Below are positions 1-64,000 of a stretch of 64,000 nucleotides of DNA, piece after piece. A model generated the notes under the pieces. The model ran no database searches and was not told the origin of the DNA. It saw nothing but the letters and a program-made list of their open reading frames with translations. Positions within the stretch are counted from its first letter, which is position 1, and each line of letters begins with the position of its first letter. The DNA is taken from NCBI RefSeq assembly GCF_006345805.1, contig NC_043010.1, positions 58,280,001-58,344,000 on the forward strand, written 5' to 3'. The stretch comes from Octopus sinensis (lineage: Eukaryota). Position numbers and translations under genes: made by a program.

Positions 1-214
1 AAAGTAATCTTTCTACCCCTATCTCTAAAGTGGTGAGGTTTTGAATCTACAAATGAACAAAAATGCACTCAATATATGGAATTTAGTGTATATTATGAAA
101 AGATTGTGGCTTCAAAGATAGGAAAGATTACATATGTAGAGTGGTACTAAGAGACGCACACAAATTTCAGCAAAATAAGAAATGAAATGTTATGTGGTAT
201 CAAAATGAGAAGAT

Positions 215-460
215 CAAAGGTCCTTCCTGAGTCATAGGCTCGTAAAGCTATTGTCCTGGATTCTGTGGCTTATGTATATACTTTGCTTTGATTGAATGTC
301 ACTTTTTCACATGATTTACTCATTTTTGCCAGCTGAGTGATTTGGAGCAACATGAAATGATACGTTTTGCTCAAGAACACAATACATCACATGGTTCAGG
401 AATCATAACTACAATCTTAAGGTCATGAGTACAACAGCCTAACCACAAAGACATGTACAT
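215..460 (-). mobile_element. tRNA-head SINE, family B (degraded)
   Basis: Shares the block CATTTTTGCCAGCTGAGTG...GCTCAAGAACACAA...CTAACCAC with many other copies in this window. Confidence 0.7.
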
Positions 461-3334
461 CTACATTATGTGATACAATGCTTCATATAGTTTATATGTT
501 CCCTTCAATATGGCTAGAAATTTTGTAAAATTTTAAAGAAAAATTTCCCCATAAACCATAAATATTATAAGATATTGTAAGATCTTTAATAGAAATAGCA
601 TTAAAGTGCATACCAAGATCTTTGCAGCTTCTGTATATCATATGAATAGAGGAAATTTTTCCAGTGTGAATCTACAAGACCCTTTTCTCTTCTATGTAAT
701 TACAATAAACCTAATGTCTTCTCTCTCAACGGTATGTCTCTTTCTAAAGCATTACTATAGGTAACTAACTTTTTATTTACATTTAAAATTGAGAGAAAAA
801 GCTCTGTCAAGATTCCTTAACATTCCTTTAACTCTTAAACAATTTAATAAAAGCATCTTGTTTATCAGGGTTTTCCCCAGCTACAAAAATTTATGGATCT
901 ATGAGAATTTGAAATGTTCATGTACTTAATTATGTATATTATGCATTAAATTATGAGCAAATGAAATAGTTTCATAGAAAAAACATAAACCAGACATTTG
1001 TTGATGATTTTCTATGTTTACAGTAAATGAGTTGCATGCTGACCATTGCTCAGAGGTGGATCCAAGTTACATGGCATTGTGGATTAACAAAGTATATCAC
1101 CCACTTGGTGATCTTCAATATTAAATTTCATTTATGAATTTACTTGTAGTTTTATTTGACCAAGAAAAGCTTTAAGAAAATTTGTGAACAAAAAACGAAA
1201 GCTGTGCCCTGAGTTCCCAAGATGTCTGAATACTTTAACATTACAACTTTCTAAAACGTTATATATTTACTTCACTATATTGTTATATAGATTCACTTCA
1301 CTGTGATAGTTATATATTCTTTGATCTTATAAAACTATTCTATTTGATGGTGTGTCTTGGTTCAGCAACAGATGCAGTAAAACTGTGTGAATTCTGCAGG
1401 ACATGACACGGTTTGCATTCTTTGCATCAGAGTGGAAGACAAGCAGCCTGCGACTATTTTAAAGAACGTCACAAATATCAGCAATCCATTAACAAATGGC
1501 TTTCTGTTTGTGTGGTTGAATATTGAAACAATAATTCTGACTGGCTGAATGTTGCAAAGAATGCTTCTGAGATACTGTCATCTCAAAATGTTTTCCACTC
1601 AATGGATGTCTTTTAAAGTGTGAAAAATCGTCATAAGCAAACTACAATAAACCTCTCCACTTCAATCAAAAACAGTCTCTCAAATGTTGATAATCTTTAT
1701 AACTGCCTCAACAAACATGTTTAATTGTAATTATAGATCAAACAAAACACTGGAAAATATAATTATAAAATATGCAGTCTTTAAACATTTCAGATGTAGT
1801 GTTTAAAACAAAATATACATTCAGGTACTCACGAAGCTACCTCTCCACCTCACTCACTAAATATATATGGAGTTTAACGGATGATAATATTGGCAATTAT
1901 AAATTGATTAATTATTATAGAGCACACATCCCAGTACATTAAAGAGTGGAGTGTATGTTCTATAATACCATAATCAGATGGAGAGACAATGAGCAAACAG
2001 AATGAGTGCACTTTATCTCTCAGGAAAGTATAACATTCTGTTACAAACTTCTGCAAATTTCAACAAAAAGCCAGAATTGGTGAATACTAGCAGGCATTTT
2101 CATTGATATTTACTGAGAAATTTCAGAATTCCAACTGGTGAAAAATGCTTAATTCCCCACAGACTGCATCTACACTGAATCACTGTCATTTATAAAAAGA
2201 CAAACTCAGTTATTCATCAAAACTAAAATGGAATTAATCCTAACCACCTTCCTTGTAAGTATAAATTTGTGCAGTGTGTGCAAGGGGGGGTGGGGGGTGT
2301 ATTTAAACATTTGAATGCAAATACTACTGATAGAGAGTACCAGAACATAATATAGTTATTAAGGAGAACATTTGAATTTTCTAACTCTGAGTTTCACATC
2401 TCTAATTGCTAAATAAACAAAAAAAAAAGTCATTAAGGTGAGAAACTGAGACAATGAAAACGAAAGAAGAAATTGATTTTTTTTGTTTTGTTTTTTTGTG
2501 TCATGAAGAATTCAAATTGGTAATAATTGTAACAACAACAACAACAATAATGGTGTCTGATTGATTGCAATAATAATATAACCATCATTGTCACTGCCAT
2601 CACCATCACCATCACCATCATCATCATCACATCTGGTCCCTTTGTTCTTGAATGACAACACCACCAAGTTGGCAGACACTTGGTCTGGTAGAGTTGGTAA
2701 CATGCTTGTTCCGGGTTCTAATTCTATCAATTGGTCTCATATTATATTCTTAATTATCTCACAATCTTTATTAAGCTACAGTGAATTATATTGTTGATAC
2801 ATACACACATACATATGTATAAACATATATACATAATTATATATATACATACATATGTGTGTGTGTGTATGCATGTATGTATGTATATATGTATATATGC
2901 ATGTATGATCCAAAATTTTTCGGCAAATGCAAGCACATAGGTTTCTTTTGTCAAACCAGAGGACACCGGCCACTCCACATTGAGTAGCTGTCTCGGAGAA
3001 TTTAGCCTTCTTTGTTATATTATTCTACACCAGCCACATTAATTATGGTTTCTACAGTCAAGGCAGATGAAGATCTTAGTTTTCTTACTTTTCTTTCCTT
3101 TCATCTCATTCCACTTTTTGCATCAATCTCTGGCATGTTTTTTTTTTCTCCTTTTTTTCATGTTTTTCCATAGTCCAGCATCCTGGTTTTACATCTAATG
3201 TTTGAACTGAGCCTGAAAGGTTGCTTGGAGATACATATCATGTTATGTAAATCTACCAATTTAATGTATCTTAAAGCATGAAACTATTAGTTGCTCTTTT
3301 ATAATTGTGTATATTAAATGATATATATATTTTA

Positions 3335-3490
3335 TATTTTATCTCCCTGTTTATTTCTGTGTTCCTTTCTGTTGAAGAGCATAGGCTTGAAACGTAAAAG
3401 ACTTTCTCACTTCCTGAGTGTTAAAGTAATACATCTGTTTGTTGTCTACACACTCGTCTTCATCTTTTGTATTTTTTAAAATTCTCACTA
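3335..3490 (+). mobile_element. Penelope-like pLTR remnant with a minimal hammerhead-like motif
   Basis: Homologous to 9990-10135 (minus); contains CTTT-CTGTTGA-A-GAGC..GCTT-GAAACGTA-AAAG and ends in (TA)n. Confidence 0.6.
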
Positions 3491-3689
3491 TATATATATA
3501 TATATACATATATTTATATATAGACACACACGCACACTTGTGATGCACTTCGGTGTTGCCTGGGTGTTATGACCTATAGACACATTGTATTATTTTTCTT
3601 AAGGGCAGAATCGGCACACAGGGAGGATGAAGCAAGCCACTCTTCTTTATAAACATGTTTTTCTAGTCATTTTCTGATGAACAACTCTG

Positions 3690-3840
3690 CAGTTTCTCTC
3701 TACCAAATTCAGCCACCAAGTCTGTGGTTGGCTTAGGGCTATAGTAGAAAACACTAGCCTTAGGTACCATGCAGAGGGTCTGAATGTGGAACCATGTGAT
3801 TGGGAAGCAAACTTCTAAACCACACTAATTCTTGCACCTA
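3690..3840 (-). mobile_element. tRNA-head SINE, family A (degraded)
   Basis: Reverse complement matches the family A head (GTGGT..AGAAG.TTGCTTCCCAA.CACATGGTTC). Confidence 0.65.
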
Positions 3841-4879
3841 ATATGTGTGTGAGTTTGTGTATGTGTTTACATTTATTGTGAAATCAAGTATTGTGTCCCA
3901 CCATGTCTCAAAAGTTAGCAGTTCATCAAGCAGAGATCTATAAAATATATGCCAGATTGAAATACGTTCTGAGGTCAGTATGATCTATTAAATTTTTGAA
4001 GGTGATACCCCATCATAGTAACAGTCAAAAGACTAAGCCCAGTAAAACAATGTTTAAAGACTTAATAGTTTCAAATTTAAGGCAATGGATTACTAACCAC
4101 AAGATAATGAGTTCAAAACTTCGTACTGAACTTCCACTCTATACAAAAACACTATATGTACATATCAGTCTACTTGACTTCCAACAATCAACAATTGTAA
4201 TTTGAAATTGAATGGTTAGCAGTAAGAAAGATTTCCAGATTTCTTTAAAAATTTTTGTGCAAAATATTGAGAAAAAATTTTTTTTTCACAGCAACAAAAC
4301 ACACCCAGAGCCAACTCTCTCTTAAACACACCCTTTCATCAAAATAAAGACATAGATTTACAGTATTTCAGGAAGAAAAAAACCCAAATACCTAATCTAT
4401 GGGTCTGCTACATCAGAGGTAACTCTGGGCTAAACAAAACACAGACAAACATACTTTACATTAGAAGATTTTCTACTAAATAACACTAATAAAATTGATG
4501 GTATATCTTTGAAGTTTCATTCCCTCCATGTATTTTAAACATTTTCTCATTACGCTCGAGCTAAGACACAAGGATTGTTCAGGCAGAGTTGCCTCCCTTA
4601 GCTAAAGACCTCAAAATTGTGCGACCCAACCTGGTTTTCAAGGTTATTTTTATAGTAAAAAAAGAGTTGTGCAAAAAAACACATTTCATTTGGTAGCCGA
4701 AAGATTATTGAATCTTTTGATACCTCATACGTCAAAATTAGCAACTCGGTTTTCAAATCAATAAGAAACACATGCACCACACACAGACTCACACAAACTC
4801 TGTTAAATATTATAAGATATATATATATATGCATGCATGTATGAATGCATGAATGTATGTATGTATATCACTGTTTCAC

Positions 4880-5165
4880 AATATCACTGAATTGCCCAGA
4901 CTGTTGATTGTTCTTACCCCACCACTGGTCACAATGTAAGGAATCACATTGTTGTAGCTTTCAAATACTGTCACCCCACTGATTAGGTTAGCAAGCAAAC
5001 ATTCACCCAGAACAGAAGACCAGTCTGTTGCACGTTTACCTTTTTACAGTTGAGTGGATTGCAGCAACATGCAATGAATTGTTTTACTGAAGAACACAAC
5101 AGGCTGCCAGTCTAGGAATCAAAACTACAACCTTACAATCATGAGTGCAACACCTAACCACTAAA
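4880..5165 (-). mobile_element. SINE, family B
   Basis: CAGTTGAGTGGA..GCAGCAACATG...GAAGAACACAAC...AATCATGAGTGCAACACCTAACCAC. Confidence 0.6.
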
Positions 5166-5374
5166 AATATAGACACACATATAAGATGGTAGAACCCTTG
5201 TTTTGCTTCTATCTTATATATTACTGTAAAGACACTGGAGCATCTTAGACACACTTCAGTTTCAGCAACATGTATTCAGGAAAGAAGTTTTTCGTGCATT
5301 AAAGCTCATGGGGTGGGAGGGCAGTTTCATAGATAAGACTCAAGGTAATATTTTGGAGACATTGTTTTGGGAAA

Positions 5375-5612
5375 AAAAGTGTCTTATATGCCATCGAGTA
5401 TGGTAAGCATTTGTGATGGTGCCACATAAAAAGCACCCATGTGGTACCATGTAAAAGCACCCAGAACACTTTGTAAAGCAGGTGGCATTAGAAAGGTCAT
5501 CCAGCTGTAGAAACCAAACCAAAACAGACTGGAGTCTGGTGCAGTCTCCCCAGCTTGCCAACTCTGGACAAATTGTCCAACCTTAACCAGCATGGACAAC
5601 AGACATCAAATG
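5375..5612 (+). mobile_element. Family C repeat (RTE-LINE 3' tail or RTE-mobilised SINE)
   Basis: GCCACATAAAAAGCACC...GGTCATCCAGCTGTAGAAAC...GCCAGCATGGACAAC; same block follows the RTE ORF remnant at 56460-57170. Confidence 0.7.
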
Positions 5613-6244
5613 ATGTATGTATATATATATGCACACACACATACAAGGTGTATGGATAGGCAATTTACTGCATCATGTTGTACTTCAGGGTTCAATGCCA
5701 GGATATTGTCTTCTAGCATTGCTTTTTGTCAATCAAAGCCTGATGCAAGACATTTGAAGAAAAACAAAAATCTACGATGAAGTTCAAATGGCGTGCGCAC
5801 GTCCATTTGTGCTTATGTATATATGGGGTTGTACATGTTTGGGCATCAGTATGTTTATTAATAAATAAAATGGTAATACACATATACATGTACACACACA
5901 CACGCATGTACACACACACATGTACACACATACAGACAGATATACTAATGCCTACATACAAACGTGTACCCACATACATTTCTATATACATCCATTTATA
6001 CACCCTTATTTCCATGTATGCACTCCTATAGCTGAGCCGTATTGCTACTCCCTTATAACTCCCCACACACACATCCACCCCCATTATATATTTATTGATC
6101 AGTCATGCCTGGCTGTATTAACAGTTACACACACACACACACACACACATATACACCCAGTTAAGATATTGATTAATATACACTCATGTTCCCTTCAATA
6201 AAACATCAACCAACCTTCAGTGAGATTGCTGAGTGTTGTTGGCG

Positions 6245-6575
6245 TAGTTGTTGTAGTTGGGTGGTGGTGGTGGTTGTGGTGGTAGTGGTTGTGATGGTGG
6301 TGGTGGTAGTGGTTGTGGTAGTGATGGTGGTGGTAGTGGTTGTGGTAGTGATGGTGGTGGTAGTGAAGGTGGTAGTGAAGGTGGTGGTAGTGGTTGTGGT
6401 AGTGATGGTGGTGGTGGTAGTGGTTGTGGTGGTGGTCGTGATGGTGATTATGTGATATTTTCTACTTCTCTCATTTACTATTATCAATATTGACAGAATT
6501 ATTGTTGACAATAATAATAATAATAATAATTATTATTATTATTATCATTATTATTATTATTATCATCAGTATCAT
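6245..6575. repeat. GGT/AGT/GAT trinucleotide array with a 27-bp higher-order unit, followed by (AAT)n/(TAT)n
   Basis: GGTGGTAGTGGTTGTGGTAGTGATGGT at 6302, 6329 and 6383, with a variant at 6356. Confidence 0.9.
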
Positions 6576-7899
6576 GGTGGTGGTCTTCCTTTATCACTTT
6601 TCTACTGTTACTACCACCATCACGACCACCATTATACCATATTTGTATAGTAATTCTTGTTGAATCAGCAGTAGTTGTTGTGCTTGATTGTTGTTGTTGT
6701 TGTCAGTAGTAGTAGTAGTAGTGGTGGTGTTGCTGGAAGGCCTGTTGTCTCTGATGACAATGTGTGGTTGTTATTATTGTCATTGCTATTGTTGATATAA
6801 TTGTTGTTGTTCTTGCTGTTACAATCCACTCCCATCGATCTTAAAAGAACCCCCCCCCCACTCCCACTCCCACAGATAACCAAATGCTGCCATTAACAGA
6901 AACAAGCATGGTTTTGTTTTGATTTTCTCTTCCAGCCTTACTCCATCCACACAGTGCCCCACCCCTACTATCCGCTAGTGAGGATGGATGAAGCTATTAT
7001 CAGATAAACAAAACACAAGCAGAAAGCAATGAGGGAGCCTCTCCATGGTCAACTGACCTGTCGGAAGTAGCAACTAAATTCCCTCAAATCACATACTGGC
7101 ACTCCTTAAAGGGATGGTCATAACAAACGTAGAGGAAGGTTGCTGTGTGAGATAACAGTCATTACAATGTGGTAAATATTCCAGCCAGTGTGATATCCCA
7201 GATTCTCTGATCAGTGAAATATGGTAAATATTCTATGCAGGATGATACCCTAGTTAAACTATTCTTTATTTGATATGATATTTACCCTGTTCTCTGTAAC
7301 ATCAACAGACTCTTATTCCCTGTGGTACCATACTTATCCATACATATTATCATTTAACAAGAACCTCTCTATAAAGTGTTATCTCATCTCTCCACAAGTA
7401 ACCCTACCCTTAATCTACAAACAATCCGATAAAATAATATTGCTCCTGTTTTGTGGTTTGTGTCTGCTTTTGTTAGTTGCTATTGGGGCCTTGTATAGAT
7501 TAAGAGACACAACAAATCCTTCTATTAAGTGCCATATCAAACCTCTACAATCCTATAAGGACCCACTCCACCCATTAAAAAAAAAATCCATCTGAATATT
7601 GGAAAACAGTTTCCAGTATCATGATGATTCATGCTGGGTGTCAGAACGTCAACATAAGGGTGGCTGCTCAATGTTCTGTGAATGCTGTAAAGGATGTAAG
7701 ATGAGACATGGCAAGATGCAATGAAGACTATGAAGTTGTGAAAGGGACACAACAGCCATTCTGAATGCATTCACACATTGCAACTCATTCCCGTGTTTTT
7801 CTCAAGGCCTTTGGCTCAATTCAGACAGTTACATGAAACAGTTAGAGATGATGGTTAAACCCTGGTTGGAGAGGCTTGCTGCTGGAAGGCCATTTAGTA

Positions 7900-8738
7900 G
7901 GTCAGCAAGTATGAAGTTTGTTGTAAGAAATATGGTAAACTTTGACAGCTGCTCATTTTGTGCCATTATTATATTTTGACAAGCTTTATTTTTTGCTAGA
8001 AAGCTGACACATCTATTTCTTTATTGTAACTCATTTTGTGCTTTATAAAGTATTTATAAATTTTTTGCTATTTTCGTTTCATCATCATCATCGTTTAACG
8101 TCCGCTTTCCATGCTAGCATGGGTTGGACGAGTTGATTGATGTCTGGTGATCCAATACAATAACCGTAAATGTTCAGCACAATGGTTGGACAAAGACGAG
8201 CCATCAAAACACAGTCCAAAAAGCAAAACTCATCAAAAGAAGCTGATGGTGTGTGTTTGGTGGTCAGGCACAGGTGTGATCCATTATGATTTCATTAAAC
8301 TTGGCTCATCAATCATGGCCAAAGTATACTGCAGCCAACTGGACCAAATGATGCAGAAACTTTAAAAACAAAAACATCCTAGATTAGTCAACAGATCCAC
8401 TCTTATTTCATTGAAAGACAACACCAGACCACACATTGCAAAAATGACATTGGCGAAACTACAGGAGTTGGAAGTTCTCCATCAGCCACCATAGTCACAT
8501 GATCTTATGTCCACTGATTACCACTTCTTCCAGAATTTGGATAGGGAAAAGATTTAATTCCAATGATGTTGTAAAACAGGCCTTCCAAGATTTAATTATC
8601 TCTAGATTGCCAGGCTTTTACAGTTCCGGGCTAGACAAGCTACTGCTAAAATGGCAAAAGTGTATTGACTATTCCTTGTATTTTTAAAACATTAGCAAAC
8701 AATTTTTTTCTTTTCTACAAACTTCATACTCGACAACC
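7900..8738 (+). mobile_element. Internally deleted mariner with TIRs and TA target duplication
   Basis: Left TA-GGTCAGCAAGTATGAAGTTTG versus right CAAACTTCATACTCGACAACC-TA; transposase motifs KLMVCVWW, KDNTRPH, HDLMSTDYHFF, KWQKCI. Confidence 0.85.
8081..8146 (-). mobile_element. Short family C tail inserted into the mariner
   Basis: (CAT)n-CGTTTAACGTCCGCTTTCCATGCTAGCATGGGTTGGACG, near-identical to the copies at 18100 and 41830. Confidence 0.85.
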
Positions 8739-9298
8739 TAGGATTTAGCTCCTTTCATGTCTTTGGAAAGAGTCAGAAGTAGTTGTTGGAGAATTTATAA
8801 CTTCGTCAGAACCAATTTCTGGCCTCTTTATTCCTCTCATTGTAATTCCATGGATTACTAAATATGGGACACAGTTGAGAAAGACAGCCAACCGCTCTGC
8901 CTGTAGCACCAATGTCAAGTTAATGGCCGAGATCAAGGAGATGTTCAAAGATCTTATCAGGGATACAATGAAGAATGCATGTGCCAGGTTCTGGAGCAGG
9001 ATGGAAGCTGAGAGGTGGGACTTCTTGGAGTAAACTCATCTCCCAGCCATAACCAAGTTGATATTTTTTGCATGGGATACTGGGATACAGTGTTTCCTTT
9101 TCCTTTAATGCATACTGTCAAATTTAGCCTGAACATCCTGTGTTATAGTTCCTATGTACATTTCACTATCATGGTTGTTTGGGGGCCCTACACTAGGTAT
9201 TCCAGGAGCATTTAGATGTTCAACTAAAATGGATCAACAGGGAACACTTTATTGCTTTAAGTTATAGATAACTTAGTACATGCATATACATATATATA

Positions 9299-9981
9299 TT
9301 GGGCCATCCCATAAATAATGTGGTTTTTGTCAATTGCATGAACTAAAAGTCAGAGAGGCCGGATAAACTACCTGCATTAACTTGTTATAAAAGCACGAAG
9401 TAAATTTACCTTGTGCTTATTCTTAGTGCAAGTTTTGAAGAGTGCAGTTCGATTTTAACAGTTATTTTTTCAAAGTTATAATGGAAGTGACAACAGAGCA
9501 TATTTGGCATATTTTGCTTTATGAGTTCAATAAAAGCAACAATACATTAAAAAGTGTGAGGAATATTAATGCAGTATATGGGAATTGGAGAAATTCTGAG
9601 CCAGAAACTACAGCCTAGAAGATGAACCTCATCCTGGAAGATCTGTAGAGCTCAATGAGGATGTCCTGCAAACCCTGGTCGAACGAAGTCCCATTGTAAC
9701 TGTTGAGGAACTAGCAGAGAAGCATAGATTTGGTCATTCAACACCTGTGTGCCCCACCTACCATATTTGCCAGACATTGCCCCAACTGATCATCATTTAT
9801 TCTACAGTCTTCATAATCATTTGGACGGAAAAAATATGAATTCTACAGACGAGGTCAAAACAAAACTGGAGGTGTATTTTTCATCACGGACAAGTGAATT
9901 TTGGAAGAGGGGTCTTGCAAGTCTACCAGATAGATGGAAGAACATTGTAGATAAAACCACATTATTTATGCGATGACCCAA
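9299..9981 (+). mobile_element. Internally deleted mariner (683 bp) with TIRs and TA TSD
   Basis: TIRs TTGGGCCATCCCATAAATAATGTGGTTTT and the reverse complement at 9953-9981; N-terminal MEVTTEHIWHILLYEF...YSLEDEPHPGRS and C-terminal PYLPDIAPTDHHLF...LPDRWKNIVD; catalytic core missing. Confidence 0.9.
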
Positions 9982-9989
9982 TATATATA

Positions 9990-10135
9990 GTTCAAGTTTA
10001 CAGAAAACAAAATACAAAGACAGGTGGAAGAACAACAAGTAGGAGTATTAGTTTGACACTCAAGAAGAATGGAAAGGTCTTTGACGTTTCGAGCCTACAC
10101 ACTTCGACAGAAAGGGGTGAGATATTCACATATGT
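9990..10135 (-). mobile_element. Penelope-like pLTR remnant, second copy of the 3335-3490 family
   Basis: Minus strand CTTT-CTGTCGA-A-GTGT..GCTC-GAAACGTC-AAAG plus homologous downstream sequence. Confidence 0.6.
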
Positions 10136-10599
10136 ATATACGTAAAGAGAGAAAGAGTGGGGGGGGGGATACATAAACACACATATATACATAGTGGTGG
10201 GGGAGGTAGCAGTGGTGGTTGCAGTACATGTCCTGATGGTATTGCTGCTGCTGTTAGTGTTGATACTTCTATGTCAGGGTCGGACAATAAATTATTGTAC
10301 ACTACCATTTCCTAGAGAAGTGTCAATACCCAAGAAACATCTACCCCCAGCCCTATCGACCCAACCCACAGCCATAGTAATCTGAATAAGGTTTAAATGC
10401 CATCCTCTTCCACCATTATCACCCTTGCCCCTTGTGTCCATGCTCATCCCTTTGTACACCTTTATGAAACCCTTAAAATCCAATTCATGTTGGAACTGAT
10501 TTCATTCCCTAAACTCATATCCCTTTCTAATCAAAAATGGCAACTTATTAGGGGATGATGCAACCACCACCACCACCACCACCACCAGCAACACCACTG

Positions 10600-10990
10600 T
10601 TGTTAATATACATGCATAAACATGTGTAAATAGATATATACAGACATATACACACACACACACATACATATACATACACACACACATATATACATATACA
10701 CACACATATCTATATACACATATCTATACACATATATATATACACATATACATATATCTATACACACACACATATATATACACATATACATTTATTTATA
10801 CACACACACACATATATATACACACACATATACATACATACATACATATATGTTTGTGTATATGTATGCATATATAGAATATATATTTATCTGTATATGT
10901 AGATGTACATTTGTATGTATGCATTATGTACGTATGAGTGTGTGTATTTTTGCCTGTGAGCGTTTGTGTGTGTGTGTGTGAGAGAGAGAA
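10600..10990. repeat. Compound (AC)/(AT)/(ATAC) microsatellite
   Basis: Direct reading. Confidence 0.95.
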
Positions 10991-12156
10991 AGGGCTCCCC
11001 CTAGGAGAAACTAAATAGACATCAGGAAAAATCAATCTACAACTTCAGCAACACTGGCCCCTTTCCACTAAATCTATAACCCTTATTTTCCCTCACAACC
11101 CCTTTACTTTATCTTCCCTTTATGCTAATTACACCAATTGCAGTTCCACCAAGCAATCCCAAACTTTCCCCTCCCCCCACAATCCAAGATAAACAACTCC
11201 ATTGGTTTGTATGTGTAAACCCCACAGATCCCTTAATATTTATCCCCCTTTTCCCAGAACCCTAAAATAAGATATTTTACCTCTTTGTTTTCTCCCTTCC
11301 CCTATTTCTCTACTCACCCTTATAACAAATTAGGCTTAATCAATTTTTTTCCTGACTATAGGGTGAGAAGTCAGAGTTTGGTGAAGGGAAGTTGATGTTG
11401 TGACAATAATGCACTTCTCAGAATGTATCTGAGCTTCTGTAGGAGGTAAAACAAATGGTTGTCATTATAAATTGAACTTTTACTGGAAATAACATAGGGT
11501 TTTATATATATATATATATATATAAATGGTTATGTAGTTAAAAGGATCAGTAAAATTTATTGGCATATCAGACAGTATGATGATGATGATGATGATGATG
11601 ATGGTGCTAATACAACAGAAGCTGGTATAAAATATCCCCTTTTATCCCTTGACATTCTGAGTTCAAATCTTATTGAAGTCAATATTATCCTCCATTCCTT
11701 CTGGGTTACAAACAAATACATTTGTCTGTCTGTCTGTCTGTAGATAGGTAACCCTGTGATGGACAAGCCTACCAATCAGGAGGAATGCTCACCAGCTCAA
11801 TGGGAAAGCATCATTCGAAAGCTAAAATGAAGCAAGTGCATTGTGACCAGTGATGTATAACAACATCTGATAGTCTGGTGATCACATGATCACGCAGTAT
11901 ACATATCTTTTTTCCTTTCTCTTCACTCCTCTTTCCATATCTGTATTGCTTTAGTTTTCGTCTGCTTTGTGACTTGGTGCTTAGGCTTTCAAGGTCATTA
12001 ATTGATTAATTAACCGAGTAAATGGAACTATGAATGCACCTATAATGTATACCAGAAACAGCTGTAAGTCTACAATGCACAAATAACTATGTAAACCCTA
12101 TTATTTCCAAATTTTCTTGCATTTATATACATATATATACACACACATATCTATAT

Positions 12157-12190
<34 letters not shown>

Positions 12191-12200
12191 ATATATGTAT

Positions 12201-12365
12201 CAGGTGCAGGCATGGCTATGTGGTAAGAAGCTTGCTTCCCAACTGCATGCTTCCAGGTTCAGTCCCACTGTGTGGTACTCAGGGCAAGTGTCTTCTACTA
12301 TAGCCTCAGGCCAACCAAAGCCTTGTGAATGGATTTGGCAGAAGAAAACTGGAAAAAAAAACCCT
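12201..12365 (+). mobile_element. tRNA-head SINE, family A
   Basis: A-box-like TGGCTATGTGG, B-box-like GGTTCAGTCCC, conserved body GGGCAAGTGTCTTCTACTATAGCC. Confidence 0.85.
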
Positions 12366-13568
12366 GTTGTTTATATATATTAATATTATACACAAAACAA
12401 ATCCAAGATGGAATCAGTTCAGGCATTTCCACAGCATGGTAACTCTGAGTTCTTTAGCAAAATTTTCTGCTGGTTCCATGTCTTCCTATATGGTATTAGT
12501 GGAATACGTTACCAAAATTTCCTTCCTTTAATAGTCGATATGATCTATGACCTCTACAGTAACGACAGATATTCTGAGCCTTAGAACAATCATTCTCTTT
12601 GAAATGGCATCATATATTTTCTCTGTGTGTCCTCACAACATCATCAGTGGTTCCTATTTATGCTACCCTTCTGTATGTGAGAGACAACTAAGTGAGGAGG
12701 AGAAGGAAAGGTTCACAAATAACCAGCCCTTATGTCACTGGATTGAATTCCATCAATAGTATTAAGCAGATTATTTATTATAAACAGCTGAATGATGAGG
12801 TACAGGCCACTTAACTGTAAGTAGGTACCACAGTGAAGTACAGTCCACCTAATTGTAAAGAGGTACTTGACTTGTACAATCACATAACTATGAATAATTA
12901 TATTTCTACAGGACTAAATAATATGTTATTCATTAGAGATTCATTTAAATTGCTTGTGAAAGTCTACCAGTAATATTCCAAGGTTCGAACTAGGGGTGTT
13001 GGTGGTGATGAGGTACATATATTTTGATCCTAGGGTAAACACTAGTTCCATAGATTGCTGTGCTTCCAAATAAATCTTTGAGAAAATTCTGTGACTACAT
13101 TGTTGTTTAGCCTTAAGTCTAACCCTGTTTTCTCAGACCTATGATCAAAGACGTTCCAGCTATGACCAACCAAACTATATTTTTCGTGGAGTCCATAAAT
13201 ACACCGCTCTCTCTTTTGAAGAGGATAGAGTTTGACTGAATGGAAATTCGACTGCTACTTCTACCAGGTCTCTTCGATTAATCCGTATACGAAGGAATAC
13301 AGTGAAAATATTTCAAGTACCCGAGCTAAATAGTCTGTCTAAGATCAGATTGTCAGAAAGTGAACTGACCAAGCAAGCAAGTTAAAGAAAGTGAAAGAGG
13401 TTAGAGAAGGAGTGGCCTGTTGCTGTGACTGTGACAATACCCTGGTCAAAGCAAAACCCTTTTATATCATATTGCTATTAAGGCAACTGACTTCCCTACC
13501 AACTCCACCAGAGCCATCAATTTTTCGGCACATTATTCTTGCAAGTATTCTTCTCCAAGCAGGCTGTT

Positions 13569-13589
13569 GTTGCTATAGAAACCGGAAAT
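13569..13589. promoter_or_regulatory. Candidate RFX X-box with an abutting ETS site
   Basis: GTTGCTATAGAAAC fits GTHNYY-AT-RRNAAC exactly; CCGGAAAT overlaps its 3' end; unique sequence that retains CpG. Confidence 0.35.
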
Positions 13590-13789
13590 TACATGTAAAA
13601 TTCCCCGATGCCGCTCATATATGATAATCAGCGATACATCAAATCATCTGCACAATACGCAATATCAATTACGAAGCAAGGAACTCACATTAAATATATG
13701 ACCAGCTTTTTGACAATTTTCCTCTAGTGTTATGATTGGTGCATTTATTCATGTGAACAAAACCCTTATACACAGCGATATTATACACA

Positions 13790-14770
<981 letters not shown>

Positions 14771-15379
14771 CTAAACAATACCTTGAACATGCTTGTTTAA
14801 ATAAGTCCATATATTATTAACATAGTAAACCTGCTGTAATTGTAATATAGATTTGCTGAGTAAGTAACATGGTTATCTCCAAGCATGTAGAGGGCTATGG
14901 GCACACCCATCTCCTCTCTTACAGACCATCAGAAACAATGATGACTGAATCCAGCGTCATGGGTTCAATATCCATCTAAGGACAGTTTCAAATTCTTCCT
15001 GGTATTGATATCATTGTAGAATGTAATGAACACCACAACATCCCTCTCTGCTTGGTTCAGTGTTATATAAGAAAACTAGGACCTTCATTGCCCAGACGTC
15101 AATAAATCAATAATATGCTGTACATGCTAAATAAACATACATTAGCCATGCAGTGGGCAGCAAGGGGGGGGAGGCAGTGGCTCACTTTTTCTCTCTCTCT
15201 CTCCTCTCTCTCTAGCTCCCCTATTTATGCAGTCTATGACTAATAGTTATAATAAATTACATACAGGGTTTGTCCCACCTCCTCCATCACCCTTGGGGTC
15301 AGCCCTGTGTGTGGGTGTGAAGGGTGTGTGGAGGGAATCAAGAAGGAGGTCCTTTTATTGTTCTCTGCACATAAACCAC

Positions 15380-15854
15380 ACACACACACACACACAAGCT
15401 TTTACATTCACTTTCAACAGCACATAACCAAATGTACCCCTTTGGACACAACCATACACACACACACTATCAGATATACACACTTGTCTGCACACAAACA
15501 CACACTATCACATACACATGTGCGCGCGCACACGCACACACACACACGTAAATTCACACATGTATGAACATAATCACACATATACATCCTCTCGTATCTC
15601 CACACACACACACAACATACTCTCACAAATGCATACACACACTTTCAACTACACACATCCACAGATACTCCCCAACACGCACCACACTGCATGTATACAT
15701 ACACACATTCACAACCAAACATCCATGCACACATAACTATGCACAACTATTCATACACGCTCACACACACACACACACACAACCATAGATGCATGTTCAG
15801 TTATGTAACAACACAAACCCACATACAGACATACATTACCACACACGCACACAA

Positions 15855-15897
<43 letters not shown>

Positions 15898-15920
15898 CAT
15901 ACACCCAAACACACATATAC
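15380..15920. repeat. Degenerate (AC)n-rich low-complexity tract ending in (AT)n
   Basis: Direct reading. Confidence 0.9.
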
Positions 15921-16320
15921 ATACCTTGCTAACCAATAAACACCCACCCACAATGCTGTATCGACTGATAGACCCCACCTACCCCATTGTAGAAGGGGGT
16001 GGGGTTTCATGAGGGAAGCTGAGAGAGTAAACAAATCTCAGACAAAATAGCAGATCGCATTTAGCACTGACTCCAATCCCCCACCCACCCCCAGGCCAGA
16101 GGTCAAATTCTTACAACAGTTCATTTTGTCATTAGTAACCAGTGTTATAAATATAAACCAGGGAAGGCTGAACTGGTCACCATACACAGCTACAGTCCCG
16201 TTGTACAACAACTCTCCTTTGGTTGTGCATTTAGAGTTTTAGTTGTAATGAATGTGAGTTCATATCTCACCAAAGTTGCTTTTACCTTTCATTAGCCTGA
16301 GGAATTAATAACATGATTCA

Positions 16321-16500
16321 TAAACCAGTATTATCTGGTTCCTGGGAACATTTAGTAGAGTCCGTGCTGTTATTACCCACTTTGGTACCACTACCTGGTC
16401 CTTCGGTACATTTAGTAAAAAACACGCTATTGTTACCCAGCTTAAGATCACCAAGTGGTCCTCGGATAGCTTTAGTACAATCCACTCTGTTCTCGGACAA
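16321..16500 (-). repeat. Diverged 60-bp tandem repeat (3 units), possibly a coding exon
   Basis: Units at 16321, 16381 and 16441 align without gaps at about 60-63% identity; the minus frame gives 20-aa units TK....P....K.GNNS. Confidence 0.75.
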
Positions 16501-17000
16501 AAACTATCTTCCTTTGTCTGACAACTCCCAGAGGTCCTTACAATGTTCAGAGATGCTGTTTGCTTAACTGAGTGAGTCCAGTTAAAACACAAATAAATGC
16601 TAAGCTGAACAACTCACATCACACACGTCTTCCATGTTTTCTAATAATTGAGCTTCACTAATGGAGGTGTGTAGCTTTCTTTTATTGATGTGTTGAGTTT
16701 AAACTCCAACAAGTTGTTGTTCAGCTCTGGGTCAATCCTGATTATGCAAATCTGTGATCAGAGACATTACAGCTATGACTATCCAATCTTTTATTCAGTC
16801 ATAGAGTATCTAGGACTACATTAAATAATGAGTCTCTCCTCTCTCATGAGATGTCATGTTGTGCTTTGAGGGAAATCTGTTCACACTTTCTAGCAGGTTG
16901 AGTTACCAAAATGAAGTTCCTTATAGTTTGGATGATGATGATGATGATGAGTGGTGGTGGTGGTGGTGGTAATGATGATGATCATGCAGGGATTTGAATT

Positions 17001-17056
17001 GTAATTCAAATTTTGTAATTCAAATTTTGTAATTCAAATTTTGTAATTCAAATTTT
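17001..17056. repeat. Perfect 14-bp tandem repeat x4 (GTAATTCAAATTTT)
   Basis: Four exact copies. Confidence 0.95.
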
Positions 17057-17212
17057 GTCATTTAGAAATTAGTAAAATTAAGAGCCTTGGGTGTACCCAT
17101 CGCTCATCCTTTTACTGTTGGTAATTTTTTTATCCAAAGCAGCTCTTCTAATCATAATCAAAACCCCACTGGATTTTCTGAATTCTGTACCCCTAAAAAC
17201 AGTTATAAGAGG

Positions 17213-17600
17213 GGTAAACCCTGTTCATTGTGCAACAGCATCAGTCAGGTCAACTCCATCACAAATCATAACAGAAACGTTATGATTTATGCAACGAGTG
17301 GGACCAGTAAGGATTCCCATTTGGTGTACGCAGCAGAATGCACCAAAAACAACTTGATTTATGTTGGTTGTACAACAGAACAATTAAATAAAAGATTCAA
17401 TGGGCATAGGAGGCACAATAACAGTAATTCAACTGAACGTTTCACAACAAAAAGGCTGTAATTTTGAGGAACACTGAAAGTGCATATTCTCAGAAAATAT
17501 TCTGACCTCAAAATATTCAGTCCTCAAAACACATGAGGAGGATAAATACTTCTGTGAATTACTAATGTCACACTATGGATGAAGCAACAAAATGACAGCA
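17213..17600 (+). pseudogene. Penelope-like retroelement GIY-YIG endonuclease remnant
   Basis: CSLC...HLVYAAECTKNNLIYVGCTTEQLNKRFNGHR, then frameshifted GCNFEE/LKVHILRK and EEDKYFCELL, which is the Penelope GIY-YIG layout. Confidence 0.75.
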
Positions 17601-17844
17601 GAATTCCTTCACATTTACACAATTTAGTTTTGACTAAATGTTCAGTTTCCTGCTTTCTTTCTTTCTTTTTTTCTTCATCTTTTTTGTCACTAGTTATGAA
17701 CAGGCAAAACATGATGTCTTCTATTTTTAGAAAGCAATGCAAGATATCCCACTTCAAATTTTGAATTCCTGCATTTCTGTGTATTTTTCATTTTTTACTT
17801 TGAAGCCAGAGAATACAACAGACATACAGTCAAAATATTCTTTT

Positions 17845-17985
17845 TTACTCGAGGCACAAGGCCCCAAATTTTGGGTGGAGGGGGCCAGTCAATTAGATCG
17901 ACCCTAGTATGCAACTGGTACTGAATTCATCGACCCTGAAAGGATGAAAGGCAAAGTCAACCTCAGTGGAATTTATAGTCAAATC
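17845..17985 (-). mobile_element. SINE, family D (partial)
   Basis: CAACTGGTAC...ATCGACCC.GAAAGGATGAAAGGCAAAGT..ACCTC core shared with 24415, 42575, 49655 and 61225. Confidence 0.8.
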
Positions 17986-18076
17986 ATTGTCCAATTGAAT
18001 AAACAGAGTCAATCTTTATTTTAACAAGTATCATATTATGCACATCTTATTGTGCATTTACCTTTCTTAAGAGTTA

Positions 18077-18085
<9 letters not shown>

Positions 18086-18107
<22 letters not shown>

Positions 18108-18470
18108 GTTTAACATCTGCTTTCCATGCTAGCATGGGTTGGACGATTTTGACTGAGGGCTGGCAAACCAGATGGCTGCACCAGGCTCCAGTCTTGATCT
18201 GGCAGACTTTCTACAGCTGGATGCCCTTCCTAACGCCAACCACTCCGAGAGTGTAGTGGGTGCTTTTACATGCCACCGGCACGGGGGCCAGTCAGGTGGT
18301 ACTGGCAACGACCTTGCTCGAATCCTTTTATACTTGCCACCAGCACATGTGCCAGAAGGCGATTTTGGTAAAGATCACGCTCAAATGGTGCCCTTTTACG
18401 TGCCCACTGGCACGGAAGCCAGTTGGCTGCTCTGGCAACGATCACGCTCGAATGGTGCCCATTAATGGAT
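18086..18470 (-). mobile_element. Family C repeat (RTE-tail type)
   Basis: (CAT)n tail and CTACAGCTGGATGCCCTTCCTAACGCCAACCAC block. Confidence 0.85.
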
Positions 18471-18650
18471 GTCAATTTTCAGAAATTATTATCATTATTA
18501 TTATTCACTGTCTTTGCACAGCTTCTAATGCTGGAGATGTACAACAGTGTCAGCTGTTCACTACCAGTGAACTAAGGTAACACTCCTTATTTTTTTAGCA
18601 CCTTCTGGAGTATTCAAGCAGTCCCAAGCTACTACTATTATTATTATTAT

Positions 18651-20847
18651 ATGAAACTTCACAAGTTATTTTGCTGAGTATGATGGAATGTGTCAACTGT
18701 CCACAGCCAGTAGACTAAGGTGACACTTGTTTAGTGGTCATGATTCAAGAATCCTGCGAAGAATTCTTGCAGTTCCAAGGAGTGGTGATTTTTGTAGGTG
18801 TTCTACTTACACACTTGCACCAATCTTTTTCATCCATGTTGGTAGCTGTGTGCTGATACTTCCAAGTGCACCAATTACTATTGGTATTACGTTTACTCTC
18901 TTCATTGACCACAACCTTCGTATTTCCCGCTTCAAATTGTCGTAGTTGTTTATTTTTTCTTCTTCTTTCACATTGATCCTGCTATGTTGATAATCATGCA
19001 TGTTTTTGTCTTTTATTCACCACAACAATGTCCAGTTTCCTATGTTTGGTCAGGTGATTGCACTGGATCATTACATCTCACAGGATTTTGCAGTTCTCAT
19101 TTTTGGTGACTCCTTCTGGGGTTTTCTCATACCACATCTTTGCTCTTTATAGCTCCCAATGGATCATTCTTGCCACATTGTCATGGCGCCATTTGTGTTC
19201 GTGTTGTGCCAATTTTGGGCATTCACTAATGATGTGCCGTACTGTTTCACCCCTCTCACCACACAGTCTGCATTTGTCACTATCAGTAGTGTTGTCAATT
19301 CTGCACTTCATATAATTGGTCCTTAATGCTTGTTCCTGAGCTGCACATATGAGTGCTTATGTCTCTATCTCCAGGTCACTCATCCTCATCCACAGCCATC
19401 GGACCTCTGTATCTGTCTTGGTGTTCATATCTCTTGCAAACTGACTGTACATTTTTTTACCTTCCACGCCTTTTCATTTTTTTTTCTCTTTTGTTCATTT
19501 CCTGTTTAAATTTTTCTTTAGTTCCACAATTTTTAGTTTTGATGACACTGGTCTTCTTCGTGTGCTTCAACAGTGGCTCCATGGCATTTTTTATATATAA
19601 CCCTAGGCTGTCTTCCTCTGCTTTGATACAGTCCTGGCAACTGATCAAACCTCTCCCATCCTTTCTTCTGGACAAGTACAGCCTATCGGTGTCACGTTTA
19701 GGATGGAAGGCTCTGTGTACTAACAACATTTTTCTGGTCTTGGTATCCATTTTCTTCATTTCTCTCTTTTGCCATTTTATAATTCCTGCTCCATACCAAA
19801 GTGATGATATCGCCTATGTTTTAACTGCTTGGAATTTATTCCATTCAGTCACTTTTGAGCACAGTACCAACCTCAGTCTTCGGAAATACTCCATCCTCAG
19901 TTGCTCTTTCATTTCCTCTTCCATTATCTCATTGCACTCTAGTACACCAAAGTATTTGTATCCTTCCGTTTCAATTTGCTTATTCAAGTTTCTATTTGGT
20001 AATTCTATCCCTGCTAGGGACTGTACTTTGCCTCTTTTTAGGTAGATTAGTCCACACTTGCTCAGTCCAAATTCCATTGTAATATCAGTTTTAAATCAGT
20101 GGACCATGTTCACCAAGGAACTGACTTGTGTCTCATATTTGCCATACAGTTTCAAATCATCCATGAAGAGGAGGTGGTTGATTGTTTGGGATTTTTTCTT
20201 TAGTTGGTAACCCAGGTTCATTTTCCTGAATCTCAAGGTCAGGTATATGATGCAGAGAATAAAAAGTAATGGAGATAGGCTGTCATCCTGGAAAATCCCT
20301 CTTCTGATAGCAAGGGTGCCCAAGCTTTTTCCATAAGATATCAGTTCAGTTTTCCATCCCACCACACTTCTCTTCAGGAAGTATGCTAATTCCTCACAAT
20401 TCCAAAGAGATCTAAGCACTCCATGATCCACGATTTGTTCTCCTTCATTTACAATCTTGGGTTACCATTTTGTCTGTCAATAGTTGATCTTTGGTACCTC
20501 TGCATCTCCTTCTACAGCTTTTTTGTTCCGGCAGTAATATATCATTCTCCTCAAGAAATTTATACAGTTCTTCTGCAATTCCTCCTGACAATAACTTCCA
20601 CATTAACAGGAAGCAGGAAATTGGTCTTTAATTGTCAGCAACATTTCCCTTCGATGCATCCTTCAGGCACAACACTGTTCGTCCTTTTGTCAACCAGCCT
20701 GGGATTTCATCCTCTCTATCGATCAATGCATTGAATAGTTCTGTGATCAATTTATGGTAACTACTGAACTTTTTTATCCAAAATCTCTGTACACCATCAA
20801 ATCCTGCTGCTTTCTAATTGCTTATCTTTTTACTCATATATCTGAAA
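18651..20847 (-). mobile_element. 5'-truncated, frameshifted RLE-type non-LTR retrotransposon (R4/Dong-like)
   Basis: RT motifs KAAGFDG, RPISC, RRGIFQDDSLSPLLF, INHLLFMDDLKLY; CCHC knuckle CRLCGERGETVRHIISEC; RLE end KINNYDNLK...VIPIVIGALG...LLGTARILRR; (TAA)n arrays at both ends. Confidence 0.92.
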
Positions 20848-20848
20848 C

Positions 20849-20888
<40 letters not shown>

Positions 20889-20929
20889 TAGTTTTATTAT
20901 TATTCCGAAAAACTCTCAGATAGTTAATT

Positions 20930-21075
20930 ATTGGTTGTTCTTTACTTGAAAGCAGGCAATAACAAATCACCAAAGGTTTCAATAAGTGCCGTCTCCTGTG
21001 ACTCAAAGAGACAATACTCTCCTTGGAATGCGAGCTGTACCCAAGAATGCTGTCTTCTGGATCACTTCAAGCCTG
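20930..21075 (-). mobile_element. Short 3' end of a second RLE-type element
   Basis: IQKTAFLGTARIPRRVLSL* plus 3' UTR, between two trinucleotide arrays. Confidence 0.7.
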
Positions 21076-21274
21076 ACAGCAGCTATTATCATAATTTTCA
21101 TTATCATTATTATTATTATTATTATCATTATTATTATTATCATCATCATCATCATCATTATTCCTTCGTTTGCACAGTGATGATCTTGTTAACAATGGAT
21201 TGTTTAACTGACACCCTATCAAGTTAAGTAACCTCAAACAGCTCCTGCAAGATATTTTCTGTTTCCATTTTGCC

Positions 21275-21505
21275 TTTTGCAATGTCATAATGCTGGGACA
21301 GATTCCATTTGTACCAAGATGTTTCTGAAGGATTTTCCTCACTGACCCAAGTACTCCAGTCACAATTGGTACCACTCATGCTACCACATGCCACATTCTT
21401 TTGACATTATTCTCAAGTCAACATACTGTACAATTTTCTTTACGATTCATATAATGACACCCCCTGGGAAAGTTACATCAATCAACAAACACCTTCTTAC
21501 AATAT
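21275..21505 (-). mobile_element. Third RLE-domain fragment
   Basis: CLLIDVTFP...KIVQYVDL...VPIVTGVLGSV. Confidence 0.65.
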
Positions 21506-22050
21506 GTTTCCCACCAATGTGCATGGTTTCTAGTTGTGTTATTTTCTGTGTTATATAAATTCGTAAATTCTGATGTTTTGGTTATCTATGAGTCTGTATG
21601 TTTTTTAATCATACCTGATGCACCTATTATTATAGGGGTTGTTTCTGTTTTTAGGCTCCACATTCAGGTTGCCTCTATTTCCAGGTCTTTGTACTTTGAG
21701 TGTTTCTCCATTTCTTTTAGAAATTCATTATCATCTGCTGGCATTGATACATCGATTAGAAGGCATTATTGTTCTTGGGAATCTCTGACAACTATATCTG
21801 GTCTATTAACCTTGATTTCTCTATCTGTATGTATTGGCATATCCCAGAGTATGGTTACTTTTTCATTTTCTGAGACCTTTTCTGAGGTGTGCCTATACCA
21901 TCTTCTTTCTGTTGTCATTCCATGGTGTTGGCATAGCTTCCAGTGTATATAGGTCCTAACTCTGTCATGTCTGTGGATATATTATTATTTTGGTCTAGCT
22001 CCGGTTCGGTCTTATTCCTGGTAGGATTCATCTGGGTAGTGGGATACTAC
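21505..22050 (-). mobile_element. Fourth RLE-domain fragment
   Basis: WYRHTSEKVSENEKVTILWDMPIHTDREIKVNRPDIVV...CLLIDVSMP...KYKDLEIE...PIIIGASG. Confidence 0.85.
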
Positions 22051-22059
22051 CTGTAACCT

Positions 22060-22590
22060 TAGGTATCCACAAGTTTTCTACAGTCTTCCAAGTGCTTATA
22101 CCCTTCCTGATAATCCTTGCTGTCCCTAAGAGACAAACTTTCTGTTGGAGTTCTACTGGGGAATTCTATTCCAATTTCCTTCACCCATTTTTGCTTACTG
22201 TTCCCCAACATACCAATTATTATAGGCACAACCTTTACTGGTCTCATGCTCCAAATTCCTATTTCAAATTTTAAAGGATTGCATGTTTTTCTTCTTTCTT
22301 TCTACTTCTTTATGATCCTGGAATCAAACAGTCATGATGGGTCAATAAGTAAGCATCTTCGTTTTTCCTTATCTACAATCATTATGTCTGGTCAATTATA
22401 TTTTAACTTCTTGTCTGTCTGAATAGGGAAGTCCCACAAAATTTTACACTTCTCCGACTCCAGTACTCTTTCAACTCAATGATTGTACCATGTGTTCCCA
22501 ACTTCAAAATCACCATTTTTTCCAGTGTAAAGCTTTTACAGCCTGGTTGTGTCTCTATTTCTTGTTGCATAGGTACTCTGAGAAAACAAC
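22060..22590 (-). mobile_element. Fifth RLE-domain fragment
   Basis: KCKILWDFPIQTDKKL..PDIM..CLLID..VVPIIIGMLG..LGTARIIRK. Confidence 0.8.
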
Positions 22591-22599
22591 GGTCTCATG

Positions 22600-23420
22600 T
22601 GACCGAAAAGAGGCAGGACTAGCCTACCTAAACAGAAGCTTGGAGAAGAAGCAGGTATCATACCAACAGAAGGTACATGTCCTGTAAGCTAGAAGACAAC
22701 AACAACATTGACAGGAAGAGTCGTTTCTTCTGGACCTGTGATAGATACCTTATTTTGCATCTAGAAGAATAAGCCTTCGTTATCCAGGAACAGGAGATAG
22801 CTAATAAATACCTGATAAACAAGAGGAACAAATATACCGTCAGACTTCCATGCTGTGATAAAGAATGCTGGCTCTGCTACACCAGTGAGGAAGATATCAG
22901 CAATTACCCCAAAAGGTCTATGAGACACTACCTGCCCCTGAGGCATAATATAGTTGCCAACACCATTTACAATGCTGCCTGGAGGAATGGCTACTCTGGT
23001 ATATACATCAAAGCATATGTCAGAACCAGCAGGTATTTACACCTTTAAAAACAAGCAATAAAAACATTAATTCAGTGCAACCATAACAAACCTGATATTG
23101 TTCTGTGGGACAGGGAACAAAAGGGAGGCACTGTTTTTGCGGTCAGCTGTTCAGGGGATGTGAATGTACAATCAAAAGTCCAGGAAAAAGTGAACATTTG
23201 TGGTGAATTAATGTGGAACTTACAGCGTTTGTACCTTGAATCTGAATTCTTATTTGTACCTATCATCATCGGAGCATTAGGTTACGTACTGACAAATTTG
23301 CACAAAAACCTAGAAATACTCAGTTTCAAGGAAAATGAGCAAAATAAACTGATGCGGATTCTCCAAATCTATTATGATACAGTGAAGATTTGTAAGACAT
23401 TCCCTAAATCCTCCATCTGA
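22600..23420 (+). mobile_element. Sixth RLE-domain fragment, opposite orientation
   Basis: RHNIVANTIY...HNKPDIVLWD...FVPIIIGALGYV...KICKTF. Confidence 0.75.
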
Positions 23421-24414
23421 GATTCTTATGTGAATAGATGCACACACTTGGGTGTATGAATCGACAGTTCAACCGCAACACACCAACTCAACCACATCTC
23501 TACAAACTCTGAGCAACTCCCTTTACTCATTAAGTCTTGTCATTTTGTCAGCAACCAGCTTGAACTCTCTCAAGAAGAACTTAAACTCAAAGAAAAAAAC
23601 ATACAAATATACATGTGTGTGTGTGTATGTATGCATGATGTATATTTGATGTATTTGTGTATGTATATGCATAAATATATATATGCATATTTTTATGTAT
23701 ATATATACATATATTTATGTATATGTGTGTGTGTGTGTGTGTGTGTGCATGTGTGTACATGTGTATATGCATGTAGAGATTCCTGCGTTACAGCTTTAAA
23801 TCATTTAAACCAGATCAGTTTAGATAATTAAGAATGATAATTGTCTGATGGTAATTATGTGGGAATGAAATTACTGAGAGTAAATAACAAGTAAGAAGAA
23901 GAATATGAAAATTGAAGTAAAAATTAATATAAAAATAATCGTCATCAATGAGATGATGACAAAGATTCCCCACATGCAGAGACTTGCTGGTCCTCGCAGC
24001 CTCTGCAAGTATAGGAACCATGGTTAGACGTTAAAACGGTGGTGTTGGTGGTGATAATGGTAGGGAGGTGTCTTCGGATGTTGCTCGATCTGTATTTGAC
24101 ACCATTATCATCATTTGTCACTCTGCTTCTCTCTCCCATCATACGAGGACTGGCATAAGATTCAGTCCCATACTTTATTTTTAGACATTGCACATTCTTT
24201 CTTGTATATTCCTTCCCTCATCACTCATATTAACACTCATTAGTCACTTTCTTCTATCATTATTCATCTTCCCAATCTCTCATTCATGACTCTTCCTATC
24301 TCTCATCCTCTTTCTCATAACCCTTTCCTTTATAATTCATTGTTAGCATACATCACACACACTCACTCACTCTCTCTCTCTCTCTCATTACTTCTTCTTC
24401 CCTCAGGTTGTCTC

Positions 24415-24650
24415 CCTTGGTTACTACCTATTTCTTTACTACCCACAAGGGGCTAAACACAGAGAGGACAAACGAATTAAGTTGATTATATCGACCCCAG
24501 TGTGTAACTGGTACTTATTTAATCGACCCCGAAAGGATGAAAGGCAAAGTCGACGTCAGCAGAATTTGAACTCAGAACATAGCAGCAGAAGAAATACCAC
24601 TAAGCACTTCACCCGGCGTGCTAACGTTTCTGCTAGCTTGCTACCTTTTC
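24415..24650 (-). mobile_element. tRNA-head SINE, family D
   Basis: Minus-strand B-box-like GAGTTCAAATTC and core GCCTTTCATCCTTTCGGGGTCGAT. Confidence 0.85.
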
Positions 24651-25244
24651 CTTGGTCACCACCTCACCTCCCATTATGACACTCATGTCGTTTCCCTAGG
24701 GCTGCCTATACTGTCTCTCTTCCATTACTACCTCCTCTGTCATTCATCCATCCCGATCACTCTCTTTCCCCATAATTTCTCTTCTATCAACCCTCACTTC
24801 TCATCATAGGTTTCCTAGGGCTAAACAACTGTAATAAAACAGCACCTTGTTATTGTAGTTGCTTTTATTGTTGTTGTTGTTGTTGTTGTTGTTGTTAGGA
24901 GGGCTCTTGTTGATGTTCTTGTCATTACTTGTGTTGATGTTGTTGTTATTGTTGTCAGCATCATCTACATCATGTTATTCAAAGCAGAATTCTTTGAACG
25001 AAAGGCTGACTACATAACAACACCACCAACAACAACAACAACAGCAATCCATACCATCTCCCCCAACACACACACACACACACACACACACACCAGCTGA
25101 ATTTGCTTGAATTTCAAAGATTCATTCATTCAATGGAATATTTTTCACAAATAACATATATATGCACATTCACACACACATGAAGACATATGCACATACA
25201 CATTTGTATATAAGATCAAAATTTATAAAGAATTAGAGAGACAT

Positions 25245-25311
25245 ATGTGTGTGTGTATACACACACAAATATATATATATATATATACATATATATACAC
25301 ACACACATATT

Positions 25312-25343
<32 letters not shown>

Positions 25344-25380
25344 TATTTATATATATATATATATATACACACACACATAT

Positions 25381-25413
<33 letters not shown>

Positions 25414-25500
25414 TATTTATATATATATACATATATATACACACACACATATTTATATATATATATATATACACACACACATATATATATGTATACATGT
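25245..25500. repeat. Higher-order compound microsatellite: about 7 units of (AT)n(AC)nATATTT
   Basis: Unit of about 28-36 bp recurring with the same ATATTT junction. Confidence 0.9.
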
Positions 25501-25781
25501 GTACATATATAAATACACGCACACGTAAACCGCACACGTGTGAAGAATGTGATCATGTTCAAACATCCCCCATCACTCGCCCCCCTCCCCTGCTACCAAC
25601 TACCCCCTCTCCATCACTCCTCCTCCCCCTCCTCCACTACTAGCTAAACCCCCTGTAGTGTTACACAGCTTTACACCATTATCTCTGACATTACCTGGAT
25701 GCTGACATTGTTGTTTGATAAAAGGACGAGAGAACAGTGGCACATCTATTGTGTGTGTGCATACATATATATATGCATATG

Positions 25782-25816
<35 letters not shown>

Positions 25817-26126
25817 ATATATATGCTGTCACATATACACAGTCCTATATTCTTATGTGACTGTGTCTTCCAGTGATTAAATATTTTAAAGATATTCTAT
25901 TTAAATATCGTTACATTCATTGCTTTCCCTCTTATTCCCTCTTCTCTCTCGCATTCTCTCCCTCTTTTTCATTCTCTCACTCTCTTTTACTCTCTCTCTC
26001 TCTCTCTCTCTCTCATTCTGTCTGTTATTTCTCCTCTTTTTTCTTTTATCGTCACATGTATGTCAAATACCAAATTCTATTCATACACATTTCAAAATAC
26101 ACACATAAATAGATATACATGTGAAT

Positions 26127-26171
<45 letters not shown>

Positions 26172-26769
26172 ACTTCATATATATATATGTAGGTAATGAT
26201 AATAAGGTTCGAAGAAATGAGAGAATTCTTTCTCTTTTATATACAACTACAGAAAGTCTCTGCATCCTGTGTGTGTATATAAATATGTTATATATATATA
26301 TATATATGAATATATATAAATTGATATTAATTCAAACAAGTGGAGGAATAGAAGAAAAGTTGAAAAATGCACAGAGAATATATTAGAATTAATTAGAATT
26401 TAACTATATTTTAAAGTATAGGAATACACTTTACCGGTTTCACATTAGATTTTCAAAAGTGTATAGTAAATGGAGCTGTGTCCTCAATTAGGTCTATTCA
26501 GGCTGTTGTTATGGAAATAGTTTATATATGAGTGTATGTATGTGAATGTGTGAATGCATATGGTATGTATGTATGTATATATGAATAAGTTTATTGTATG
26601 ATATATGGATCTGGAAATCATGTGGCTATCACAGGAAGCTCCAATAACAAATACTACATGAAAAGGATTGTGAAACAGCTGTAATCCCAACGATGTTACA
26701 TGATTAAGTAAATATATGTTTAATTTTCATACCTCCTAACTTTTAAGGCTTATATATATATATATATAT

Positions 26770-27763
26770 AGGAGATAAATAAAAATATATGCATACATAC
26801 AAACATATATGTACGTACCTACATCTACATGTATATATACATGCATATATAAATAATTATACGGGAGTACAGGACATCACAATAAGACGTAGAAACGGAA
26901 AAAGCCAAAAAACAAAAAACAAGAAAACGGAAAACGAAAAACAAATACAGGACGAGCTACACAAGGACAAAACCCCCGTCATCAGCTGTCGCTAGAGGAG
27001 TCAGGCATGTTTCGAAGGCATAACAGAACACTAATCCAATAGGCCTTCCTGCGAGAGAATTAAAATAAAATTTCAAGCAGCGGGGCACAATGAGTACGAA
27101 CACAAACAAGACGTAACAATAAGACTGCAAAATTAAAATACATGTACAAAAACAAACACAAGAGGACGAACGAAAAAGCCTTTTTTCTGGCATAGACAAA
27201 CAATAAAACTGCAAAATAAAAATACATGTACAAAAAGTACAATTAGTTACAAAACGAGAAAATAACAAGAATACTATACAGGAAATCAACCACACAAGGG
27301 GACGAACAAAGAAGCCTTTTGCTGGCAAGGACGAAAGTGTAGTAGCAGCGCGTGGAGGCAGTCTTTTCAATAGTGGGAACCACGTGTAAAGGAATTTTGT
27401 TTTATAGGCAAGGAAGAGGGAAGGAGGAGGGGGACACGCGGCGAAGAGAGAGGAGGAGGGGGAGGGAGAAAGATTGAAGAGGTTAAAGCAAAGGGAGAGA
27501 GTACCGCATCTTCAATATAATAATAAAATATAAAAAAGGGGACCAAGAAGTGGATCGAAACGACGAATCGGAACGAACCTGATGCGGGGCGCTGTCAGAC
27601 AATAAGGAGATAAATAAAAATATATGCATACATACAAACATATATGTACGTACCTACATCTACATGTATATACATGCATATATAAATAATTATACGGGAG
27701 TACAGGACATCACAATAAGACGTAGAAACGGAAAAAGCCAAAAAACAAAAAACAAGAAAACGG

Positions 27764-27767
<4 letters not shown>
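26770..27767. mobile_element. About 1-kb insert with near-identical terminal direct repeats inside (TA)n
   Basis: 26770-26934 equals 27605-27767 apart from a 2-nt TA indel; period 835 bp; CpG-rich interior. Confidence 0.8.
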
Positions 27768-27803
<36 letters not shown>

Positions 27804-27867
27804 CATACATACTACATACATACATACATACATACATACATACATACATACCTATAGATATATGCAC

Positions 27868-28205
27868 ACATGGAGACCCCCTTCAGTCATGAATGAGTAT
27901 GGGATTGCTCCTAGAAACTTGCACTCCATGGCACAAGTCCGGACAAGGTTGTTTATGGAAGACCAGCGTTCGTCCATTCATACCAGCCTCCCCTCTCCAT
28001 GCCACTGATGTTATCCAAGGGAAAGGCAAAGGCCAATACAGCTTGGCACCGGTGATGTTGCAACTCATTTCAACAGCTATGTTAACTGGAGCAATGTAAA
28101 ATAAAGTATCTTGCTCAAGAACACAACATGCAGCCTGGTACGGGAATCAAACTCACAACCTCACGATCGTAAGCTCAACGCTCTAACCACTGAGCCATGC
28201 ACCTT
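27868..28205 (-). mobile_element. tRNA-head SINE, family B (near full length)
   Basis: Near-copy of 57250-57578 and reverse complement of 49305-49635. Confidence 0.88.
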
Positions 28206-28242
<37 letters not shown>

Positions 28243-28898
28243 TATCTCTTATTATAAAAGGCAGATTTTATCTGCCTCCCTTTGGGAGTTATACAAATCT
28301 ACAATATAGGATTTCTTCAATTACAATTTACCTAGCAGTTTTGAGAGTACAATGCATCGCGTCATGCCAGGTCCAGTTTTTAAAATTTAAACTCCAATTA
28401 AGCAAAATTTACAGAAAACTCACATTCTGGTGTGTGTGTCAAATGCTTTTCTTAGTCTGGTTTACAGCACACGCAAACGCACACACACAGTGGGCAAGGA
28501 ATAAAATGAAAGTAATTCACTTACTGTAGTGAGTGATTCTTTCACTCTGCCTCCCACTTCCTCTTTAGACACATAGAAAAAACTTTTATTTTTTTACATA
28601 AGTAATGAGAGCGAAAGAGACTAAGAGAAAGCGATTGTATGACGAGGGAAGTTCCTTTGAAGTTACCGTGCATGGGACTCATTGATGTACATGTGTGTGT
28701 GTGTGTGTGTTTGATGGAGTGTGGGAGACAGACAGTATGTTGTGTAAGTGAAGTGCTTCTGTTAGTGTGTGTGAAGAGACAGAGAGAGTAATGTGTGAAA
28801 GAGAGAGATAACTGAAATTTTTTACTCGGTTTATGTGTATATGTATGTATGCATGTATGTGTGTGTGTGTGTATGTATGTGTGTGTGTATGTATGTAT

Positions 28899-29739
28899 TT
28901 ATATATAAAAGAAAGGTTGTGTGTCTGTCTACTCCGATTTAGATTCCTAACTACTCCCACATTTTGCGATGCAGTTTAACCAAAACCGGGTATCTTATAG
29001 TCGTGATTCATATCGAGCCCTTCTGGGTATTAGCGCGCGTCTACGATGAGTCTATGATTTTACAAATAATTTACCATCATTTTTTTCCATTTTAATGCAT
29101 TTTTTAAAAATAAACGGAAGTAACTCTCAAACTTCACACCAATATGCGTGCTCATATGCGACGTAATATCACATCACCAGCATTTCCTCACACCCTCCTT
29201 GCACTTGGCGAAGGCAAAATACCAGGGGATGAAAATGGTAATATTGCCATCGATTCCATTTGTACCATTGTTAAGACGCCTTCTGATCTCAGAGATGCAG
29301 TGTTCCCAGATTTACAAGCTAATTATCAGAATATGGATTGGATTGGCAAAAAGGCTATACTGGCCCCGAGGAATAAACTGTTCACCATATTAATGATGAA
29401 ATGCTAAAACTCATTCCTGGGGAAGTCGATGTATATCAGTCTATCGATACAACTCCTGACCCAGAGGACGTCATCAACTATCCAATAGAGGTACTCAATT
29501 CCTTTGAGCACCCCGGACTACCACCACACTTTCTCAAACTTAAAGTTAGTGCCCCTATAATGCTCATCAGAAATTTGGTTCCCCCAAAACAATGCAATGG
29601 CACACGTTTGGCGTTAAGTCCTTATCTCCCACCGTAAGCTTATTTCAATATTTGCCTGAATAATCATCATAATTCAGTGCAATCATTAACAGTACTTTCA
29701 AGCAATTCAGCCCCGAGCAACGCCGGGCAATTCTGCTAG
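28899..29739 (+). mobile_element. Non-autonomous Helitron carrying a PIF1-like helicase fragment
   Basis: LLALGEGKI...KKAILAPRN, NYPIEVLNS..PGLPPHFLKLKVSAPIMLIRNL...CNGTRL; subterminal hairpin CCCGAGCAACGCCGGG; CTAG end at 29736-29739 followed by T; 5' end approximate. Confidence 0.88.
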
Positions 29740-29811
29740 TGTATGTATATGTATATATATATATATATATGATGTATGTATATATGCACTTAATTTATAC
29801 TTCTAATAGTA

Positions 29812-29883
29812 TTAACCTTTAGCACACTTAGGTGCATCGTATTGCTCTGCAACATGATGCACCTACAGTGTGCTAAAGGTAAA
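29812..29883. mobile_element. About 70-bp hairpin mini-MITE with TTAA-like flanks
   Basis: TTAA-CCTTTAGCACACT-TAGGTGCATC ... GATGCACCTA-C-AGTGTGCTAAAGG-TAAA. Confidence 0.7.
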
Positions 29884-30439
29884 TAATAGTTAAATTTTAC
29901 AAAATTATTTTCTTCATTCTGTATTGTAACGAACACACTGGAATAGATTCCAGTTGACTTTAAAGACAGCCTTCATCTATGTAACCCACTTTCTCTCCCT
30001 CCTCCACTGCAACTGCTTGAAACATGAATTTTCTCCCCTGACAACTTATTATGCACCCCCATTTGTCCTTTATATATCTATATATTTAGGTATATTCCCT
30101 CCAAACACCACATGCATGGGTAGAGAACTGGATATATCTATGCATATGCATGTATATATAAGTGAGTATAGGTATATAGGAAGTATAAAGAATGTTTAGT
30201 TAGACATAAATATTTAAAGTTTTTCATGTAACTACCCTGTTCTGTCTTCTGGCCAACCTGAAGCCCTAGCCCCTTCCTTCCTTCCTCCCTGTTTTGGTGC
30301 TTCCTCTACGTGTACAGGGTTGAGGAAATTGTAATTTATTGAGTAAATTCACTAGGTTTGACAGCTGGCCAGTGTTTGCATATCTTCTTTTCAAGTGCTG
30401 ACAATAGTTTCATGACTGCCTTGCCATTCTTCTTTCCAA

Positions 30440-30960
30440 GTCCACAATTTCAGGGCCACCACAATGAAAGGAAGGACTGGTGAGATTTCTGAAATGCTGG
30501 AGTGCAGATGTGTGCTGTGCAAAAGAAATAAGATTGAGGGAAGACTCTGCTAGATTCCTCATGGGTAAGAAACAGAGGTTTAAATTCTTTCAGGTAAGCA
30601 ATAACGATGGAGGTTGGTGTAGGCCTACCTATGCCAGAAAAATGGGTGGATAAGGTAACTGAGGCAGTCAGAGGACTTACTATTTAAAGACCCAGCAGAC
30701 TGGCAGAAATTTAGAGATTTTCTAATGGAAGCTTCTGACAAGAAGTTGGAGACATGTAACTTAGAGGATAACTGGAAGTGCCTTTGAGACAATCTACTGA
30801 AGGCTACAGACCAAATCTGTGGCTGGTGCAAAGTCTTACTCAGGCCAAAAGTGACATAGCAGTGGAACAAGATGGTAGACAGCACTATAAAAGCAAAATG
30901 ATAGGCCTGGAAAAATGGTGGAAGCAGAGAATTATATCAAGTGTCCAGATGAGAAGCTAG
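30440..30960 (+). mobile_element. Degenerate RTE-clade LINE ORF remnant (APE start plus linker)
   Basis: MKGRTGEISEMLE (APE-like start); NWKCL*DNLLKATDQICGWCK...WKNGGSRELYQ. Confidence 0.6.
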
Positions 30961-31291
30961 GCAACAAGTTTACATAGCAATAAATAAATAAATAAATAAA
31001 TAAATAAATGGATGGATGGATGGATGGATGGATGGAGAGAGAGAGAGAGAGAGAGAGAGTTTGGTAGGTAGGTAGGTAGGTAAAGGAGACAAAATGCAGG
31101 AATGAAGACAGGAAACAGTGAAAATAAAGAACTGAGAGAGAACGGTAATTTGTTTGTGCCATTTTTGTTATGGTAGGCATCAACACACATCTATATTCAT
31201 ATTGACACATAGTAATTATAATGCTTTGAGTTCCCCAGTAGGTGGCACTGATGTTGCCCAAAGTTCACCATTGCTTTTCTAACCAATCACA

Positions 31292-31512
31292 TCTCTGTCT
31301 AACCTGCTTGCATTTAAATTAACATATCCAACCAGTTTTATGTTCAAACTAGCCATATCTGACCTCTCACACCCAACCTACAATGTCATTCTAAAAATAA
31401 ACAATCACATTGTTGAAATCTCAAAGCTACAAGATAATGCATGATTAATTCAAAACAACATGAACAAATAAAGCATTATATTTGTCAGAGGAATCAGAAT
31501 GTGAAACGGTTA
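31292..31512. mobile_element. Degraded TTAA-type MITE
   Basis: Ends in ...GAATGTGAAACGG-TTAA, similar in style to the other TTAA MITEs; left end eroded. Confidence 0.4.
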
Positions 31513-32174
31513 AACAGTGACTGACCCTCTGTAAATGTCTGTATTTCTGTCTGTGTGTCCTACGGTATTCTATTAACACAACTGATTAACTCTAATGAAG
31601 GAGTCATTTAATTATTTACTTTACTATCGTTTCAACTATTGTTTCTACACTCCCTCAATACAACATCACACTTTACAAACACACCACTAAGATTTCACTA
31701 ACACTTGTTCAACTCTTCTGCAACACTTTTCCAATACTTCAGTTGTATATCTGTACACTCCATTGGCACTTCTTTGATACTGTTATGACACTATACTAAA
31801 ATTCCACTGACACTATTGCGACATTCATTTGTCACCCTTTCAACACTCCATTGACACTTCTGCAACACTACAACACATTTGTTTTTACCCTTGACTTGTT
31901 GAGAGCCCAAATGCCCCACTTTCACAAATTGGTCAGCTCAACACTAGATGTCACAGGTCAGTCACACAACCAAGACAGAACTTCCAGAAAACAACAACCT
32001 AGGTTTGAGTTTGCTGAGCACTCAATGACCAACCTAAGTTCATATCCGTTGGTAAGCTGTGGAACCCGTGTTTATGACTACCTGGTAATGAGTCAAGGAG
32101 ATCACCTAGAATGGATGGTCAACATTCACCTGTAAGGATCTTGTACTTTTATGTTGATCGTGTACTTTTATTCC

Positions 32175-32400
32175 TCCGCAAGGACCATTAGGCCAGTTCA
32201 TCAGTTTCTCTGGCTTATATATTCCCCCATGCACAGGACACTGGTCCATTGCATGGTCCCCTCATTTTTGCCAGTCGAGCAAACTGAAGTAATACGAAAT
32301 GAAGTGTTTTACTCAAGAACACAATGCATCACCCTGTCCAGGAATCGAAACCACAGTCTTCTGACCATGAGTGCAATACCCCTAACCACTAAGCCATACA
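32175..32400 (-). mobile_element. SINE, family B (partial)
   Basis: TTTGCCAGTCGAGC...CTCAAGAACACAA...GAATCGAAACC...CCCTAACCACTAAGCCA. Confidence 0.7.
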
Positions 32401-32735
32401 CTTCCACTGTATTTTTGTTACATGGCCTAAATAGACTGCACCAACTCTATGTAATCGGACTCTCTCTAAATAGCCTCAATCATAACCCTGATTGGTAAGA
32501 TGGTAGAATATACAGAGGAAGGGACCCAGAGAGTAAGGGCAGTAAAATAAAACTGCTGCTCTGTGTGGAAATTGGTATTCATATCTTGGAGATAACTCCA
32601 GCATTCTTTGAGTGGAAGTATTTGAAGGTAACATCTTCTGAGACAAATCAAAACACACTGGGGTAGATTTTGTTTATGGAAACATTTGGAGTCAGCAGCT
32701 CAAGGAATAAATCTATCATCCTTCACCTTACTCAC

Positions 32736-32782
32736 AGCTGGAGTGATTTCCCATTTGCTCCAGTCTCCATATTTACAAGTAA
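32736..32782 (-). CDS. Candidate 47-nt second coding exon of the protocadherin (LLVNMETGANGKSLQ)
   Basis: Acceptor TTATTATTTACCTTCAG| and donor |GTGAGT; open in phase 0, matching the 33400 donor; no transcript evidence. Confidence 0.35.
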
Positions 32783-33400
32783 CTGAAGGTAAATAATAAC
32801 GATAGTATATAAATAATTAACCAATTAGCACCTACAAATTTTTGTTCCATCAGTTTGTAGGTTACCTCCCACCACCCATATATGTAACCCACAAATATAA
32901 ACCAGAACTGTAATATTATAAGCACCAAATGTATTTTGAGATAACCCCAGCAAATATGGAAACCCTTGACACACACAAAGATGCAGCCAGCAGTTATGAA
33001 TTACAGCACTGGTAAGCCAACTTCTTTGAACACCCAATTTAGTTGAGCAAGTATAATAGGGCTTGGATAGAGATAACACACGTGAATATTGAAAGGTGTT
33101 GCTCAAACCTGGTCGCTGAGAAAGACATAAAATATTTGACAATTATAAAATTGAATTTCAAAACTAAATCTTTGTTGTTATAACAAAATCAAAGTAGATT
33201 TTCTTCAAGATATTATGCTTGGTATTATTTGTAATACAGTCTTGCATTATCATTTAATGAAATTTGTAGTACCAACCATGATGAAAGTGTTTGTGGTACC
33301 ATCTGTGGTTGCATGCAGAATTAGTGACAGTTATTTAATCAAGAAAGAACATTGTGTAGATATGGTGAGTAAGAACATGTAGAAGAAAAGGGCAACTTAC

Positions 33401-35818
33401 CAATAGAACTGATGGAGGTCTCTTCTCTGATGTTAATGTTGTCGTCCATTCACTCTGTGATTCATATTGTGGATAGAACTCACATTTTGGTTCAAGAATC
33501 TGTGTGTTTCTATTCCTCCCCTCTGTCTGTTGTTTGGTGCCAGTTTGTGTTTTAGCACTGTGTGCCAACCCTTCATGCCCTTCCCTGTTACAAACAATTG
33601 TTTGGTCAACAGCCCTACTGGTCCTTGATCTAGACTGACCACAGTTACATTTCACAATACACAATGTGATGGACACTACAATCACCACAGATACTATTAC
33701 AGCTGCTACTACAATGATAATTAATAACGTTAAGTCTATTGCTGCATCGGGCTGTAACTGAGTAGCTGTCATTATGGACGATGTCCTGTTACTGACTGTC
33801 ACACTCAAAGACACAGTAGTTGTGGCTGACAACACTGGACTACCAGAATCCTTGACCACAAGCACCAATTGGTATGAGCCAGCATCGTTGAGATGAGGTG
33901 GACGTGAGAAAGACAATTGACCAGTGAAAGAGTTCAGTGTAAACAACTGTTTATTGTTACCGTTAAGTATTCCGTATTTGAGGAAGGCATTTAAATGACT
34001 GTCTCTATCAGACGCTCTAATCACAGTGATTTCACTGGTACTTTGGGGATGATAGTGGACATCAAGAGTGAAAGGGTCAACACTAGGAAATGTAAAATAA
34101 GGGGCATTATCGTTCTCATCTAAAACCTCTACAACCACATTGGCAGTGTTGTTCAGTGATGGCGTTCCCTTGTCTTTGACAAAAACCTTGAACTTATAGA
34201 CATCCTGTTGTTCCCTGTCCAAAACTATGGACGTTGAAATGAAACCATAATCCGTAACGTGAAACGGTATACCGTTTATATTATTGCTAATTAATCTATA
34301 AGACAACTGACCGCCAGCTTCTAAATCTTGATCAGTGGCATTGATGAAACCAATCGGAAAGTTTGGTATACCATTCTCATAGGTGAGGAATTTAAATGTA
34401 TCTTTGGTAAATTGTGGTTTACCATCGTTGATGTCTGTTACTTGGATGAAGATTTTCCTCTCTGTCTTCAAAGAAGGAGTTCCTTTGTCTTCACAAGAAA
34501 TACTAATGTCATAATGATCTCGTGTCTCTCTGTCCACTGATTTCTTTAAAGTTATTTTGAATTCATTTGATCCTAAATCTAAAAGTAAGAATTTATCATG
34601 CTCTAGCTTACATTCCACCTCACCATTCTGTCCAGTATCGTTATCAATAATACTGACATAAGCTATAAAACTACCAACTTTGGTTCCTTCAGAAATGGCT
34701 GCCGTGTTCTCTTTTATCTGAGTAACAAAGTTGATATCAATTTCAGGAGGATTGTTTCTTTCATTAATTACATTCACTAAAACAATGGCTGTAGAACTTC
34801 TTGGAGGATTCCCACCATCTTTAGCCATGATAAATAGTTCATAATTTTGTTTTTTAGCTCTTCTGAAAGCTTCTTGTAGAAAAATCTCTCCTGTCATGTG
34901 ATTGAGTCTGAAATAAGTTTTCACTTTCTCTGGTGTTTCCGAACTGAAGAAATAACTAACATGACCATTTTCTCCCGAATCTAAATCTTTCGCAGACACC
35001 ATTGCAATTGGCCTGTTTCTTTGATGCGTGTTCCTTACTGAGATGTTATAAATATCTTTATTAAATACTGGTGAATTATCATTTAAGTCTATGACAGATA
35101 TGTGCACATCTAAAACACCTTGTTTCGATGGATAGCCTCCGTCTTTGGCAATAACTTGCATATTATAAGAATCTTTAACCTCTCTGTCTAATTTCCTTGC
35201 CAAAATGACTCCCAGTTCAGAACTACCAGTAATGGTTTTCCTTGCAGACAATGTAAATGGTAAGTCTGGTTTATTTCTTAACTGATATGATATCTTTGAA
35301 TTCACAACTCCAACATCTCTATCAATGGCATGTGGTAGAGTTTTGATTGTACCAATTCCATCTGTTTCGTAATAAACTATATTCTCAAGTCTTTCTGGGA
35401 ATTCTGGATGGTGGTCATTAACATCTTCTATGATTACTTTCACTTTTAAAATTCGCATAAACATGTCTGCCTGTCGGACAGCAACTTTAACGATGGTATA
35501 ACAGTCCTTTTTGGGACTGCACAGCTGCTCAGCATCCAATATCCGAGCTGTGTGAAGTTTACCTGAAGTAGTCACGTTGAACAGTTGATTAGAACCAAAT
35601 TTCCTCTGCTGAAGTTGGTTAAATGTTGTTTGGAGGGAACCTTGGTATGGGGACGTATTTAGAAGAAGAAAGTCTGCTGCGATATCACCAACATAGGTTC
35701 CAGTATTGCGTTCTTCTTCAACATGGTAAGTGATATCAACTAAACACAAGAAGCCAGGGAAGAGGTGAAAGTTTAATGCTAACGTAATCAACACATGCCA
35801 ATATGTAAATGTAGTCAT
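33401..35818 (-). CDS. PCDH: Protocadherin, large exon: signal peptide, 6 EC repeats, TM helix, start of cytoplasmic tail (family-level call; paralog unknown)
   Basis: Motifs DVNDHHP, LDRE, DLNDNSP, VDRE, DINDGKP, LDRE, DENDNAP; Cys-X5-Cys in EC1 (CSPKKDC); hydrophobic TM LLIIIVVAAVIVSVVIVVSITLCIV. First ATG at 35818 with an upstream in-frame TGA; acceptor (TTC)n-TTTCAG| before 35851; donor TTG|GTAAGT at 33400. Track residues after L807 are intron read-through. Confidence 0.96.
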
Positions 35819-35927
35819 CACTAAAATATCTGTGATGGGGAAATATCAAACCTGAAAGAAGAAGAAGAAGAAGAAGGAAACTGTGTGAGGGACATCAGGA
35901 AAGGAACAAAGACAAACAGCAAGTTAA

Positions 35928-36147
35928 CCCTTTCGTTACCAACCCGGCTGAAACCAGCTCTAGCTCTGAGTACAAATGTCTTATTTTCATAAATTTTGAA
36001 TTAAAACCTTCCACCAAACCTTAGTTACAATTTATGTTCCTAACACCAGCTGAATGATAACTAAGTTATTTTACTAAATTCTTTGTTATATTTAAAAGTA
36101 ATTGAAAGAAACACAGAGCATCTCAAAATAAATACAGTACGAAAAGG
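35928..36147. mobile_element. piggyBac-type MITE with TTAA TSD
   Basis: TTAA-CCCTTTCGTTAC ... GTACGAAAAGG-TTAA; second copy at 55269-55479. Confidence 0.85.
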
Positions 36148-36474
36148 TTAAACAAAAATAAAACAAACAAGAGAAACTATCAGTAAAGTGTTCTTACCCA
36201 ATGTTACCTGACCCTTTATGTCTTGGTGAACCTGTATTTGAAGGGGGAGATAGAATGGCTCCTTGTTTTATTTTATTGAATTTTTTTTTGTGATTTACTG
36301 TTAAGAGGTAAAGCAGAGCCTTAAACAACTTTTTAGGGACTTTGTGATTGATGGGAGGAAGTTATCCTCGGATACAGAGACGTGACCTGAATGACTACAA
36401 CACAAACGACTCGGCTAAACACACTTACAGACCAAGTGGTGTGTTAGACTGGATCATAGATTAAAACATCTTTT

Positions 36475-36506
<32 letters not shown>

Positions 36507-36739
36507 ACATGATGGGTACAGTTCCTATGACACAGACTAACTGAAACATGAAAGGCTGGAAATTATCTGATGCTTACATTCATTTCCCAAATAAATAGCC
36601 GAAGGTAGTTACAAGAATTTGAAAGAAATTCACTATTTCTTCTAGCACACACACACATGCATGATACGCATATTAGTATGCATGCATGTATATATATATA
36701 TACATGTATGTATTATATATGTTAGCATATATGCATGCA

Positions 36740-36772
<33 letters not shown>

Positions 36773-37022
36773 AAAAACATTTGTATGTATGTATGCTTAT
36801 ATGTATGTAAGTGGTTATTTAAAGTTTTGGTATACATCTTGTAGACTGCTGATTAAAGCAGTTTCACTGTTTATGGCTACCTGATGTCATTCACAGTTTT
36901 GATATAAACACTACAAGATCTACCTCAGGTATTCCTCAGTGGTCATCAAGTAAATAACAAATGAGAGAAAGAGAAAATGGAATTCACAAGACTTTCGACC
37001 CACTTTTGTGTTTTATTTACAA

Positions 37023-37382
37023 CTAGCAGTATCGTCCAGCATTGCTCAGGTTTATTTCGACCCTTTAGAATTGGAACTTTTGAAAAGTAAAAATTTTGCA
37101 TTATGTGGCTTGTTATTCTCTTTAAGTGAACATTTTTCTGGTTGAAATTGTAAAAAATAGAGGTTTTCATAGAAGAAAAGCACCTTTTTGATGTAAATAA
37201 TTTTTGGTGTTAACATGGTCCGATTTGAATTTTTTCTTCTACAGAAGGAAGAGCAAGCCTTCTTCTATCATACTCTCAATTTTGGTCAACTTGCGCTGCA
37301 GGGTCTCAGAGGAGATAGTGTTAGTTGAAGGCTACCAAACCTGCCACACACAGACAACTTCAGCTTTATATATAGAGAGAGA
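37023..37382 (-). mobile_element. Short non-autonomous Helitron
   Basis: Minus strand A|TCTCTCTCTATATATAAAGC... 5' end; decayed hairpin CCTGAGCAATGCTGGA then CTGCTAG|T, matching the 29739 end. Confidence 0.7.
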
Positions 37383-38489
37383 TTAACGATATGTTAAGCC
37401 GATTAACTGCATGCAAAAAGTAAGAAATATCCGTCCCATGTCATTGTAGATCATAGAACCTGTAGGCAACCAACTACAGGCAAATAATGGCATGAATTAT
37501 AATAGAACCAAGGGAAACCGAGTTTATTGATTGAGGTACCTTTTGAAAAGTGACCTGATGAGACAAAGGATGCACCAAAACCATTTGACCAGAATCTCAG
37601 CCATGGGAGACCAATGAAAGATTGGTCCAAACGATCATCAAGATTAAGGAAGAACTCCAGGAATTCCATTTTCTGTTTCTCTCGTTTGTTGTGTGTGTGT
37701 GTGTGTGTGCTGGAAGCCATCCATTCAAAACCATTCAAGTAGTTGAACTCCTCACCAACCATTTACTCCCATTTTACACCTTTTGCCAGAGTATTTCTTA
37801 GAATGGGGTAGCTGCCCAACAGAACACCCTGCAAATATCCATTACATATCAAGTTGGCTCTGTCCTGGCCACTAGACAGAAGCAAACAGGTACTTCTTCA
37901 AGGTTTGAACAACTGAACTTCAGGTATTTTAGAAGAATGAGCCCTTGTGTTATGAAGCATATTTTGTAAAAGGGCTGCCATGTACAGGGAGCAATCGAAA
38001 AGTTTCAGATTCCCCTTTTTCCATAACCATTTCAACAGCAAGCCTGCTGTGTACACCAAAGTACTAACAATGTTGGTAACTGACAAAAAAAAATACAAAA
38101 GAAAATACACGAGAACACTATTCTTCCCTACCCAAGCTTACTAGCACCCCACCAATGCTTGGTTTACTGTTGCACCTAGTATTTACCAATTCACATTTAA
38201 TAGAGAGCCTCCCTCATATTTTCATTGATTCACATTAAAAAAAAAAAGGGCTCCCTTCATATTTTTGTGGCCCCTTTGTTTCAGTTGATATTTTTCAAGT
38301 CTTAAAATCTCCACTGTTGGTCTTCCATTCTATTCATCCCTCTATGGATTATGTTAAGAATTTGTCCTCGAGATCTCAATCTTCAACACAAGTCTAAAGC
38401 ACAACTGAATGTAGGTCAGCATGGCACCATCTCACCATTCTTAGATTTGTTCTTCCCCAGGACTGAAACCCTATATGTATGGTTGTAAA

Positions 38490-38898
38490 TATCTTTTACC
38501 TCTTTCAGTCATTAGATTGTGGCCATGCTGGGGCACTGCCTTGAATTTTTAGTCAAATGAAGCAACCTCAGTATTTATTTTTAAAGCCTGGTACCTATTC
38601 TATCGGTCTCTTATGTTGAACTGCTAAGTTATGGGGACACAAACACACCAACACTGGTTGTCAAGTGGTAATGGTGGTGGTTGACAAACACAGATAGAAA
38701 GATACACATCTTTATGTATATATATATATATATATATGATGGGCTTCTTTCAGTTTCCATCTACCAAATCCACTCACAAGGCTTTCATCGGTCGAAGGGT
38801 ATAGTAGGAAACACTTGCCCAAGGTGTCATGCAGTGTGACTGATCCCGGAATCCGTGGTTGGGAAGCAAGCTTCTTACCACACAGCCACGCCTGCCTC
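38490..38898 (-). mobile_element. SINE, family A (long form with tail)
   Basis: Head, (AT)n and tail blocks match 44910, 48712, 51995 and 62875. Confidence 0.85.
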
Positions 38899-39098
38899 TG
38901 CCTATCTATATATGATCTAAACACACACACACACACACACACACAAAACTCTCATAATCACACAGCCTTAATGGCTCATAACAATTCAAATGTTTAATCT
39001 CTAATGTCTGCCCCAAATGTTAATTTTTGCCAGAAATCCTTGAATTTGTCCTTCCCACTCCCCACACCATCCCTCCTCTTTCTCTCTCTCTTTCTCTG

Positions 39099-39141
<43 letters not shown>

Positions 39142-40049
39142 CTGTGCGGGTGTGTGATGTTTCTGTTCCATGGGAAAGAACTGATGTTGTAACATACTGC
39201 GGCACCACACAATGGTACTAGATAGGACTAGCTTAAAGGGTTTTTAAGTGGCTAACAGCACAGATATTCAGAGGATGCAATGGTATTAATCAGTTTCATA
39301 AATAATCTGGAAATAAGAAATATTGAATGAATCCATCAGATCATCTTATATTTTATCGTTTCTGTCTGTTAGTTTAAGGAGGACCAAAAATGGTGACGAC
39401 TGTTACAAGGGAGGTAACTACGGTATAACAGTATTTTCTCTTTTCTCTGGTTTAGTGGAAACCAATCTCTGCTGGATTCCTTTATGTTTGTATGGTGAAA
39501 CCGAAATATTATTTGACATAGAAATAGGATTCGTGAAAACGCTAGTTATCCCGCTGTGTAGATGTTTATTCATTTATTTATATATTTATTTATAATCTCA
39601 GAGGTTTAATGTTATTCATTTTTGGTTTATTTCTCCAAATATTCTTCCTCAAATATTTATAAATTTTATGTTCATATATATTTAATTCATGGATTTAGAA
39701 AAATAAGCTGAAATCTTTTCTTTTTTTTTTTTTAATCCAGTAAGAATCAATTTGTGAGAGAAACATGTCTGTGTTCTTTTTATCAGAAATTTTAAACTTT
39801 GGATCAAACAACTTGACTCTTTATTAACAGATGTCATAATTTACAAAGTAAATATTTTCTAAACTTTGCTCTTCAAAAATAGAAGACTTTGAGTTGATGT
39901 TGTTGTTATTGTTTTAGTAGTAGTTGTTTTTTTGGGGGGGGCCCAAGGTTGGCTGTGACTGTGTACACATACCATGAGAGTCCCTTGAACTATAACCATA
40001 ACTATTTTGGTTGTTGTTTCTTCTTTCGTGACATCTGATACCAGTAATT

Positions 40050-40500
40050 GCACCTGGTTTGTCAGTCATTTAACTTTCTTTATTGTATATTTTATGTGTG
40101 AAATGTTGTGGAAAATGGTGCAGCATGTATAACAGGTTGTTTGTGTGTTTTGTAGAGATGCAGGAACAACTTAAAAAAGATGAGTAAAATAGAAAGTACA
40201 GGGAATTGCTGTAAGGTCTGTAAATGTTGTTCTTTTGTTGTACACAATTATTGGCTGCCAACCTGACAGTTTATGGTTCCTTTAAGATGTAAAAGGAATT
40301 AAGTCCTAACACAAAAACTGTGATGTTACCTCTTTTGTTATGCGTGCTATTTGTCAACCAGGATGTGTTGAATACACTGAAGTCACCTCCAGTGATGCTG
40401 TTTGGGAGAACATTAATAATGTTATTGTCAAGATGTGTGGTTTGGTGGTTGACCAAAGCGGTCAATGGCAAGAAAAATCAATTGCAATGTACTTCCCCAT
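40050..40500 (-). mobile_element. Highly degenerate LINE APE-domain remnant (CR1/L2-like)
   Basis: ITGGDFSVFNTSWLTNSTHNKRG resembles the APE GDFN motif; otherwise eroded. Confidence 0.35.
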
Positions 40501-40789
40501 TTACTATATTCTTTATTATTCCTTGATGGCCTTTTAGTTGCTGAGTGAGCCCGGTCAGCTCAGCTTGAGTAGTTTTATGACTCAATATCAACAAACAATG
40601 CAGTTATTCTATCACAGCTGATCTTCTTAAATTTTATTTCAATTTAAAAATGCCTGAAAGTTTGAGCTCCTAATTCGATTCTGTAGCCTTCAATAAGATC
40701 ACCAGTAGGACCATAAGTGAGGTGGTAGGGTCACTGAAACTTCACTAATTTTGTTACATAAATAGTATATATATATATATATATATATA

Positions 40790-41043
40790 CTGTTGTGTCT
40801 TGAGAGAGTCATTCTCTTTTAGTGCCTTATAATTTAACACACTCACAGGTAAAATTTCCACTTCTTTTTTATTTTTCTAAAATTTTGATTGCGTCTTGCA
40901 ACCTTTTCGAAAGTCAAAACTATTGAAAAGGTTGCAAGACACAATGAAAATTTTAGAAGAATAAAAATGAAGTGGAAATGTTACCGGTGAGTGTGTTAAA
41001 TTATAAGGCACTAAAAGAGAATGACTCTCTCAAGACACAACAG
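40790..41043. repeat. 254-bp palindrome (124-bp arms, 6-nt loop)
   Basis: Arms are colinear with no net indel, about 8 mismatches, outer 57 bp perfect; loop TCAAAA at 40914-40919. Confidence 0.95.
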
Positions 41044-41109
41044 AATATACTTCAACACACAAACTCACACAAAGAATTTTTCAAACCAAATCCTAAAACG
41101 AAATATATG

Positions 41110-41153
<44 letters not shown>

Positions 41154-41355
41154 CTTAGAGAATATGATAACCTCATAAAGAGATGGTTACATCCAAGGGA
41201 ATACTGCTTCAATATCTAGAATTATTGATGAATGAAGTTCCCTTAAAACAATAGATATATGTTAAACATATATTTTGTAGCCATTTAAATGAAGGAAAGA
41301 AAATGGTGATTTGAAAGTTAATAATTATTTATTATTAACAAATTAGTAATCGTTA

Positions 41356-41453
41356 CTTCTTACAGCCGTTTCCATTAATACTCAATAATTAAAACACTAA
41401 TTCGTGCATTAAATTTGCATTTATATTTTATGAGCATAATTTCATCAGAGAAG
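41356..41453 (-). ncRNA. Putative type I hammerhead ribozyme in a Penelope-like pLTR remnant
   Basis: Stem I CTTCT/AGAAG; core CTGATGA; stem II ATTA-TGCTCA/TGAGTA-T-TAAT with a long loop; GAAA; self-complementary stem III ACGGCTGT; cleavage triplet GTA; A.G mismatch at the base of stem II. Confidence 0.65.
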
Positions 41454-41569
41454 AAGATATACCTTAAGATGTAACACGCCGAACTATCAGTTCATACCAG
41501 CAGACTAGTAGTCAAGTACATCGACATCAAAAATCCTGCTGTGCTTGAGGAGACCTACAATGGAAATTG

Positions 41570-41880
41570 TAATTGTGATACCTGTGCCGGTGACACGTAA
41601 AAAGCACCATCCGTACGTGGCCAATGCCAGCGCCGCCTTGACTGGTTTTGGTGCCAGTGACACGTACAAAGCACCAACCGATCGTGGCCATTGCCAGCCT
41701 CCCCTGGCACGTGAAAAGCACCCACTACACTCACAGAGTGGTTGGCATTAGGAAGGGCATCCAGCTGTAGAAACACTGCCAGATCAGACTGGAGCCTGGT
41801 GCAGCCTCCTGGCTTCCCAGACACCAGTCGAACCGTCCAACCCATGCTAGCATGGAAAGTGGACGTTAAACGATGATGAT
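41570..41880 (+). mobile_element. Family C repeat (RTE-tail type)
   Basis: GGAAGGGCATCCAGCTGTAGAAAC...CCCATGCTAGCATGGAAAGTGGACGTTAAACGATGATGAT. Confidence 0.88.
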
Positions 41881-42574
41881 ACACACATGCATATAGTTAT
41901 CGATCTAGAAAGATAGATTGATAGATACAACACACAATATATATATATATATATATATATTTGTATATATATGCATGTGTGTGTATATATATATATATAT
42001 ATATGCTTGTGTGCATGTGTGTGTAGCAGGAATATTTGGCTGTGCCAAACCCGAACTGCCCAGAAGTTGAACCTGGATCAAGGGATCTGATACAAAAACA
42101 AGTAAAGAACTGAATGCAATTTCTTCAATTATTGATGACATCACTAAAACACTAACCACTTGGACATCACATAAAACAGAATCTCATTAACAATCCCACC
42201 TTTTGAAATTCTTTTCACTTTCAAAGAACTACCTACAAACAGAATTCTCTTTCTGCTAGCAATCCATGTGTATCTATAAGTCAGCCAGAAGCATCATTGC
42301 AAGTTCCACAGCACCATCATGATAATGACAACAGTGTAGCTGTAGCACCAAGAATAATGGTACCACAGCACAATGATGGTGATGACACACCTAAACCACT
42401 GAGATGGTAGACTAAACCAGTGGAGCATACACTTGTCATGCTGCTAGACAGTCCCTTCTATTCTTTTCTCCATATCAGCTGTCAAACTGTTTACTTGTGC
42501 AAATATCTTTTCTGTGATTCGTAATAAGGGCATCACACAGTGTGGTAATGGTACAAATAATATCTCTGATCTTG

Positions 42575-42892
42575 TTCTTATCGACCCCAAAAGGAGGAAA
42601 GGCAAAGTTGATCTTGGTGGAATTTAAACTCAGAATGTAAAGACAGACAAAATACCTATTTCTTTATTACCCACAAGAGGCTAAACACAGAAGGGACAAA
42701 CAAGGACAGACAAACGGATTAAGTCGATTGTATCGAGCCCAGTGCGTAACTGGTACTTATTTAATCGACCCCCGAAAGGATGAAAGGCAAAGTTGACCTC
42801 GGCGGAATTTGAACTCAGTACATAGCGGCAGACAAAATACCACTAAGCATTTCACCCGGCATGCTAAGATTTCTGCAAGTTTGCGGCCTTAC
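42575..42892 (-). mobile_element. SINE, family D: one partial copy followed by one near-full copy
   Basis: Core TCGACCCC.AAAGGA..AAAGGCAAAGTTGA occurs twice, at about 42580 and 42765. Confidence 0.85.
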
Positions 42893-43488
42893 AACAATGT
42901 TGATAATGTTACATATACATACATACATACAATATGATTAAACTGCCTGATGTATGTATGTGAATTGGAAGTAGGAATTTGTTTTGGGAATTATTTATTC
43001 ACCATTACATATGTTTCATTTGCTAATATGAATTACAAAGTCGTACCAGTTGGATAAACATATCAGAAATTTCCTATCAGAAATTCTTCAGACAGAGAAT
43101 CAAATAATGGTGAATAAATAATGCCAAAACTTTTTCAAACTTCCTGTTAAGAATTATAATAATTTTGCAAACAATATTTCCAAAATTTTCAACTCTAATA
43201 TTTTCCTCACATAAATACAGTAGCCACAACAACTGCATACTGGAGAGTAAGACTGGAATGAGCAGGTGTGCTTCAAGCAGACACTGCTTATATTTTACCC
43301 TATCTATCTGTATGTGTATGTGTGTGGTGTGTGTGTGTGTGTACAGAATACGAAGAGTTTAGGCCACTGGTGATCTAAATTAATAGGTGCACTGTCTAAG
43401 CACTTGAATAAGTTACTAGGATCCAAGTTCCCAACAGGCTGGAGTTGAGGATCTGTAGCCTACTTCTGTGTCAGCAAGTATAAATTAA

Positions 43489-43572
43489 AGGAAGAGGAAA
43501 ACAAAATCAAAGCAGGACAAGCTTGTCAGATCAGATAAGCTTGTCCTACCTTCATTTTGTTTTCCTCTTCCT
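43489..43572. mobile_element. 84-bp foldback MITE, TTAA|AGG...CCT|TTAA (Kolobok/T2-like)
   Basis: 45-bp arms including the flanks, 4 mismatches, 6-nt loop. Confidence 0.8.
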
Positions 43573-44207
43573 TTAATTAATGTATGGATGGATGTATGGA
43601 AGGACATATGTATACATCCATGCATCTATCCATCTACCTTTTTCTCCCTCAACCCCCCCCCCTCTCTCTCTCTATTTTTAAACTACACTAGATGTATGTC
43701 TATATTATGTGATAACAATATTACTTTCAGGAAAATGAAAAACATTCCAAAAATCCTTCCCAAATCCAATCTGTTTTTTATTCCCATATATTTACCTACT
43801 GTTAGTTACAAAACCAAGATTATCTCCTGAAACACTCTCTTATTATTACAATGCATTCATATTTTACCTGTTGTTTGTTGCGTATTAATAAATAATGAAA
43901 TAATTGCTTAATTCACAGAGGTTATAGCTGTGGGAATTCACACACATTAATAGTAATTTTCAGTTGGTTTTGTTCCAATTTTTACCAGTATTCTCTGACA
44001 CCAATGTCTGGTTTTTCTTTACATCCAAAGTAAGCATAATATATTTCCCTTTTGATTCAATCTACTACTATTTGATTTTGCACACATCCAAATCTACATA
44101 TCACATTCACCTGCCCAATATCATAAGCTGCTTTAAAATCATATTCACTAAGTGGACGATAAAATCTATTAAATTGCTTGTGTTAACTGTTATAAAATAT
44201 CTTTATA

Positions 44208-44335
44208 CAGGTGCAGACGTGGCTGTGTGGTAAGAAGCTTGCTTCCCAACCACATGGTTCCAGGTTCAGTTTCACTGCATGGCACCTTGGGCAAGTGTCT
44301 TTCAATGTAGCCTTGGGCCAACCAAAGCCTTGCAT
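44208..44335 (+). mobile_element. SINE, family A (head)
   Basis: TGGCTGTGTGGTAAGAAGCTTGCTTCCCAACCACATGGTTCCAGGTTCAG. Confidence 0.85.
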
Positions 44336-44339
44336 TTGA

Positions 44340-44625
44340 GCGAGAGACCAATAAAACTCCTTGTAACACCAAAGATGAACTGAAGGCAAGGATTATGGCA
44401 GCATTCACCAACTTAAACAAGGAGACCGCCCTGAAGAGTTGCAGGAGATTCCAAAGTCGTCTGGAGGCTGTGGTTGAAGTCAATGGCGATTTCATTGAAT
44501 AAATTTACTCTTTAGTATTTCAAAATATTTTTATGTAATCTTGGTAAAGATATCTGTTAAAATGAGATGTCAGGGTTAATTTCAATTTGTGTAATTTAGA
44601 CGACAGTTTATTCACTGCACCCTGT
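44340..44625 (+). mobile_element. 3' end of a maT-like Tc1/mariner element
   Basis: NTKDELKARIMAAFTNLNKETALKSCRRFQSRLEAVVEVNGDFIE*, then TIR ...TGCACCCTG-TA; same protein family as the 7600-9140 element. Confidence 0.8.
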
Positions 44626-44634
44626 ATACAGCTT

Positions 44635-44680
<46 letters not shown>

Positions 44681-44909
44681 TACCTAGGTTAATCCTAATC
44701 AAGCAAGTCTTTGATGATATGAACTCTATCTGTCATCATTCTGTCGATTTAAAGAGTATCTAGGACTACATTATCCAGTGTTTCCTTTGGTAATACAACA
44801 GTTGCAATATGAGGAAGATTTGGCTGCTATTTCCAGTACATCAAATGACCGTGTAGAGACTGTCTGAGATGGTGAATGGATAGTAGTAATGATGATGATG
44901 ATAATAGGT

Positions 44910-45285
44910 GTAGGAGCGGTTGAGAGGTTAAGAAGCTTGCTTACCAACCACATGGCTCTGAGTTCAGTCCCACTGCATGGCACCTTGGGCAAGTGTCTTC
45001 TACTTTAGCCCTAGGCCAACCAAAGCCTTGTGAATGGATTTGATAGATGGAAATTGAAAGAAGCCCTTTGTATGTGTGTGTGTGTCTGTCTGTCCTCACC
45101 ACTGCTTGAAAACCAGTGTTGGTTTGTTTATGTCCCCATAATTCTTCAGTACAGTAATAGACACTGATAGACTAAGTGCAAGATTTAAGAGAAAATAAGT
45201 CCTAGGGTCAATTTGTTGGACTAACACACTTCAAGGTGGTGCTCTAGCTTGGCCGCACTTAACTGATTGAAACAAATGGAAAATA
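44910..45285 (+). mobile_element. SINE, family A (long form)
   Basis: Head and tail blocks as in the other copies. Confidence 0.8.
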
Positions 45286-45556
45286 GAAAAGAGGAAGACG
45301 ATGTCGATGACGGCGAAGGTGGTCGGGGTGATATCGTATTCCATGAGAAAAACCTGGGAACAACGGAATTATCTCCCTTGTGTTATATTTCCTTCAATGC
45401 TTTGACAGAGTGCGTGTGTGTGTGAGCAGTTGCTGTTATTAATGTGTTGTTAGTTGCTGTTATTTGCCTGATTGAGCAAATTTTTGTTCAAAAACTTTTC
45501 CAACCATTACCATCCCGCTTTTGTTCCGTGTATTGTCTGACAAAGACTACATTATC

Positions 45557-45870
45557 CAAGGGATCCCAACCATTTTTTTCCATCTATGGACCCCTTTGAT
45601 TACTGTGTATTCTGGTGGACCCACGTAGCAATTCGATGTTTAAAAACTAGCTTTAGAGAAACTTCTTTCATAATTCATATTTCCGTTCTAAAACATTAAC
45701 TTGCGTAGTTTAAATGTTAGGGAAAGAGACCCACCTGTTTCTTGCAATATATACCAAGACATACATCTAAAGCAAATTTTTTTTTTAGGGACCTTTAAAA
45801 TACTATTGTGGATCCCCAGTTCACTATTTTACTTGCGTGGACCCTTAGGGGCCCATACAGACCCTGAGAT
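45557..45870 (+). mobile_element. hAT-type MITE remnant related to 55149-55635
   Basis: Shared CAACCATTTTTT..CTATGGAC.C.TTTGATT start. Confidence 0.45.
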
Positions 45871-46399
45871 ATCTTTTTATAAGAAGACAGAGTGGGATTT
45901 CAGAGAAATTTGGCTGCTGTTTTTAGCAGGTGTACTGACCCATGCCTCCATGTTGTTGTTAGTGTTGTGATAAGACAGTAGAAATCTTTGCCATCTGACT
46001 GGACTGCTGCAACATGGAATGAAGTGTTTTGCTCAAGGACACAGTACACTGTCGGGTCCAGGAATGGAAACCACAATCTTGTGATCATCTTCACGTTTTG
46101 GCCATTAACTTTCTATAATCACACATCATCCTGCCACCACCACCACCACCACCACCACTGCCACTGTCACCACCATTCTGACAATGCTGCCTTTCACAGC
46201 AAATGATCATCAAAGACAATACCACTGACCTGGCCCCATGGTGGTCTGTTCTTGGACAGGAACTATGCATGTGGACCTTCCCCAGTGCTCTCTATATGAC
46301 CTGGCAAGCCCCCACCATCACTGCCACTGCTGAGTTGTTTACTGGGACTTTGGCTACCATAAATAAACCTTGGGATAGATACTGGAATTGCTTTCCCAT

Positions 46400-46620
46400 T
46401 GCCTCTCCAGGCAGGTGGGATTTGAACTCAGAATGTCGAGATCTACTGTAAAGCATTCCTGCCAACATGCCGATGATTCTGCCATTCTACCACCTGCAGA
46501 GGAACAGAAAATGAAGTGCTTTGCTCAAGAACACAATGTGCAGCCCAGTCCTGGAACTGAACCCATGACTTAGCCATTGTGAGTACAGTGTCCTAACTAC
46601 TGGGCCACGTGCTTTCACTA
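46400..46620 (-). mobile_element. Adjacent family D and family B SINE heads
   Basis: TTTGAACTCAGAA...GATTCTGCCA; GCTCAAGAACACAA...CTAACTACTGGGCCAC. Confidence 0.6.
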
Positions 46621-48211
46621 TATCAGTGACCACCACACCTCAATATGTCTGGATTAGTGACCACCTCATCAACTCCTATCTCTATATCTTCCTCCAAACT
46701 GTTCCTCTAACCACCACCATCAGTTGTTGCTACCACCTCTTCTCCACCTTTAATAACACCCCCCTTCATCTCACCTCAACTCATTATCCTTAATCTTGCA
46801 CACTCCCTCCTAATGATACTACTAATGAAGATATGCATTAATTAGTCTACATAAACTGTCCCCATCACTCTTAGTTACATCACTATCATTCTTCACTGAC
46901 CTCCTATACATTTTTTCACCTTTTTATCCCCTTTAAGCCCTGACCCTAAACATCATCCTCTCTCTTCCCATCCGACCCAACCAATAGGAATGACTTCATT
47001 AACTCTCCCCACCCCTCAAAACAAACCCTGACAAGTGAACTTTCTGCTACTTCATCCCAGCTTGCTTTTGGTCATCAATTACTTTTATTAAGGCTATTCT
47101 TAGCTCAGCGTCTGCCTTCTTTGCTCTTCTAAACTGTCTATTTGTCTGTCTGTCTCCAATGTCCTCCAAACCCTTCTACCAGTTTCTCATTGGACTTCAT
47201 CAACCCTTAAAAACCCTCTACTTTTCCCCTCCCCTCCTTCACCTCTCTATGACATCATCTTTCTATATTTCTGTCTCTACCAAGTCTACCTAGGCTCACA
47301 TTATTCAATGTGCCAATTTCTTTCAAGACAATAGGGTGTGATTTGAAGGACAAGTGGCTGGAATTTCTAGCAAGTTGACTGACTTCGTAGAAGTTCCCTC
47401 AATGGCTTCTACCCTCATTAGCTTGTACCCCTATCCACTTATGACCAAAACCTCTCAATTTCTCTTCCTCACTTCTGAATCACATTCACTCAACCATGAC
47501 CACCGCTGGTCTTATCTGACCTTTTAAATACCCTTTATTTACTTCATCACATCTTCCCCCTCCAAAACATATTTTCTCTCCCCTAAACACTTTGCTACCC
47601 CAGACCCTGTAACTGGCTTCAGCACATTTACTTCTGTGTTGTGCTCTTAATAACCCAGAAACGGAGCTAGTTATTTGCCCACATAGCAAGGCAAACACTT
47701 CTGGTGGTGATCCCTTAATTGTTCCTAGACAGAGCTAGTCTCTTACATCAACAGATCCTTCAGTCTTTCCCTTCCTACTGGAATCTTTTCCATTCCACAC
47801 ATGTTATGTTTTGTTGTCTCTTCAGAAGGACAACATCCTTGACTCCATTGGGCACTGCATGAGGACTCTGGAAAAGAAGCACAGCCATGCTGACTCGACT
47901 AATTATTTAGAGTCACTGCATCATTGCCCTTCTAACATCTCAAAATGGGCTGATGAAGACTCCTCCACGCGATTGTTAGAACTGCTAGAAACAGGAGTCA
48001 CATGTCATTCAAAATTCATGATTCTGCATTTCAAAAAGGGATGGCCATATTAAACAAGATATTCCTTGGAAGACAAAAGGGAAAAAACACAAAGATAAGT
48101 CAAATTGCATCTCAGATTACTTGAACCTTAGTTCTGCACGTTTAATGCCAACCTAGAGTTAAACAACAACATCAGCATCTCAGAAGTGATGGAATTGGTC
48201 AAGAATAACAC

Positions 48212-48251
48212 GTGGGTCCTACACCATTGGCCCCAATGGTGTAGGACCCAC
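48212..48251. repeat. Perfect 40-bp palindrome (19-bp arms, CC loop)
   Basis: GTGGGTCCTACACCATTGG-CC-CCAATGGTGTAGGACCCAC. Confidence 0.97.
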
Positions 48252-48711
48252 ATATCTAGGACCATGGGTTTGTTGCTAGACGTACAGACATCCATGACCA
48301 GATTGCAACAGTGACCCTGTCCTCATTGATGGACCCAATCACCAGCATACAACTTCTGCTCTACAACTGTATCACATCTCTTTCTCTTCTACCACTGCTA
48401 CAACAGACTCTGTTCCCCTGAACCTATCTGGAACCATATCTCCCTTCCTGTCACCCCTTAATATGTTTCTGTTTAAATTTCCTATGCTCCTCCCCCTCTT
48501 GCCCATCCTCATCCAAACTCTCATCACCAATCAGGGATGATTTAACAAACTATCAAGGCTCTCTCCCTCTCCCTAATGAATTCAAACATCACCACATGAC
48601 TCCCACCCCCGCACCAGTTAACCATTATTTTAGAATTCTGAGTTCAGTTCCAGTGGAGGGGAGGCTTTGTTAAACATCCCCCTCCCACACACACTATACA
48701 GGTTCTTTTAC

Positions 48712-48909
48712 ATTTTTTACTTGTTTCAGTCATTTCACTGCAGCCACGCTGGAGCACTGCCTTTAGTCGAACAATTCGACCCTAGGACTTATTCTTGTAA
48801 GCCTAGTACTTATTCTATTGGTCTCTTTTGTAACTGCTAAGTTACAGGGATGTAAACACACCAGCACCAGTTGTCAAGCAATGGTAGAGGGGGCAAACAC
48901 AGACACACA

Positions 48910-48952
<43 letters not shown>

Positions 48953-49110
48953 CAGGCTTCTTTCAGTTTCTGTCTATGAAATCTACTCACACGGCTTTGG
49001 TCAACCCAAGGCTATAGAAGACACTTGCCCTAGGTCCCATGCAGTGGGACTGAATCCAGAACCATGTGATTGGTAAGCAAGCTGCTTACCACACAGCCAT
49101 CCCTGCACCT
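48712..49110 (-). mobile_element. SINE, family A (long form)
   Basis: Matches 62875-63255 and 38490-38898. Confidence 0.85.
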
Positions 49111-49304
49111 ATAGTTTTATATTTTCAGTTTCAGGACCACCTGACCTTGGATTGAGATGATTGGGCACGGCTGTTTCGGTGCTGATGATTAGGCATGGCT
49201 TACTGGAGATTCAACCAGTTTTGACAATAGCACTTTTGGGTATGAGAGGCCAACACATGCACACATGCATGCACATATGTGCAGGAATATACACATGTAA
49301 ATAG

Positions 49305-49635
49305 ACAATGATGGTGCATGGCCCACTGGTTAGAGCCTCAGGCTCACAATCATGCAGAGGTGAGTTTGATTTCCGGACATGCTGTGAGTTGTGTTCTTCA
49401 GCAAGACACTCTATTTCATGTTGTTCCATTTCACTCAGCTGTAGGTATGAGTTGTGACATCACTGATGCCAAACCGTATTGGCCCCTTTGCCTTTCTCTT
49501 GGATAACATCGGTGGCATGGAGAGGTGAACCTGGTATGATGGGCAACTGCTGGTCTTCCATAAACAATCTTGCCTGGACTTGTTGCCTTGGGGTGCAATC
49601 CCATGGTCATTCATGACTGAAGGAGGTCTTTACCT
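49305..49635 (+). mobile_element. tRNA-head SINE, family B
   Basis: A-box-like TGGCCCACTGG and B-box-like GAGTTTGATTTCC; body matches 27868 and 57250. Confidence 0.8.
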
Positions 49636-49654
49636 CTTAGACAGCAGGGAAGGG

Positions 49655-49870
49655 AGAGAAGTATTGGATTCAAATTTTAGGACAAGGCTAGCAATTTTGG
49701 GAAAGGGGCTGAATCTATAAAGTCAATCCCAGTGTTCAACTTATACTTATCAACTCTGAAAGTGATGGAAGGTAATTTGACCTCAGCAGAATTTGAACTC
49801 AGAACATAAAGCTGGACAGAATGTTGCTAAGCATTCCATCTGGTGTGATAAAAATTCTGCCAGCAGTGCT
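49655..49870 (-). mobile_element. SINE, family D (degraded)
   Basis: GACCTCAGCAGAATTTGAACTCAGAAC...TAAGCATTCCATC. Confidence 0.65.
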
Positions 49871-51994
49871 TTTTGGCACTGGCGGCCAACACACACTCAC
49901 ACACATGTTCATGTGTGTAGAATTATACATATGCAGGGAGGGAGGAAGAGAAGAAGGAAGGAGAGAAATATTAAAACGTTTGATCGTCAAATAAGTCAGC
50001 ATGAAATCAGCATTGCCAAAACACCTCCTACCCCACCTGATCGTGGTGGGCACCTTTGTTAGTACCCAAGACCAGGTGGTAACTATTTTGGCCAAATCTC
50101 TGGGTTGATGATAACCTCTCTCTTTTTTCTCCCATTGGTCTTTGAAGCTCTAAAAAAGGTCATTGGTGTTGTCCCTCCTCCTTTAATTAAGCAATTAAAA
50201 AGTCTGATTATTATGTTAAACAACCTTAATCAAACCACATCACATGATATACCCCAGTTAAATACCCAGGAGCATAAGATTCTGTGTTTAATTCCAGTTG
50301 AGGGAAAATGTTGTTTAATATCCAGCCAAGTTCCTTTGGTATATGTACCAGTAATATACTGTGGTTCTAGACAGAATTACTGAAGAAGATGATTAGAGAA
50401 GAAGGGGGTTAATAAAGAGGTGTGTGCGTAATGACACTGTGTGTGTGTTCAGAAGTCCATGACCTTCGACCTAGTGTTTGAGTGTCTAAATTTGGTTGTT
50501 TAAAGGTCAGTGTGTTGGTAACAGTGTGAAGGAATGACAGACAAAAACAGACAAATAACGGACGAGAAAGGATAAGCTAAAAAACAACAGAATACCATCA
50601 TTTCACATCTTCAGCCTTTCTCTCTGTTGGGCTGTTTTAGCTGTTTTAACTGAATTTACTCATCATCATCATCATCATCACTACCACTTACCATCATGAG
50701 CAACATGACCACTGACACAAAACAAGCACCACTACCACCACCACCAACACCAACAACATTGGCACCACACCACTACCACAACTGCCCCCCCTTCCCACCA
50801 CCACCCCCACAATCATCTCCATCAACAGAAACGGCACCGTCACCACAGACATGCAAGAAATAGAAACTAAAACATCCCTCAATGTACAAACTTGTTCTAA
50901 ATAAAGCTGAATACATCTCTGATGTACAAAAAGACAGGATGGCCATGGCTGAAACACCTTTCATTATATGATTGTTCCATCATGCTTGACCTGGGGCTAA
51001 ACAACCTATATATATATATATATTTTGGTGCAAATGATTTTTACACAAACACACACGTGTTGTTTAATCCCAGGTCACTTCTAGTCAAACACATTCCAGA
51101 AATGACCATCCCATCTGTTTATTACTATATCCTGGGATAAATCACCCAATATAGCCATTTTCTCAAGATTGAGGTTTGAGAGAGATTTTTGCTGCTATTT
51201 CCAGCATAATGAATGGGCACAAAGGGGCACCATCTGTTGTTGTTGTTGTTGCTAGTAACAATAACAGTGATATTGGTGTTGTTTATAGTGCTGCTGCTGC
51301 TGATGACAGTACTAGTTCTGCTGCTACTGCTGCTGCTGCTGCTGTCCACATTGATTTTCTATAAGGTTTCCAAATGAAGATCTCTTCATTACCCATCACA
51401 TTGCCTGCTGCTGCTGCTGCTGCTGCTCTCCATCTCTCTATTTACACCTCTTAATTCCTGTTTAACTTACCTATATACATATGTGTGCATGTGTCTATGT
51501 GGGTCTTTAGTATATGTGTTTCTGACTTCTAAGTATACGTGCATATAAAGAGAGAGAGAGAGAGAGAGAGAGATAGATGTTTGCATGTGTGTTTGTATTT
51601 GTGTTTATGAGAGAGTTTATATAAATATATAAATATATATATATATATATATATGCATTTACATACATATACACATCCATATGTATGCCTCCCTCAGTCT
51701 GTTTTTACAGCAATTCCCCCCCATCCCCACTGCCCTCCCCTCAATCGCCCCCCCGCCCCCATCACCATCACCACCACACCTGTATACTTCTAGTTCTAAA
51801 TACTAGCTCTATATATTAGCTACAGCTCTTAGCTACTGCATTTAATAGCTACCACAACTATTAGCTACAGCTATTATTTACATATATTACCTACAGGTAA
51901 TATATGAAGCTATTATCAAGAGGTATAACCTTTAGCTATTAGTTGGGGCTGCAAACTGCCTGTATGATGTAGTGATGTTGATGCCCTTCACATA

Positions 51995-52350
51995 GGCACA
52001 GGAGTGGCTGTGTGGTAAGTAGCTTGCTTACCAACCACATCGTTCTGGGTTCTGTCCCACTGCGTGGCACTTTGGGTAAGTGTCTTCTACTATAGCGTTG
52101 GGCCAACCAAAATCTTGTGAGTGGATTTGGAAGATGGAAACTGAAAGAAGCCTGTCATATGTATGTATATATGTGTGTGTGTCTGTCCCCCCCACCATCA
52201 CTTGACAACCGATGTTGGTGTGTTTACATCCCCGTAAAAGAGACCACTAGAATAAGGCTTGCAAAGAATAAGCCCTGGGGTCGATTTGTTTGACTAAAGG
52301 CAGTGCTCCAGCATGGCCGCAGTCAAGTGACTGAAACTGGTAATGGATTA
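51995..52350 (+). mobile_element. SINE, family A (long form)
   Basis: Head and tail blocks conserved. Confidence 0.85.
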
Positions 52351-52489
52351 AAAAAGTAAGAGAATACCTGTTAATTCCACTTATAAGGTCACTTGACATG
52401 CAAGAAATAGCAGGTAATTTCAATGACATCTTAAAAAGGAAGAACATAGTTTATTCCTAGACAGACTAACTGGCACACCATTGGTTACG

Positions 52490-52795
52490 AGGATGAGGGT
52501 GCTAGTTGACCCAGTCAATGAAGCAATCTGCTCAAGAAATGAACATGCAAGTGGCCGAGTACACCACAGACACATGTTCCCTTAATGTAGTTGTCAAGGA
52601 GACTCAGTGTGACACAGAATGTGACAAGGCTGGCCCGTTAGAATTACAGGTACAACTCACTTTTGCCAGCTGAGTGGACTGGGGCAATGTGAAATAAAGT
52701 GTCTTGCTCAAGGACACAGTGCACTGCCTAGAATCGAACTCATGACCTTATGATCATGAGCTGAATACCTTAACCACTGAGCTATGCACCTTCAC
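52490..52795 (-). mobile_element. SINE, family B (alternative tail)
   Basis: Near-copy of 58768-59030 and 60880-61218. Confidence 0.85.
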
Positions 52796-53169
52796 ATTCA
52801 ATAGACAAATCTATGGCATGGTCAAGGTTGGATTGTCATTGTCCATACAATCCCTCATTAAAATACACCAGGTAAGTCCTGCTTGGTCAGGACTGACCTA
52901 AGGTTAAATGACAACAACAACAACAAATCAAGTCAAAAATAAAAACCTGTATATGGTTATTAAATAAGATAGAAATAGTAGCCAGACATCCTTCAACTCA
53001 CATCTTGCTGTCTTATACAAAATACACTATGTCAGAACTAAAAGAGGATAGTCATGGCTAGAGCATCTTTAATCAAAAGACTAATCGATCAAATTTGATC
53101 TGAGTAAAGACAACATCAACGACAACCAATCCACTTCAAACACATTTACTCTCTGTAAGTAATGGAGAT

Positions 53170-53427
53170 CAAGTTGACCCAAAGAATTGATCTAGAAACC
53201 AGCTTCATTTATTGATCATCTTCATCCAGAAGCCAGTTTGATCAAGAGACTAGCCTGGTCTCATGATCAACTTGAGCCAGAGATTAGCTTGATCCAAAGA
53301 TCAGTTTGATCTAGAAATCAGTTTGATCCAGAGACTAGTCTGATATAGAGATTGCCTTGATCCAGAGACCAGCAAGTTCATGAGATAAGATTGATCCAGA
53401 GACTAGCTTGATCCAGAGATCAGCTTT
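53170..53427. repeat. 17-bp minisatellite (TTGATCCAGAGACTAGC), roughly 12-14 diverged units
   Basis: Consecutive in-register units from about 53270 to 53427. Confidence 0.9.
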
Positions 53428-53771
53428 AGCAGCTAACACCATTTGTATGTATGAGCCATGGTTGCTTGATGTGCTAGAAATCATAGTTAAATCTCCCTCA
53501 AATAACTGGGATTTTCATCATGTAGGAGAAATGGCAGCTACCAGCATGGTGAAGCACCATGCTGGTACAGTGAGATGGAGGGGCAAGAGAGAGGAAGAAA
53601 GAGGGGGTAAGTGGGAGGGAGGTGTCGTCAATTCAGAAACCTGGTGCGATTGTTTGCTACAAATTGAACTCCCTTAAAGACCCCCCCCAACTCCCTGGGG
53701 GAACCAGGTGGGTGGTGTTAGGTCAGATATTTGATTATGTCTACCATCTGAGTAGGTTAACAGGAACAAGA

Positions 53772-54445
53772 ACAGGTGTAGCTGTGTGGTAATAAGTTTA
53801 CTTCACAACCACATGGTTCTGGGTTCAGTCCCACTGCATGGCACCTTGGGCAAGTATCTTCTGCAATAGCCTTGGGCTGACCAAAGTCTTGAGTGGATTT
53901 AGTTGAGGGAAACTGAAAAGCTCATAGTATGTATGTGCATGTGTATGTATGGGCCTCACGGAGGCAAGGTGGCTGAGTTCCCTTGAGCATTGGGCCTTAT
54001 GGAGGCAAGTGGCTGAGTTCCTTTCGAGTGTTCGGCCTCACAGAGGTGAGGTGGCTGAGTTCCTTTTGAATGGGCCTCATGGAGTTTCTTTTGAGCATTG
54101 GGCTCCATGGGGGCAAAGTGGCCGATTTCCTTTTGGGTGTTGGGCCTCATGTAGACAAGTGCCCAGACCTTTGGCATTATGTCATGCTTGAGAAGACCCA
54201 TCAAGCTGAGCAAACTCACAGTTGTGGCAGATACCGGTGTCACACAAATGGCACTCGTGCCAGTGACACATAAAAACACTCATTACACCTTCAGAGTGGT
54301 TGGTGTTAGGAAGGGCATCCAGCTGTAGAAAACCATGCCAAATCAGATTGGAGCCTGGCACAGCCTTCCAGCATGCCAGCCCAGTCAAACGTCCAACCCT
54401 TGCCAGCATGGACAACTGATGTTAAAGGATGATGATGATGATGAT
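53772..54445 (+). mobile_element. Composite SINE: family A head, 41-bp minisatellite, family C tail
   Basis: Head 53772-53930; unit GGGCCTCA.GGAGGCAAGGTGGCTGAGTTCC x about 5 at 53951-54155; RTE-type tail to 54445. Confidence 0.75.
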
Positions 54446-54479
54446 ACATATATATATATATATATATCGTGTGTGTGTA

Positions 54480-54730
54480 TATATATATATCGTGTGTGTG
54501 TATATATATATATATATGTATGTACCTTTGTGTCTGTGTTTGTTTCCCACCACCACTTGACAGCCTGTGTTGATTAGTTTACATCCCTGTAACTTAGTGG
54601 TTCAGCAAAAGAAACTGATAAAATAAGTACCGGGCTTAAAAAAAACAATAAGTCCCGGGGTTAATTCCTTCAATTAAAATTCTTCAAGGTGGTGCCCCAG
54701 CATGGCCACGGTCTAATGACTCAAATGAAA
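54480..54730 (+). mobile_element. Family A tail segment
   Basis: CCACTTGACAGCC...AAATAAGTACC...GTGCCCCAGCATGGCCAC. Confidence 0.65.
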
Positions 54731-55148
54731 AAAAGATAGCATCCTGTCCAAAGTTCTAACCATTCTCTTGATTGGTCCTTTATCAACTCCAGAAATATAA
54801 ACGGTAATGCAGACATCAGTGGAATTTGAACCCAAAATGCAAGAATCTGGAATTGGTTCTGTAAGATATTTTGTCTGATTCTTGAACAATTCTTCCAGAA
54901 CACTACATTGCTGGTGTGACCAGTTTTGTCCCCTAAACTTTCTGCAATTCCATGGAGAAATCATTTCAAAATACCAGGACTCATATATACACAACAAAAT
55001 TTCCACAACACTACTCCCAGACACACACAGAACACCCTAAAGCACCACTGCCACAACATCTTTAACACACCATCTTTTCCACTTAACCCAGACAAGCATA
55101 AGGAACATATAAACCTAGAAATAATTACAACACTTAGATGTTCTAAAT

Positions 55149-55635
55149 CAGTGGTTCTCAACCATTTTTTACCTATGGACTCTTTGATTCCTATTGTATT
55201 CTACTGAACCCTTGTAGCCATTTGATGGTTTAAAAATTTTTTATATTTTTATAATTAAACATGATTGACCCTTTCATTTCCAACCCAGCTCTGGCTCTGA
55301 ATATAAATGTCTTGTTTTCATAAGTTTTGCATTAAAATCTTCCACCAAACCCTAGTCACAATTTATGTTCCTAACACTAGCTGAATGATAACTAAGTTAT
55401 TTTACTAAATTCTTTGTTATATTTCAAAGTAATTGAAAGAAACACAGAGCATCTCAAAATAAATGCAGTAACAAAAGGGTTAAGAACTGTATAAAAAAAG
55501 TTGGTGAAATATTTTGTGTATTTTGGAAGTAAAACCAAATAGTTTCACATAAATTTTTGCATCAATATTGTATATAGATCCGCAAGGATCATGTTGACCC
55601 CAAACAGACGTGTGGACCCTGGTTGAGCACCACTG
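55149..55635. mobile_element. hAT-type MITE with a degenerate 8-bp TSD, containing a nested TTAA MITE
   Basis: TIRs CAGTGGTTCTCAACC / GGTTGAGCACCACTG; flanks TTCTAAAT / TTCAAAAG. Confidence 0.8.
55269..55479. mobile_element. piggyBac-type MITE, second copy of 35928-36147
   Basis: Colinear high similarity to the 35928 copy; right flank TTAA, left flank TTGA. Confidence 0.85.
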
Positions 55636-56145
55636 TTCAAAAGACAGCAAAGTTAAGCACAAACATACTTAGAGCTGTCACAGTTACATTTGGCCAACAG
55701 CAATAATGATCTTCAAACAAAACATTAAAATCATGAGACTAGGCTAGTCCTACCTAGCTCCTCTTCTACAACAAACCTAGCTCCATCTTCTACAACAAAC
55801 CAAGGAAGACATGCTAAATGGTGATGATGATGAGGATATACATATGTAGATAAAATAGACAGAGATAATGGGTTATACACATATATTTATTTATTTATTC
55901 ATTCATTATAGGTTTACAAGATGTTTTAAGATATGCATTTGGGTTCAATTTAATCAGTTGATCAACTTATTCATTGAAAAATAGGGAATGCCCCTCACAA
56001 TGATATTTCCATCACAGCCAAAACGAATCAGCTGCCAATGAAAAATATACACACACAGCCCCCCCCCACCACCACCACCACCATATGTATAAAACGTGGT
56101 ATAATTATAAACAGGGCAAATTTTAGCTTAAATCAATTTTCAAAC

Positions 56146-56272
56146 CTTCATTCATTCATTCATTGTTCGACCGTGGTCGAGACAATGGAATTTACCATGC
56201 TACGCCAGACTTCACGGTCCATCATGGCATTACGGAGGTCCTGTTGCTGGATGCCTGTATCCCTGGAGATTT
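56146..56272 (-). mobile_element. 3' end of a LINE with an (ATGA)n tail
   Basis: ISRDTGIQQQDLRNAMMDREVWRSMVNSIVSTTVEQ* then (ATGA)n; DR..WR is typical of RTE-group C-termini. Confidence 0.6.
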
Positions 56273-56461
56273 GGGTTCCCATTAGAAACATCTGCATCAT
56301 TCTGACAGTCTCCAGAGAAACAAGCAGCCAAACTGTTTATATACTCAACAAATGCAGGAGTTACTCTATGAGGGAGTCCCTAAATTGCATACCTAAAGTG
56401 TTTAACACTATAAATACCAGCGGCCTGTCAACGGGGATCTTAGTCCACACAGTATCAGGGT

Positions 56462-57170
56462 ATTGAGACATGGACCTGAATGCGGAGGACATGCAGAGGC
56501 TAGAGAGGAATGCAGCTAGTATGCTCCAGTGGATGTGCAATGTTGGTGTACTTGTGTGTTGAGAGAAAAGTTAAGCATAAGAGGAATTAGATGTAGTGTG
56601 AAAGAGAGAGGATTGTGCTGGTGTGGCCATGGGGGTGGATACCAGTAGCTCCATAAAGAAGTGCTAAACACTCAGAGTGGATGGAACTTGTGGAAAACAT
56701 GGGATGAAGCACTGAAGGACAATCTAGGGACACTGAACCTTATGAAGGAGGTGACAAAGGACTGAGATATGTGGTGCCTTGCCATTCTCAAGAAGACTCG
56801 TCTGCCACAGCAGAAGTGTAAATTCTGCTTCATCTGCTGAAGAGGATTGACGTGCAAGAGCCCTGTGCTAGTGCCACGTAAAAAGCACCAGGAATCAATA
56901 CTCTAAGATAATTTACCAATTCTGATACTTCAACAATTCTGCCAGTTCACTACCTTGCCAGGTGAGACCAGTTTTATCCCCTAAACTTTCTGCAATTCCA
57001 TGAAGAAACCATTTCTCCATGGCATCATGTAAAAGCACTCATACCGGTGCCATGTAAAAAGCATCCAGCCATAAAAACCAGGCCAAACCAGATAGGAACC
57101 TGGTGCAGCTCTGGTCAAACCATCCAACCCATGCCAGCATGGAAAATGGACGTTAAAGGACAATAATGAT
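56462..57170 (+). mobile_element. RTE-clade LINE 3' end (ORF remnant plus family C tail)
   Basis: ETW..NAEDMQRLERNAASMLQWMC...LREKLSIRGIRC...KTWDEALKDNL, then the family C tail. Confidence 0.75.
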
Positions 57171-57180
57171 ATATACATAT

Positions 57181-57243
<63 letters not shown>

Positions 57244-57249
57244 AGTTGA

Positions 57250-57578
57250 GACCCCCTTCGGTCATGACTGACCATGGGATTGCACCTAGAAAGTTCCCCT
57301 CCCAGGCACAAGTCCGGGCAAGGTTGTTTATGGAAGACCAGCAGTTGCCCATGCATACCATCCTCCCCTCTCCATGCCACCAGTGTTATCCAAGGAAAAA
57401 GCAAAGGGGCCGATACAGCTTGGCACCTGTGATGTCGTAACTCATTTCTACAGCTGAGTGAAATGGAGCAACAGGAAATAAAGTGTCTTGCTCAAGAACA
57501 CAACACGCAGCCTGGTCCAAGATTCGAACTCACAACCTCGTGATCGACACTCTAACCACTGAGCCATGGACCTTCACC
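57250..57578 (-). mobile_element. SINE, family B (near full length)
   Basis: Near-copy of 27868-28205. Confidence 0.88.
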
Positions 57579-58767
57579 ACACACATATATATACATATAC
57601 ACACACACATTATATATATAATGTTGTAATTGAAAGGCCTGATTTCCAGTACTCTGAGCAACTTGTTTCCAATCATCAGCTGTATGCACATGGCTAGTAT
57701 TTGTTATGCAAGTACAAACCTCTTTGAATTTTTTTATGGTTCAGAAAAAAAAAAATGTTGGTTTTCAAAATGTTTAATTAATAGGTTTTATTGATATATG
57801 TTTTAATGTGTGCATGTGTGTGTGTGTGTGTGTGAGTATATGCATAAAGGCATATGTATATAGGTATATACATATATATGAGTGTATAATTCCCTGAGTG
57901 TGCATATGTGTATATGTTTGCATCTGTACAGTCACACACAAAATGAACACCCACATACATTCGCATTGTTTTTAAAAGCATTAATTAAAAGTATTAATTA
58001 AAAGTATTACACAAAAGTATTATTCTGGAACATTGCTTAAGCAGCAATGCAATTTCATCAGTTCGATTGTATATAGTTTATGAGGTTCATAATGGTATTG
58101 CCATGAGAACCAGAAATGAAATCGGAAGTGTGAACTCGAAGCCGCTGTTTTCATGTGTTTCGTTCACAAAGGTTTTTAAGCGAAGGAACATTGGGGTAAA
58201 TGTTTTCTTTAAACTTTCATTTTATATTTCACAGATGCTCAGACAGAGGATATTTCAAAAGAAAATCAGCCTTGGTTTACCAGCTGATGACTGGAAACAA
58301 GCAATTCTGACTGAGAGAAATCAAAGCCTTTTAGTTATGATGGATTAAAAGTTGCTCTATGTCTGCATTGAGTCCTGTAATTTACCACTTCTGGTGAATC
58401 AGCAGATATATATATATATAATATGCACAAAGACACATGCATATACATATACACATACATACATACATGAGTGTCCAACTAATACACCTGCTTGTTGATC
58501 ATACACCTGTCTTTGTCTTTTGTTTTTCTATAAATTTCAGTTATATGTGTGTGTGTGTGTGTATATGTTGTGTCTGGGGAGAGATGTATTATCTTAATGC
58601 CTTATTATCTAACACACTCACTGGTTCAGTTTCCACTCATTTATCATTTATGTTTTTTTCCAAACATTTTCGTTGCCTTTGCAACCTTGTCAGTGGATGT
58701 TGACTCTGTCCTTTATTAGAGCTGTGTTCTTTGAAAATGAAGTATATATATATATTTATATAAATGA

Positions 58768-59030
58768 AGGAGCACTGTTGGTTACGAAGATGATGATCCC
58801 AGCCGATATGATCAACAGAATCCCTTGCTCGTGAGTTCTCAGGGAGACTCAGTGTGATTCAGAGTGTGACAAGGCTGGCCCCTTTGAAATACAGGTACTA
58901 CTCATTTTTGCCAGCTGAGTGGACTGGATCAACGTGAAATAAAGTGTCTTGCTCAAGGACACAACACATCACCAGGAATTGAACTCATGATCATGAGCCA
59001 GATGCCCTAACTACTAAGCCAGGTGCCTTC
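58768..59030 (-). mobile_element. SINE, family B (alternative tail)
   Basis: Matches 52490-52795. Confidence 0.8.
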
Positions 59031-60809
59031 GTGTGTATATGTATATATTTATATGCGCAGACACATGCATACACACACACTGATGTATGTATATTAAGGT
59101 GTGTATGCTTGCATTAATGCATATGTGTGTGCATTAATGTGCATGTATTTATATTAATATGCATTAGTGTATGTACATGTGTGTGTGTTTGTGTATATAT
59201 ATTAATGTATATATGTATATGTGTTTGTGCATCTAACATGACTTCAACCAACATTAACTCACCAAATCCCACCTAATTTTCGAGTTGCCTCCCTTGACTT
59301 TGTTTGGGCAATTTATATTTTATTCAAGAAATTTCTTTTCTTTGATACAGCTATAGTCTTGGATAACTAAAGCCAAACTGTTTATCTCATTAAGTATTTT
59401 AACATATAATTCATTAATAATTTCTAAGTTTGGCCCACCACCATAAATGTGGGGCCTAGTATCAGCCGTAAAACCAATTCGTATGAATTACTGGTTCCTG
59501 TCTTATTGAATTCAGAATAATGGAAAATGAAATTAACTTTGGCAATATTTGAACTCAGTGAAGGAATGCCACCGAAAGACAACAGTAGAACAGTGACATT
59601 TCACCAGTTGACCTAAATGACCCAAATGGCTCACATTACTGAAATAATGATAATTAGAACATAATCCTGAATAATTAGAGAAAATCAGACTTCTGAAGAC
59701 TGTGTAATGCAATATGTAGCTTTAAAAATTTGTTACAGAAAATGCTGCTAAAACATCCTCATACTCACAATGACTTCAGAAACTCCCTGAATCACAACTA
59801 ATTACACACAAGTACACACATATAGTTTCTCTCTCACAGGGCTGCTGACCTTCACATTGGAGAGTCTGGTTGCTGAGACACACAGGATGGTTGAGGATGT
59901 TAGTATCTGAAAACTTAACCTGCCAATCAATGAATGTACAACATTTTATGTACAAATTTCAAATGGAGGAATTTATAAAACTTGTTGGCAGAATAAAGCT
60001 CTGTACACTTTCAACTTGGTTTGGAAGCTTAGATGTTTCCTTGTTTAAAGACTCTTGTAAAATTACTAAAAGACGATGATGGCTTTGACAGTTCTACTCT
60101 TTTAGCTACATTGGAAGAATGACAATGATTCCTTTTTTCTACAGTTAATTCGTGGACAGATAATAGAGATTTCATTTAATTTATGGAAAAATACAAGACC
60201 TTTGGGAAAGACTTGAGCATCAATCAAAGTAACAGGAAGACCTGACTGCTGAAAGATTTAGTCCCTGAATAAACCAGGATCAGTCATCATTGGCAGAAGA
60301 CAGAACTGTAGATAATACTACTTGCTCTTGTGGTGGCATTCATCTGGGGTGGGTTGAACCAGTTCTGACCAAAGGGTTCACCATGTCCCTCATGAATACT
60401 GACCACATCTGGCAGCTGGTGCTGTTGTGGTGGTGACTGGATCTACAGCCAACTACTTTGTGGTCAATACCTAAACTGTAAGACAAAAGACTTAAAGACT
60501 CCTTTAAAGGGGAAACATTGACACTTCAATCATGAAAGACATTGTTAGCTGTGGTGCCCTTTGATGGCCTCCCTCTCAGAAAGGTTTCAAGGATCTGGAG
60601 AAGGAACTTGATCACCAGGGGCAAGTCCCCAAACTAATGGCTGGCCTCTCCAAGCAAACATTGATGTCTTGTTTGGAACAACAGCAATGCTTTGAGCATT
60701 GGGATGGACAGTCATTTATGGATCCACAAAAGAAGATGGTCGTCTTTGGATCCAATAGACAACTTTAAGTAAATATACCAGACACACACACACATGCATG
60801 CATATATAT

Positions 60810-60861
<52 letters not shown>

Positions 60862-60879
60862 CACTCCATTAATTGCAAC

Positions 60880-61325
60880 AATGAGGGTTCCAGTTGATCC
60901 GATCAATGGAACAGCCTGCTCGTGAAATTAATGTGCACTCCACAGATACGTGTACCCGTAATGTAGTTCTTGGGAAGATTCAGCATGACACAGAGTGTGG
61001 CAAGGCTGGCCCTTTGAAATACAGGTACAACAGAAACAGGAAGAAATAGTGAAAGAGTACAGCAGGGTTTGCTCACCCCCACCCCACCCATACTGGAGCC
61101 TCATGGAGCTTTAGGTGTTTTTGCTTAATAAACACTCACAATGCCCGATCTGGGAATCAAAACCATGATCCTACAACTGCGAGTACGCTGCCCTAACCAC
61201 TCGGCCATTGCACCTCCACATATCAGGGTCGATGAATTAAGTACCAGTTGCATACTGGGGTCGATCTAATTGACTGGCCCCCTCCCCAAAAATTTTGGGC
61301 CTTGTGCCTGGAGTAGAAAAGATTT
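60880..61325. mobile_element. Family B SINE (minus) followed by a family D fragment (plus)
   Basis: GATCAATGGAACAGCCTGCTC...CCCTAACCAC; GGGTCGATGAATTAAGTACCAGTTGCATACTGGGGTCGAT. Confidence 0.75.
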
Positions 61326-61334
61326 GGTTGAGGG

Positions 61335-61625
61335 AAACTACCAAATGTGAGTGGATTTGGTAAACGGAAACTGAAAGAAGCCCATTCTATGTGTGTGTGT
61401 GTCTGTGTCTGTATTTATCTCACCCCTCTGCACTGCTTGACAACCGGTGTTGGTTTGCTTACAACCCCATATCTTAGTGGTTTGGCAAAAGAGACCAATA
61501 GAAAAAGGACCAGGCTTAAAACAAACGAACAAAAAATGTATTGGGGTCAATTTGTTCAACTAAAACCCTTCAAGGTGGTGCCCCAGCTTGGCCACAGTCT
61601 AGTAACTGAAACAAGATATAAGAAA
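61335..61625 (+). mobile_element. Family A body and tail
   Basis: GTGAGTGGATTTGGTAAACGGAAACTGAAAGAAGCC...GTGCCCCAGCTTGGCCAC. Confidence 0.75.
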
Positions 61626-62144
61626 AAAAGTAATGAATGGGCAAGGGTATTTGTTGCTACTTCTTTAATGGCCCCAGGAAAGGGTTGGGTCCCTTGCATA
61701 TATATGGACACACACAAGTCTCCCTGAAATCACACTTCACTGTCTTTGGATAATGTAGTTTTACATATACAAATACAGGATGGTCGTGGTTGGAATGCCT
61801 AGAGATAAAAAAACATGCACATAGGTGAACACACAAACATACAAACACAGCACACACACACACATACTTGGTGACAGGCAAGCTCACACAAAACACACAC
61901 ACACACACACACACACAAACAGGTAAACACATATACACAAATAATAGCTAGACACACAAACACACACATGCATGCACATACACATTAATGCTCATAGACA
62001 GGCATGTACACACAGACACAAACAGTCCCAAACAAAAAATGTACACATACATACATATACACACAGCCACACATAGAGGGAGACATACATACACATACAT
62101 GCAGGTATAGATAGGCATAGACACAATTATCTCTATACCATGTG

Positions 62145-62512
62145 CCTTCATCATCATCATCATCATCTCCACCATCGTCCTTCTACTCTTCCCATCATCC
62201 TCAACGTCATGACTACCACTACTACTATCAAACCACTACTACCATGATGATGGTAGGGATGGTGGTGGTGGTGATGACGATGACAATGATCCTCATCATC
62301 GTCATAATTATCATCATCACCACTGCTGCTACCACCGCAGTCTCCACTGCCACCACCACCACCACCATCATTACTGCGATCATCATCCTCATCATCATCC
62401 ATAATCATCATCTCCGACATCACTATCATCATCATTATCACCACCACCACCACAACTACCACCATCACACCACAACCATCACCATCATCACCAACTGCAG
62501 CAGCAGCAGCTG
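62145..62512. repeat. Compound (CAT)/(CAC)/(TAC)/(CAG) trinucleotide array
   Basis: Direct reading. Confidence 0.95.
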
Positions 62513-62874
62513 GTAATCGGTACCAATGTACCGTTTCTTCCTAGATCAGCAGAATCAGAGAATGTAGCAGACGCTGCTGGTGCCGACCAGACAATATATA
62601 CACACCCACAGCTACTCTTGTTCTAGAGACCAGCTTCCAACATTCATTTTAGCTTCAATGGACACATCTATGGATAAACATGTTGCAGCTTCTTGTCTTT
62701 CTTTCTTTTTTATTAAAATTTACACTGGTCAATACAGCCTTCTTTCATTAAGACAATAAAGTATGGTGGGAGGCAGATTTAGCTGTTATTTCTAACAGCT
62801 CTTGCTGCCATTTAGAATTCTCCTTATGCTGTGTCTATATATATGTATATATATATATATAAATATTTATATAT

Positions 62875-63255
62875 ATTCTTTTACTTGTTTCAGTCATTTG
62901 TGTGGCCATGTTGGAGCACCGCCTTCAGTCAAACAAATCAACCCCAGGAATTATTCTTTGTAAGCTTGGTACTTATTCTGTCGGTCTATTTTGCCCAACC
63001 ACTAAGTTAAAGAGGACATAAACACACCAACATTTGTTGTCAAGCGATGGTGGGAGGACAAACACGGACACAAACACACACATATGTATATATATACACA
63101 AGGCTTCTTTCAGTTTCCGTCTACCAAATCCACTCACAAGGCTTTGGTTGGCCCAAGGCTATACTAGTAGACATTTGCCCAAGGGGCCACACAGTGGGAC
63201 TGAACCCAGAACAATATGGTTGGTAAGCAAGCTATTTACCACACAACCACTCCTA
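62875..63255 (-). mobile_element. SINE, family A (long form)
   Basis: Matches 48712-49110. Confidence 0.85.
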
Positions 63256-64000
63256 AGAAAACAGGACATGATTTGAGGGTGACTTGGCTGTTTTTTCTAA
63301 TAGGTCTAGGTCCCATTGAACCTCATTGGTTCACACATAAACACATTATCTTTTATCCTTTGTTTTTATTTGCTTCAGTCATTGGTGCACGGCCATAATG
63401 GAGCACTGACTTTAAGGGTTTAGTCAAGCATATTGACAAACCACTAAGTTACTACCTCTAGTTTAACTCTCTGGCAGTTGATGGAGTCTATTTTCTGTAA
63501 ATTTTCAGTGTCTATTGCCCCTGTGCACCTTCCACACTCAAAACTATTTTCCCAGTTAACCTTCCTCTGATATTGCTGCACCTCTTATGTGTCCATAGTT
63601 TGCCCTGAGTACATCTTATGGAGTTTCTACCAATGCCTTTCCTACAGACCGAGTAGGGCCACCTACATGAAGGGATTTGTAATTTGTCTGCTCTCCTACT
63701 TACTAAAATTTTGGTTTTTTTCTAGATTAACTCTAAGGCTCTTTGATTCTAGACCTTGCCTCCATGACTGAAATTTCTGCTCTAGTTCAGAACAAGATCA
63801 TCAGCATAGAGAGCTCCTAGGGGCAGTAGATATATACACACACACATATATATGCTGTGCTTGAGAAAACCTGGTAAGCAGAGTGAGATCGTAATTGTGG
63901 CCTATGCCAGTGCTGCATAACCAGCCCATCTAAGAGCACCCTTCAATCAGTGGGCAATAGACTGTGCTTGTAAAGACCTGTTGAGTCAGGTGAAGTCATT

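What the first reader, a model, noticed from the sequence alone, without database searches (positions are those of the whole stretch)
41356..41453. Near-intact dimer-type hammerhead ribozyme on the protocadherin sense strand
Seen (minus): CTTCT-CTGATGA-A-ATTATGCTCA...(long loop)...TGAGTATTAAT-G-GAAAC-GGCT-GTA-AGAAG. All invariant core bases are present and stem I is 5 bp. Stem III ACGGCUGU is too short for a monomer hairpin but pairs fully with itself (8 bp with two G.U pairs). Established: this is the signature of Penelope-associated hammerheads that cleave as dimers. Inference: it lies 5.5 kb upstream of the main exon in sense orientation, so if the 5' intron spans it the pre-mRNA could self-cleave. 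The A.G mismatch at the base of stem II may reduce activity.
Basis: partly seen in the sequence, partly recalled or inferred. Interest (0 to 1): 0.72.

Follow-up and report, generated by a model that had tools for sequence, protein, structure and literature searches.

The report
Paired hammerhead ribozyme motifs, octopus intergenic DNA
The flagged sequence is a real hammerhead-ribozyme motif, far beyond chance and with a second one 1.6 kb upstream, most likely left by a retroelement in an octopus genome, and nothing found here shows that it cuts the protocadherin transcript.

Summary
It has the full hammerhead core, a 5-bp stem I, a long bulged stem II with an A.G at its base, and a 2-bp stem III with a tetraloop. 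The predicted cut lies between 41361 and 41360.

It is not a chance match. Among 4197 placements in the window that satisfy the helices, the true core boxes match exactly twice. Composition-matched decoy boxes predict about 2.5e-4 exact matches.

The second match (B, 43095..43002) is new. It lies on the same strand and has the same architecture and nearly the same box spacing, 69 versus 67 nt.

Several things count against a stronger claim:
- No Rfam hammerhead model reports either motif, even at E<=10.
- The G10.1-C11.1 pair is absent from both.
- Loop 2 is 46 nt or more.
- Stem I is not predicted once natural flanks are folded in.
- No reverse transcriptase or GIY-YIG remnant lies nearby.
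- A and B share no detectable flank homology.
- No further copy exists in 170 kb of octopod DNA.

The coding sequence starts inside the large exon, so a 5' intron spanning the motif is only a supposition.

Best reading: these are retroelement-type (Penelope-like or retrozyme-like) type-I hammerhead motifs in intergenic DNA. They are a new member of a known kind, of modest interest.

The parts
41356..41453 (-). Motif A, the flagged type-I hammerhead motif. Stem I is 41453-41449 paired with 41360-41356. CUGAUGA is 41448-41442. The stem II 5' strand is 41441-41431, loop 2 is 41430-41385 (46 nt), and the stem II 3' strand is 41384-41373. GAAA is 41372-41369. Stem III is C-GGCU-G at 41368-41363. 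U16.1 is 41362 and A17 is 41361. The predicted cut is 41361|41360.
   Evidence: Sequence; descriptor hit; coordinates checked; chance tests.
43002..43095 (-). Motif B, a second hammerhead-like motif: CUGU|CUGAAGA|AUUU-C-UGAUA..loop..UAUUA-GC-AAAU|GAAA|C-AUAU-G|UA|AUGG. The predicted cut is 43006|43005. It is weaker than A: stem I is 4 bp with two G.U pairs, and its minimum-energy fold is not the hammerhead fold.
   Evidence: Found by a descriptor fixed before the motif was seen. Sequence; pattern match; fold; union and architecture-specific tests.
41585..41885 (-). SINE copy inserted between B and A. It ends about 130 nt 5' of A and does not include A.
   Evidence: 75-88% identity to 18099-18413 and to other copies. 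The alignment loses similarity near 41585.
42566..42917 (.). Copies of a second SINE family, also inserted between B and A. Without the repeat blocks, B's 3' end and A's 5' end would be about 0.7 kb apart.
   Evidence: up to 21 copies in the 170 kb of DNA held.
33335..35821 (-). Protocadherin large exon (828-aa ORF). The ATG is at 35818 and is followed by a signal peptide. A lies 5.5 kb and B 7.2 kb 5' of it on the same strand.
   Evidence: Pfam Cadherin hit at 4.4e-72; translation; 85% identity to O. vulgaris CAI9733546.

Best explanation
A (41453..41356) and B (43095..43002) are genuine type-I hammerhead ribozyme motifs of the kind carried by metazoan retroelements, namely the terminal repeats of Penelope-like elements and retrozymes. 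They sit in direct orientation in intergenic DNA upstream of an octopus protocadherin gene, and SINEs inserted between them later.

In the parent element, such motifs cut read-through or tandem transcripts 3' of the GUH triplet. That gives unit-length RNA with 5'-OH and 2',3'-cyclic phosphate ends.

Shown: the motifs exist, they are far beyond chance, and they share one architecture.

Inferred: their retroelement origin. Also inferred: at this locus they are weak or inactive and play no part in protocadherin expression. The reasons for that second inference are:
- there is no G10.1-C11.1 pair;
- stem II is A/U-rich and bulged, with a 46-nt loop;
- stem I is 5 bp and loses to flanking pairings;
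- no stable A-B dimer can form.
For: - The complete core and three-helix layout can be read directly.
- Among 4197 structure-satisfying placements in the window, the true boxes match exactly twice and never at 1-2 mismatches. The 539 decoy box pairs give 0 exact matches, 4 at one mismatch and 108 at two, which extrapolates to about 2.5e-4 expected.
- The bare sequence pattern gives 2 matches against 0.02 in shuffles.
- Control DNA gives 0 hits.
- A and B lie on the same strand, 1645 nt apart from cut site to cut site.
- Their box spacing is 69 versus 67 nt.
- Both have GAAAC + 4-nt self-complementary loop + GUA.
- Both have a stem II of 4 bp, then a bulge, then 5-6 bp starting U-A, G.U.
- Their interiors are marginally alike (p about 0.06).
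- The isolated A RNA does fold into stems I and II (pair probabilities 0.8-0.99).
- The literature describes PLE hammerheads with a larger helix II, a bulge in helix II, a short helix I, a palindromic helix III and extreme sequence variability. Most occur as single motifs, probably related to truncated PLEs (PMC4209133).
- Octopus genomes carry Penelope-like elements (PMC13282606, PMC8967140).
- The giant squid genome has 235 Rfam Hammerhead_1 hits (PMC6962438).
Against: - No Rfam hammerhead family is reported at E<=10 in searches of 801, 401 or 111 nt.
- The G10.1-C11.1 pair, which PMC4209133 lists as a hallmark, is A.G in A and A-U in B.
- Loop 2 is 46 nt or more, which is unusual.
- The 5 kb 5' of A on the same strand holds no RT or GIY-YIG remnant.
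- A and B flanks show no detectable homology (z below 1.3).
- No further copy exists in the window or in 105 kb of other octopod loci.
- B's minimum-energy fold is not the hammerhead fold.
- Neither RNA is more stable than its shuffles.
- If both were old neutral copies of one repeat, two perfect cores beside unalignable flanks would be unexpected.
Confidence: 0.6

Rival explanations
1. Chance match. A/T-rich octopus DNA, full of inverted repeats and microsatellites, produces hammerhead-like arrangements by accident. A was picked out of many windows, and it and perhaps B have no ribozyme ancestry.
For: - The loosest descriptor that accepts A expects about 0.01 hits per window, which means hundreds per genome.
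- There is no Rfam hit.
- There is no thermodynamic signal (z = -0.69 and -0.43).
- The hallmark G10.1-C11.1 pair is missing from both motifs.
Against: - With the canonical stem III architecture required, the expectation is about 2.5e-4 per window and two exact-core hits are seen.
- The bare pattern gives 0.02 expected against 2 observed.
- B was found with a descriptor fixed beforehand. It lies on the same strand within 1.7 kb of A and has nearly the same spacing.
- Controls give 0 hits.
Confidence: 0.12
2. One reading: the motif lies in a 5' intron or 5' extension of the protocadherin pre-mRNA and self-cleaves it, as a monomer or as an intermolecular dimer, thereby regulating the gene.
For: - The motif is in sense orientation, 5.5 kb 5' of the exon.
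- The core is intact in both A and B, although neither sits in a detectable repeat. That could mean selection.
- A natural hammerhead with a U.U mismatch at the base of helix II still cleaves, more efficiently in dimeric constructs (axolotl HHR_Amex2, PMC7229834).
Against: - The ATG and signal peptide are in the large exon.
- No 5' exon is known for this gene or its paralogues.
- No last exon of an upstream gene is detectable in the window.
- Stem I probability is about 0 in natural context.
- A-A dimers need two transcripts, and the A-B dimer is unstable.
- Single PLE-type motifs show no detectable cleavage in vitro, and dimers only low cleavage (PMC4209133).
- In vertebrates, retrozymes are depleted from introns and exons (bioRxiv 10.64898/2026.07.22.740005).
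- The upstream region is not conserved in Argonauta.
Confidence: 0.05
3. B and A delimit one non-autonomous, retrozyme-like unit. It is about 1.65 kb now and about 0.8 kb before the SINE insertions. It is, or was, transcribed and processed at both hammerheads into a unit-length linear or circular RNA.
For: - The two motifs are in direct orientation and share one architecture.
- No coding remnant lies between them.
- The size is in the range of known retrozymes (PMC4918200, PMC7229834).
Against: - The sequences flanking A and B are not homologous, as they would be in tandem repeats or terminal repeats.
- Animal retrozymes described so far are 170-400 nt tandem repeats (PMC7229834).
- SINE insertions would have disrupted the unit.
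- No other copies were seen.
Confidence: 0.1
4. A box C/D snoRNA-like element rather than a hammerhead: a terminal 5-bp stem, then UGAUGA as the C box, with a D box near the 3' stem.
For: - The length is about 98 nt.
- The terminal stem sits directly next to (C)UGAUGA.
- Weak Rfam matches to C/D families overlap A (sn1502 15.5 bits, snoU18 14 bits, SNORD49 7.9 bits) and B (SNORD31 19.9 bits).
Against: - All scores are far below the gathering thresholds of 37-60 bits.
- The D-box position reads CUGU, not CUGA.
- The position before UGAUGA is C, not a purine.
- A snoRNA reading does not explain the GAAA box, the self-complementary stem III or the second motif.
Confidence: 0.02

Closest known systems
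Hammerhead motifs of Penelope-like elements (min-HHRs and their variants; Cervera & de la Pena 2014, PMC4209133; reviewed in PMC6765202)
   Same: - Type-I topology.
- A short helix I of 4-5 bp.
- A helix II longer than the canonical 4 bp, with a bulge.
- A short, self-complementary helix III (C15.2-G16.2 plus a loop).
- High sequence variability between copies.
- Frequent occurrence as isolated motifs or as same-strand pairs.
   Different: - G10.1-C11.1 is absent.
[quoted passage not shown]
- Loop 2 is 46 nt or more.
- No terminal repeat, RT or GIY-YIG context was found.
- No consensus family could be shown.
Type-I hammerheads of metazoan non-LTR retrozymes and satellite DNAs (coral, mussel, axolotl and newt; PMC7229834)
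   Same: - The helix III, 2 bp capped by a tetraloop, is the form PMC7229834 describes as 'similar to invertebrate HHRs'.
- The DNA context has low GC.
- Copies lie in direct orientation.
- A natural example with a mismatch at the base of helix II exists (axolotl HHR_Amex2).
   Different: - Retrozyme monomers are 170-400 nt tandem repeats with homologous units. Here the spacing is 1.6 kb and the flanks are not homologous.
- Canonical members have a 4-bp helix II and conserved loop 1-loop 2 contacts, which are not recognisable here.
Rfam hammerhead models (Hammerhead_1 and its relatives)
   Same: The same invariant core and three-way junction.
   Different: Not reported even at E<=10 in a 111-nt search. 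The roughly 55-nt insertion in helix II, the non-canonical 10.1/11.1 position and the weak stems probably cost the score.
Hammerheads inside vertebrate genes (the intronic HH9/HH10 type and the discontinuous 3'-UTR hammerhead cited in PMC4209133 as Martick et al. 2008)
   Different: Those are conserved across species and lie in known transcribed positions. Here neither transcription nor conservation could be shown.

Membership tests
Hammerhead ribozyme (any type) | Invariant core: C3 U4 G5 A6 N7 G8 A9; G12 A13 A14; A15.1-U16.1; H17 not G | tested here: met
   A has CUGAUGA ... GAAA ... U-A. B has CUGAAGA ... GAAA ... U-A. Both are exact matches.
Hammerhead ribozyme (any type) | Three helices (I, II, III) around the core, formed by the RNA | tested here: inconclusive
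   The isolated A RNA folds into stems I and II (P 0.8-0.99). With 20-50 nt or more of natural flank, stem I has P about 0. B's minimum-energy fold is not the hammerhead fold. Neither RNA beats its shuffles.
Hammerhead ribozyme (any type) | Site-specific self-cleavage 3' of H17 | not testable with these tools
   This needs in vitro transcription and cleavage, or mapping of RNA ends.
Rfam hammerhead families | Covariance-model score at or above the gathering threshold | tested here: not met
   No hit at gathering over the whole window. No hammerhead family at E<=10 in 801, 401 or 111 nt.
PLE-associated hammerheads (PMC4209133) | Highly conserved G10.1-C11.1 pair | tested here: not met
   A has A.G and B has A-U.
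PLE-associated hammerheads (PMC4209133) | [quoted passage not shown] | tested here: inconclusive
   A has an A after A9, but it faces an unpaired G, giving a 1x1 mismatch rather than a bulge. B has none.
PLE-associated hammerheads (PMC4209133) | Self-complementary 15.2-16.2 pair and loop 3 (dimer-capable helix III) | tested here: met
   A is ACGGCUGU, with a homodimer energy of -9.7. B is ACAUAUGU, at -7.0. The A-B heterodimer is -0.1.
PLE-associated hammerheads (PMC4209133) | Location in the terminal repeat of an element encoding RT and GIY-YIG endonuclease, or of a recognisable truncated copy | tested here: not met
   There is no Pfam RT or GIY-YIG hit in three frames of 41454-46400 on the minus strand. 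The only GIY-YIG fragment is at 17087-17461 on the plus strand, with no RT next to it.
PLE-associated hammerheads (PMC4209133) | Membership of a genomic consensus family with covariation | not testable with these tools
   The source genome cannot be searched. There is no other copy in the window or in 105 kb of octopod loci. An exact-pattern scan of metagenome contigs found none.
Metazoan non-LTR retrozymes (PMC7229834) | Short (170-400 nt) homologous tandem repeats, each with one type-I hammerhead | tested here: not met
   The spacing is 1645 nt. The flanks of A and B are not homologous. No tandem repeat was found at the site.
Box C/D snoRNA | C box RUGAUGA and D box CUGA flanked by a terminal stem, with a family model score above threshold | tested here: not met
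   The D-box position reads CUGU. The best C/D matches score 8-20 bits against thresholds of 37-60.

The most novel reading that the evidence does not exclude
A and B have perfect cores, yet they lie in otherwise unique, unalignable sequence. The window shows no degraded copies of the motif: there are 0 hits at 1-2 core mismatches. That pattern would fit motifs held by selection. Under this reading they form a cephalopod-specific pair of long-helix-II hammerheads. The pair would process a minus-strand transcript upstream of, or running into, a protocadherin gene. Alternatively, it would define a new retrozyme-like family of about 0.8 kb.
Probability: 0.12. Interest if true: 0.65.

Novelty: new member of a known kind. 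Interest (0 to 1): 0.33.

Why it matters
Hammerhead motifs tied to Penelope-like elements and retrozymes are already known in thousands of copies across animal genomes, so one more pair in an octopus is not surprising in itself.

Three things are useful here:
- The pair shows that a motif invisible to the Rfam models can still be shown to be non-random with a decoy-core control.
- It gives two concrete, testable cut sites next to a member of the expanded octopus protocadherin family.
- If the pair proved to be transcribed and active, it would be a rare case of a ribozyme acting on or beside a neuronal adhesion gene. Nothing found here supports that.

Tried and rejected
- **Rfam.** I searched at gathering threshold over the whole window, and at E<=10 on 801, 401 and 111 nt. 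No hammerhead family was reported.
- **Other copies of the A region.** None in the window or in the octopod loci. A is not part of the adjacent SINE.
- **Penelope coding remnants.** Pfam on three frames of the 5 kb 5' of A found nothing. Ten ORF fragments at 19-24 kb also gave nothing. The protein search with the GIY-YIG ORF found no homologue.
- **Orthologous locus.**
  - Argonauta (L001) aligns only in the exon.
  - The O. vulgaris locus (L002) shares with the window only a 1.75-kb tract at 99.3%.
  - O. bimaculoides (L006) shares only parts of that tract, at 97-99%. L003 (O. sinensis) was fetched but not compared with the window.
  - The N-terminal 171 aa have no close relative in the protein database; the best identities are 51-58%.
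  - Exact look-ups of window ORFs failed, and so did the look-up of P0001.
- **Metagenome contigs.** An exact-pattern scan gave 0 matches.
- **Partner copy by stem III sequence.** GAAACAGCTGTA occurs at 12055 and 26672, but neither site has a CUGANGA box upstream, so both are chance.
- **Homology between A and B.** Local alignment of the motifs and their flanks is not significant. Global alignment of the interiors is marginal, p about 0.06.
- **Factorised chance estimate.** Treating boxes and structure as independent gave 0.02-0.03 per window. I rejected this as an overestimate: most structure-satisfying placements appear to lie in simple repeats, where the boxes would not occur. The decoy test replaces it.
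- **Covariation between A and B.** I did not use it as evidence, because both were selected for having helices.
- **The snoRNA reading** was rejected.
- **Lunse et al. 2017** (PMC5785218) is not held in the paper library.

Full report
**1. What is in the sequence**

On the minus strand from 41453 to 41356 the window reads CTTCT-CTGATGA-A-ATTATGCTCA-(46 nt)-TGAGTATTAAT-G-GAAA-C-GGCT-G-TA-AGAAG.
- The conserved hammerhead boxes CUGAUGA and GAAA are present.
- The A15.1/U16.1 pair and an A at position 17 are present.
- Stem I is 5 bp.
- Stem II is 4 bp, a one-nucleotide bulge, then 6 bp, with an A.G opposition at its base.
- The segment ACGGCUGU can pair with a second copy of itself (-9.7 kcal/mol).
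- The predicted scissile bond is 41361|41360.

The window is octopus nuclear DNA at about 36% GC. It has one large cadherin ORF on the minus strand at 33335..35821. That ORF is 85% identical to an O. vulgaris protocadherin. The motif lies 5.5 kb 5' of the ORF, in the same orientation.

**2. Is it more than chance?**

A descriptor just permissive enough to accept the motif finds only this site in the window. It expects 0.0075-0.0125 sites per 64 kb in Markov simulations. With 719 scrambled-core decoys run on the real window, it expects 0.008. On its own that is a modest result, equal to hundreds of sites per genome.

I then looked for a partner copy with a second descriptor fixed in advance. 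It required stem II to start with a pair and the 15.1-16.1 segment to be fully self-complementary. It found a second motif, B, at 43095..43002 on the same strand. B reads CUGU-CUGAAGA-AUUU-C-UGAUA...UAUUA-GC-AAAU-GAAA-C-AUAU-G-UA-AUGG.

The strongest test is.
- I listed all 4197 placements in the real window that satisfy the helices and the 8-nt self-complementary stem III segment.
- The true boxes match exactly at two placements, A and B. They match at none with one or two mismatches.
- The 539 composition-matched decoy box pairs give 0 exact matches, 4 with one mismatch and 108 with two.
- Extrapolating those counts gives about 2.5e-4 exact matches expected per window.

Other tests agree.
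- The tool's own dinucleotide shuffles of the bare pattern CTGANGA-N{42,72}-GAAACNNNNGTH give 0.02 expected against 2 observed.
- The reversed window and 105 kb of other octopod loci give nothing.
- Five loci hold one unrelated short-gap match to the bare pattern, and it has no stems.

Chance is therefore a poor explanation for the pair, and for A once the canonical stem III architecture is taken into account.

**3. How alike are A and B?**

They share the following:
- the same strand;
- a box-to-box spacing of 69 versus 67 nt;
- the GUA cleavage triplet;
- a C-G pair plus a 4-nt self-complementary loop in stem III;
- a stem II of 4 bp, an asymmetry, then 5-6 bp beginning U-A, G.U.

Their interiors align only marginally better than random (p about 0.06). 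Their flanks do not align at all.

Both lie in sequence that is unique within the 170 kb of octopod DNA I could hold. Two SINE families and microsatellites are inserted between them. Without those repeat blocks the gap between the motifs would be about 0.7 kb.

**4. What argues against a working, canonical ribozyme**

- None of Rfam's hammerhead models reports A or B, even at E<=10 in a 111-nt search.
- The G10.1-C11.1 pair is one of the features Cervera & de la Pena use to argue that PLE hammerheads are real (PMC4209133). It is A.G in A and A-U in B.
- Loop 2 is 46 nt or more.
- Neither RNA is more stable than its shuffles.
- B's minimum-energy fold is not the hammerhead fold.
- A's stem I disappears from the predicted ensemble once 20-50 nt or more of natural flank are included. 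A competing 17-nt inverted repeat overlaps the 3' strand of stem II.
- An A-B dimer through stem III is essentially unstable (-0.1 kcal/mol). The tandem copy therefore does not rescue a dimer mechanism in cis.

One point runs the other way. PMC7229834 describes a natural amphibian hammerhead with a U.U mismatch at the base of helix II. That motif still cleaves, and more efficiently in dimeric constructs. The mismatch in A is therefore not necessarily fatal.

It calls a helix III of 2 bp capped by a tetraloop the more stable form, 'similar to invertebrate HHRs'. It reports efficient self-cleavage for the HHRs of most invertebrate retrozymes.

**5. The Penelope link**

The architecture fits published PLE variants: a short helix I, a long bulged helix II and a self-complementary helix III. 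Motifs occur singly or as same-strand pairs and vary extremely in sequence (PMC4209133, PMC6765202). Octopus genomes do carry Penelope-like elements (PMC13282606, PMC8967140).

I found no direct link, however.
- The 5 kb 5' of A on its own strand holds no RT or GIY-YIG remnant.
- The only GIY-YIG fragment in the window is at 17087-17461 on the opposite strand, with no RT beside it. It has no retrievable homologue.
- No terminal-repeat homology joins A and B.

A retroelement origin is therefore an inference from architecture and arrangement. It is not a demonstrated membership.

**6. The pre-mRNA idea**

The ORF's first methionine (35818) is followed by a signal peptide, so the coding sequence begins in the large exon. 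The ranges on record for the nearest paralogues in Argonauta, O. vulgaris and O. sinensis begin at the ATG. They extend 3' to a small last exon and show nothing 5' of the start.

The window holds no recognisable last exon of an upstream neighbour whose intron might span the motif. Whether any minus-strand transcript crosses 41.4 kb cannot be tested here.

No orthologous locus could be obtained for a conservation test.
- The Argonauta locus aligns only in the exon.
- The O. vulgaris and O. bimaculoides relatives share only a 1.75-kb tract inside the exon, at 97-99% identity. It looks like gene conversion.
- The N-terminal third of the protein has no close relative in the database.

**7. Verdict**

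The best explanation, at about 0.6, is a pair of retroelement-type type-I hammerhead motifs in intergenic DNA, probably weak or inactive in place. Its Penelope attribution is plausible but unproven. Its proposed effect on the protocadherin transcript has no support.

This is a new member of a known kind, of modest interest. The least ordinary reading still open is that the two perfect cores are maintained by selection. I put that at about 0.12.

Noticed in passing
window 43002-43095 (-): A second hammerhead-like motif (B) lies 1.64 kb 5' of the flagged one on the same strand. It has the same stem III architecture and nearly the same box spacing. It sits inside a weak 180-nt palindrome at 42967-43144.
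   Followed up: yes
window 33585-35335 (-): The central 1751 nt of the protocadherin exon are 99.3% identical to the O. vulgaris paralogue in L002, and parts of that tract are 97-99% identical to O. bimaculoides L006. The N- and C-terminal coding parts are only about 50-60% identical, and the flanking DNA is unrelated. This looks like a gene-conversion tract between clustered paralogues.
   Followed up: partly
window 33335-33409 (-): The ORF runs past the position where its relatives splice (after ...EKRPPS) to a stop at 33335. No counterpart of the relatives' last exon (…LPKWLPKR) exists anywhere in the window. The gene has no annotated equivalent in the protein database and may be unannotated or decaying.
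   Followed up: partly
window 17087-17461 (+): An isolated ORF has a GIY-YIG endonuclease hit (Pfam E = 1.4e-6) preceded by a CxxC motif. No reverse transcriptase was found in the ORF fragments scanned at 19-24 kb, and the protein search retrieved no homologue. It may be a remnant of a Penelope-like element.
   Followed up: partly
window 40784-41049: A 250-nt near-perfect palindrome (91.6% self-complementary) lies about 300 nt 3' of motif A. A diverged copy is at 58546-58705, so this is a foldback or MITE-like repeat.
   Followed up: no
window 41585-41885 (-), 18099-18413 (+), 54264-54543, 5448-5645; also 42566-42917, 24458-24647, 17887-17981: Two abundant SINE families occur in many copies in the window and in all the Octopus loci examined (L002, L004, L006).
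   Followed up: partly
L002 15474-16064 (-); L003 14221-15102 (-) and 16190-17101 (+): Reverse-transcriptase ORFs (Pfam RVT_1) lie in the roughly 9-kb intron of the O. vulgaris and O. sinensis paralogue. They have no GIY-YIG hit, so they are probably LINE-type.
   Followed up: no
window 43057-43114 (-) and 41377-41451 (-): Weak sub-threshold Rfam matches to box C/D snoRNA families (SNORD31 19.9 bits, snoU18 14 bits) overlap the 5' halves of B and A. They probably reflect the shared UGAUGA/CUGA-like boxes.
   Followed up: yes
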